Below, one piece after another: positions 1 to 64,000 of a DNA stretch of 64,000 bases. Every line of letters begins with the position of its first letter. Positions within the stretch are counted from its first letter, which is position 1. The DNA comes from Girardia tigrina. Taxonomy: Eukaryota. Made by a program: the position numbers and the translations under genes. The notes under the pieces are model-generated. The model saw only the letters and a program-made list of their open reading frames with translations. It was not told where the DNA came from and did not search any database. The DNA lies in assembly GCA_001938485.1 (NCBI GenBank), contig MQRK01250764.1:33326-97325 (forward strand), read 5' to 3'.

Positions 1-78
1 CAAGAACCTTACTCGATCGACTCATTTGCGAGTGCTCGCTAATCCGGGTTTTGAGATGACGATTTGTCTCTCCGATGT
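1..78 (-). mobile_element. Penelope-like element GIY-YIG endonuclease fragment (target of a LINE insertion)
   Basis: Minus strand reads (H)IGETNRHLKTRISEHSQMSRSSKVL, matching the YIGETxRxLxxRIxEH motif of PLE GIY-YIG domains; runs off the window edge. Confidence 0.75.
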
Positions 79-314
79 GGGCCTCCCATCTCTGTAATGG
101 TATTGAGCCTAAGGCTCTTCAGAGGGTCCACCCAAACTAAAGTCCTTAAGGACCCTCCAATAGGCATCCTACGGGATCAGTGGCCTTCCGCCTCTGAGCA
201 GTCGGCTTGCCAGTAACGAGCGACCAACCATGGAACTTGGTACTATGGCCGTACATGCCGTTGGCTGTTACGGTGGACGCGTAACAACCGCGAAATGGGC
301 ACTTGAATTGTCCT
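79..314 (-). mobile_element. 3' end of RTE-like LINE (last zinc finger + 3' UTR), same family as 27581-30667
   Basis: Translates GQFKCPFRGCYASTVTANGMYGHSTKFHGWSLVTGKP...DPVGCLLEGP*, homologous to GEFRCPFCGC...HGWSFLTGKP...DPVGG in the 28506-30596 ORF; 79-142 is nearly identical to 30602-30667. Confidence 0.9.
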
Positions 315-1162
315 TGCAGTGACACAAATTTTTATCAGTTATTTATAAATATTAAATATATATAAATAAAATCCTATATTTCTTATTTATAAATTTATGA
401 TGGCAAGTCTAAATTCGAACTACCGATAAACAATACAAAAATACCAATGTTATTTTAAATTAATTTAAAATAAACGAACTTAACAATCATTCCAATAAAA
501 CTGAAAGAATATGATAATAATCCTCAATCAATGAACCAGGCTGAAAAAATTATTTTTCTAAAAAAAATAATTTTCCGTCGTCAAACTAAAAACAATTTGC
601 GATTCTCTAATTTTCCAATACTTAATTATTTAAATATCAAAATTACAAATTTCTTTGAATATTGTACATAAATAAATATATTTATTTGGAAAAACACTTG
701 CGTTATGTATCTTCCACAATTTATTTATCGTTATAAATTAATTTTACCGGAAATAATTTATGCTGCAGTTCAAGGGTATCCGTTTGAATTTAATGGAATT
801 TTAGATAAAGATATTCAAGATCTGAATAGATTTATTTCCTGTCTCTGTATTCTTGATTCGAAAGATAAACAGAAATCTGATACAACTGTAATCAGATTGA
901 GCAAGAAAACGTTTCATTATGTTGCAGTATCAAAGATTCGAGTTCGATTCCCGACAGAATAATTGCAACCAAATCCAATGATTTCCGATTGAAATATTCG
1001 ACTAAACGGATGCCCGTTTCGATTCTATCCGCTAAAAATGACGACGATCGCCGCCACCAGGTGCCGAAATCACCGATCCTCGTGTTGGTGGTCGTGAGGG
1101 CGAAGTCGGCCGCTCTGATCGGGATTTACCATGCGGTAGTCGATCACGGCCGACTACAAAAT

Positions 1163-1175
1163 TGGTGTCAGAAGT
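1163..1175 (+). promoter_or_regulatory. Primer-binding site TGGTGTCAGAAGT (tRNA-Leu type)
   Basis: Lies 4 nt after the LTR-terminal CA; matches the common tRNA-Leu PBS of Gypsy elements. Confidence 0.75.
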
Positions 1176-1370
1176 AATCGGTATTTATATATTTATTTAC
1201 ATATATATATTTAATTATTATTAATTATATAATTACTTATATAATATTTTAATTAATAATAACCATAATCTCATCAACGCCCACCGAGCCGCTTCATTTT
1301 CCGGTCCCCACACGTTGGTTGCGTTTCCACCTAGTCTTTTCTTGTTTAATACACTTCTACACCACCAGTT

Positions 1371-2157
1371 TTGTCCTTCCCAACCGGCAGCCGATTCGAC
1401 ACAGTTCACATAGACATTGTGGGACCTCTGCCAAACTCGAATGGTTTCAGTTACATCCTCAACATGATGGATCGGAACACACGCTGGCCTGAAGCGTTTC
1501 CGTTGTGGACCATAACAACTGAAACCATTGTCGACCATTTCGTCAAACATTGGGTCGCAAGATTTGGCATCCCGAAGAGGATAATCCCCGACTATTATAA
1601 TGAAGAATTCGCTCCGAGCCATGGCAACAACCAAAGATTGGTCCAAGCAAATTCCATACATCCTTCTCGGCTGGAGAAACATACCGAACAGCCGACATGG
1701 TACCTCTCCTGCACAGTTGCTCTTTGGCACCAACACGTCTTTTGTGAACGAGCTCTTCTTCAACGAAGCTACACAAGACGATGCTCTCCTCTCAGCAGCT
1801 CGCGCGCACTTTCTACAAGCAGACAGGAAGCCTACACATCCCGAATCCAACAAAATCTTCGTCCCAAAGGAGCTCGCTTCAACCGAATTTGTCTGGCTAC
1901 AACGAGAATCTCCAACTTCACTCCAAGATCGATACACTGGACCTCACCGGCTCATTAAATTCACGGCCGAGAACAATACAGAACTTATTGATTTTCAAGG
2001 CACTGAACGGACTGTCAACATCTCTAAACTCAAACCATGCATCCATATCGAGGACATGGCAGTTGACACTCCAACATCAGCCTTGAAACGCCGTTCAGTT
2101 TCCTTCTCACCATGGGTCCAATACAACGACTTCCAGATCGCCGCAACGAAGACTTAG
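1371..2157 (+). pseudogene. Gypsy integrase remnant (rve core, GPY/F-like tail), frameshifted and internally deleted
   Basis: RFDTVHIDIVGPLP...DRNTRWPEAFPL...WVARFGIPKRI, then in another frame DWSKQIPYILLGWRN...SPAQLLFG...YTGPHR. Confidence 0.9.
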
Positions 2158-2204
2158 GCATCCACATGCTCCGCATTTTCAGTTGGGGGTCTGATGTAGT
2201 GACA

Positions 2205-2660
2205 GTCCTCTTGCAGTCTTGTAATCGGCTGGTAGTCGGTATTGTAGGTGCGTCTCTTCAGCATCGTCGTTCGGTTGTATCCTCGGCATACTCACAGTTG
2301 CGTCCGGCAACTGAGGATTGGATTGGTTTGATGTCGGCTCTTCCTCGTTCTCTTCTTCCAAGTTTTCTTTTCTCTGGGGGTTGGATGTTGGCGTTTCTTG
2401 ATGATTCTTCTGAATATGAATCCTTAGGAAACCAGCGGCCTTGTATTCTTTCGGACAGTGTTGATATTGATATTTTCCTTTCTTCTGACGTGGCTGGGCT
2501 TTCTTCTTTCTCTTCTTCCATGGGATTGGCTCTGCTCCTTCGTGATCTCTTCTGAGATGCCTGTTTAACTCCTTCACTTCCGCATATTGTTTGTAACAGG
2601 CATCCATCGGGCAGCTGTGTTCTTTCAGACGAGGTAGCAAAGCACTCAAAGACCTCATAT
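2205..2660 (-). mobile_element. RTE-like LINE fragment (two zinc fingers), upstream half of the copy at 79-314
   Basis: CPMDACYKQYAEVKELNRHLRRDH versus CPVERCYKEFAEKKELNRHMKRDH in the long copy; removing 315-2209 restores YKTARGQFKC in frame. Confidence 0.9.
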
Positions 2661-3963
2661 GGTCGAGAATTTACTAACTAAAAGTGATGACACCATAATA
2701 TATCAACTTAAGTTAATATATTACATCTATATTACTTTGTAAAGTGCAGAAAGGTTAAGTAAACATCAATTTCTCAAGCGGCTACTGATGGTTTGTTTGC
2801 GGGAAGGGAATTCATCGCGTTTAGTGTTTCGTGATTTGTGAAAGAAAACTTCAAAAAAGAATTATATTTGATTGATTTATATATGTTTTATATGTTTTTT
2901 CAAAACAACATCGATAAAAGAATTATTGTCTCAAAAAATTGGCAAAAGTCTCTAAACGCAGTAGCTATAGCATATCATTTATATGTCCTCTATTCCCAAT
3001 GTTTTTCCTATTCGCAGTAGGTAAGTAAATGAAATAAAATTCCTCTAAGCCCAAATATTAATATTAATTGACACATTAAAGGAAAGAGTATAATATCATT
3101 GCCAAGAAATTTTAGCGAGCAAAAAGATAATCTGAGCACGTCGCACATTCATGTATTTTGGAAGAAGCAGCAACAAACAAATTTCTATTAATAAAAAATA
3201 ATATAAATTTAAATGATAAATGATAAAGATATTAAAATTAAATTGGAAAATAATAAAGTTGTTTAACATTAATTACCTCAGACGAAAAAGAAGAAATATG
3301 TATTATTATTACATCTCTGACAACAAAGATTTTAACAAAAAATTCTTCCGAATAACTCTTAAAATAAATGCTAAACAATTAAAATTCAATTATTTATGAT
3401 ATTAACTTTTTTAAAATTAATTAAGATTTTTTTTACTAATAACTGTTTAAAACTTTTGATTTTATTTTAGAGATTATTTATAACAATTAATTATTTCCAA
3501 AAATTTAAAGAATGAGCTTGTTCTTTTTTTAAGAATTTAAAAGGTTTTTATTTTAAAGAATTTTTTTATTTTAATTAATCGAACATTGTTTTTAATTTAC
3601 TTAAAATACAAATATGATTTTTAAAAAATATCAAAAATTTAAAGTTCACCAAAAGTAACCCCAACACTTGAAATTTAAATTGTTACAATATTCAAGATTT
3701 AATATCGATGAGGAACTCGAGTATTCCATAATCGTTCAATAAAAAAATCTCGTTTGACGATATTTTTGAGAGCGATTGTAATTAACTATGAACAATTAAT
3801 TAAGACAAAATTCAACAAACTCGATCGATAGCAAACTTTATTTATTTTTTTAATCATAATCACACGTTTCCATAGTTCCGTATTATTCAAACAATCAAAA
3901 CAGAAATTTCCATTCAAAAAAAATAATATTCACAATTTTCAGAAAAAAAACAATCAACACTTT

Positions 3964-3966
<3 letters not shown>

Positions 3967-4002
<36 letters not shown>
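3967..4002. repeat. (AT)n microsatellite
   Basis: Direct reading. Confidence 0.95.
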
Positions 4003-4006
<4 letters not shown>

Positions 4007-5089
4007 TTTGATAAAAATTTTTAATTACAAAAAAACTTTTATTATATCAAATTTCTATCCGGAACACTGATAATAATTTCAAATATTCTTATATTATTTG
4101 CATATGCTCATTTTATCAAAAATAATATTTTTATAATGTCTTTCTGTCTTGTTATCAGAATACTATTTATTGTATTTAAGGTTCTCATAAACGTTTGTGA
4201 AGTTAATAGTATCACAGTCTAACGGCTGGTTCGTAATGGTTATACTTATCAATGCTCGGTCAACCATTATATTTTTCTCTTCCAGCAGCAGTTATGATGC
4301 AGAATCAATAGACGTAAATCATTAATTTAATCTTCCGCAAAGTTATAAGGTCCTTCAGAACATCTGTTTCTCCTTCCTTAGTTCAAAAAATATGTCTTCG
4401 GTTTTCCTTGATAGAAGAAAGCCACCTGAAAAAGAGAATATCATATAATAACGAAAACAATAAAAAGTTGCGAGACAAATCGTTGCCTGTTTCGTTAACA
4501 AAAGAGAGTAGTTTATGATTTAAAGACAAAATTCGTTTAAAAATTCTTTTCATAAATTAATAACAATATTTTTTCATTTTTTGTCGCCATTAAAATTATA
4601 TTTTCTAGTAGAAAGATTTAGAAAGAATAAAATGTTTCTAATTAAATGAAAATTTCATTTTTATTTTGTATAATTTCTGAAAATTCTGCAGTTAAATTTG
4701 ATAAATATTTAATTATTCCATTTGTTTGAACGAAAGGAATTTCTTTATTTATTTTATATATAAAGTAATTTTTTATTATATAAAATAAAATATTTCATCC
4801 TCTTAGAACAATCGATAATTGATTTTATAAATAAAAAATTAAAATTATTATTTAATAATTATTTTTTTTAATTTCCTGAACTCTTTTGAATTGTATTTCA
4901 TTCTTGAAACGATATTTATAACCTTTCTCCTTTTCACAAATACAAAAGTATAATTTATTCCCGTTTCGTCGTTTCTTTTGTGATCTGGAATCTGGACATT
5001 GAAAGACGTACCTGATTGTCTTTTGTTCACTTTGTTAGGCAAATTCAGCCTCAAAACGGAAAGAAGTATTCAGTAATTATAAAAATATT

Positions 5090-5769
5090 GTTATCAATCA
5101 TCTCCCATAATGAGGCCCTCGTTAATTGCTCTCATTGTCCCTAAACTCAACCCGTCCCGCAAACAATTCGCAAATAGACTCAAACAGTATTTCTTTTCAT
5201 TAGACAAACAAATCTTTTTACGATTCTCAAGTATTAATGATGAAAATGTTTTACCGTGAAAATATCACAATAATTGAAATGGACATACGGTAAATATTCG
5301 GTCCTTTAGTTATTGTTGATTCTAGAAAATATCTACATTAATTGATATTGATGAGAATGAAAGCATTTTTATCAAACTTTCTTTTTAGGTTTGAGATCCT
5401 TGGATTTCTTTGTCTGCTGTTATCAACCAAGTTAATTCATGATGCGGGCGCTGGAGTGAGTAGAGAACTCCTCGGAAACTAAAATAGAAAAATATATGAT
5501 CAATAATTATATAATTTTAATACCAATTAATAAAAAAAGACATTTTAAATTAGTTTTATCCATTGGATCCTGTTGATTTGGGTATTTTTCTCGAGAAAAT
5601 TGGAAGCCTGGCTTTTTGATCTTTGTTTCATCTTAAATTGGCTATCTTCGGATTGTTGCCATCAGCCGATATTGTTTATGATAATCGTAAAAATTGTCTG
5701 GTTATGGATATGGCAAGTTTTTTGTCACAGACGAATAGTACGAGTAATGATCATAATTTCTCCATTTAA
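5090..5769 (+). pseudogene. Degenerate multi-exon coding relic, product unknown
   Basis: Coding-like blocks with GT/AG-like borders (donor ~5289, acceptors ~5388 and ~5553) and in-frame stops, e.g. YPLDPVDLGIFLEKIGSLAF*SLFHLKLAIFGLLP. Confidence 0.3.
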
Positions 5770-7519
5770 AATTGTACAAATGCATTCTGTAAAAATTTAG
5801 CTATAAAATTAAATTCGAAATAATTTTTAAATAAAACGAAATCGTTGACTCGATATATCGACGACCTATATCGGGTTTTGAATCGTCATGCACAGCGGTA
5901 AAGCGAGAGTAATTTGCACCATTCCTAGCACGACATGTCACAGGAGTACGAATTCGTCTGGACTTGTTTACAATATTAATTCATTTTTATTGGATAGATT
6001 TAATCTAAAACATTGTTTTGTGAATTAAGGTTATTAGGTTCATTAAACATTTAATCTTCTTTAGTTATTTTACAATAAATTATTATTTTTTTTTACTTTT
6101 ATACTTTAATATTAATTTTAAATGTTTTGATAGCTTTAATTCAAATATTTAAAAGAGTTTCCCGAATTCCTCACAAAATTAAAAATTGGTTTTCTTCTGA
6201 TGTGTTCCTTTATCTGATTGAGTTGACGGAGACGGGGTAACGACCTTAAAGCTGCCGATCTGTTACAGGAAATGGCATGTGCTTATAGTGCCTTCCGAGA
6301 CTTTTGCTGATCTAGAATAAAAGCTACAGATCTGTTAATAGGGATTGACAAAGGCTATTAGTTTTTGTTTTTTTTGTTGTTTCATCAAATAATGCCTCCT
6401 CATCATCAATTTTTTAAAATGGATTGATTTTTGAGTACATTTTTATTCTTCGTCTTTTGATTAATTAAAAATTGTATGAATTTTGTTCATGTTTTTTTAC
6501 TTTGGGGTTAAAGTACAAAGTTTGAATTTAAATAAAAATAAATGACAGATTTAAATAATAAAATGATCAATTAAAACAGTCTTGCCTAACAGACTCAGAT
6601 TAAAAACTCTCAAATAAAAATATCTTAAAGAACCCGAGATGTCCCCATACTTTATAATTATAAAATGAATTTTATATTGTACAATAACAGCCGGAGGCCC
6701 ATTTTAGACATATTAAGAAATCTTAAGGCACCAAATTTAACTTACTATTATACTCATCACAGAAATTTCTAGAACAAAATTTTGTTTATCAGAAAAGGGA
6801 AATTTAATTTATAAGATTAATTATACGTGGTGTGTTCAATAAGTTCCAGGCCTGACATAATTTTCATAAAAATACAACTTTCATGCTTTACCTTAATACA
6901 ACTCTATAAATGTAAACGATTTCAATATGCTTGATTTTTAACATAATGTCCTTTGCGCTCCGCCCACTTCCGCCAACAAATAACAACTCAAACAACAATC
7001 TTCTTGAGGGAGCATGATTCGAAGAAATTCGCTACGGCAAATCAAGGTCGGTTCAATAATTATTGAACTTACTATATAATTTAAAATAATCATTTATAAG
7101 TAACGTCATAACAATTTAAGTATTTATGAGACGCTTGATAAACTTGATAAAAAGAGCTATCTTTTTCAAGCAGAAGAAATAAATTAAAACAAATATTGTG
7201 TTAAGAGCATTGATATAATCATCACAATTAAGAACACAAATTGGATTTTCAAAACATTTATTGGTATCGCAATCCGAATTGCCATTATGACGATTCTCCA
7301 CAAAGTTTTTGTAGCTCGTCATTGTTCTTGATTGATAAATTAAATTTTTTTTAAATGTCTTAATTTTCAAATAAATTTAAATTACAATCCGATTACAAAA
7401 TAATTTATAATTTAAATTACAAATAATGTTAATTATTTTTTAAAAAATTGAAAATATATTCTTTATGATATATTAATTTAATTTTAAAGTTGGTTATTTA
7501 AATGTTTAAATTGATGTAA

Positions 7520-7625
7520 TAATCCGATGTTTTAAAATATTTAAGATATCAATCTTCCATCTGGGTCGATGAAACACAATCCTAAAACAACATACAAATT
7601 TTACCATTCTAAAATATTCCTCACA
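7520..7625 (-). repeat. Dispersed bipartite repeat copy (TGTGAGGAAT...CCAGATGGA family)
   Basis: TCCATCTGGG...AAAATATTCCTCACA; closely similar to the reverse complement of 21915-22000. Confidence 0.75.
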
Positions 7626-9091
7626 CATATTAAAACTTTATTATATCTCATTATTTTCAAAATTATTTTACTTAAAAGTATAATTTATTTCACTTACATT
7701 TATCTATTCAAAATTTTATTTAAAATATTAAAAAGTTTTAATTATGTTTTAAATTTTAATCAGTTTCAACACCTCATTAAAATAATTTTATTTGAAATCA
7801 CTAGATTCGAATCCGGTACAGAATATCGTCTGGTCGATCGTTTCAGTTGATTCACATTACTCAGAATAAATGCACAGGTCAAGTTTGAGTGGGTCGCATT
7901 GAGTGGAAGAAGTTTCGCCTCAAATATCGATTGTTGTTTTGTTGTCATTTGGAACTATTATCAAATGTCTCGCCGTTACCTTATATGAAGTTGGAACTAC
8001 AATTAATCATAGTGTATTTTCACTATTTTATAATTAAATGAATTAATTTGTTTTTGTCAAAATATGCATTAGTAAAATGTGTATTAATTTATTTAAAGTT
8101 TTTGTACATCGACGAAATTCGACCTGATTATGAGAATTATAATTTATCGAAATGCGTCCAATTTTTTTAAAATTTCCCTTAAAAAATTTTTAAAGTTTCA
8201 TTTTATTTATATTTCCATTCATTTGACATCAAAGTTTTATAATTTTTTTAATAATTTTGTAAGAACTTTTAAGGAAAAATAAAAATCTTTTATCTTCGAT
8301 CGGATTAATTTATATCATTATTTATATTTATTCGTTCTCTTATTTTAATCAGATAAATTAATTTTTTATTCTTTTATTATAATTTCAATTCGTTTTTAAA
8401 GAATGTTTTCTTTTGTGTTTAATGAACGCAAAAACAAAATTAATATTTGTACTTATTATTTTATATTTCTATAAAAAAGTTCGTTGTAAAATTTATTTAT
8501 TAATTGTTCTATCATTTCGGATTTATTAATTTTTATTGTTAAATAATTTTTATTTTATTAATTGGTGTATTATTTTTCGGCTTATTCAACAAATTATTTA
8601 TGCAAAATAAATGCTTTAAGTCTATTTTGAGATATAATTAGAAATAAAAACAATTATAAAATAAATAATTTGAAAAAAAATAATTTATTAAATATTAAAA
8701 TATTTTATCATATTTTTTATGCAATTTTTTGAGTTTTAATTCTTTTTGGTTTTTTAAATTCATTATTATTAATGTTTCTTTTTTATTTTTTTTTAATAGA
8801 CAAATATCACTATTAACAACATCAATATGTTTTTATGAATATTTCTTATTATTACAAATAGAATTTTCATTACAACAATTCTTCAAATCACTTTCACTAT
8901 ACGACACCTTCGCGGCATGATTGAGAAATTCGCGGAAGATGCCGAAATTTGCGATAGCGCGATAACCGCGAAAAATTGACAGCCGTACTGATCATATACG
9001 ACAATGGCGTAGGCATTTATGGACATGTAATACATTATCTGTATGAGGAGTTTGGATATTTTCTTTCATAATTGATTTGAGATTTGAATAA

Positions 9092-9337
9092 TTGAATCAT
9101 AAAATACTGAATGTAGATGTCGGGACTGGGATTGGCCTGATTCGTCTTGATTGCCTCTTGCATTCGCCAATTGTACGGGCGTTGAACGCTCATATTTCTA
9201 GATCGTTTAATTCGCAAACGTCAGCTTATTGTCGGAGCATGTTCTCGATGAATAAGAATTTCTGTCAGTTTTATTCAGCATTACCATATATATCAGATTT
9301 ACACCGCAGGAAAAGAAGTTCATTCAATATAAAATAA
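9092..9337 (+). pseudogene. Possible SAM-dependent (HemK/PrmC-like) methyltransferase relic
   Basis: VDVGTGIGLI resembles SAM motif I and SALPYI resembles the NPPY motif; short and degenerate. Confidence 0.3.
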
Positions 9338-9529
9338 ACCATAATTAAAAATGTCATAATAACATTTAAATCAAAATCCGCCATTATGTTTTATTTTCAA
9401 AATAGTTATTCAAATTTTTTATCAGCTTAAACGACACATTAAGTAATGGTTCTAAATCTAAAATTTAACCATAATCCTCTGTTTGGAAGTTTGTGAAAAT
9501 TTAAAAGGAAGAACTGTAACAATGGACAT

Positions 9530-10060
9530 TATCCAAATACTATAAAAAATTCCCGTGGTTGGTATCATCTATGTATCATCTATGCCACCAGAATTATATG
9601 CCACCAGAATTATATGCCACTGTAAAAGATAAGAAATCGTTTCTTCAAAGTTTGCGTTTACAAGTGATACAAATCTAGTATCACATATCCCTTAAAAACA
9701 GAAGTATTAATTTTCAGAGCTCAAAGCATCAAAAAGAATGATCCAGAAAAAAAGCCGCAAAATCTTTTTGGGTTACCATAAAACTAAAGGAGATATTGAT
9801 ACTGAAAATTTTTGGACCTTCACCGTATTTTCTTATACAAATGACAATCGTCACCAATGCATTCGCGCTTGTTACTCAGATTGTTCCAAAATGAAACATT
9901 CAAAAACATCATAGAAGGCAACTTTTTATTGAAAATGTGGGCGAAAATTTGATTGAAGAACATCCTTCTAGTAGAATTTACCCAATTTGGTAAATAATGT
10001 ACAAAATCAGTTCAGATAATCTATCCTAATTTTTACAATTACTAATTTTCAACTTCAATA
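9530..10060 (+). mobile_element. piggyBac transposase C-terminal relic
   Basis: Frameshifted pieces SKFAFTSDTNLVSHIP, KKPQ, YHKTKGDIDT, WTFTVF and NAFAL correspond to piggyBac TLVSYVP / KPE / YNxTKGGVD / WPxxVF / NAY motifs. Confidence 0.55.
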
Positions 10061-10665
10061 TATTCTGTAAAAGCAAAGCATAAAGCGCGTATGCTCGGAA
10101 TTTAAAATTCAAATAATTATTATATATTTTTGTATTATCATTATTTATAATCCTCTTCTTATGACAATTCAAATCGACATTTAGCCTCATTTACAATCAT
10201 TGAGCGACAATCTCTGATACTGTTATTGCTGTGATTCGCTTTTGCTTGGTATACTTCGATATAAGATTTATTAAATTAATTAAATAAAATAAAGAAATTA
10301 GTTAAAGCAAAAAAAGGGATTAAAATAACACTTGAATTTAAATAAATCATGTTCAATATTTGTGAATAAACAAAGACTGTTTTCTTTGTATTTACGATGA
10401 CTCATCAAGTCACGCTCTAATTTGAAACTGTGTGTGTGTCATTTGGCCAAAGAAAGAGCGATTGTCGTTCCAGTGAAGTACGGAGAGAGAAAAATGAATA
10501 ACTTGCTCTGATTGCCTAGCCAATCAAAATGAGTTCCTTGCTCGAGGGACATTTTATCTCTCACTTTTTTGATTTTTTGATCGTGATAAACAAATTTTAA
10601 ATGTCGTCTTTCAATTTATCGTTTTTTATTTAATGAATTGTGAGACCAGCAATTTTCTTTATTAA

Positions 10666-10897
10666 CCCTTAATAACCTAGAGTTTCAATTTTGATATCAA
10701 TCTTTTAAACCAAATGTTCACATTACTATTAGTTTTTTTTATAGGTTGGCTGCACGTATTTTACTGTTGTATAATATTCTTTCCAACGAAATTAAAAAAA
10801 ATCAAATGTCATTATTGTTTTATTTTATCTATGACATATTACTTGCGCGGCAAAGTGAACAAGTAAACACATTTTACTAAAATCAGGCTACTAAGGG
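10666..10897. mobile_element. piggyBac-type MITE (232 bp)
   Basis: TTAA on both sides (10662-10665, 10898-10901); imperfect TIRs CCCTTAATAACCT / AGGCTACTAAGGG. Confidence 0.8.
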
Positions 10898-11418
10898 TTA
10901 ATTTTAGATTTACTCAATTTTATTTTGATTTCTCATCAATTGAATGATTTTATTTATCGATTGACGATTCAAAAGGTTAATATTGTCGATTATCATTGTC
11001 GTTTTGAAAAGAAAAATTTTGACGAATAAATATTAATTGTAAATTGTAGTTGTCTCGAAAAGTCTTTATCAGTGAAAATACATATATAATAACTTAAGAA
11101 ATAAAAAAAAATGATCTCTTCGCAAAACAAAATATTATGTCAATGGGCCCAGCACATCGAGACCAAGCTCCTCATTTAAATATGACAGAGCACATCTGCT
11201 ACCACCTTCCGGTCTTCGGAGAAACTCTGAAATCGGGTGAAACATTGTACGTTGCTACATATGAAATGATTCAGATTAAACGCATGCAAATATATGTCAT
11301 ATAAAAATATTACATGTAAAGAACATTCAAAAGTTATTTACAATATCTGTATTACATATAATTAATTTACTTATTAGAAGTAAATGAAACATTTATTAAT
11401 TTTCCTTTTCTATTCTTT

Positions 11419-11431
11419 TTATTAACTCACT

Positions 11432-11487
<56 letters not shown>

Positions 11488-11838
11488 ATCCATGGACTTT
11501 ACAAACATATTTTTGAAGGGTTTTTAGTCAATCAATTTTCTTCAAACTTTGCACACTTACTTATTCTTGATGATAATAAATGATTATGTAAAAATTTGAT
11601 CGAAAAAACTTTTTTAAGATCCCAAAATGGGAAAAAACGGAAAATTCGGATTTCCCGAACAAAATTAATTGCAAGATATCTATTTATAAATTATAAATAG
11701 TTTATATTGATTTAATGTGTTTTTTTAATTTAAAATATTTTAAATCTTAAATTTTTAAATTTTAAAAACTTTGTTGGCAAAGTAGTTTTGTCTACATAAA
11801 GAATGAATATAATAATTTTAATTTTTACATTTACTAGT
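11419..11838 (+). mobile_element. DINE-1/HINE-like (Helentron-associated) non-autonomous repeat with internal (TA)n(TG)n
   Basis: 5' TTATTAACTCACTTTC, microsatellite, core homologous to 55277-55617, subterminal GCAAAGTAG and 3' TTTACTAGT. Confidence 0.65.
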
Positions 11839-13739
11839 TTTAATTATTCAAAAATAAATTTAACATTTACTTTGCATTAACGTTGTGCTTTTTTAACAAA
11901 ATGTACGTGGGTCAAAATTTGACACGAACATCATTGATGATGAGGCTTTCCACCTGTTCATTGATTCAAAGAAGCCAGAATAATATTTCGAGCATGTCCG
12001 TAAGCTAATATATCGTTGACAAATGGTTGTGGATGATGATTTTCTGTATTTGATGAATATGTTTTATTGTGTAAATAATATTTTTCAACGAATAAATTGT
12101 TTCTGTTGTGTATTAGACCTTTTTGGCCAACCTAGTAAAATATGAAGAAAAGGAAATATTTGTTTAAATTGTGTTTAATAAATCGATTTTTACTTTTCTT
12201 ATAAATATAATTTTTAATTATTATGAAAAAGAAAATAGACGTAACTAACAAATTTTAAATATATTTCATAAATAAAATAATTTTCTTAAAAAAGAAAAAT
12301 GGCTAAATAATTAAAAAAATATTTTTATTATAATATAAATATCAAACAATATAAAATCCCTTAAAAAAATATATTTCAGGACAGATTATCATTCTCAAGT
12401 TTCCTCGTAAACCACAGACAATATTTTAATTTATTGTAATTTTATCTTTCGACTGCAGCTATTATAAAAATTTCCTTTCCAATTATATCATTTCGACTAA
12501 TTTCCCTTCATAATTGTGTTTCTCGCCTCTCTTTTGTCTCAGTATGGTTGAATAATTATTTTTTAAATCCATAGCGTTTTCAAATTCATAATAATAAGAA
12601 TCAGACAAAACGAATATTTTGACCTTCTTCAAGAAGGGTTAGTGTTAGGGCTCTCGGAAAGCCAGCTGGATTTTATTGTCTCATACTAGATGTCTTGAAA
12701 ACCAGCTGCTTGTCCCAACAATGCTTGTTGCCCCCTCCAACGTCTCCTTCTTGTTGTACCCACTTACTTGTATCGATGGTTGCTAGGCTCTAAATTAAAT
12801 AATACTAACTTTTTTCTACTAAGCATAAAGTCAGTGATGGAACGGATGTTGCTTTGGTAAAGTAATGTACACATGAAGAGTCCGGGCACTTGTAAATGAA
12901 ATTTTAAATTGCCTTACATATTAAGAAGAAACACTTCGATTAATTTTGATAGTAACAAAATAGTAATAAAATTTAATGTCGCTTTGAATGGAGGAAATAC
13001 TAAAAATTTCATTATCCACAGATTTTTGTACTCTTCCGCGACGACGTACCAAACGACGTACTTGATGTTTGTACTTAAGGGAGGAGTCAGGTTTTATTAA
13101 GATGTGATTTTAGATTTTTTAATTAAATGTTTTTATTGTCTTTAAAAACGAATTTAATTTATTGTAACAAAAGTCTATCTTATATATTGTACAAAAACTA
13201 TTTTACAAAAAACTTGATAATTGTGTCTTCCATAACGGTGATTAAAGAATGAATTATATTAAAACTGTGGTGGAGCGCGGTGTACCGAAAAAGCAAATAT
13301 CCTCTTTGATTTTATTGGTGTTCCCCAAGAGAACTAATTTTGTTGTATAAAGTAATGTGCTTTAGTCCATAGAAAATTTGGTCCGGTTCTTAGAAACTTA
13401 CAGAATTAATTTTTCTTATCAATTTAGTATAGAAAATATTGAACACCTTTTTCAACTTTTATTTTAATAATTAATTTCGGTTGATTTCTAATCACCTCTA
13501 GACTAAATTAATATTAAATTGTCAAGCTATTATATGAGAGGTAATAAATGTTATTGATCTAATCAATTGCTTAATTGAGTCTCCTTTTGAGAACTTTTAA
13601 GAGAGAGGTTGAGTATGAAGCTTCAATATTATTTTTCGAACATATTGATCTTATTATTAGGGCCGCGCAAATAACTATTTCCTAATAATGTTAAAATCAA
13701 TTTCACAGAATTTGAAAATCATTTGCTTTTATTTTCCGT

Positions 13740-13930
13740 TTACATTTTAAATTATTTTCCGCGTAATTGCTTCCATTATCCAATTGACAATGTTCTTTAT
13801 CTGTTTGCGGAAATTCCAAGATGTATCTCCAATGTATGTGGCGTTATACCCATTACAAGTATATTTAGATACCAGATCATAAACAGAGGTGTATGAAAGT
13901 TATTGTTGAACATATCGTGAATTTAATATG
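13740..13930 (-). mobile_element. Penelope-like GIY-YIG fragment
   Basis: LVSKYTCNGYNATYIGDTSWNFRKQI matches VYKxxCxxCxxxYIGETxR. Confidence 0.7.
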
Positions 13931-14007
13931 GTCGTGAAATAAATTTTAAGTTCATAGTATTTATAATTACTTCTTTCAAAATGAAAAATAGATATTTGAA
14001 TAATTGT

Positions 14008-14100
14008 TGTGAGGAATGTTTTGAATTGTGTGTTGATATTGCGCATGTTTTATGTTGATTCGGATTGTGTCTCTCCTGCACAGATGGATGATTGGTATTT
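14008..14100 (+). repeat. Dispersed bipartite repeat copy (LTR start or TIR)
   Basis: TGTGAGGAATGTTTT, TG-rich spacer, then GTGTCTCTCCTGCACAGATGGATGATTGG; followed at 14600-14770 by degenerate GACGATCTGAATT tandem units. Confidence 0.7.
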
Positions 14101-17100
14101 TCTTTGATTCCTACTAATTAAAAATAATTTAATTTAATTTTAAAGTAAAAATATTTAAAATAATTTTTGAATATATTATTTATTTTTTAATGTAATTTAA
14201 AATTTTAATATTTTAATTTAATATGTACTTTTCTAAAAATGATTAGATTTAATTTTAACCAATTTGATTCTTTATAATTAATAATTTTTATTAATATATT
14301 TTCATTTATTGAAAATAATTAGTATGAATTCAGAAATATATTGATCAAGAAAAATGTTTAATATTGAATGCGCTTGTGATAATAATAAATATTGTAAAAC
14401 ATATATTGATTTTGTTAATAATTGTTATTTTTAAACCGAAAAAAAAGAAATCTTTGTTAAGGTTTGGTGGCGTGATTAGCCGAGTGCATGCCAAAATAGG
14501 ATTGGCTGAACTTTGGCGAAGACTTGAGAGTATTTGAAAAATAACAAGTCAAAAGACTCACTCTGATTGGTCAGACAATCAAATGAATTTCCAAATTCGT
14601 CGACGATCGGAATTATTGTTTACGATTTTAATATCTGAACGATCTGAATTAATTTACGATTTTTAATATTAGAACGATCTGAATTATTGCATAAATTGGA
14701 TTTTTGCTAAAGAACTGAATCATTGTTCATTATTTTAATACATATTGACGATCAGAATCCTTACTGGAGGATTTTTATTTGCTGATGATTTAGAATTTCG
14801 TAGAAATGTTTTAAAACGAAATAAAAATTTTTTTCGTGATAGAAAATTTGTTAAAAAACACCACAGCACTACAAAATCATGACTCTGCTACCACTTATAA
14901 GATTCTGGGGCAACTTAGAGACTGCCGGAACACATTTACTTTTTATAATTTATATAAAAATTAAAGGAAGCTTGTAAAATGCCGCATTACAATTTATTAA
15001 CTTGTTTATAATAACAATGGTTTAGATTCGCAAAATTGTCAATTTTTTTATTTCAGATCAAATTATCAGATCTGTTTTTAATAAAAATTAAATAATTTAT
15101 ATGATTTTAAATTCTTCATATTAAATAATTTATAATAAATTACATTGCAATTTATTGAAAAGTAAAAAAAACTTTTAAGTGTAAACACTGGTTTGTACGA
15201 ATTATCCAAATATCGAAGCATTCGTTCCCAAAGACGAGTTAACAGATGCGTTGCCGCGTACACGAATACGCGCGCTTGCCTGTTCAAACGTTAGTTGCCA
15301 CTGGTTACTTACCAGTGCTTATACGTGTCATAATCGCGCCAGACGTTCGTTTTTTTATTTACATTTTATTTACTTTTATGAATGAATTGCAAGTTTTTAT
15401 TTTAAAGTTCTGAAAAAAAGGTTTTGGCCTCTAGCAAATGTTTTATTCTTTATATTGTTGCTATGATAGTCCAAAGAAAATTAAAAACCATTAAAAATTA
15501 AACCTGGTTTTCGAGCATTTTGACAAGACGAAGAATGATTGAAATTTTATGAGTTTTACTTTTATTCTATCTTTGTTAATGTGAGAGGTGGTTGCAACAT
15601 CGATATTCGAGTTCATTTTTTTAACACCAAAATTTATTTATCTAACGATTTGCATATTTAAAACAAATTTTCCTGTTAATTTAATTATCTCGCCACAAAT
15701 TAATATATTAAATTATTTTCGATTAAATTTTTAAAAACCTGAAAATTTATTTCAAAAATTATTTAAAATTGCTTATTAAAAATATTTTTATTTATAAAGA
15801 AATATTTTATAGTTTTCTTAACATTTTTTATTTTAAGATATTTAATAGATACATTAAAAGATATTTTTCATTTTTAAATAAATATTTAATTTTTTATGCT
15901 TTTCTTTTATTATATCATTTTAAATTTTTTAAAATATTTAAAAACACATTAAAAATATATTATTTTTAAAAACGTTTTTGATTTTTAATAGTTGTTTTAT
16001 TATTCATTTTTAATTTTAAAATATTGAATAAGCATATTAACATTAAAATATTTTACCCCTTTAAATTAAAAAAAATAATAAATTATTCTGGCGAGATAAA
16101 AATTTAAATTAACCCCTCATAGTGAAGTTAGAGTCTCTTAAATAGGATAAGAATAGACAGAATTTAAAAATTTAGTTTTTATTCAGAATAAAATCGAATT
16201 ATGGGATAAATAAAACTGAAAGGAGAGGCAAGAAATAAAATTGAAACTATTCACTGTTTTCCTATTTGACTAATGAGGTGATGGACGACAGTAAAAATAT
16301 AAAAAGAGACCTCTTTTATTCTCTGACGAAATTTGTTGCTTTGCAGTATTTATGGCATTGCCAGTTGAGCTTTCAATTAATATTTCCAAAATTAGACGGA
16401 AACACATTGTTTATGTGAAGTACAAAAAGCCAAATTATCCCTTCAAAACTTATTATCAAGAGTTTAAAGAATTGTACTAGAAAATTTATTGAAAAGAGAA
16501 TTATTTTCTAAGGAATAAAACCCATTACGTATTTAAAAGTAATTCAATATTCCTAAAATATTGTTTATTTATTATTTTTATAGTATTTTTTTAGATTTTA
16601 TGGTTGTATTTTAAAAATATTGTATTGTTGGGTTCGTGACCAACGATATAGTTCATCACACAAATATTTATTTATATAACAATTATTCAAACAAATTTAT
16701 GAGTGTGAGAGATTGTTGTGTGTATGAAGTTTTGAATGTCATTGTATGCTGTCTCTGCCAAAAATATTTGCCAAATTAAATTTAATTGTTTTCAAATAAA
16801 CTAATGTATTTAAATTTCCTTAAAATTAACAGAAATTGAATTTTATAAATTGAAATAAATTTTTATGGAAAATAAAATACACAATTGTTTTAATAATTAT
16901 AATTCGGTAAATATTTTAAAAATTAAGTAAGCTTGGTCAGTTCCCAGATCTCAACAAGAGTGAATTAAAGAAGAGCCCTACAGAAGAAGATAACAGATTA
17001 TTGTATTATCAATATAGATTTAGAACAATCTTCGTGTTCTGCTTTTCACAAAGAGAAACGATTTTGTCCTACTTTTGAATCAACCAGATGCAAATTTTAA

Positions 17101-17720
17101 TTATTTAAAATATATTGTTTAAAATTGTAAAATTAATTTTCATACTTTTTTATTTTAAATTTCATAATTAAATGTTAAATCATATTTTCAAAAATGTTGT
17201 ATATTTTTAAAATGTATCTTATAATATTTTGATATTTAATATACGATTTATTTTATTTCTTTAAGAAATTATAATTTTTTTGAAACGAAACACTTTTTAA
17301 AATTTATTTTGAATATTTTCTTTTATCTTAAATTTTATACATTCATGAATCTACTTCCTTTTTATCTTGTATTTAATTTGTAAAACTATTGATTCTGTTT
17401 TAACATTTTGAACATCCTATCCTTAGTTTCTTCTAAAAAATATTTAGTTTATTATCTTAAAATCTCTTTTTTAAATAATATTCACTTATTTAATTTATAG
17501 CATATGTAAAATGTTTTCAACAATAATTTTTAAATTCTAATTTAATGAAATATTTTAAATCCTAATATTAAGAATACTAACAGCCGAAGTCTTAATTGAT
17601 TAATTGGAATTCGAACGGCTGTTGGCCGATGAGATTAAGGTATTTGAAGATAAATGTCATCCCCATTATCATGTGAGTATCGAAGAATATCGAGAACGGC
17701 ATGAAACGTTCGAAAAATCT

Positions 17721-17722
<2 letters not shown>

Positions 17723-17759
<37 letters not shown>

Positions 17760-17762
17760 ATA
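17723..17762. repeat. (AT)n/(TG)n microsatellite at the mariner end
   Basis: Direct reading. Confidence 0.9.
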
Positions 17763-18940
17763 TAGGGTGAACCAAAAGTCTTTTCGTATTTTTATTAAAA
17801 ATTTAAACATAATTTTACAACAAATAAAACACATTTAAGTTTCAAAGTAAAGGCCATTTGAATCTATAGCTTGAACTCATCTATGGGCAAGTTGTGCGAT
17901 CCCGCTGCGGTACCAAACCTTGTTCTTAGAAGCGAAGAACTGGTGACACCCGTTTTCGACCTCGGCCAGATTATTGAAGCTGCGACCACGAAGAAAGTGT
18001 GCCACAGAGCGGAAAAGGTGATAGTCGGATGGCGCAAGATCCGGACTATACGCTGGGTGTGGAAGATGTTCAAAGGCGACGAGATTTTTGATTTTTTCCT
18101 TTGTTTGTTTGGCGGTGTGCAGTTTTGCATTGTCTTGTTGTAGAAGAACTCGCTTTCGATTGATCAAAGCGGGGTATTTCTCGTCAAGTGCCGCATACAT
18201 TCGATCAAGTTGGGCGCACTAAAGATCAGTGTCGATAGTACGGCGATTTGGAACCAGCTCGAAGTGAATAACGCCTTCGAAATTCCACCAAACACACAGA
18301 AGTGCCTTTCTTGAGAAACAATCTCGTTTTGCTACCGGTTTTGCCATTTGTCCGGGGTCCAACCATTGATTTTGTTGGTCTGGATTACTGAAGTAAACCC
18401 AATTTTCATCACAAGTTACAATTCGACGGATGAAACGGTCATCGCGCAGATTTTCAAGCAATTTTTGACAAGTTTCGAAATGCTTTTCGACTTGAATTTG
18501 TGTCAATTTATGAGGCACTTCTCGATATCGTCTATTGACATTGTCAAGAGCGTGAAGGTGTCATACAATGGATGTTTGAGGAATATCAAATTTGGCCGAC
18601 AATCTGCGAGTACTTATTAACGGATTTGTCTCGACGGCTTCATGAATTGCTCCGGAATCTACGGTGATAGGTCGGCCTGAACATGCATTGTCTCCGAGGT
18701 CAATGTCGCCTTCATTGAACCTTTTGAACCAATTTTGTGCAGTACGATTTAAGACCACATTATCGCCTTCAACTTCGCATATCTTCTTTGCTGCTGCAGT
18801 TGCGTTTAAGCCCGGTTTCCAGTAATGGCGTAAAACAATTATTGAAATTCAAACTATATTGATTTATTTAATAACACAAAAAAACTGAAATTTGCGATTA
18901 AAATTTATTATCTTAGGTCGGATACAAATTGAACGCACCA
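17763..18940 (-). mobile_element. mariner (DD34D) transposon, transposase broken by stops and frameshifts
   Basis: AQNWFKRF...SGRP, PHKLT, IVTCDENWVYF, LCVWWNFEGVIHFEL, QDNAKLH, HPAYSPDLAPSDYHLF; TIR-like TAGGGTGAACCAAAAG at 17763; the other TIR is not clearly preserved. Confidence 0.92.
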
Positions 18941-21474
18941 ATATTAATTATTATTTTAATAATTATTTTTGTAGGCAAAATTAAGAAATAAATGATAAAT
19001 AATTACATGTTATAATTATATGTAAATATAGAATTATAAATTTTTTTCTAACTTAATTGCCTAACAATTATAATTATTTACTAATTTCTTTATAAATATA
19101 TTAGAAAAAATTTTTTTTGAAATAAAATATATTAAAAAATATAAATAACATAAATTGGTTTAATTATTTTTAAATTATAATACGAAAGAAATTTATCAAA
19201 AAATTATCTCATTTTATCTAACAAAGAAAAAATTGCTTTGAAATTTAAGAAATAATAAATTTAATTATTTCGATAAAATAATTTGGTTTCACGATTCTTT
19301 ATAGATAAAATAAATTAATAAAATTATACATTATTTATTATGAATAAAAGGAATAATTTTTGAAATTTTCTTTATATTTTTTCAAATTATAATTAGTAAA
19401 AGATGCTTTAATCAATAAAATATAAAACGAAATATAAAAAAATATAAAAAGAAATTTGTATAAAATTAAAAAAAAGAAAATATAAGAGGATGTTCATATT
19501 TAATGTTTAAAATAAATTTTATGTTAAAAGTATTATTTAAATGAAAAAAATGAATAATTATTTATATTTTTCCCTATATTCATAGTCTAATTTTTATCAA
19601 AATTTTAGAAAAATTGAGGATTTAGTTCATTCGGAAAAGTACGGATGAATTCCTCTTGTGACATTCTTGGACGGTCGGGAGAATTTGTATCTCGAAGTGA
19701 CATTGACAGTTTCATTATGGTCTTCCCGTGGAGTATTTAAAATTTTCGGAAAAATAAACAGAATTTGGAGAATAATTAGTACTAGTGATATTCGTTCTAA
19801 AATTGGTATTGCAAGCAACGGACAAGAGGAAGCTGTAATTAATTCATTTATCTAAAGAAATTATTTAAAACTTTATTCATATATTTTATATTTATTGATT
19901 TTTCGAAACTTTAAATTATTTATTAAAAAATCTTTAACAAAAATAATATAAATAAAGAAATATTTGAGATTTTAATACAAAAGAAATTGTTTTCGGTATA
20001 AAGAATTATACAAACATATCTTTCTATATCACTTTGGTTTTGATTCTTTTTACTCTCGATAACGTCTTTCTTTATCCTATGCGAATATATATTCATAATC
20101 GAAATTTTAAATTATTTATATATTCAATGAAATTTGTGATTTTGTTTAGTTGTCTGTGTTTTCATATGCTAATGTGTTCACTTGCCAGGGGGCTCAGCCA
20201 TCTATCCGCCTTTCAAATGTTTATATATCTGGATACCGTATAAAAGATACAAAAATCACAATTTTTGTAATTCAAAAACTAGCTCGTTTTATGCTTTGGG
20301 AAAATCTCAAGGCCAGATATTATTTTTCATTGAGAAAAAATATTTAAATAAAGCTGAATAAATTCCGAATTAGTCAGTTTAAGATGCTCACCACCTTTTT
20401 ATGCACCTAATTTTTTTGCAAAACCAAATATGAAAAAAATTTATTAAACTTAAATGTCTGATTTACAACTAGAAGTAAATTAATTTTGACAGGAAACCAC
20501 CAAATTTTTTATATAGTACATTTTAGTACAGTATTGAAAACATTTAACGAAAACTATTCAAATATGGAGATTATTGTGGTTAACCAATCAAGCATAATGT
20601 CACGTAGGATGCCTGGGAAACTAGATTTGGTAAAATTCCGTATCTAGACTAAAGTGTCACAAAGCTTGCATTTGCTTGTATGCCGTCCAGTACCGAAATA
20701 GTAGGAGAACTTGTGAACCATAAGACAATGTTATTTCCAAGAGGGTTTATGGAAAAGTTTAAATGGGTCCCGTAATTTTTGGGTGCTTCTAGCTCGAGAG
20801 ACTGAGACTCAAACTAACTCTTGAAAGAATTTTAGACTAATTAGTTCTTTAGATATCCATAACATACCCTCGGGGGTGAGAGAGGTATATAAAACTAAAA
20901 ACTAAAATGCTTAAGTGGCGAAATACGTTTCATTAATTGCGTCATTATTTTAACAAAGTACAATAGAATAAGTTTATGGGGTAGGTATCTAAAATGTAAT
21001 TAAAGAAGAGGACGTTTTGGGTAAAGAGTATAGATTAAACGTTAGGAAGAATTACAAGTTCAACTTAAATAAATTTATTACATCTTCCCCTCGCCAAAAT
21101 ATTTTTTCACTTTTTTTAAAAAACATATTTGGTCGAACTACTTAATAGAGGAAGGAACAATAGGAACCAAAATACTTTCGAATCGGAAGACTTTATGTTT
21201 GCTATACGACGGATTTACTGCATTAATTTTATTTTTATAAAAAACTGTCTCAAAGTTAACTAACGATAAATTTAAAATAATTAATCTGAAACAAGTTAAA
21301 ATTATTTTATCTGAAATGTTTTTTCAAATGAATATTTTAATAAAATTCTCTACAATTAGCAATTAAAAAAAGTGAGATTAAAGAATTTAATTAAAATAAT
21401 TGTAAATAAATTTCAGACAAATTAAAAAAAGCAGGTAAATCAAAATTAAGAAGCAAATTAAAAATAATTTTTGT

Positions 21475-21910
21475 ATAGTAATTTCGTCAGTTTAACCGTC
21501 ATCTTCAGAACATGTGATTTTTGCCGGCTGTGATTAGGTAATTGATTCGTTTTTTATTTACACCATAAAAACTTTCAATAAAATTGTAGATTACATTTGG
21601 AACAGTAATTTTAGGATCCAAGGATCTTGTATAAAACGCTTCTTATCTCTTGTACAATTGTAATTCTTAAATAAAGTGTACAGACTTTTAAAGTATTGGT
21701 ATTGACTTTCTCTTTACAATGCTTTCTGTGTCGATCATAATTACTTCCATTTTAAATATGACTTTGTTCCTGGATTTCTTTACAGAGACTTCGTGTTATC
21801 TTTGTTAGCGAACATAGGAACGCAGTCATAATGAAAGTAGTAGTATTATTTAATTTGCATTCGGAAAGCATTTTTTGTTCTGTACGGGATATATCTAACG
21901 GTGTTTATTG
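21475..21910 (-). mobile_element. Penelope-like 3' end (decayed GIY-YIG C-terminus plus hammerhead-bearing terminus)
   Basis: GATCCTAAAATTACTGTTC matches GATCCTAAAATCAATGTTC at ~40976; CTGAAGATGACGGTTAAACTGACGAAA matches 41106-41132. Confidence 0.65.
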
Positions 21911-21914
21911 TATC

Positions 21915-22000
21915 TTGTGTTTTGTATGTTGTTTTTAGGATTTTGTTTTTCCTATCCAGATGGAAGATTGATATTTTGAATGTTTTGAACCATCGGATTA
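21915..22000 (+). repeat. Dispersed bipartite repeat copy (5'-truncated)
   Basis: TG-rich run followed by CCTATCCAGATGGAAGATTGATATT. Confidence 0.7.
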
Positions 22001-22934
22001 TTTGGAAATTTTTGAAATGTATATAACAACTTTAAAATTAAATTTAGATATTTAGTTCAATTATATATATATTATTTGATTTGTTTGTGGATGGCAACGT
22101 AGCCGAGATCACCAGTGCAAATAGGGCATTTGCGTAGCGCAATAAAAATTGAAATATTTCGATGTGGAAGTCTGTTCACTGATCGAGAATAAATACGACA
22201 GAAATTTTAGTCAAAAAGTAATAATAGATTTGTTTAACAAAGATTTCCGAACGGTTAACTCAATGAAACAGTCATAGAGGTCCCCCTTATCAATGAGGGG
22301 TATCCGCAATCTAAAACGATTCTGTCTCAAACAAATGATCATTTTTATCAAAGGAAAATAATTAACAGAGTTTTATCGATTGTTTACTCCATTGCAAGTG
22401 TTATAGAATTTTTAAGTTATCGTTCACTGGAAAATCTGTTTGATCAAATTTTCATTGAATCTCAACAATTAGAATTCACCTTTGATAACAAAGTGTTCAA
22501 TCCAGATTTTTCTGTTGTCAAAATTAGTAAAGGAACAGATTTTTCATTTGTAAATGTTTGAATATACATTTTTTTTAATTATAAAGAATGTTTGCATTTA
22601 ATTATTTTTGTATAAATGTAATTAGACTAAAAATATTGTTGAAGAAAAAATCTTTGTAAAAATAATATACGTGTATTTTTTTTATTGAACGATAAAAATT
22701 TTCTGATGACAAAGCATGTTTTGAAGATGTATTTTTTTAAATGCAATATTTGAATTTTGATCGATATTAACGATTAATAATTTTGGGTGTTTTAATTGAT
22801 CCTTGTTGATTTTAAGCGGCGCGAATTTGATATGGAAAAAAATTGTAAATATTGTACCTTCAATCAAATATTTCTCATATCATTATTATTTTGAATTTCT
22901 CGACGATTTTTCTTGTTTTTCAAATATAAATTTA

Positions 22935-23402
22935 ATGACCGGAGAAAAAGATTGGGATGATTTGAGTCGAATATTCAGGACGCTAGAGACCACATCGGAT
23001 GAAAAATTAGTCGCCTTCAGTTGTTTGGGGTTGCGAGAAAACAGAGAAATGAAAACAAGTGCTGATTCAAGCGCCAGTTTGAAAGATGAATCTCTATTTG
23101 AAACATTGTCGATCGATATCAGACGGATTCTACACCGGCCGAGTGAGGTAAATGATAAAATGTGGAATCAGTTGCACCCAGACAACTCTGAAGACAAGAA
23201 AGTCGGTCAAGACAGTGCTCTTTCAATCTCATCAGCTAATGATCACACAATGCAGAGACACCGTGAAATTCTAATCGTTTATCAGCGCGAATATTGGCGT
23301 TCGCGAAATAACATTATTATTTTTAGAGAGCGCGAGAAGTTATTAAAAGCGATGAGAATTGAAGATATCGGTCCCGAAACATGTATTCAAAATATTCTGT
23401 GA
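22935..23402 (+). pseudogene. GOSR1: Golgi SNARE GOSR1/Gos28 N-terminal region; no SNARE or TM exon found
   Basis: WDDLSRIFRTLE..DEKLVAFS, LFETLSIDI, VNDKM, HTMQRHREIL, REREKLL, RIEDI align with GOSR1 WEDLRKQARQLE..DLKLVSFS, MFETMAIEI, VNDKM, HTLQRHRDIL, RERENLM, RKDIE. Could be a first exon rather than a pseudogene. Confidence 0.8.
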
Positions 23403-24280
23403 GATTGAGTTGTAATCCCCCTCTCCCTGTCCTGGAACCTCCGATTTCCCAACCCCGGGACCCCGGAGTCATGCTGCTCCGCTCTCATACCAATATAATA
23501 TATATAACTGAGAACCACTCGAAATCAATCAAATATAATATCAAACGATTTTCTTTTTCTCAATCAATTTAAATAGATTTGTATTATCGAGTTAAAGAGA
23601 AGATTTGATTAGATGATTGGAAAATTGTTACCAAGTGAATACAATTAAGTGATTAAAACAAATGGAAAATTTTTATCATTTGTTTTTGTGATTTTTGTTC
23701 ACTTTTGAACAATTGTTTTTGAATAGACCAATTGGGTCAATGAGATGGTGTTTTTTGTGGTGTGTGTATGTTTGGCCAATGGCGAACAAGTTGGAGTGTG
23801 TGTTTGGAAATTGAATTGTTGTATCGAATCAATTTTGTAATGTTAAAAAAATCAATTTTCAATTTCTGTATAAAAAAAACAATTTAACAATGCAATGGCT
23901 CAATCACTTTCTTTTTCTTGCAATGTGATGACAATTCAGTGATGATCTATTTAAAAAACATTGTGTTAAGAAATGATTCAAGTTAATAAATGAAGGTTTT
24001 TGCTGAATAAAAAGTGATCGATTTAAATTTAATTGCACCAAACGAAACTCTTGCAAATTATAAATGATTAAGAATTTTCTTGCTGATAATTATTATATCA
24101 TTTTCATAAAGAAAATTTCAAATTTAAAAATTTTTTGTACAGATTCAAAAAAAACTTTGGAGTTATACTGATAAATTAAGTAATTCAGAAACAGAATCTG
24201 TATTAGAAATATTTAATCAAAATATTTCTTGTAATGATAATTTTGAATTCAAAATAGATTCAAATGTCGAAAATTCGGCC

Positions 24281-25170
24281 GTGAAATTATTTCAATGTTT
24301 AAAAATTTCGATAATAACTGATGAACAATTTAAAATCATCAAGTTATTCGAAGTTCAGTCGGAGAAATGTTATGACGTATTATTTTCTAACTTCGTGTCT
24401 GCGCGAGGCAGATTTGTCCAGACAGTTGAACTGTTTCCGCCTGTTAAGGACTTCTATGTCTGTTATAATAAATTTTCTCTCGTACTCGTCTGTCGTAATC
24501 CCAAAACTATCGATATTAAAATTTTGAAAAGCGATATTTTGGAGAATGAATTAAAAATGATGGCACCAAATGTGTGTCTGCAAAATAAATCGATTGTCAA
24601 ATCCACGATTGATAATAAGAGCGACAAAAATCGGGTTAAAGGTGACAGTTGTCATAGATTAGATACAAATCGATCATTCATGCGGTTCTGTGATGACATA
24701 TCGACGGAACTACAGATGGGATCAATCGTATGAGCACGTGCTCCGGGAATTTGTTGGTGGTCAGCTATTCTTGGTGAAGAAACTGAAAAAGCCTCTGCTG
24801 AGATACAACAGTTGATTGTAACGTAATGATTTATTTTATCATGGAAATGTATTTAAAATGCAATAAAATATTTTAAAAATAATTGATGCAAGAGCGTGCG
24901 CAGCGCGGCTGCAGCACCCTGAAGTCAGGGGGCGGTGGTAGGGTCCGGGGGGATAAATAATTATTTTCTCATTGGTTACATGAATATTGTCTTCTTTTTA
25001 ATCAATTTTGAATCGCTGATCTTTGCCCAAAGAAAGCAATTGATCGATTCCATTCGATACTTCGATATTCATTTTCGTAGTTTGATTAATGCTAAGACCG
25101 AGACAGTCAGTATCAAGGAAAATCGCTCAAGGAAAAAAGCCTCAGCAGAGTCTCAAGTTGTGGTAGTGAT
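24281..25170 (+). pseudogene. Unidentified coding-like relics
   Basis: 150-aa ORF followed by two similar pieces (EKASAEIQQLIV ~24785; KKASAESQVVV ~25135); no family recognised. Confidence 0.25.
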
Positions 25171-25682
25171 CTATCAGTCAATACACACAGCATAACGATC
25201 GTAGAACAAGAACTGACTGTTGGAATGATCTCTGTCTTGAACTGACCCGGAAGAAAATATAATCTGCACCTGATCTCGCGATGATCAATAATCTCTGGCA
25301 CGTGACACGCGATCCGCTCGTTCCATGCTGGATGGCGGTCGAGAGCGACTTGCACATTTTCCAAAACTCGACTATCATCGAAACACATCTCTATTCCATT
25401 AAAATAAACCAAATCATTTGTGACATCGATATCAAACTTTAATTTCAACCATTCGAGAATATCGCGTCTTAACATCACGTATTACTTGGAATTAGAGCTA
25501 ATCGGAATGACATGATACGAATTGTTACATTGCAAATGCTAGTAAAATACATAAACTAAACTGGAAACTATAATGTCCATATCGGACGATTCATTGCCGA
25601 TAATTAACCATTTCGGTTTATCTGAATTCAAAATTTTCTTTCGTGAGGAAATGAAATCATCAAATGAAATAATTGTATTCAT
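25113..25682 (-). pseudogene. PRUNE1: Prune/exopolyphosphatase (DHH family) pseudogene, N-terminal domain
   Basis: From the ATG at 25682: LIIGNESSDMDIIVSSLVY, LRRDI, ALDRH (DHH), EIIDHR, VSSCSTIV align with Prune GNEACDLDS, LRGDI, LVDHH, EVLDHR, VGSCATLV; in-frame TAG (25539-25541) and TAA (25482-25484). Confidence 0.85.
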
Positions 25683-26309
25683 ATTATTTGAATTTTTAAA
25701 AATTAATCAGAAAAGAATTTATTGAAAAAATCTTTTCGCTCGAAAAAAATTCATATTTGAACAAGAAACATAGAAAAAAAGTTTGATCGCTCTCGAAGAT
25801 ATCGATTGGACTTTAAATTTGAATTAGAGGTCGAATTCGATTTGACTGAGAGAAATTTTCCGTATTTTTATATCGATTAATTAATTTTCTACCAATTAAA
25901 ATTTGGGGAATTTTTTCGAAATTTTTTTCGATTTGGTTTATTGAAACAATTAAATCATTTTCACTATTGATCAATCGTAATTAACAAATGAGATGCGTAC
26001 AATATAAATTATCTTGATCGATTTTTAAACAAAAACGGAGATCTTTTATCTGGAAAATTATTTCACAAAATAATTTAATTCAGTTTTGATGTGATTTCAT
26101 ACTATCGAATTGATTGCCTCAAATTGGCGTCAACAACAGATTGATTCAATTTATGCAGTTAAACAAATTTCAATATTTTGAATTAATTATTAATATCACA
26201 ATTTTGCTATGTGCGATAAATCGATTAAATGTCGAAAAAAATTGATTTTATTTTTTCAAATAATTTTTCGTAGACTTTCAACAACAAACCTAATTTTTTA
26301 AACTCACAA

Positions 26310-26455
26310 ATAAGGCATGTAGATGCGTAGCACTTCATTTCAAACGCTTTAAGCCTCTGCATATTCTTCGGATTTATTGTCAAACTCTCGCGTCCATAAA
26401 GTAGTGTTGTCCAGGCAATAGCCTTAGTGATCTTGATTATTCGAACATTTTTTCT
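26310..26455 (-). mobile_element. RTE-clade LINE fragment
   Basis: KAIAWTTLLYGRESLTINPKNMQRLKAFEMKCY matches LLYGCESWT...RLEAFEMKCYR. Confidence 0.8.
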
Positions 26456-26524
26456 AAATCTTTTTAGAATATTTAATTTCTAAAAATATTAATTAAAAAT
26501 AATAATTTTAAATATTTCTAAATA

Positions 26525-26635
26525 AATACCAATTTCCATCTGGGTGGGAGAATCATCATTCTAACTTCAACATGCTCAAATCAACATACAACATCAATAC
26601 ATTCACACATTCAAACCATTTAAAATATTCCTTGC
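26525..26635 (-). repeat. Dispersed bipartite repeat copy
   Basis: TCCATCTGGGTGGGAGAA, CA-rich spacer, AAAATATTCCTTGCA. Confidence 0.75.
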
Positions 26636-27580
26636 AATATTTACACAAAATATATAAAAAATCCATTTAACTAAAACATTGTTTTCGACAAAATATCTCA
26701 TAAACAAAATTTTAGAACTTATATGCAAAGAAATGAATAAATATTTTCTTCCTTCAGTTTCTCTGAACCTCTGTGGAAAAATTTGCAAAAAAATACGTTT
26801 CTGTCGTGAGCCGTTCTCGTCCTCATTAATTCTACCAATTTAAATTGAAACTCGCTTTCTTTTAATCCAAAAAAATAATGCAGTTTAACAATTTCTTCCC
26901 AAAAAAGAATTGATTAACAATTTAGATAGAATCAGTTTTTTATTATATCTGTTGTGTTTCAGGACTCGATTCCTCGGGGACCCCGCTCGGTAATTCTTGC
27001 GGTTCTCTGTTACAAATCTGATAATCATTCCTCAAAGGGAGGATGTTGAGACAATATCGGTAAAACTTTGATCACTGTTTTCCCTTTTACAATTCTTATT
27101 ATTTTCTATTCATTTATTTTTTCATTTAATTTCAATTTTTACAATAAATATTTTAAAATATTACAACAATTATTATTTAAGGTATTCTTAAAGCATATCA
27201 CAAATTTCGTGAACTAAATATGATTTTAAAACCGTTTTTGATCATTATGAATACTTTTTTAGAATATTTATTGGTATTTGTTTATTGGTATAAGTAAATT
27301 GATGGTGTAGCTATGTGATTCCCATTAGCATCAACAATTGCTTCAATTTTTCGGTCTTGGATAGAGGATGTTGGAAAAATGTTTTGCACAAGATTGACAC
27401 ACACAGAAGTATAAATAAAGATATGTTATTTAAATATAAATACATAATATTCGTCTTTCATCCTTTTTCCTCATGTAACCACAATAATTAAAGTGTTTAA
27501 TCCAGCAATTAATATCGTGTAAGTGACTCATTAACTTTGCTGAAAGTGTTTGAGTGAAACATTAATTACATAAGTTATTG

Positions 27581-30500
27581 GACTGCGTGTTGAAAACACA
27601 TTTTACAAGAAAAAACTTAGCCAAAGAACGAGCTGGACTCACCCAGCAACATCTAGGAGATCATTACTTGATCTCTTTCTTATTGAAAGGAATCGAGCTA
27701 ATAGGTACACTGACATCCGAAGCTACCCAGGATTTGACTGTGGCTCCGACCACGATCTGGTAGTTATAACTGCCAGAGTCAGAGAAGAAGGAAAAAGCCC
27801 GAAGAGGCTAAGAAACGACAGAAACACGCGCAAGCACAAAATGCCAGATCGAGAAGCAATCATGAAGAAAAAAGAAACGATAATTGAAACATTTCCACAT
27901 GTTCAATTTTCAGGTACCGATTGGAAGTCCACCAATCAACAGATCTGCGATGTTGTACGAGGAGCAAGCACAAGATCAAAGCGAACTCCTCCGAATCATA
28001 AATGGCTACATGGTCACCTAGATGAGTTAATGATACTTATTGGAGAAAAATGGGCGAGACGCACTGAGTTTGTGAGGAATAAAAACAACGACACTTTTTC
28101 CAGGTGGAAATCCAGCAGAATACTTCTTCAGAGGAATATCAGAAGATGGAAACGTGAAAGAGTCGAGGCTCTAGGCGAAAAAATCGAGATGATACTAAAC
28201 AATAATGGAGAAGGAAAACTGAAGGAGCTCACTACGGAACTGCGTATCCTCTGTAAATCACAATCGAAGGAGAACACCCTGTGTACTCCCTCGAACCCTA
28301 TTGGGAACAAGGAACTAACAAACCACTTCAATAATCTTTTTAAGGCTCCATTAGAGCAGAAGGAACGGACTGATATCGCTGGAGACACTCTAAATCTCGA
28401 TGATTTGGATTCTCCTCCGACGAGAGAAGAAATAACAGAGGCAGTGAAGCAGTTGAAGAGTGGGACAGCCGCGGGATCTGATGGATTGATCCCTGAAATC
28501 TATAAGTGGGGGGTGTGAAAATACTAACCCTATTGGAGGAGTGCTTTAGGAACATGTGGAACGGATTAGAGGCATTCCCATGTAGTTGGAGAGAGGCCAA
28601 AGTGGTGGTTCTTTTCAAAGGGAAAGGCTCTCGAAAAGATCCAAATAACTACCGAGGCATTTTTCTTTTAGATGTAGGAAGAAAGATTCTAGCCAGAATC
28701 ATCGCGAACCGAATCACTCCGATCACCGAAGCGATACTGGACGAGTGGCAGTATGGATTCCGGCCGGGAAGAGGAACTCAGTTGGCTATAAGTATCTTGA
28801 GGAAATTNNNNNNNNNNNCGCGATACAAGAACATTAATATGTATGTTATCTTTATCGACTTAGAGAAGGCATTCGACAGTGTCCCCCGGGAGTCTCTCTG
28901 GAGCTGTTTAAAGAGACTAGGGATAAGGGGGCGAATGTTAAATATCATCAAAGCTTTCCATGAGGGATTCGAAGGCTTTATAGGTGATGAAACTTTCAAA
29001 ATTGATAAAGGAGTGCGTCAAGGTTGTGTTTTAGGGCCGCTCCTGTTCAATATTGTATTCGACACGGTTGTGAAAAGAACAATATTGAACGGTCTCTCTG
29101 GAGGAGTGATGATGAAACATGAAGATGGAAGCTTCCTTGAGATCAACAGACTAGCTTATGCTGACGATCTCTGCCTCATCGACACGGACTGGAACAACTT
29201 GATAAATAATTTGNNNNNNNNNNNNNNNNNNNNNNNNNNNNNNNNNNNNNNNNNNNNNNNNGGTAAAACCAAAGTTTTGAACCTAAACGGAGATACTCGG
29301 ATCCTTACTGCTGGGCACCAGCTTGAGGCCGGTATTGAGTGGGTCTCTAGCTTTTGTTACCTAGGATCCACGATCTCTTCAGCGGGAAATGTGGACTCGG
29401 AAGTGAAAGAAAGAATCAAGAAAGGAACCCAGAAGATCCGGGATCTGAGACCACTGCTGAAGAGCTCCAAGCTGAGTATGAGGAATAAGAAGAAAGTAAT
29501 CAACGCATGCATATTCTCCGTAGTCTACTACGGTTGTGAAAGCTGGAGAACTGCGGACAAGAACATTAAGAAATTGCATGCCCTTCATAACCTATGCACG
29601 CGCATAGTTAGGAAGAAACACAAAATTGAAAAGATCCGTATGGACATCCTGGACATTGGACTCCCACATCCCATGGATATTATCGCGAGTAAACGGCTTA
29701 CTTTCCACAGTAAGACGGAAACTTCAGAAAAGTACGAGATAATCAAACGAATCTGGAAGGGAGAAATACAAATGTGGAAAAAGATCAGTGGGAGAAAGGA
29801 GCAATCAATTTCGGAATGTCTTCGAGTGGACATACAGTGGCTATTTGGGGATGATGCGATGTATGGAGATTTCATTAACCGCATCAATCACAGAGATCCT
29901 ACTGTATCGAGGGAAACATACATAAACTCCTTAATTCGATCAGGAAGACTCAATAGGACAAGAACAACTGTACCGAAGCTGATCAACGAGAGAGACAAAC
30001 GTAACCAATGTCCAGTAGAAAGATGCTACAAGGAGTTTGCCGAAAAGAAGGAGCTGAACAGACACATGAAAAGGGACCACGCAGTGTCCACTTCTGCTAA
30101 TCCTGATCAGCTCAATGAGATAGAACAACAGCAATTGCCATTCCCATATACACTATGCAAAAAGTCGTACAAAACGAAGGGGTGGCTGACCAGGCACCTC
30201 TACCGGGATCATAAATTGGAGGAGACAGAAGAAATTGGAGAACCGACAATGACACCAGCGAAAACCAGTACAATCACAGAAGAAAGAGTCGTAAAAAATC
30301 TCAACATTTCAGGCAACCAGATTCAATCCGTGACGGACCCCCCGACTATCTCGACGGCGGTGGAAGAAGCGATAGGTACTGAAGAAACACATCTGACTTT
30401 TAGGATTGAAGATCTAACTGCAAGGGGGGAGTTCAGATGTCCCTTTTGCGGCTGTACAAAGTCCACGAATAAAGCCAAAGGTATGCAGAACCATGGCTAT

Positions 30501-30667
30501 ACAACCCATGGGTGGTCGTTTCTCACAGGGAAGCCGAAAAGATCTCGGAGACCGAAACTATCCGACCCCGTAGGAGGCCTATCGGGGGGCTGCTAGTGAT
30601 TCTTTAGTTTGGGTGGACCCTCTAAAGAGCCTAGAGGCTCAATACCATTCGAAAGAGATGGGAGGCC
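27581..30667 (+). mobile_element. 5'-truncated RTE-like non-LTR retrotransposon with 14-bp TSD
   Basis: TACATAAGTTATTG at 27567-27580 and 30668-30681; APE C-terminus (SWTHP, DCGSDHDLV) frameshifted at 27600-27780; RT and zinc-finger tail follow. Confidence 0.95.
27841..30596 (+). pseudogene. LINE ORF2: reverse transcriptase + three C2H2-type zinc fingers; frameshift near the G run at ~28510
   Basis: AAGSDGL, NYRGIFLL, QYGFRPGRGT, FIDLEKAFDSV, GVRQGCVLGPLLF, YADD, YLG, YGCESW; then CPVERC..H..H, YTLC..H..H (first Cys lost) and CPFCGC..H..H. Confidence 0.93.
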
Positions 30668-30915
30668 TACATAAGTTATTGTGTAATCATTTTTAGACAT
30701 GTATAGGCTTGACATCTATGATCAAATGATGACGGATGTTATGTCGAAATATTTTTCAATAAAATTTGTTATCATAAAAGGCCGTTTATTAATTTAAAAA
30801 ATAACCTGCCATTATTTTTTTCAATTTATCAGTAAATTTTATAGATTAGAATGATTTTAAGTGATTCATTACAAAATTACAAATTCATTTACACATTGTA
30901 CACATACACATAAAG

Positions 30916-32449
30916 CAGGGGTGAACAACCTTTCTAATCAACTGATCATTCTTAAAGTTTTTGACGGGCGCATATAAAGTAACACTTAATAAAAATTTTC
31001 AAAACTGTATTTAAAATAAACATTACAATTAAAAAGCACAAAAGTTTTAAAATAATTAATGAATTCATAATGCTAAAAAAACAATCAGTTGTCATTTTTG
31101 ATTAACTTCATTGTTGAAAATAATTGTTCTTAATGATGTCAATTTTAATCAGTGACATCATTTGCTTTTAAAAAGCGATAATTTCTCATGGTCTGCATGT
31201 TTGAGAATATATATAAAAAAATTAATTAAGTTAAAAAGTTATGAATTTGTAAATAGAAAAATGCGAATTTAAGAAAGAATTGTAGTTATTAATTGAAAAT
31301 TGTAATTATAATTCATTATTCTGGCTTTGTTTGAATGTATCATTGATAATAGAATTTTCGATAACGAATAAAAATGTATTAGCCATACATTGCTTTTTTT
31401 CATTGGTTTTTCTTATCGTTTTTGAAAGTAAAAAGAATAAATGAAAATTGAATCTCGTCCCTTGAAATCGAATCAGAGAATTTTAGAGAAATCTAAAGTA
31501 AAAAATACGAACATTAAACCGACGAATATTGAAACGATGTTCGACAAGAGATTCGTCAATTATCAGAGTGCGCGAAACACTGCTTCTTATTTGATATCGG
31601 AAAAGTCGGCTCGAACGACAATGGAATCGGAATTAAAGAAAATCCAAGAATTTCTAATATCTCCATCAACTCCCGAATCGAAAACCGAAGATGAAAGACA
31701 AATTACAGAATTCTTACTGCAGCAGATGGGAGTGGTACTGCTGCTACCGGGAGATTTTGCTGAGAACGCAGAAATTTGCGAATGAAATACGGCCCTCTTT
31801 ATGGCAAAAATTGGTGATTGAACAGTAAATTTCGATAACCAGAAAACAAAAACAAGACAGAAGTTGAAGAACTCTGGGCGTGGCTGCCGCGCTCAATCTG
31901 CCGCTCTACGATAACTACATAAGATTTATAAAAGATTACAATATTTAGTAAGAAAAAGACATTTATAAAATCGTTATAATTCTGCATATCAATCACTTCT
32001 ATTTGAAAGTCTACGGAAACTATATCCACATTTATATTAAATGGCACGGAATACATTTTCATGCAAACCGATGTCTTCTCAAATTTTAACATTTAAAAAT
32101 TGAAATTCTTTGAATAAAATGTCTTTATATTGTACATATTTTTCAGAATTAGTAATGTGTTCTTTTTCTAAACGTGGAAAATGAGACACATTATTCCCCA
32201 AAAAAAGGCTGTTTCTAAAATTGTAATTTGCACTTGAATCTCTGAACTTTATCAGACAAATTGTGAATAAACTGTTCTTTTCCTTGTTTGATTTTTTTAA
32301 AAGTTAAACTTTAACCAACTTTCGGTTAAATTATATCAGATAGATAAGAGAAAGTTGATAAAATATATTTATTTTTAGTTCTTGTCGGGTCGCAAAAACA
32401 TTTGTAACGAGCGGCAAACGGCCCACGGGCCACGCGTTGTTCACCTCTG
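30916..32449 (-). mobile_element. Non-autonomous hAT (Charlie/SPIN-like) element with transposase remnant and foreign insert
   Basis: TIRs CAGGGGTGAACAAC / GTTGTTCACCTCTG; 8-bp TSD ACATAAAG / ATATAAAG; remnant SHFPRL...PFNINVDIVSVDFQIEVIDMQ at ~31910-32280. Confidence 0.85.
31441..31785 (+). other. Coding-like insert inside the hAT element, product unknown
   Basis: 114-aa ORF antisense to the transposase remnant and richer in GC than its flanks. Confidence 0.35.
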
Positions 32450-32469
32450 ATATAAAGCATATACATATA

Positions 32470-33300
32470 CTTTGCAAGACAGAAGAAAATTTAAATGTTT
32501 AAGCAGGGAAAAGCGGAAGGAACTAGATCTTTGCTGTATGATAAGTGGGGGCGCAATTTTAGCCCGAAACGCTCAATTGAGGTCATGTAAACGCTGCTGA
32601 TGTGGATGGGAGCATTATCGTGTAAAAATAGAGATCACTAACTCTGCTCTTACGTTTGGCTTTTCTTGCTTGCTGCACGAGGTTTGAGTAGTAAGAAAAA
32701 TGGATCTTCATGCCGGATTCTGCAAAGTCAATCCGAATTATGACATTGGCAGCCAAAAACAACGTCAGCAGGAGAGTCTTTCGGTTGCAAGTTTAAGACT
32801 GACTTTTCGAAGAGCTACTTTCTCATGGTAGTTTCCATTCTTTCAACGCTCTTTTAGATTCGGGAACATAAAGGGACAATGATTTCTCGTCCACAACGAT
32901 CCGTCGTTGTCGTATTTCTACCGTTAAGAAGCGTGGTACAAAACGGGAAAATAGTTTTCGAATACCACTTTCAGTGAGCAGAGTATGCAGACGGCATTTG
33001 CTCACATTTAGAAGGTTGTGAGCTCTCTCGTTTTACACGATTATCTGCAGCTTTTGCATTATTTTTTCATGAATTTTCGAAGGTCTTCCAGATTTTTCTT
33101 CGTCTACCACGGAGGTTCTACCGCTCTAATAGTAATTGAACCAATGGTAAATTGTTGCTATGGATGGTCCCTTTTGTTGGTAAACCTCTTTCAGTTCAGA
33201 AATAACCTCTCTATATTTTTCTTTCCAGAAAGAGAAAGTGAATAACCCAACGGTATTGAATAGTTTTCAGTGGCATTTTTCGAATATTTACAAAAATTGA
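32470..33300 (-). mobile_element. Decayed mariner element
   Basis: RKLFSRFVPRFLT (WVPxxL-like), LHDNAPIH and a degraded YSPDLAP region. Confidence 0.75.
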
Positions 33301-34324
33301 CTTAAACCACAATGGATTAATAAAACAAAATACATTTTCTTAACCAATATATATTGAAGTTTAAATGTCTGTATTAATGATTTTGCTATTACTCATGACT
33401 TAGTTTATAATGTTCAAACATTATTTTAGTTCTATTCTTTATTCTAGTAAAACCTTTTCTTTTTTTATTTGATGATTCTCTCAACTCTTCCGATTTCTAT
33501 TGATTTTAATCAATTTTTGAAAAAAGCTTCGACTAAATAATTTTTTTAAAAATATCAAATTCGTATTCACAAGACTCAGTAATAAATTTAAGCCATTTTA
33601 TCACATATATATTATCAGGTTTGAAATTCAAGTGTCTCTGCTGAAGTACTATACGTGTGTACCTCAAAACTTCAAAAACAATATTTAATAATTAAAGTTA
33701 ATTTAATAATTTATTTTCGAAAAAAAATAAATGGATCAATTGAAAGACATTGTATCATTAAGACTTCTCAGAGATAAATAATTACTGGATTTTTTATTGA
33801 ATCTTTATAAGATGCGACCTCTTATTCATCATATACATGGCCATAAATATATCTTGAATGATTTCGTGCTTTAAAAGAAATATAAAATGATTATGTAGAA
33901 GAAATTCCACAAATTAAACTGAAATTATAAACTATTTCTTGGACTATTTTGCTTGAAAATATCAAAAGCATGTTCTGAAAAGCAAAGGGGGCCAGTCTTC
34001 TATGAAGTCTTGTACTATTCTCTAGTAAAATACTGTAATTAGGCCTGACTGTCTCATCCGTACGTAAGGTGGTCTCTTTGAGTGTCTTGTTTCTCTCAGG
34101 AAACATATAATTTAAGTGTAATTTAAGACGTTTTTGCATTTAATTGAATATCTACTTTTAGAGAGCGTGAATGAGAATAAATAGGTTGTTTCAGTTTAAG
34201 AAATACTTTGTAGAAGAAAGGAGTTTTTATTATCATATGCTATTTAATTCTATATAGAATACAAGTTCAAGGTAATGCGTATCTGTTTAGAGAAATATTT
34301 TAATATGGACGCCAAATATTTAAT

Positions 34325-34500
34325 GCAAATAGTAAATCAAATTCTTTATGCAGACAGAACTCTATTCGACCAAAATATTTTAATTAAAAAAAGTATTTTC
34401 AAAAAAACACACTAAAAATTTTTAAAATTCTGTTGACCATGCAGAGTTCTGCCAGATTAAAGCATGGATATAAAAAATTTTTTGATTTATTATTTAGACT
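34325..34500. repeat. Two inverted 3' ends of the HINE-like repeat
   Basis: TTTATGCAGACAGAACTCTA is the reverse complement of 55561-55580; GCAGAGTTCTGCC...AAAGCATGGATATAAAAAA is a direct-orientation copy. Confidence 0.55.
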
Positions 34501-34959
34501 TTAAATCGGTTTACTGCACTTTAGTTATTTTTCAATTTATTTTTTGCGTAATATAAACTGCTTATAATTTATAAGTTGATATATTTCAATTAATTTTTTC
34601 AGGAACTCTGATGGGACGGTTTTGTTCGAATTTTAAGACCTTAAAAAGTTTTTTGATCATGTGAAGAATATGGGTTGTGTGATTGTATGTTTTTGATTTT
34701 ACGTATGAAAATATTCTTCCAGAGATGTGCGAACTTGAATGTGAAGATATTGTAAATCAAGAACAGTGTAATAGTATGACAACTAAAGATGATAAGAAAC
34801 TAAATGGTAAAGTCATTCTAATGACAACCAAACACACATATGTTTTTTTCTGTTACTACCACATTATGCCTTCTTATTTCCCGATTGACAATAAAATGCG
34901 ATAAAAAAATATAACAACGCACACTCATGGGATCATTTGAGACACAAAAACGACAAAAA

Positions 34960-35640
34960 AACAAAAATAAACATGTACAAGTCTCTTTTCAAAGAAATAA
35001 AAGAGTGCAAACTCAGAGTCAATGTGAGATCAATGTCTGCGACACAGGCCCCCACGCGCTAGTGTAAAACACTTTTGTTTCGATTGTGTTATGTGGGTAT
35101 AGGCGAACACTGATTGTTTCTTTTAAGTCTTCGTTCATCGCGTGCAAGTTTGTTTCTTTTAGGCTTTTTGAGGTATAGAAGGTTAGTCTTTTGCGGTTTA
35201 CTTTGATTTTTGAGTTTGCCATAGTAATTGTAAAGTTTTTCTTTTTTTTCGTTGATTTTGAATGGTCCTTCTATGGTGTTGTTTTTGTGATCTCTGAATA
35301 ATACTTTAAAATTTTTTAAGTTGTCGTCATCAGTGTTTTCGTTTATAATGTTGAAGTTCTCGTATTTTTTGTCATTTTTGCTGTTTTTGTCATTTTTATT
35401 CGTGTCTGGAATGTGATTGTTATTGTTTTGTTGGATTAGTTTAATTCCTCTTAAGTTTACGTATTTGTCTTTCCCGTTGATATTTAGGAGTGCAGTGTTA
35501 TTTGTTATTAATTTGATAGTATATGGTCCTTCGAATTTATTTCGAAGTTCCTTGTGCAAGTATTTTTTACGTAGGTTTTGAAATTTTCGGTAATTTTGAT
35601 ATCTTTGTGATTTGTTAATAGTTCTTCTTTGTCTGTTATT
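34960..35640 (-). mobile_element. Gypsy 3' end: post-integrase GPY/F region, PPT-like tract and LTR start
   Basis: LRNKFEGPYTIK...YVNLRGIK; GCGTGGGGGCC followed by TGTGTCG at ~35046. Confidence 0.65.
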
Positions 35641-36769
35641 TTGAAATGACTTTTATCTGTTAATTTCATAAATATTATTATTTTATTTATTTATAAACCT
35701 ATATTTTATTTATATAAAAATATTAATAATTAACAAAATGTGCAGATTTACACAAAAAAGCACATCGATTTTAGAGGTACAAGGAACCAAATTATCAAAA
35801 AAAGTGCTGATGCACTTGAATAAAAATCCATATACGTTAATTCAGATTCCATATCAAACATTTTCAAAAATGTGCTGAAATATCGATTTTTTCGAATTTT
35901 TCTGAAATTCTCAAAAATCTATTTTTTTGAATATATGAAACTCATATGATATAGTATGTTATTTACCATCAAACAATACCTCATGAATCATCTAATGTAC
36001 CCCATCAACAATCACAAGTACATTGTTTACCGTAACCGTTATAAATGACCTTTTAATATTATATATAAAAACAATCGAAAACACCTTAGAAACCATCACC
36101 GTTACCTTAAAAACCATGAAAAACTCCTTAAATATCATCGAAAATACCTAAAAAACACCAAGATTATACAAAAAAGTGCAAAATCAATGCTGCAATCGTC
36201 TGTACAGTGTTACACTGTGCTACTAAATACTAAACATGTGCTAATCAATACTACACTTATGCAAGTGTGCAAAATCAATAAGTTCACAATTGTGACAAGT
36301 GTAATAGTGCTTAAAGTGCAAACTAGTGTCGAATGCCCATAGGGTATAGGATAGGTAGAGGTCAAAGGTAGTAAGATATCGAAATTCTGTTTTAACACAT
36401 GTATAGAAACTTATAGATCAATGGTAACTATCGTAATTCGACATCGTTCTAAATTGATAACTTTTAGTTAATGTTTTTTAATAAACAATCATTCGAACAA
36501 ATTTTTCATTATTTTCAGATTTTATTTTTACAGTTCAAATTTTGTAATTTTAGTAATAATTTTATTTACATATTAATTTTATTTAAAAAATTATTTTATG
36601 GAAAGAAAGAACATTTATTTTATTTAAAACTTAGTTAAAACTATTTAATTTATTTAAATTTTAATATGAAAAGTTGAAACGATTTATTATTTTTAAAGTT
36701 TTTAAATATCTTATACTGTACGTTAAAATATAAATTATACTCAAATAATTATTTATCGTGAACATCTAA

Positions 36770-36864
36770 AATATCAATTTTCCATCTGGGTGGGAGAAAC
36801 ACATTTCCAAATACTAAACTCAACATAAAAAATTCAACATACCAAATTTAAAATATTCCTCACA
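36770..36864 (-). repeat. Dispersed bipartite repeat copy
   Basis: TCCATCTGGGTGGGAGAAACAC...AAAATATTCCTCACA. Confidence 0.75.
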
Positions 36865-37299
36865 GTAACAATTTTATTTCTTTCTTTCTGAGAAATTTTG
36901 ATGTTTCTTCTCTTACGTATAATCATAGTTTTTCATAAAATACGTTTTGTTTAAAAATTCGAAAACCTATTTGGTAATTTTGATACAATTTATTGTTGAC
37001 TTTTAAAAATTAAAAACCTTATTTAAAATTACGTATTGGAAATTTGGTTTAAAAGTATCATATAATAAGGGTTTTTAAATATTAATTAATATATAAAGTT
37101 AGGGCTTATAAAAAATTTTTAATTCATGTAATTATCGAAATGAATGGGGTTACATGAAAATATAGCTTAGTCGAGATGTTTCTCCATGAAATTAGAGACC
37201 GTTTAAACGTTTAAAAAATTTTAAAAGGTGCCCACGTCTATGCAGAAGAGAGGAAAATAGTATTGTGACTGTGTTTATGACATCGTCTGCAATAAAAAC

Positions 37300-38060
37300 A
37301 TATTCGGAATGAACGGTAAAATTGCGAAGAAAAATTGAAGGCTGCATTTACTGAAGAAATATCTATTCTGGATACAATAAAGGAATTGTTGAACTTAGGG
37401 TGGGGATCCTCAAACCCAGAAGAAACATACAAAAAAGCAGAAGAACTTGTGAATATACTAACAAAAAAGAAATTGTTTATAAAAGAACTACTCAACCTTG
37501 CCTCTGTAAATACGAAATCAAAAAGAATTAAAACTAAAAGTAATAACTGAAACCAAAGATATAAAAAGCGTAGTTACCAATATGTACGCACTATGTAAAA
37601 TGGAAAGTGGGGAAACAGTGAGAGCATTTACGACGGTAAATAAACAAGATAAATGGAACACTGTAACTAGATGTAAAGCTGTATATAAAGAAAGAACCCC
37701 GCACAGACATTTCGAACAAAACAATCGAAAGCAAGGAAATAATGGATTCAAACCGAAAAATAATTATTACACAACTGTAAAATGTTATGCATACCAAGAA
37801 GAAGGCCACATACGAAGAGATTGCCCGAATGGGAAGTGTACTCTTTGCAAAAGAAATGGTCATTATAGAATTCAAAGTTATCTCAAAAGAATAGATTTAA
37901 TGAAAGAGAACAGTACAGTAGAAACTGCGATTGGAAGAATGCAAATAATACAGGATACCGTAATAAACCTCAAAATCGACGATACCCAGTTGCAGAAGCT
38001 GATGAAGACAATGCCGACAGCGAATACAAAAAGACTTGATCAAATCAAGGAAAGTTAACA
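37300..38060 (+). mobile_element. Gypsy gag relic with two degenerate CCHC zinc knuckles
   Basis: CYAYQEEGHIRRDC and CTLCKRNGHYRIQS. Confidence 0.7.
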
Positions 38061-38719
38061 AAAAGGGTCTTCCCAGATAAGAGACAAGTGTATGAAAGAA
38101 TCGGGGAAACGAGGAGGCACGATCACAAGGAGTGGGGATCAATATGCTTCATTAAGTGATGAAATTAAGTATGATTGCGTATGTAATTGTGTGTGTGAAT
38201 GTATATGTAATTGTATGAGTAGAAATAACCACCTCGAATTTTGTAAATTATATTGTTGGAAAGAAGAATGTGAAGAAAACTGTTTTAGTAGGTTGTTAGA
38301 TATTGTTCAATATAAACGTAATGATTTGACCTGACCCGTCCTGGTATTAAGTATAACCGATATAAAATTCGGTTCCCATGGTCAACGGGTCGACTGATCC
38401 GCTCGTGGAGGGTCCGCTGCGGTCCCGAAGAGTGAAGTTCGTAATCCAACGGCGATGGTTTTTTTCGGATCGATTGATGACGGTGGTGATCGCTCGATGT
38501 TTTCGGAAAAACGCCAAATTAATAGAAATTGTTCGTCGTGAAGTATCGACGAATTCGAATGCCACTCGCGCTGTTTCGATATTATTCTTTCGTCGGTTAC
38601 TTTCCGCGTGTTGGGATTGCCACTTGTGATCACCATTGTGGGAATTTATTCTGTTTGATGACGAAAAATACGACGAATAATAATAGAAAACTTTTGGTTT
38701 TTTAATAGATAAATCGATC

Positions 38720-38775
38720 AGGCTATTAGAGGTTCTAGGGACATCATCGGAATTATTATTATGAGATATTTCTGG
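38720..38775. repeat. Short repeat shared (inverted) with 59767-59820
   Basis: CTATTAGAGGTTCTAGGGACATCATCGGAATTATTATTATGAGATATTTC versus its near reverse complement at 59767. Confidence 0.7.
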
Positions 38776-38999
38776 CATCAAAACTTTTATTATACCACAC
38801 CAAAAATGTTTAAATCTAATTTAATTGATCTTCTTAATTTTAGTAATTTTATTTTTTCATACGTTACATATTTAATTATATAAAAATTTTAATTTGTACA
38901 TATTTAATATAACCTTCTTTCAAAAATTTTCCCAACATTTTTAATTCTTAACATTCTCCCTTTTCTTTAAAATTTTTGAACTTTTCGACATTTCTTACT

Positions 39000-39650
39000 A
39001 TTTGTTTTTCCTCTTTATCCTCCAGTTTATAACGCCTCTCATGAATTTTGTCTATGATTGTGTATGGTCCCTCACATCTGTCATCATCTTTATTTCTTAT
39101 CTCTTTTTTTACCCACATCTGATCTCCGATATTGAAATTTTGTCATGGTTTTCCGTCTGGATACTTGATGTTTTTGTCTGACGTGTTCATTCTATTGCTA
39201 TACCACTTCAGCCTATCATTTTTTCTATTTAAAATTACTTCAGCCGGACTTCTTCCAGTTGTTTTCTGACATGTTGCATTTAATGTGAATTCCACCTCTG
39301 GGAGCGAATCAGCCCAACTCGTCTCTTTTCTTTCTTTTCAACTTGCTTGGATATACTCTCGTATCGTTCGGAATTGTATTTCCACCATTAGTGTTATGGT
39401 GATATGGACTAAAGAACACTAACTGAATACCTTGTTTTATCATTAATTCTTGTACCTTCTGTGGTTCAAAACCTTTCCCATAATCCACATGTATTTCCTT
39501 AGTAACACCAAATTTTAATATCCATTTTGTCAAAATCGTTTGCATAATCGTCTGTTCATCTTGTCGTTTGATGGCTGTTAAAATGATATATTTGTTAAAA
39601 TGATCAATCATGGTCATTATATATTTTTCTTTTCTTATTGTTTCTCTCCA
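39000..39650 (-). mobile_element. Gypsy integrase relic
   Basis: IDHFNKY...WILKFGVTKEIHVDYGKGF...SPYHHNTNG; downstream GPYT. Confidence 0.85.
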
Positions 39651-40149
39651 TGGGCCACATAAAGGATGTAAATGCAGAAACAGTAATAAAATATGTCATA
39701 AAGACTGTATTCCGAATCCGTTTTCTACCCAAACATCCTTAGATCACATTGATTCAGAGATATATTTAATCAATATTTTAAATAATTTCAGTCAAATCGG
39801 TATTTTCAATGAAGAAACTAATAATCACCAATGAATAATTTCCATTTTTGAATGACAACAGAGATTCATCTTGATTGATTATTATTGTATTATAATTATT
39901 TTTACTTTGACAAGTCTCATATTTTGGAAAGTTATTCGTGTCAAAATGGTAGCCCTTACACTTGAATTCTGGTGGATACTGATTGTTGATAGCTGTGTCT
40001 GATCCTCTCATTTTACAATCAAACAATTGCAATTTTTTGTGTGAAAAAAAAATCACGTAAAATCGATTCAGTACTATATAATGCCACAAAACGAGACACT
40101 GAGTTCGTAAAACTTAGAGGATTACAAATCCAAACCACGTTAAGTTTGT

Positions 40150-41141
40150 GAGGAATAGTGTTTCCTTTTCTAGATTACATGAATTCGATTCATCCAAATA
40201 TAATCTTTACGGTAGAACAGGAAATAAACGGAAAATTACCATTCCTTGATTTGTTAATTGAAAGGAAAAATGATCATTATGAAACTGAAATATATCGAAA
40301 GAAAACTGATACTGGTTTGTACACCTCCATAAACAGTTTTTGTGAGTTTAAATATAAAAGGAATATGATCAAAGGTTTATTATACCGCTCTTGGTCTCTT
40401 TCTTCCACGTTTTCAAAATCTATTAAAAGTATTGATACACTGAGCAAGTTATTGAATAATAACGGTTACTCTAAGTTCATCATAGACAGACTCACTCGTG
40501 AGACTGTAGATAAAATAATCGAAAAAGAAAAAATCAAAAATGAAAAAATTAATACTTTAAACATTGAAAACTGCTTTACACCTGGGTATACTCTAAGCTT
40601 ACCTTACTCCGAGGGTTTTAAACACCTCAAGATTTCGATCTTGAAATCAACAGATAACATTTTAAATTTAAAAANNNNNNNNNNNNNNNNNNNNNNNNNN
40701 NNNNNNNNNNNNNNNNNNNNNNNNNNNNNNNNNNNNNNNNNNNNNNNNNNNNNNNNNNNNNNNNNNNNNNNNNNNNNNNNNNNNNNNNNNNNNNNNNNNN
40801 NNNNNNNNNNNNNNNNNNNNNNNNNNNNNNNNNNNNNNNNNNNNNNNNNNNNNNNNNNNNNNNNNNNNNNNNNNNNNNNNNNNNNNNNNNNNNNNNNNNN
40901 NNNNNNNNNNNNNNNNNNNNNNNNNNAAATTATTGGGAGAGAGTGTCATGTGAAGCATTGTTGATAAGATCATGTGATCCTAAAATCAATGTTCAAACAG
41001 CACTCTCAACTAATTTGTTAAGAGTTTTTGATTAGACTTACATAAGTGATTGTATGATCATTCATTTCTTATATAAAAGCAATAAAGAAGAACATAATCA
41101 GTGATCTGATGATGACGGTTAAACCGTCGAAATATATTATC
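40150..41141 (+). mobile_element. Penelope-like element (RT C-terminus, gap, 3' terminus)
   Basis: YMNSIHPNIIFTVEQEINGKLPFLDLLI...IYRKKTDTGLY...NNGYS...LPY is a classic PLE RT thumb; hammerhead motif at the 3' end. Confidence 0.92.
41103..41141 (+). ncRNA. Minimal type I hammerhead ribozyme motif
   Basis: GAT-CTGATGA-T-GACGGT-TAA-ACCGTC-GAAA-TATAT-T-ATC: intact core, perfect 6-bp stem II, palindromic ATATAT stem III, 3-bp stem I. Confidence 0.7.
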
Positions 41142-42251
41142 CTAAAATATATTTTTAAATAGCGTTTATTTGTAGATAAAATTATTACTAAAATTACAAA
41201 ATTTGAACTTTAAAAATAAAATCTGATAATAATGTTAAATTTATTCGAATAATTGTTTAATAAAAAAAGCATTAACTAAAATTCATTAATTTAGAACGAC
41301 GTCGAATTACGAAAGTTTTGCTGAGAGTTGTCCAAAAGACAATTCTGACTGTATTGAAAATAAAAGTTCGAAAACCCATGTTGGTGTTCTTAATAAAGTT
41401 AATACTGCGTAAATTGAAAAAAATAATGTGAAAGAAATTAATATAATCTTTTTTACAATCAAAATAAATTTTACAAATTTGAGCAGTAAATTTTTACTTC
41501 AAAAGTTTAAAATTAAATAAGCAAATTTTATAATTAAAAAAAAATAATAATGTGTTTTTTTCAAAAACTAATGTTAATTTACTCCGAAGATCGCGCGGAA
41601 GTCGCAGAAATTAAGTACCATAAATTTTGAAAAATGGCGTTTAATATTTTTGAAAATAAAAATCTCATAAGCGCGTCTCGCTGAAGTTCTTTTATCTTCT
41701 CATTGTTCACAAGAAATAATTCACAAAGTAAATAGAAAATATTTTTTTATGAGAGAAATTAAAAATTGAATTTGTTTTTGTTTTTTTAAAATACAAAAGA
41801 AAAATTCGATTCGAATGAAAATATATTTGAAAATTGAAATGATTTATTCTTTTCTGAAGACGACTCAGAGATTTGTCCGGCGACTTCTCTGCAACTTTCA
41901 CGCTCCATCTTTCTTTCAGACCGATCAAAGTACCATTTAGTAGTGATCCTTATCGTTGATCTGTTCCAAAATTTTTTGTAAAAATTCTAAAATATTTCTT
42001 AAATGTTTTTGTTTTAATAAAGAATAACAAAAATATTCCTAAAAATAAAAAATTGTTTTAATAAAATCATATTTATACATTTTTTAAAACAAAAGTGAAT
42101 TTAAGATTTTGAATTTGATAATAAATTTATAATTTTATATTAAGAATAATAATTTACGAAATAACGAAATGTTCAAATATTCGAGCACAGACATTTTATA
42201 TATGGTTTGATCGAAATATTATTTGAGTGTATTTATTGATCCTTCTTAAAG

Positions 42252-45200
42252 ATGAAAAGCATCAAAAGTCCGTTGGAAGTCAAAGTGATCGCGAATATTT
42301 TATCAAATGACGAATTCAATTTTAAATTTACTGATTCTGTAACTTTATAAATTGTGATCAACATATAAAGTAGTGTCGATATGCAGGACGAAAATACACT
42401 GGTCCATATGGCGTGTAGGAACGGAGATGTCAAGATGCTCGAAGTATTGATGGATAAAAAGTGTAACATCGATGTCAAAAATAAAGTAATTGTTTAAAAT
42501 TAATAAATTAGAAGATACACATATTTGTAGTATGGCCAAACTCCATTGCATCGTGCATGTATCCATGGACATTTATCAATTGTTGAAATACTTCTTAAAA
42601 ATAATTGCGATTGTGAAGCTGAAGATATTGTTTGTATTTTTGATTATTTTGTAACATAACATTGGAAATTTTAGTGGGGATACAGACCAATTCATTTAGC
42701 GACTATTAACAAGAAGAAAAACATAGTAAGATTACTGTTATCAAGAAACTGCGATGTCGAATCAACGGATAATGTAATTTATTTATTGATTCATAACTGT
42801 GAACAAACAGTATGATTAAAACAATGAAATTGGTCTTAAGGATAAAGATACTCCGTTACATTTGGCTTGTAAAATGGGTTTTGTGGATATTGTAGAAGAA
42901 ATAGTTGCTCGAACGTCATTCGTCAACAGTCAAAATAGAGTAAAATAATAATAATTTTTTAAAATATTGTTTCACACGAATATTAGAAAATGCAAACTCC
43001 ATTACATCTGGCTTGTGTGAGGGGACATATCGATATAATACGAATACTAATAGAAAACAATTGTAATATCGAAATTGAAGATCAGGTTTGTCACTTAGAT
43101 CAAACAAATGTTACAAAAATTTTCATTAGAATAAAGATAGAGCGATACATTTATTAATAAAATACGGTCGCGTGAATGCTCTCGAGTATTTATTATCCAA
43201 ACAATGTGACCTTGAGGCCAAAGATGGAGTAATTTTTATATTATTATTATTTTGAAATAAAATTTGTATATCACTAGAATTTAGATACTCCATTACATTT
43301 GGCTTTCACATATGTAGATCGAATTGTCCAACATTTTGATATATGGAATACGTTTATGAATAAAAGAGATTGTGATGCTCTTGTAATTTTCTATTTTAAG
43401 AAATAAAATAAATATTTATTTATTATAGCGCCGTAAACGTCAACAGAAGGAATCTTGCAAGATTTTCAAAATGCTTCTTGGAAGATATTGCAATATCGAA
43501 TCTGAAAATAAGGCAAGTAAAAGTAAAACAATCTTCCATTTGTTAATAACAGACTTTAGAATCTCGAGAAACCAATTCATATTGCTTGCAAGAATGGCTA
43601 TTTAGAAATAGCAACGTTACTAATTTCTCACAACTGCGACCTTGAAGCAACAAATGAGGTATTATTGTAATGAAAAATGCAATAATATTTGTTGTTTATT
43701 CAGGATAAAAGAACTCCATTACATTATGCGTGCGTCTATAATCAACTAGAGATTGCCGAATTGTTAGTCAGTAACAATTGTAATTTGGAAGCCGAGGATG
43801 ACGTAAATGATCGAATATTGTGTGAATCATTCATTGAAAGTATTTCAGTTTAAAAATAGACCGATTCATTTGGCTTGCATGAAGGGCAACGAATCAATTG
43901 TGAAGCTTCTGCTCTCTAAACACTGCAACATTGATGCTGCCAATCAGGTAATATTCGGAAAGATGAACGATCAATGATCAACAATGATCTATCGCCTCAT
44001 CACTGTTTATGTTCACTGATTATCCGTACATTATTCGTGTGACATCGTTCTTCTTACAGACAGAATTATCTGTTTTATTTTCACTGATTCTATTTTAAAT
44101 GACTCAAAACTTTTTTATTTTCCTTTCGACATTACAAAAGAGACAACTCAAATTTTCTCGAAACTTCATTACAATTCGATTTTCTCTTAACTCACCTCGC
44201 TAATTTCCTATAAATACTTGTCAGTGAAATCCAAAATATGTTTATTTATTAACGAACCGCACTCCTCCATTAATCGTTCCAAAAATTTCTCAAATGCAAC
44301 TACGAATTCAACATTCTCATCAGTCAGACTGAAAATCCTCTTCTGCCTGATGAGAGCCCTTACTTAAATCTCAACCAATTCAGTTAAAAGATATACTGAA
44401 TCATCTAAATAAATGAATACAATCTAGCCTAATCTTCCATTAGTCAAACGTTCAAAAAAACAGAAAAGCAGAGCTTTCAATCGATTATATATTAAAATAA
44501 AAATGAGCGATATAGTTATATAAAGTTTAATGAGGATATAAGATAACAAATCAAAAAATCACGGCATGAACTAAACTTATTTCGAATTCAATGAAGGTAA
44601 ATAAATGTTACTTAGAAATGTTTCATTAATGTGAGAGACAGTTGCGGAGTTTTCTTTACTGTCGTCTCAGAATGTAACGTTGTTATAGAACAATAATTTC
44701 GACAAACAACAGTTTCAAAAACAAATGGCAGTTATACTTCGGAATAGTAGTTATTATATTGAGATGAGATTTTTTAAACAATAAACAATTGTCACGAAAG
44801 CAGGCCAGCCTAGATCCGATAAACAACTTTTTCTAAACTTTGTCGTCAAGTAAACTTCATTTAATACTTTTGCAAAGCGACACGATGTCGTTAATATCAT
44901 TCACAGAAATAAAGACAAATGTCATCAATAATTTTAATAATAAATAAATATGACATTAATAATTTATGAATTGCCATGTAATTTTTAAAAAATAATAATA
45001 AAAATAATTATTAATGTCTGTCAAAGAAGGGGGCAAGTATAAACCGATATTTCTCATTTTGATAGACATGAATTAATTTTTTCTGTCACATTATCTATCT
45101 CTTCCTCCTTGAATTCTTTTTTTTATAAAAATAATAAAAAATTACAAAAAAACACATTGTATTACATGCACGAAAGAGTATGTAAAAATTACACAATTTT

Positions 45201-48200
45201 CAAGTTGGTGTATATGATATAAGCGAGAACATATCTCATGAAAGGAAAATGACAGAAAAGTACAGGCTAGTTGAAAGTTATGATCCTAAATCATACTTGA
45301 ATAATGCGCGAAAAAGGGAATGAAAAAGGTCACACTACAATTTATATTCTTTTACAAAATTATACCAATCTCGGTCTATCCGCAAACAAAACGAAAGAAT
45401 ATTCAAATTCCAAGTCAAAGACATTATGAAACCAAAAATGTTACCATTTCAAGCAACCTCATGTAAAACATTCCTATAAATTCGATTCTAGTACCAAAAG
45501 AATCTTAGCTACTTACATCTCTTTATCTTCAGGCGTAACCATCGATACTATCCATTCTGTTTCCAGTTACTATCCAGATACTATCCAGTCCATCGTTCAT
45601 TGCTTCAACCAGTCAAAATTATTGGAATGATCCACAGACTCAAAAAACAACCACTACAAACCGAAAGAAAAAACATCTATCTGTTTGGAAATCAAAATCC
45701 TCCACCATTATATTTATATATAATATTCATGGATCATTCTACAAAGACGATAACCGATCACTTTTCGAGTTGTGGTTTAAAAGAGAATCGGAAATTGCGA
45801 TTATTGAAAATTTTATTAATGCAACATAACATAATTTTGGAAGAAATTATCGAGGAACATTTTTTCTATTTGTACAAACGTTTTACACATAAAGATAATA
45901 TAATATAAATATGAATACTTAATTTATTGATTTTTAGAATTCACAAAAATAGTTTTATAACATTTCTTTGAACGTTTTCTTAATTCTTTAGTTTTTTTTT
46001 CATTTAAAAAGATGTTATCAAAAATATTTCAATTATAAATTTTATATTTAAATATATTTTTAAACATATTTTTTTTAAAAATCTATAAGTAAAATTTTCA
46101 TTTTTATTATATATTTTTTATAATTTGTATTTTTATATAATGGAAAACAAAACTAATCCATTTAAATATATATTTATTGACAATAAATTTCGACGGATCA
46201 ATCGACACCTTCAGGTCAGTAATTAATAATCAATTCCCCTGTATATAAATACAAAAATGATGATTATGTAATGAAATGTAATCTATTGAGACTGCCGATT
46301 GAAGGTTAATTTTAGGATAACGTGACCTAATTAACAATGCTTCACATGACACTCTCTCAAAAATTCAGTGACCATGAGCGATAAATAAGGCCTTTAATCA
46401 TGTTTCTTATATACTTTTGTTCAAAAAATCGTCCGGAGAAATATATAAATATGTATCAGTTTACTTCCTATAAAATCCAGTCTCATAACTATGATTTTCT
46501 TTAAACCAAAAGATCTAGAAAAAGTAAGACTCCATTCGTTTCATTTTCAACTGTCAAAGTAAAATTTGGATGTAACGAATTCATAAAATTTAAAAATGGA
46601 AGTACATCAGCCTGATTTTTAAAACCTAGAAATATATCACCAACATATCTTTTATCTAAAAGTAGATTTCCATCAAACAATATTCTACCAATAAATTTAT
46701 ATTTTAATACATAATTTTTATTTTTTATAGAAAATTATCATCTGGATTTCATTTTATAATAATATTTAATAAGTAAATTTCGTAATATTTTTTCGACCTT
46801 AAAACTTTCTAATATTTTAATTATTAAAACATTTTTTCCTCTTAAATTTCTTTCGCTTTGTTTTAATGTATGAAATATTTTTTAAATGTTTTGAAATTTC
46901 CATTGATATTTATTTATGTATTAAATTTCAAAAATTTATCTGAACTCCCTAAAATCATCACAAACCTAAATACAATTAAAATACTACCGCAAAACGGATA
47001 TTATATTAGAGATGATGACACCGTCGTTAAGTACAATGGTCCCAATAATTTCAGCAATTCCAAAAACAAAGAAAAGCTACATTTCCTCACTGTTTAATCC
47101 ACAGATATTTCCTAAACCTATTGGACAAAAAATTAAATTCCTTCGAAAACAAACCGAAATGAAATCAACCCTTTGCAAAATTTAAATCCAGATAAAATTA
47201 TAACTCTTTTGTTAAGCAAAACTCTACCAAATACGTCATTTGACCTAGATATCACTGATTCAGAAATTCTTTCCTCCTCTGAATTTGAACCTTCAACTAA
47301 GAAACCAAAACAAAACAAATGCACAGCCTAAGAACAGAAGAGTCACCATCCACTCTATCAATTTGAACCCTTCAATTTCTATTTTTACTTGTTATTATTT
47401 AGGGTGCGGCCCGTACGTGTACCGATTTTACGGTAATCAGACATGGTGCACGAGCAACGGAAAGAAACTACATTTGTAGCAGCAATCATATTTTTAGCAT
47501 TATAGATAATGCACGAAATTACAACAATCTCGTAATTGCCCAAAATTTCCAAAGCTTATAAAATAAAATTCAAAATAGTGACCGCAAAATAGTCTGGAAA
47601 AGCAACTGCTAAGAAAAACAGGTGTATTTGAATTGTATTTAAAAAATAAGATGATTTAAAAATGCTTTTCATGGGAAACGAAATTTCTCCATCCATAAGT
47701 GGCCAACAACGCCCATTTTCCACTTCGGTTTTCAAAATAATCCTTTTCAGATTTGATGCAATTTTTTATTTCACTTCGAATATCACTTGAAATTTTAGTG
47801 ACGTTTAATCGTTTAAGTATGATCGGATCTGCAAAAAAATGTGAATGCAAAACATAAAAACGAACAGCATAGAGTGAAGACAGCTTTGGAGATAGCTAAT
47901 AATGAGAGATACAATTCTTTTCAATCTTTGAAAAGTTGAAATTCAGAAATTACCGTTGACGAGATGATGAAAACACAAAAATTGATAAAAATAAGTAATA
48001 ATTTTTTAGACTTAAAATTAATTACTTTAAAATTAAATTTAATTACAACTCAAATTACTAGCACGGACAGAAAAAAGGTTACGCGAAACGACACGCACAT
48101 AATTTTAAATTATAACATGTATTTAAAAAAATATGTTTACATCTTATATATCTTATATATGTTTATATATCTATATATTATGTTTATGTATATATATATA

Positions 48201-49029
48201 TATATATAATAAAAAGTTTTATATTACTTTAATATGTTGCAGAATCAAGAAACTCCGATGGAATTAATTAAAACAAATAAATATTTGGAAATTATGTTAC
48301 TTTTTCTGCAGGAGAAACCGAATTTACAATTTGTTTTGGTTTATTTTGTATATTTTCGTATTTGTTTTCTATGAAAATTCTTTCAGAAAAATATTTCTCG
48401 TTTTGATAAAGAAACTTTTATGACATTTCTCTCCGAAGTTTTACGTATAAAATTTGAAGCTGTAAATTATTTATCTCTTATTTTCTTTAATTATTTCGTA
48501 CAGTTTCATTGTTTGAGCAAGTCTCAATTTGCAAGAGGTCTTCAGGAATGGGCTTTGGAATTTTATTTCGATTTCCAGGAAGTCTCTTTGGCATATAATC
48601 ATAATTGTAAAATTGTCGGTGTAAGAATTTAATATGAATATATTCTTATTTGATGCTGATATTAAGTGGGAAAGAAGTAGAAATCTTCGGCAATTTAACA
48701 AATTATTCGGCATCTGTCCCCTCGAAAAAGGAGGATTACCTAAAATTCCTCAATTAATTAAGTCAAACAATGACCGTTTCAACAAAAGACAACTTTTTTT
48801 CAAACCACTCAAGAAATCCATTATACAAGTAGAAAAAAATGTAAGTTAGAAAGTCTGATTTGTTATTTTACGAAATGTTCAGATATGTTCCCTTTGCTTC
48901 TCGATGGTGGTTGAAAGAAGACTCAATTGCGGTCACATGTTTTGTTCGAGTTGTTTGAAGAATATAAACCGCTGTTCATTTTGCCGTACAGAAATAAATC
49001 CAAAGAAGATTATTTCATTATTATTTTAA
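42252..49029 (+). CDS. Ankyrin-repeat + C-terminal C3HC4 RING protein (putative E3 ligase), ~589 aa, 17 exons
   Basis: Exons 42252-42338, 42387-42485, 42531-42629, 42675-42773, 42841-42939, 42987-43085, 43130-43228, 43278-43382, 43429-43512, 43560-43658, 43704-43802, 43849-43947, 48243-48332, 48387-48461, 48504-48620, 48667-48840 and 48883-49029 join without stops; TPLHLAC repeats; last exon CSLC...CGHMFCSSC...CSFC. The start codon and the borders of exons 13-16 are less certain. Confidence 0.88.
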
Positions 49030-49329
49030 AAAAAATTGAATTTTGAAATTTAAATAAAATCTAAATTATGTAATCGTTATTCAGTAATATTATTTTGACA
49101 TTAAATAAATTTTGCAAGTTTCCTATTTATTACACACAATTAAAGGTTCAATAAACAATAATTTTTTTTATAAAAACCTTTATCAGCTCTACACCATCCT
49201 TTTGTAAAAAAATGTTTTTGTAACAATACAATTTTAATTTACGACTTTCAATATATATCATAGGAATTAATAGCCATAAAGAAAGAGTTTTGAAATTATT
49301 AAGAATACCAATATGAGTGGATGCAGGTG

Positions 49330-49770
49330 GATGGTTTCTGTGTCGTAGGGAGGGAAACTTATGAACTCACCCAATATAAATTTGACTCCTCAGCCAATCG
49401 GTTTGCTGTTGTCGGCTTTCTCGTTGCTCTTGGACATGCGGTTAGTTGCCGACAGTTGCTTTCCTCAGCTGCACTATAAACAAGTCTCACTTCTTCTTGA
49501 TCGACGATTCTTTTGACACTATTGAGCTGCACAAGTGGTTGATGCACAACTTGCGATTGGCGCTCTTGAACTCAGCAAACGATATCTTGATAGACGACTT
49601 GGTGGATGCCGCTGAGATCTTATCATCCGGGTGATTGCCAATCGACTATATGTCTTAGGTGATCAAGATCGTGAAGAATTGATGCGATTGATAGTACGTT
49701 ACTCTTTGTTTTGGAGGTTGCACAAATGTTTTTTTAGGGTGATCGATGTCGATGAATCATCGTTTTTATG
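49330..49770 (-). pseudogene. GC-richer coding-like relic, unidentified
   Basis: Composition shift and broken reading frames; no motif recognised; strand uncertain. Confidence 0.2.
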
Positions 49771-50694
49771 TCGATCAATTGTTGTCGGTCTTTAAAATCC
49801 GAAATTGTGGTATCAAGTTTTTTTACTTTGAATCAATATCGAATCTTTGATGTTTGATCGTTTATTGTTAGATTACAGAATTTTTTTAATTCTTCTAAGT
49901 CGTAAGAAAGATTTTCCGCTATTTTATTATTATTGAATGAAACGATTAACATAATCAATATTCAAATTTGAAGACTTTATTTTCTTAATTGAAAGTGGTA
50001 CATAAAGGATATTATTTTTAATTTTCAAAAGAAAGGATATCTCTTTTTCCCAAGGAACACCCTGGTGATTTTCTCATCATTAACAACTCACCACTCAACT
50101 CAATATACCAAGCAAAGTAGAGAAATTCGAGACAACTTTTCAACCCAAGAACATAACACCTCTAATTCAAACATTTCAACTCCAAAAAAATAAAAAAAGT
50201 CATGTAAATGTTTTTATTTTGCCAAAATAATCATTGAAAACAAATAACGTTTGATTCCAAGAAACAAAAAAAATTTCTTTCCAAAAAATCCTACAATTTT
50301 TTTAAAACCTAACTAAGGACAATGATGGATTTCATAAACAAAAATTTCTCTTTCCAAAACAACAAACAATTCGACCAATCAACTGACAGAAAAATTTAAA
50401 ATGACCAATTATTAAGACCTGGAATTACTTATAAAATTTACTACGTTGTGGTATTTAATTCCCATTTTTATTTTCAAACCTGATTTAGCAATAAGCTATT
50501 GTTTTACTTATTTAATGTTTTGTTTTACTTTTTCTGTACCTTTTTTTCTGAAATATACAAATTAAAACTGTTTTCATCATTAATAGTTTGCCTATTTTTG
50601 ATCATGAAGTTCATCATCAACATTGGTAAATGTTGCCTCCAATTGAAGGTTGACTTTATTAGCTTTTAGTTCAACAATGTTGTCTTGTAAAATC

Positions 50695-50800
50695 TAGGGC
50701 TGCGGAGTCGGACATTAAGGTTTTTTGAAGAAGTCAGAGTCGGAGTCGAAGGCTGAGTCAAAGTCAGAGTTGGAGTCGGAGTCGTAAGACTCGACATCGA
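50695..50800 (+). mobile_element. hAT-type MITE end with (GAGTCG)n subterminal repeats
   Basis: TAGGGCTGCGGAGTCGG followed by repeated GAGTCG/GAGTCA hexamers. Confidence 0.55.
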
Positions 50801-50879
50801 CCAATTCCATTGTTCGTATTTCATGACCCATGAAATTTAGCTCCGGATAGAAAAGCAATAGCTGAGAAAGAATTTTTAG

Positions 50880-51925
50880 AACTAGAAAAAGCTGGAATAA
50901 TCCGAAGATCAATATCACCTTTGGTTTCACCGTTACATAAAGTCCCGAAAAAGGCGGCTCTATAAGACCATATGGACATTATCGTATCTAAAACAATCAA
51001 ACACAACATGATAGTTACCCATTACCTTTAATCACAGATATATTGAATAGATTAGGTGGCTCTATGATTTTTTCAACAATAGATCTTCAAAAAGCTTATC
51101 ATCAGATGCCAGTCGCGCCTGCTGATATACAGAAAACGGCCATTATTAGCCCATTTGGTTTATTTGAATATTTATATATGCCTTTTGGACTGAAAAACCC
51201 TGCCCAAACATTTCAAAGACATATAGACAGAATACAACTAGATTTACCTTTTGCAATAGCGTATATAAATGATATTTTAATAGCTTCTTGTAATGAAGAA
51301 GAACATTTAAAACATTTATTACAACTGTTCCATCAACTGCACATAAATAATTTACAGATTAATTGAAATAAATGCTCTTTCTTAAAATCCTCTGTTAATT
51401 ATTTAGGACACTTAATTTCTAAAGGTCATTCACTAACACCAGATAGACTACGTAACATAGATAACATAACTCTTCCAGTAACTGTGACAAAATTGCGAAG
51501 TTTTTTAGGTACCGTTAATTTTTGTCATAGATACATACCAAATTGTTCAGAACTTACAACAGATTTATCAACAATCAGTTCTGGACCTAAAATTACATGG
51601 ACCGATCAACTTCACTCTAATTTTGAAATAATTAAAAATAAATTACAGAACATCAAAATACTTAGCTTTCCGCAAAAAGATTCTCCATTATATCTAACGA
51701 CATTATATCTTATGTATCTGCTGGGGCCCGTTCTTCACCAACTAGTTAACAGACAACACCAACCCCTAGGGTTTTTTTCAACTAAATTTTCGTCTACTGA
51801 ACAACGCTATTCAACTTTTGACCGTGAACTTTTATCGATTGTGCTAACTGTTAAACATTTAAAACATTTTCTGGTCACAAAACCATTCAATACAAGAACT
51901 GATCATAAACCTTTGTTCAATATGA
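50880..51925 (+). mobile_element. Gypsy pol relic (RT-RNase H)
   Basis: FSTIDLQKAYHQ, KTAIISPFGLFEY, MPFGLKN, YINDILI (YxDD degenerate), LRSFLG, RYSTFDRELL, TDHKPL; contains stops and frameshifts. Confidence 0.93.
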
Positions 51926-52025
51926 TTATGAGGAATATTTTGAATGTTTGATGTTTTGTGTTTGATTGTTGCATGTTCATTTATAATTGTGTCTCTCCTA
52001 TCCAGATGGATGATTAATATTGGAA
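51926..52025 (+). repeat. Dispersed bipartite repeat copy truncating the Gypsy pol
   Basis: TATGAGGAATATTTT, TG-rich spacer, GTGTCTCTCCTATCCAGATGGATGATT. Confidence 0.75.
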
Positions 52026-52439
52026 TTCTTATTATCTAAAAATATGTAATATTTAATTGTAATATTTAAATGTAATATTTTAAAATTCAAATAATGGTAA
52101 AATTTTAAAGATTTAATTAATTTTTACAATTTTCAATAAATAAAACAAATTAATATTTTTAAAATAATTAATTATCATTCTAATTTTTATCCAATAAGTT
52201 TTGAGTAAATATTTGAATAAATTATTTATGTCTCTGTTTGATAAAAATAATAATAATTAATTCATTAATCAATTTAATTTAGAATACAATCGTATAAAAG
52301 CTTTGAAAAAGATGGTCTTAAGGACAATTTAAATTGTTGTGTGAATAAAAATATGAAAAGTCAAATTGATGTTCTTAATAGTGATGACAATGAAAAATCC
52401 ATCACCTGGGTAACAACGACAAATATCTTATCTTTCAGA

Positions 52440-54200
52440 ATTGTGGCTGCGTTTCACATTCCATTTCCGCTCGGACGCTTCACGCATCTGAAATGAGCTT
52501 CGATACCCACTCGTTCTAGCAATCTCGACATGCCCGACCCCCTGAAAAAGCAATAGTTTTGGAGAATTACTTCCTCTGGTGGACCGAATTCGTTCCAGAC
52601 GCTGTTCATTACGAAACAGATGTCCGCTTCACTCTCGGATGCAATTTGGCGCCATATCATAAATCAGTAGCAGTCCACCTCGGTCAGAATTTTCGCCGCC
52701 CCAACGTCTGTTACATACACAGCAACTAGGGTGCACGATTTCCTTAGCCCAAGATCACCTTTCTCCCACTGAATTGGCGATGGATCGATTGATGATGGAT
52801 CTCGCACTTCTGAATCACTGCTCTGATTTGATCTTCTGACACTTTGCCCGGACACGATATTTTTCTAGCTAGGAATATCAATCTTTTAACTCCGAAATCA
52901 TGCATCTCGTAGAGTTGCTTAAGACCGTCCACTGACTCCCATTGATCTCTGATAGTTACCGCTGCTGCCACCGCACGGTTTCTCGCCAACGTCCTCCAAC
53001 TGGATGGAAACCGAGTCAACGCGTCCGCTTTGTTTTCTTCTAATCGCACCAGTGTTATGTTAAAATAGGCCTCCACGTCGCCTGATTAGAATCTCCATGA
53101 GTGCCTAAGATCTAATCGGTTCGCGTCCCATTTGGTGACTGTTGTTGAGTCGGTTAATAATTCCAATTCCCGAATTCCCCATTTGACTCCTTCTTTGAGT
53201 GCGCGGTTTGCGGCGACCAACTCAGCTAAATTGATGTGGTTAGTGTCATTTTTTTGGCGCCCACATTCACCCCTCCCATTGAGGCGATTGTATCCATTCC
53301 TAGGATCACCTGCACTCCAATCGACTGCAATTTTTTAGTCAACAAAACCCAGCACTTTAAAAGCTTCTCTGACACTTCAATCTCCACCCATAAGCCGTGT
53401 GTTACTACTGCTTACCCGAGTACCGTTTGCAGTTTTCCGGATATACTTTAAATCTGAACCGGTCGCACCAGTCGCTGTTCCATCATGGTAACGGAACAAC
53501 CCGTATCAACGAGTCGCCTCACCATCTTTCCTCCGAATCGAACGACGACTACGATTAACTGCACATCGACTTTTACAAGTACCCTCCTTACGCAGAAGAG
53601 AGGACCTGTTGATTGTTTCCAGACTTTCGATTCCGTTATGGACAGGCCACGCAAAAATGTTCCGGTATGTCTCATATGAAGAACGCTCTGAATTTTGAAT
53701 CTGGTGATGGACCTTCCTTCACTTCTAGCGACGCCCTGCAGTCCCCTTGCAAATGACCGCGCCGGTTGCATCTAAAACACTATCTCTGATTGGCGCCGTA
53801 CTTGATATTTGACACTGATGCCACCACTCCGCCGCTTGGTGGTTTGACCGCCTTCTCTGTTCTCGTGTTGATGCGGAGAAGTTACCGCGCCATTGGGATC
53901 AGGTCTCGAATGGACCTGTTTTTATTCCCAGCCTCCGACAAAAGATGTTTCGAAACTTCTATCGGCAGTCCAGCAAGAAATGATTGGCGCAAAACATATT
54001 TCTGTGGCTCCTGCCCCATGCAGATGACGGTCGCGAGCCACCACAGGGATAACATATGCTCCTCAATCGATTCGCTAGGTTGAATCGATTGCGATCGAAA
54101 TTGCTTGAACACCTCTTGCGGATCGGGCCCGAATGCTTCTAACAATGCGGCCTTTACCGCATTAAAGTTCCGCTGGTCCACGCTCGTCAACCTCGAAAAA
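52440..54200 (-). mobile_element. Deleted LTR retrotransposon body: gag, CCHC knuckle, aspartic protease, RNase H, integrase
   Basis: VKAALLEAFG; RCFRCNRPGH; LVDTGCSVT; HINLAEL...LLTDS; ENKADALTR; FGPPEEV...RPSGNG; RT largely absent. Confidence 0.85.
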
Positions 54201-54940
54201 AGGTGGAACAGCATTAGAAGGAATTCAAACTTTGTGATCTTCTTTCTTTCCTCCACATTGGAAAAAGACGCATGTCTCATCCGCTATGTTGGAATATGCT
54301 TCATCACCCATCTGTGAAATTACATGGCGCATATGCTTTGCAGTGTTAATGTGTTGTTTATTAGCAGCAGAAAGTTCGTGAGGGACCCAAACAGAGCAAA
54401 CTTTTTTGTAATGAAGTTTTTCACGCAAAATTTTGTGGACTGTATTTTTGCCTAAAGAAAGTTCATTTTCAATATTACGCAAAGACGCAATCACTTCTTT
54501 AACTGCTTTAATCTTTTCATCGTCTATTAATGACGGCCTGCCACTTCTTGATGAATCGTCGAAGGACGTCCGCTTTTCTTTTTTAAAATCAGTCAACCAT
54601 TGTTGAATAGTTTTCAGTGCAGGGTGATTTGCGTCTTCCCATGCCAACTGAAGTTGCTGGATAATTTCTGAAGCAGAGAATCCTCTTTTACTTTGAGATA
54701 GAACAAAAAAACGTTGCCAAAATTTATTTGGCTCCATTGATAAAAACAGCTTGATTTGAATTCGCTGCACTTTTAAAATTTCAATACTTTAATGAAATCA
54801 AATTTTACTTTTTTTTAATTTTTAGCTTTGAAATTTTAACACAGTATTTATGACAGTCTGAATAATATTCAGTCAAAATTTGGTAAAATACTAGTGTGTT
54901 TTTAAAGGCCACCTGAGGACTTTTGGGACAGCCTAAGTAT
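54200..54940 (-). mobile_element. mariner element 5' half, joined to the LTR-element body
   Basis: HTH region, SRSGRPS, VCSVWVPHELS, IADET; TIR-like GACTTTTGGGACAGCCTAAGTA at ~54918-54939. Confidence 0.85.
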
Positions 54941-55139
54941 TTTTCGATTTCGAATTATCTAATTACTGTTTGTAAGCAGTGGTTTTGATTTTATTTTTAT
55001 GCACGTTTCAGAACAAAACTCAGAAGTGACGTAGGTGTTTTTCCATTAAATTTGGTGCATTCAATCCACTTACGGGAGCACCAGCGTAGCGTTGCTACTT
55101 CCTATGATAACATAGTATAAAATTTAAATTTTATAGTTT

Positions 55140-55617
55140 ATTTTCCAAAAGTTTAATTATGTTTTGTTTTTTATTGTTTTTTTAAATATTTTTATTAATT
55201 GTTGGCAAAGTAAAGTTCTGTCTGCATAAAGAATGGTTATAAAACATTTAATTTTTGATTTACTAGTTTCTTTTTTTTATTAGCTTACTTTCTAGGTATA
55301 CATGTATCCATGGAATTCAGAAACCTATTTTTGAAGACATTTTACTCAATCAATTTTCTCCAATCTTCGCTCATTCTCGATGACAATGAGTATGTGAAAA
55401 TTTGATTAAAAGTCTTTTAAGGTCTCAGAATTTGGGAAAAAGATTCCCTTGGAGTTCCTGAACAATATTAATTGAAAAGATCTACTGATATATTATAAGT
55501 AATTTATATTAATTTTTTGTTGTTTTTATAATATTTTTAATTAAAACTTTGTTGGTAAAGTAGAGTTCTGTCTGCATAAAGAATGGATATAAAAAATTTA
55601 ATTTTTTGATTTACTAT
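55140..55617 (+). mobile_element. Tandem HINE/DINE-1-like repeats (a 3' end at ~55140-55266, then a full copy at 55277-55617)
   Basis: TTATTAGCTTACTTTTC start; core homologous to 11487-11838; duplicated GGCAAAGTA...GTTCTGTCTGCATAAAGAATGG...TTTACTA end. Confidence 0.7.
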
Positions 55618-56628
55618 TTTTATTTTTGACCGCATCACGTAGAAAATTTATGTTACCGTTTTCGATAAAGAGCACTGGAACTTGAAGAGTTAATGAACTT
55701 TCACTGTTGACAGCATTAGTTTATATCTTTGATTGATCACATAAATGACAAATGAAACAATAATAATTTTGATGACATTCACTTGTGGCAAGTGTCAGTG
55801 TCCATGGAAATCTGCCAGTCTCAACGTGCTTAGGATCGAATACTGATAAATCAATTTTGTATCGCCTGTCTCATAACTTTGACTAATCCATTTTCGTTCT
55901 CTTCCTGTATCCCAAACCAAATTTTATTTATATAAATAGATGAAGAATTATAAATAAATAATTATTAATAATAGTAAATAATATAATAATGATAATAAAT
56001 TGCTGATGTTGATTGATAATATCAATAATTAGAAGTCGCTTATCGATTGAAAGTTAATACAATCAATATTTTTGGAAACTGGAAAGAACCAGGAATAAAG
56101 ATTCGNGAGCTGAAAAAAAACGACTGAAGACAAAAAATAATCGAATAAAATCGAGAAACAAGACAAACTGGATGAGAGACAGAGAACACAGACAAAACTG
56201 GAAACAAGTGAACGAACCCGGGCGATTCGATCAACGATAAAAATCGATAAGACTCGATAGCTGGGATCATCGTAATTTGGTGAAGATCATTATTGCGGAN
56301 NNNNNNNNNNNNNNNNNNNNNNNNNNNNNNNNNNNNNNNNNNNNNNNNNTAATGATAATAAATTGCTGATGTTGATTGATAATATCAATAATTAGAAGTC
56401 GCTTATCGATTGAAAGTTAATACAATCAATATTTTTGGAAACTGGAAAGAACCAGGAATAAAGATTCGAGAGCTGAAAAAAACGACTGAAGACAAAAAAT
56501 AATCGAATAAAATCGAGAAACAAGACAAACTGGATGAGAGACAGAGAACACAGACAAAACTGGAAACAAGTGAACGAACCCGGGCGATTCGATCAACGAT
56601 AAAAATCGATAAGACTCGATAGCTGGGA

Positions 56629-56958
56629 TCATCGTAATTTGGTGAAGATCATTATTGCGGACAGAATTACAACTATGATGCCGAGAACGATTATAATTAG
56701 CATTTTACGATTCTTCTTTTGGATTTTGTGTGCTTTCTGAAGTTCACTGAGACCTTTCTTCACTTTGAAATGCGTCTGTTCGATATTATTGTCGATCCTG
56801 TCGACAACGCTTCCCTGAACAGTGACCATCTGCGCGACATCCCGGAATATTTCGTTCAGTTCCTGGATGGACTTACAGATCTGATTGATTTCCTTTTCCC
56901 TCTCTAAAACAACCCGTGTGTTTTCCTCCGTCAATTGCGTTTGTCGAGTGAGACTGAC
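56629..56958 (-). CDS. STX16: Syntaxin-16 (Tlg2-like Qa-SNARE) terminal exon: SNARE motif + TM anchor
   Basis: EENTRVVLEREKEINQICKSIQELNEIFRDVAQMVTVQGSVVDRIDNNIEQ...KAHKIQKKNRKMLIIIVL; phase-0 acceptor CCGCCAG|GTC at 56959; upstream exons not found in the window. Confidence 0.92.
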   Translation of the reverse strand, partial: VSLTRQTQLTEENTRVVLEREKEINQICKSIQELNEIFRDVAQMVTVQGSVVDRIDNNIEQTHFKVKKGLSELQKAHKIQKKNRKMLIIIVLGIIVVILSAIMIFTKLR

Positions 56959-57646
56959 CTGGCGGACAAAACGTGATGAATAATTAATTCATTCTTTTCA
57001 TTTCGGTAAAAAAACATAATATCATAATTATCGAATATATCAATCGCAAATTTGTGATTAATTAATTTATTTTTCAAATATATTTTTTATTATTGATAAT
57101 TTACAGTTTTAAGAAATACAAGCTTCATTAGAAAGTCAGATATAATCACAACTAATGTGAGAAAGTGAAACTATGAAACTAGGTGATCTCTTTTGAAACA
57201 ACCTATGGAAATAGATAACGTTTTATAATATTATCTCAAAAAAACACTATATTCAATTAGGATAGTGTCGATGGGAATATAAATCAATGCAGGGAAGTAC
57301 TGTAACTCCCAACTGTTCCTATAGGTGTTAGGAATTAAAAATGCTATGAAAATTTTTGAAAGAAGGTTATATTAAATATGTACAAATTAGAATTTTTATA
57401 TAATTAAATATGTAACGTTTGAAAATATAAAATTACTAAAATTAAGAAGATCAATTAAATTGCTAATAATAAAAAAATTTTGAGAGTTTTTAATATAATA
57501 TAAAAAGTAAAATGCATAATTTTTATGTGGAACGATTTTAAAAAAGTAATAAAATTAAATGAAACGATTAAATATTTTGAAAAGTTATCGTAATTTAAAA
57601 TTGATTTATAAAAGTAATGAAAAAATCAAATATGAATAAGGTCTGA

Positions 57647-58282
57647 TGTGATGTTCCCGTCGTTATGATTATGTCGATTAAATCAACGATTTAATTGATG
57701 GTTGTAGTCCAACGGGGAATTAGTTTCGACGGTAGTTAATGGTACCGGCAGAATTATTGTGGAAGCGAGCTGACAAGATCTAAGGGTCTTACCAACTCGG
57801 TTACACAACAACGTATTTGATACTAAGAAATAAAATAAAACAGAACAAAATATTCAATAAACAAAGTTATAATATTATACAACGATTAGAACGGAAGGAT
57901 GAGACACGGATGCAGAAATCACGAAAGGAAAGGAGAGGTCGAATAAATAACGACAACTAAATACGAAATAGTTACCGTTCAGATCAAATGTTCGTTTCGT
58001 CCAGATCAAATGTTCGTTTCTGAACAAAAAGGATGTGTCTCGAATCGATTCGGACAAATACTTCGGTGGATCTGTTGAGGATCGTTGGGAAACGTTCTCT
58101 GATTGCAAACCAACTCGAAATATTGGATGGGAAGTATGTTTGCCAATTGTCAACTGATCGATTATGAATCCAAGTGTGATGTTCCCGTCGTTATGATTAT
58201 GTCGATTAAATCAACGATTTAATTGATGGTTGTAGTCCAACGGGGAATTAGTTTCGACGGTAGTTAATGGTACCGGTAGAAT
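57647..58282. repeat. 108-bp direct repeats (57647-57754, 58175-58282) flanking 420 bp; LTR/TRIM-like
   Basis: The two copies differ at one visible base; the interior has a CAGATCAAATGTTCGTTTC tandem pair. Confidence 0.85.
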
Positions 58283-58708
58283 AGCAATTTTTAATTGGAA
58301 TTGCTATAGTAATTTTTAATTTGTAATATTTCTGATCAATATTTTTATTGATCATTTGATCTTTGCATTAAATTTTTTATTGTTGTCATTGGCAGTATTC
58401 CAATGACAAAAAATATATCAAAATAATAAAAAAATAAAAGATAAAAAAACAAAATAAAAATTAACTACATCGAAAAAAAATTTATCAGTAATAGGAACTA
58501 AGAAAAGTTAAAAATAATAAAATCTTTTTTACTTTTCACTCATTCCGAAATGTATTTGTAGACACTCAAAATCCGCGACACTTGTTCATATTTATCAGCG
58601 AGATTCTTATTTAACGTCGCTCTATTCTCGTTTTGCGTGAAAACAAACAAAAGTAATAAAAAAATATAATACACGTTCTATAAAATAAAACAAAATGTCA
58701 CATACAAC

Positions 58709-59640
58709 AAAAGTGCACAAGTTTTAAAACCATCATAACTTTTTAATGTAATATTATTTAATTTCGTAAATTTGGAATTTAAATATTTGTTTTAATAGGT
58801 TAGAAATAGTAAAGCAGGTATTTAAAATTTTTAGTTTAATAGGTTTTATTTTAGAGACAATTATAATGATTTCAAAACGACATGAAGATATAATCAATTT
58901 TTTCAAAACGCACAGTAAAATTGAGACTGTGACAAAGTTTACTGGCATTCATTTTTCCAGAAGAGGTATATATGCAATAATACAACGCTATGAGAAGACC
59001 GGCAGCATTGAAAGAAAAGTAGGAAGTGGAAAGAAATTCACAGTAAAAGTTTTGGTTTGGGCAACTGTTTCCAGACGATGCATTTCAAACCTGTACATCT
59101 GAAAATGGAAATCTGTAGCTTCTAATTCGGATATTTATATCTCCGGGTGCTTAACGAAGCGTTTGCTTCCTTATCTGAATGAGAAATACCCAGCTGGTCA
59201 CTTCATCTTCTGGCCAGATCTTGCTTCTTGTCACTACGCCAGAGCAAGTCTGAAGTGCTTAGAGGACAACAAAATTCCATTTGTCAAAAAAGATTCGAAT
59301 GCACCTTGTGCTCTCCTAAAACGCCCAATTGAAAAGTTTTGGGCTCATTTAAAGGAGAAGGTGTATGAAAAGGGTTGGACTGCCGATTCTGAAGACCAGT
59401 TGATTCGCAGAATCAAAACTAAAGCAAAGCAGTTTAACAATTTATATTTTAAGACATTATTTGCAAATTTTAGACAAAGAATAATGCTTGCTAACTCTTA
59501 TGGCCTTAATAGTTTGATATAATAAAATAGTTATTGTGTTATTATGATCTAGTCTTTGTTCAGAATTCCGTCAATTGGAAGGTCTAATTAAAAAGTTATG
59601 ATGGTTTTAAAACTTGTGCACTTTTTTAGTGGACACACCT
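58709..59640 (+). mobile_element. DD37E (ITmD37E/TRT-like) Tc1/mariner element with internal deletion
   Basis: 39-bp perfect inverted repeat 58709-58747 / 59587-59625; FWPD-37aa-E (RPIEKFW); N-terminal HTH joined directly to KVLVW. Confidence 0.9.
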
Positions 59641-59879
59641 TATTTATAAATATTTTTATTTATATCGGTTTAAGATTTATAATACAAATTGTTTCTCAAA
59701 AAAAATAATAAGTTTGTTTAAATATTAGATCTAAACATTTTTTGTATGGTATAATAAATTTTTTTTGAAATATCTCATAGTAATAATTCCGACGATGTCT
59801 CTAGAACCTCTAATAATAGGTATATGGATGTACCCAGAATCAAGACAGACCTACCCACCTCAGATCCAATCACGCAGAC

Positions 59880-60034
59880 GGTAACAGGACAAAAATCCCC
59901 GGACATAAATACCCTTGGCGGTTAGGGTTAAGGTTATATGTCCATTTACTAATGGCAATCCACAGTACATAAAGAAATATAGAAAAATCATCAAATTAAT
60001 TGGTTTCCTGTTGGGAGGTTTTTGTCCTAGATCC
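59880..60034. mobile_element. Mutator-like MITE (155 bp)
   Basis: Imperfect TIRs GGTAACAGGACAAAAATCCC / GGGAGGTTTTTGTCCTAGATCC; 9-bp TSD-like CACGCAGAC / CACACGGAC; internal GGTTAGGGTTAAGGTTA. Confidence 0.6.
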
Positions 60035-61321
60035 CACACGGACAAATAAACATTACTACATCCAAAAAATTTTAAACTGGTCTAACCGTATAATAATGAT
60101 AGAAATAATTTTATTTCGAAATCGCTAGTTATACAAATTTAGGACTGACCATATAAAGACAACAATAGCTCTTCTTTGCGACAATAATAATTTGATTTTG
60201 TTGTGAAAATATGTTTTTTTGATAATTTGATTTTATTATGTGAAAGAAAATGTTGTGGTACACAACAAAATTAATTTGCACATAACTAAAATTTTTAAAT
60301 TTTGAAAAATAGTAGTTTGTCGATCTGAGTTTGAGTTTTGGACAGTTTGGAAAAGCAGATGGCAATTTTTCGAATAATTCTGAGGATTTCATGATTAAAA
60401 ATAATTGCGTGAATAATTTGGTATATAAAACTTGTGACGTTTCAAGGTCAACTCAATAATAAAATTTTATTTTGAACTTGGCTTTGTCGATTTTGTACTC
60501 ACTGCGAATAGCTCAATGAATTAAAATTGTTTCAGCGATGACATTTGTTTAAAAATTACGAACCATTTTTGTGTGTCGTTTGATGTGAATTTCGTTTATT
60601 TGGAAAAGAGAATTCATCTCATTGAACAAATTAGAAAATATTTCTAATTTGTCTGATCGATTTCTTCAAATATATTTGAAAAATTAACAAATAAAGATTT
60701 TTTTGACGAATAAGATTCAATTATCGGGCACGACATCCAGACAGACCGTTTCTCAACTATAAATTCTTTAATGAAACCCCATTTGAAATCAATAAACGAA
60801 CAACCGAAAATCGACATGGATGATTATATCTGATTAAAATCGATCTCGGGAACATGCCCACCCAGGTGAGATTAAAATTCTAACCACCCTTCTACCCAGA
60901 AACCATATCGACGCCGGATCTCCGTAACTACACATATGCGCATCCTTCGCTAACACCAAACATTTTATAATATATTTCGATAGTTTTTTACTGCCTCATT
61001 ACATCACTGATTTTATAATCCTTTGCCGCATATATATAAAAACAAATGAATGATTTAAATCATCTGTTTTTCCTAAGATTTCAATAATCCAAATAAATCT
61101 ATTCTGAAAGAAACAATTGTTCTTTTACAATTAAGAATTATATCTCAGTCATTGAAAGTGTAATGTAGCTTGAAATATGACTGTAAGTCATGGGATTTAA
61201 TAATATCCTTAATCTAACATATATCATCAAATAGTATGAGTCAAAATATTAAATAATATGACTAAACGTTTTTTAGTTTTAGTCAAACTATTTGATATTT
61301 TCAAAAAAAAATTAAATAAAA

Positions 61322-61594
61322 GTGACAAAATATTCTGAATCAAGTAACACATCTCCAGTTGTAATAAATTCTCCTTATCCAACAATCCGCAACAAATTTG
61401 TAACCACCGAGAAGTATTCTGAACCAAGTACAATAACCTCAAGTTCTCAGACTTCTGCAATAGACATTGAATCAGTAACAATCGAGAAGTATTCTAAATC
61501 AGGTACCGTTGCACCAATTGTAATAACTTCACCTGATACAACATTCCATAAAGAACATTTGACTACTATGTTCGTGCATTGTTTACCAACATAA
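61322..61594 (+). other. Ser/Thr/Pro-rich repetitive ORF (mucin-like exon or relic)
   Basis: Three (E)KYS(E/K) units ~25-28 aa apart. Confidence 0.35.
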
Positions 61595-63138
61595 ATGTAT
61601 CATCACTGCAAATGAATCCAATAACACACTTATAGATGTGATAAAAGTAATATTGTAGAAACGTAGAAAGACTCATTAACGTAAGTTGATTATAAATATT
61701 TTCAAAATTAGGTGCAAAAATTTTAAAATTTATTGGAAGAGAATGTCATGCTAAATATTGTTAAAAAATTTCGTGATCTATTAACACTAGGAGAGATAAT
61801 CTGTAGTTTATGATAGACGACATCAAGTATTCCTTTCTTTTGCAAACGTATTGCTATGCAGCCAGATACATTGAGTAGATCAGCTTGAAAAGATACCGTA
61901 CTTAAATTTAATTTAATTTCGTTTAATTTACGAAATTCGTTTTTACACACCAAATATTCCTCACAGGTCACAACCGAGATTTTTTGGTTTGAATATAGGT
62001 CTGAACATTGAAGATTTGAAAATTCTTATAAAAGGAGTTTATAGTATAAAGTGGTATCGAATGAGTTTTATCCGTGACAGAGTCCTTCTAATTGTAATAA
62101 AAAAAAGTTATCAGAATAGTGACTCATCTTATTTCTCAAATCTTTTTTCCAAAATAGTTTTTAAAATTCGAAATAAAATAACACGTTGCAATTAATTTCT
62201 TTTCTCTTAATTAAATACCTAAGATTATTGTATATATGATAATCAGGGTGACCTTAGAATTGACCTAAAAATATATTTCTAGACTTTATTATTACAGATT
62301 TTTGACTTTATTTTTTAATATAAAAAGTTTTACTATAAAACAGAGTTAATACAAACTACCTTATATCTTTAAGATTTCAAAAACAGTATATCCAAACTAA
62401 ATTTATTTCTTCTAATTACAAAAGAAGTATTAAAGGATGTCAGTAATATTCCTTGTTTTATTGTATCCTAAACACAAATGATGAAATAAAATGTTTCCAA
62501 TAGAAAAGCAGCGTTCAACATCAGCCGAGGTTGGTTGACAGTTAAGCAACAACGAATATGAGCTAGGATAGATATACTGTCGTTTATGATGGACGACATC
62601 AAGTATTTCTTTCTTTTACAAACGTCTTCCTATGTAGTCAGATACATTGAATGGATCATCTTGAAAAGATACCGTACTTACATCATAGAACGCTGCTCTT
62701 ATATTATATGAGCTGCTTCGGGTCACTTCCACATTGTTTAACAAATTAGAATATTTTGTGATTTTTACAAACTCTTATACTAAATTCTCACGTGTTAAGG
62801 CTGTTCTGACCAAGGTAATAAGAACCCTTACATCTGTAATTTTCTCAACAATAGGTCGAATTGCAAAATAAATGATCTGAGTACCAAAACATTGCTTTAA
62901 GCCATGTTCTCAACTTGTGAGTATCGGATGAGGTTTTAATTTATAACATTAAAGAAAGGATTATACCGCTTATTAAATAAAATTCTCGTTTCTTTGATTT
63001 TATTGTATATTTATTACACTAAACAATCAAAAATTACCATTTTTCAATGTTTTGATCGAATGTCAAAAATAGACCTTACCTTAACTTAATAACTTCCTTC
63101 AGAACGTACAAGAATAGAACGTAAGTAACAGATTTGTG

Positions 63139-63475
63139 CAGGGTTTTTTAAGGCCATTTTGAGTGTACAATGTACATCCAACTTTTGTAGATGTACACCC
63201 AAAAATTTACCTATTTATAAGTAAAGCATGTGTTCATTAAAAAATACACACACTGCAATTCCACCCACTCTCTTTCCCTCTTGCACATACACGCTCCTAC
63301 ACAAGGTCATTTATAATATACTTATTTACTAAGTATAAGACATTCTTTTGTTCTTAACCCTTTAAATCTAGTGTGCACGTGTGATGTAACAATTTTTGAG
63401 TAAAAATAAATGTTATACTGTACACCAACATTTTTTTAGGTTACACCCAGCTGGAAACCTTGGAAAAAAACCCTG
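63139..63475. mobile_element. hAT-type MITE (337 bp)
   Basis: TIRs CAGGGTTTTTT / AAAAAACCCTG; perfect 8-bp TSD GATTTGTG (63131-63138, 63476-63483). Confidence 0.9.
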
Positions 63476-63525
63476 GATTTGTGTGTATTTCAATTGTATT
63501 GTATTTCAATTTGAATTTTAGTTTA

Positions 63526-63643
63526 TATAATGTTGCATACTGTTGGGTACGTCGGATGTCGTGCGATCTCCGAAGTCAAGTAACCAACGACCGCGTTAGT
63601 ACTTATTTGGGTGACCGATAGGGAAATCGCGGGGCCATTGACT
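63526..63643 (+). rRNA. 5S rRNA-like copy (probable pseudogene)
   Basis: CATAC...CGATCTCCGAAGTCAAG...GTTAGTACTT...TGGGTGACC...GGGAA...GCCATTGACT follows the 5S layout; 5' strand of helix I degraded; no oligo-T terminator. Confidence 0.8.
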
Positions 63644-64000
63644 ACATGTCATATGAATTTCTATCATGCTTTATCCACTGTTTTACTATAAAAATTCGTT
63701 GCTGAAGTGTTAATTGTCGTGCCATGCCAATATTGCCAACAACAACGAACAAAATGAAATAATTTTAAAAATTTTTAAATAAATAATTATTAAAACAAAA
63801 AATTTTATCTGGTTTTTCTTTATAAATCATTTAGAATTTTGTGTTTATTATTATTAAAACTGGGTAAAGCGACTTATGGCCACCCCTGTATATTAGAGTA
63901 CTCATTTGACATCTATACTCTGGAGTGCAGACAGTACACAATGTAATAACATCATGACTTTGTCTCTATGAGTCATTGTTTATGCAGGAGAAAACATCAT

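Follow-up and report, generated by a model that had tools for sequence, protein, structure and literature searches.

What is conserved at the 3′ end of a zinc-finger LINE of the planarian Girardia tigrina, and what is it for? The question is raised by a 64,000-nt stretch (contig MQRK01250764.1, positions 33,326 to 97,325, forward strand; hereafter the window), in which a tail beginning at 30598 (+), directly 3′ of the stop codon of a 696-aa reverse transcriptase (RT) frame with C2H2 fingers, recurs behind a second coding fragment. A preliminary description took this tail for a ~65-nt 3′ UTR forming a three-way junction closed by CCTC/GAGG, and proposed that it acts in RT recognition or 3′-end formation, perhaps as a ligand of the C2H2 tail. 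Here we analyze the tail, its relatives in the same genome and their insertion sites. In our best reading the junction is the stringent template-recognition tail of an R2-like, rDNA-preferring lineage of the RTE group; we give a probability of about 70% to its core, namely that the conserved stretch is the precise 3′ end of the LINE and that its RNA junction serves as a template handle for the element's own RT.

Tail copies and their conservation

A covariance model of the tail finds exactly two matches in the window (30611-30671 on the + strand and 76-133 on the − strand). The first belongs to a family-A LINE copy (27580-30667) flanked by 13-bp duplications, whose 3′ end (30598-30667) is precise and without a terminal repeat; this LINE is a high-copy APE-RT element with three zinc fingers. 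The second is a short fragment of another family, B, that ends in Penelope GIY-YIG sequence (Table 1; the empty Penelope site gives a Pfam GIY-YIG match with E 1.4e-4 and 22.5 bits, against a cut-off of 22.6). The two copies thus lie where the preliminary description placed them, with near-identical tails and diverged proteins (37% identity over the last 317 aa, P0001 versus P0004 type).

Table 1. Features of the family-A copy and of the family-B fragment in the window
Feature	Position	Strand	Basis or remark
Penelope GIY-YIG coding sequence, resuming at the motif's second Tyr codon (insertion target)	1..78	−	
Family-B short 3′ fragment, same tail	79..325	−	
Target, upstream half, with GTG at −14..−12 and T at −1	27554..27567	+	Sequence; motif counts at other sites
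13-bp target-site duplication, 5′ copy	27567..27579	+	
5′-truncated family-A LINE body: APE end, RT, three zinc fingers	27580..30596	+	Frameshift near 28510; stop 30594-30596
Predicted hairpin H0 in the last codons (PVGGLSG)	30566..30587	+	Synonymous sites frozen; pair probabilities about 0.8-0.99
Family-variable spacer (stop codon and TTTAG), also the 5′ strand of the competing long hairpin H1	30587..30607	+	
Three-way junction core, predicted	30619..30665	+	P1 30619-22/30662-65, TAAA, P2 30627-31/30636-40, AATA, P3 30645-48/30658-61
Last element bases	30666..30667	+	Poly(A) or microsatellite tail absent
13-bp target-site duplication, 3′ copy	30668..30680	+	

The genome is large (1.43 Gb) and AT-rich, and both window copies represent families present in many copies (a first look gave 2895 and 2517 candidates). 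Searching this genome by DNA, protein and pattern yielded 290 non-redundant tails (loci L001-L385), which fall into families A (88), B (67), F (32), E (24), J (22), G (19), C (17), I (16) and H (2), with three outside the named families. Full-length family-A copies measure ~3.85 kb. C-terminal protein identity to family A drops as low as 37%, and the tail is preserved near letter for letter in eight families, its differences being gathered in three interleaved variable patches with indels and the remainder frozen. Contigs of four public runs carry the same family variants, coverage being deepest over the shared block and loose ends falling at 30666-30672, from which neither RNA ends nor strand can be read. 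A metagenome scan with the last finger returned three loci, all unrelated and excluded from every count.

The conserved block is real but longer than described, starting ~35 nt earlier, within the ORF at 30566, where H0 is predicted, and ending at 30667. In the majority sequences of eight families, fourfold sites are identical in 183 of 189 comparisons in the final PVGGLSG codons, against 309 of 610 upstream (last 85 codons), where they approach saturation; conservation thus exceeds that at synonymous sites of the ORF, the comparison on which the preliminary description had staked its claim. In family I, a Pro to Leu change in these codons retains a G.U pair. Two variants that had been listed as differences between the two copies are not general. 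TGAA is private to 2 of 67 family-B copies, and the T of CTAC, thought to preserve pairing with GTGG, coincides with the first base of the 13-bp duplication and is private or target-derived (among 435 loci, eight have a T at this place and five one place earlier).

Other remnants in the window include an internal family-B fragment with two zinc fingers and no tail (2179-2670, −), adjoining an integrase-like frame (1350-2157), and a decayed, SINE2-like HDV-type head (20570-20670, +) at which the covariance model finds no tail. Frames at 40152-40964, 51367-51951 and 54225-54788 resemble Penelope, LTR-element and mariner proteins in their motifs.

Folding in LINEs, SINEs and a distant family

Folded alone, the stretch originally described is not unusually stable (z −1.0 in both copies). 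The isolated core adopts the three-way junction in seven of eight families, the exception being F, in which one P1 pair and one outer pair are broken (P1 probability 0.21), and 95% of cells are paired across nine natural LINE copies. The middle hairpin has 5 bp instead of the 6 first assigned, the sixth pair being broken in three of nine rows, and the near-identical LINE families contain no double change in 18 junction pairs (9 rows). When the upstream 50 nt are included, the junction probability falls to 0.00-0.13 in all eight family consensuses and a long hairpin, H1, dominates, formed between the stop-codon spacer and the P2 region (its inner stem has a probability of 0.51-0.99 in 8/8 families). 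The native pairing of spacer and loop is beaten by only 12 of 720 family permutations; families F and B favor their own partner by 3.7-5.0 kcal, and F retains the hairpin through a G.U pair (TTTGG). H1 also contains two double-changed pairs and 14 further pair types; 80 of 500 shuffles attain as many double changes. Taken alone, these predictions for the LINE families favor H1 over the junction. A four-way junction suggested by RNAalifold was rejected, as family F breaks it at column 30.

More distant tails point to the junction. SINE1 (nine copies, one truncated) consists of short ribozyme-headed elements stacked behind LINE tails, and has in common with the LINE only a core of CCTC, TAAA or TATA, a 5-bp hairpin, AATA and GAGG, followed by the target AC; its third arm differs from that of the LINE. 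A model built from six LINE tails detects 9/9 SINE1 tails in 58 kb (E 2e-5 to 0.02). A sequence-only model detects the same nine with similar E-values, and also gives a weak match to family L (41-45% identity to the distant protein P0012), whose tail is built from these parts in the same sequence, with a longer third arm. The junction is the lowest-energy fold in three of four family-L tails (z −2.6 to −2.7), two of four SINE2-type tails and three of five short SINE1 tails. A full-length family-L LINE lies between SINE2 copies (L391, 606-4490), with a 5′ end unlike the A, B and F heads and a short T run at its 3′ end.

Covariation was assessed in a plain MAFFT alignment of 15 author-chosen rows, one per type or copy (five LINE families, three SINE1, three family L and four SINE2). 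In the middle hairpin P2, 74 of 75 cells are paired and four of five pairs show double changes (0/500 shuffles, a test that overstates significance as the rows are related), compared with 19-44% paired in slid controls. In a 14-row comparison, the outer pair is G-C in seven rows and A-U in seven. The closing helix P1 and the third arm P3 are found in each group with differing registers, so that their covariation is topological and not column-wise, and RNAalifold applied to LINE and SINE1 tails predicts P2 and nothing else. The order helix, TAAA, 5-bp hairpin, AATA, arm, helix is retained in LINEs, SINEs and the distant family. The outer GTGG helix, previously presented as a general feature, is absent in SINE1, and H1 is absent in family L and the SINEs; the junction is thus the common denominator and H1 a LINE-only alternative. 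The proposed junction is probably correct in trimmed form, with support from the SINEs and family L and not from the LINE evidence first offered for it. Compensatory changes in a conserved structure, as expected of a stringent tail, are present in P2 over all groups and missing in families A-J alone. The second mark of such tails, a 3′ end common to a SINE with the same insertion signature, is present. SINE1 and the LINE visibly have the tail in common, and one target and one duplication serve them all, which makes the earlier proposal of RT recognition a good inference; self-cleavage, also considered there, and reading of the tail by the zinc fingers find no support.

The prominence of H1 raises the possibility, which we regard as open to considerable doubt, that the LINE tail is a two-state switch, with H1 at rest until a terminating ribosome strips the spacer, so that the junction would be freed at the moment when the protein is complete. 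Such a switch would fit with and extend the template-handle explanation and, if true, the ribosome-unmasked junction would be a structural explanation of cis preference. The stem probabilities, permutation ranks and own-partner energies of H1 are in its favor, but the families amount to only about three independent states, shuffles can equal the double-change count, family B needs a register shift, and family L and the SINEs, lacking H1, would stay permanently open. Tail likeness might instead reflect recent swaps of 3′ ends between families by template jumps in stacked arrays, without structural selection. Different families are indeed stacked at one site (L014, L232, L268 and L321) and loop types are mixed between families (H and I); against this, differences are gathered in interleaved indel-bearing patches of an otherwise frozen tail, and SINE and family-L tails differ in sequence while retaining the pairing, making this a rather unlikely account. 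Least probable is that the junction is a self-cleaving ribozyme or a 3′-end-forming element, for which the precise, repeat-less ends and the A-rich junction strands of fixed length might speak. No Rfam ribozyme matches the tail up to E 10 on either strand, the copies keep the whole tail, the ends in stacks are explained by the 5′ ribozyme of the next unit or by internal priming on read-through RNA, and extra AC dinucleotides at six junctions indicate template beyond the last C. Hammerhead and antisense HDV folds, considered separately, were rejected on the lack of an Rfam match and on unconserved flanks; by inspection, the tail does not contain what we take to be the hammerhead core. The template handle remains the preferred explanation of the junction.

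Insertion sites in Penelope and 28S rDNA

Tails of families A-J stop at a single fixed base. The next two bases are AC in 73/87 family-A, 36/40 family-B, 20/24 family-E and 1/32 family-F copies. A clear target-site duplication is present in 65 copies (11-12 bp in 33 of them), and six copies add an AC that is missing from the target, implying that the template runs past the last C. At 29 sites of families A, B and E (non-Penelope and non-tandem, three more having been dropped as Penelope-like), GTG occurs at −14 in 13, against a background of 6 in 667 positions, with T at −1 in 25 and A at +1 in 24, giving the target consensus GTG-N10-T^AC. GTG is found in 0/10 sites of family F and 1/7 of families I and J. 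The 13-letter site motif gave no match in the literature search.

After exclusion of loci whose query included flank, 65 of 262 sampled copies occupy the Penelope GIY-YIG codon and 197 lie elsewhere. The Penelope motif follows the tail in 21/87 copies of family A, 21/40 of B, 11/24 of E, 8/19 of G, 2/22 of J, 1/17 of C, 0/32 of F, 0/16 of I and 0/2 of H, and in 1/3 outside the named families. Truncation points and families differ, so that these insertions are separate events. A pattern search gave 404 filled and 763 empty exact Penelope sites (many empty matches lying near contig ends), so about a third are filled. Outside rDNA, too, different families and SINEs are stacked in tandem at a single duplicated site (L014, L098, L136, L200, L232, L268, L272 and L321).

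The 28S cases all derive from a single search with P0012, which returned long intact frames. A junction word (ACCACAGGG) is present in five of 30 P0012 loci; Rfam places four of these, on four contigs, in eukaryotic LSU rRNA at GGTGTCAGAAAAGTT^ACCACAGGGAT (model position 2816/2817), and the fifth has the duplication word alone. Two contigs carry stacked LINE and SINE arrays at this base. On one, the order is 28S, SINE1, a complete family-C LINE, SINE1, an element that ends as family K does, and 28S again, with the duplication between each; in another, family-L LINEs and SINE2 are followed by resumption of 28S. In family K the target is the same, but the 3′ UTR is much longer than 1 kb and ends differently (L386-L389, L396, L431-L434, L398 4880-5823 and L416 1-830). 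Its tail is missed by both the covariance and the sequence-only model, and its end is also carried by a ribozyme-headed element without an ORF. The same 28S base is thus used repeatedly in this assembly, by families C, K and L (different tails, RT identity about 40-47%) and two SINE types, in stacks up to four deep. The site matches GTG-N10-T^AC, and GGTGTCA is common to 28S and the Penelope site GGGTGTCAAAACTCGT^ACATCGGAGAG.

Of the 290 tails first collected, none lies in 28S, most copies being outside rDNA, and extending 20 stretches added only one further 28S junction; the assembly is fragmented, and its rDNA has probably been collapsed. An alternative, which we consider possible but doubtful, is that rDNA is not truly targeted, and that 28S and Penelope are simply multicopy good matches to a loosely preferred GTG-N10-T^AC. 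The 197 copies outside Penelope, the roughly 1.8e5 motif sites expected genome-wide (extrapolated from eight in the window) and the presence of the 28S site on only 4-5 contigs would agree with this, but the deep stacking of three families and two SINE types at one 28S base and the filling of about a third of exact Penelope sites argue against it. In the preferred reading of an rDNA-preferring lineage, 28S was probably the original target, and the YIG codons of Penelope would be a mimic of it that is present in many copies.

On one of these contigs, the R2 site of 28S, which lies upstream of where family C is inserted, adjoins sequence that is not rRNA (L397, 3773-4200, −), so two kinds of element may occupy one rDNA unit; the present site lies ~540 model positions downstream of that R2 junction. 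On another, a 5S rRNA match (L417, 3607-3721) lies ~4.5 kb upstream of the 28S array.

Putative ribozyme heads, protein and proposed template recognition

RTE elements use HDV-like ribozymes. Full-length family-A and B/C copies have HDV-type Rfam matches at or within a few bases of the 5′ junction (RF02682/RF00094, E 0.15-0.59, below the gathering score); positions 6-7 of the 5′ fold's P1 vary among families A, B/C and F with pairing kept, and the SINEs carry similar HDV-like heads. The P0004 and P0005 proteins contain Exo_endo_phos_2 and RVT_1 and no other domain, in a single ORF with APE followed by RT and without ORF1 or RNase H, as in RTE elements, and their RT motifs are, we presume, RTE-like. 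The microsatellite-like 3′ tail of RTE elements is missing, families A-J ending at the fixed base and family L in a short T run. The nearest RT relatives are 32-47% identical, some with DUF6451 and none a named element (RT tree of 45 unnamed RTs, without outgroup). Three spaced fingers follow APE and RT; deeper relatives from other sources have these fingers too, two or three in number (P0013-P0018, P0023, P0024, P0033, P0039 and P0044). The RNA tail is common to families whose DNA targets differ, which makes DNA a likelier ligand of the fingers than the tail.

In the proposed mechanism, the LINE would be co-transcribed from a host repeat, 28S rDNA or Penelope, both of which are entered in sense, and the HDV-like ribozyme would free the 5′ end. 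The LINE protein would bind the three-way junction, recognize GTG ~14 bp upstream of the cut, probably via its zinc fingers, and nick the bottom strand at T^AC. A few read-through bases after the tail could then pair with the primer, copying starting at the last C, and a second nick 11-12 bp away would generate the target duplication. Short ribozyme-headed elements with the same junction would borrow the LINE enzyme. A broader proposal, which we put forward only tentatively and hold to be improbable as a whole, is that a three-zinc-finger branch of the RTE group independently evolved the R2 lifestyle (28S site, 5′ ribozyme and SIDE-like parasites), spilled over into Penelope by YIG mimicry and selects its RNA through a ribosome-unmasked junction.

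Structured LINE tails as such are known. According to the ZfL2-1 and ZfL2-2 reports, a structured 3′ end common to LINE and SINE is needed for template choice (PMC4176376, PMC3747384), and the tail binder lies between EN and RT (PMC4176376), not in a zinc-finger tail. Those tails are described there as single, family-specific stem-loops, unlike the three-way junction here, one tail across many families without a terminal repeat. R2 and R1 occupy 28S together with R2 and R2/R1 SIDEs (PMC3414825). The present elements resemble them in 28S insertion, a putative 5′ HDV-like fold, and short ribozyme-headed partners with the 3′ end, the partner's duplication being copied; they differ in having an APE enzyme, probably of the RTE group, that carries fingers at its C terminus, mostly dispersed copies, and SINE bodies that are not simple deletion products. 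RTE-clade LINEs and SINEs show a split insertion signature and primer pairing (PMC6007223). The present elements share with them a lone ORF for APE and RT, 3′ microhomology and a motif that precedes the cut by roughly one turn of the helix; here, in contrast, GTG lies at −14 and not a T stretch at −10, the microsatellite tail is absent, and the multicopy targets are fixed (PMC6007223). Like Tx1, R1 and LIN, the elements target multicopy genes or other transposons, and PMC4640811 names no target-specific clades of the APE type besides Tx1 and R1, the planarian LIN in 28S being NeSL-related with a restriction-like nuclease. In a search of the openly accessible literature, neither an RTE element at this 28S site nor a three-way-junction LINE tail was found.

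An APE element outside Tx1/R1 with a fixed 28S site would mean that rDNA targeting arose independently once more. A natural RTE-type enzyme with site preference and a very small handle on its template would also be of practical interest, as RTE-derived gene writers are called random integrators in a 2026 review (PMC13708176). The ten LINE families and two or three SINE types form a natural mutagenesis series for a 45-nt recognition motif, and sister families with the same RNA and different targets should make the DNA-reading domain mappable. A Penelope mimic of the 28S site would explain how one transposon comes to disable the nuclease of another.
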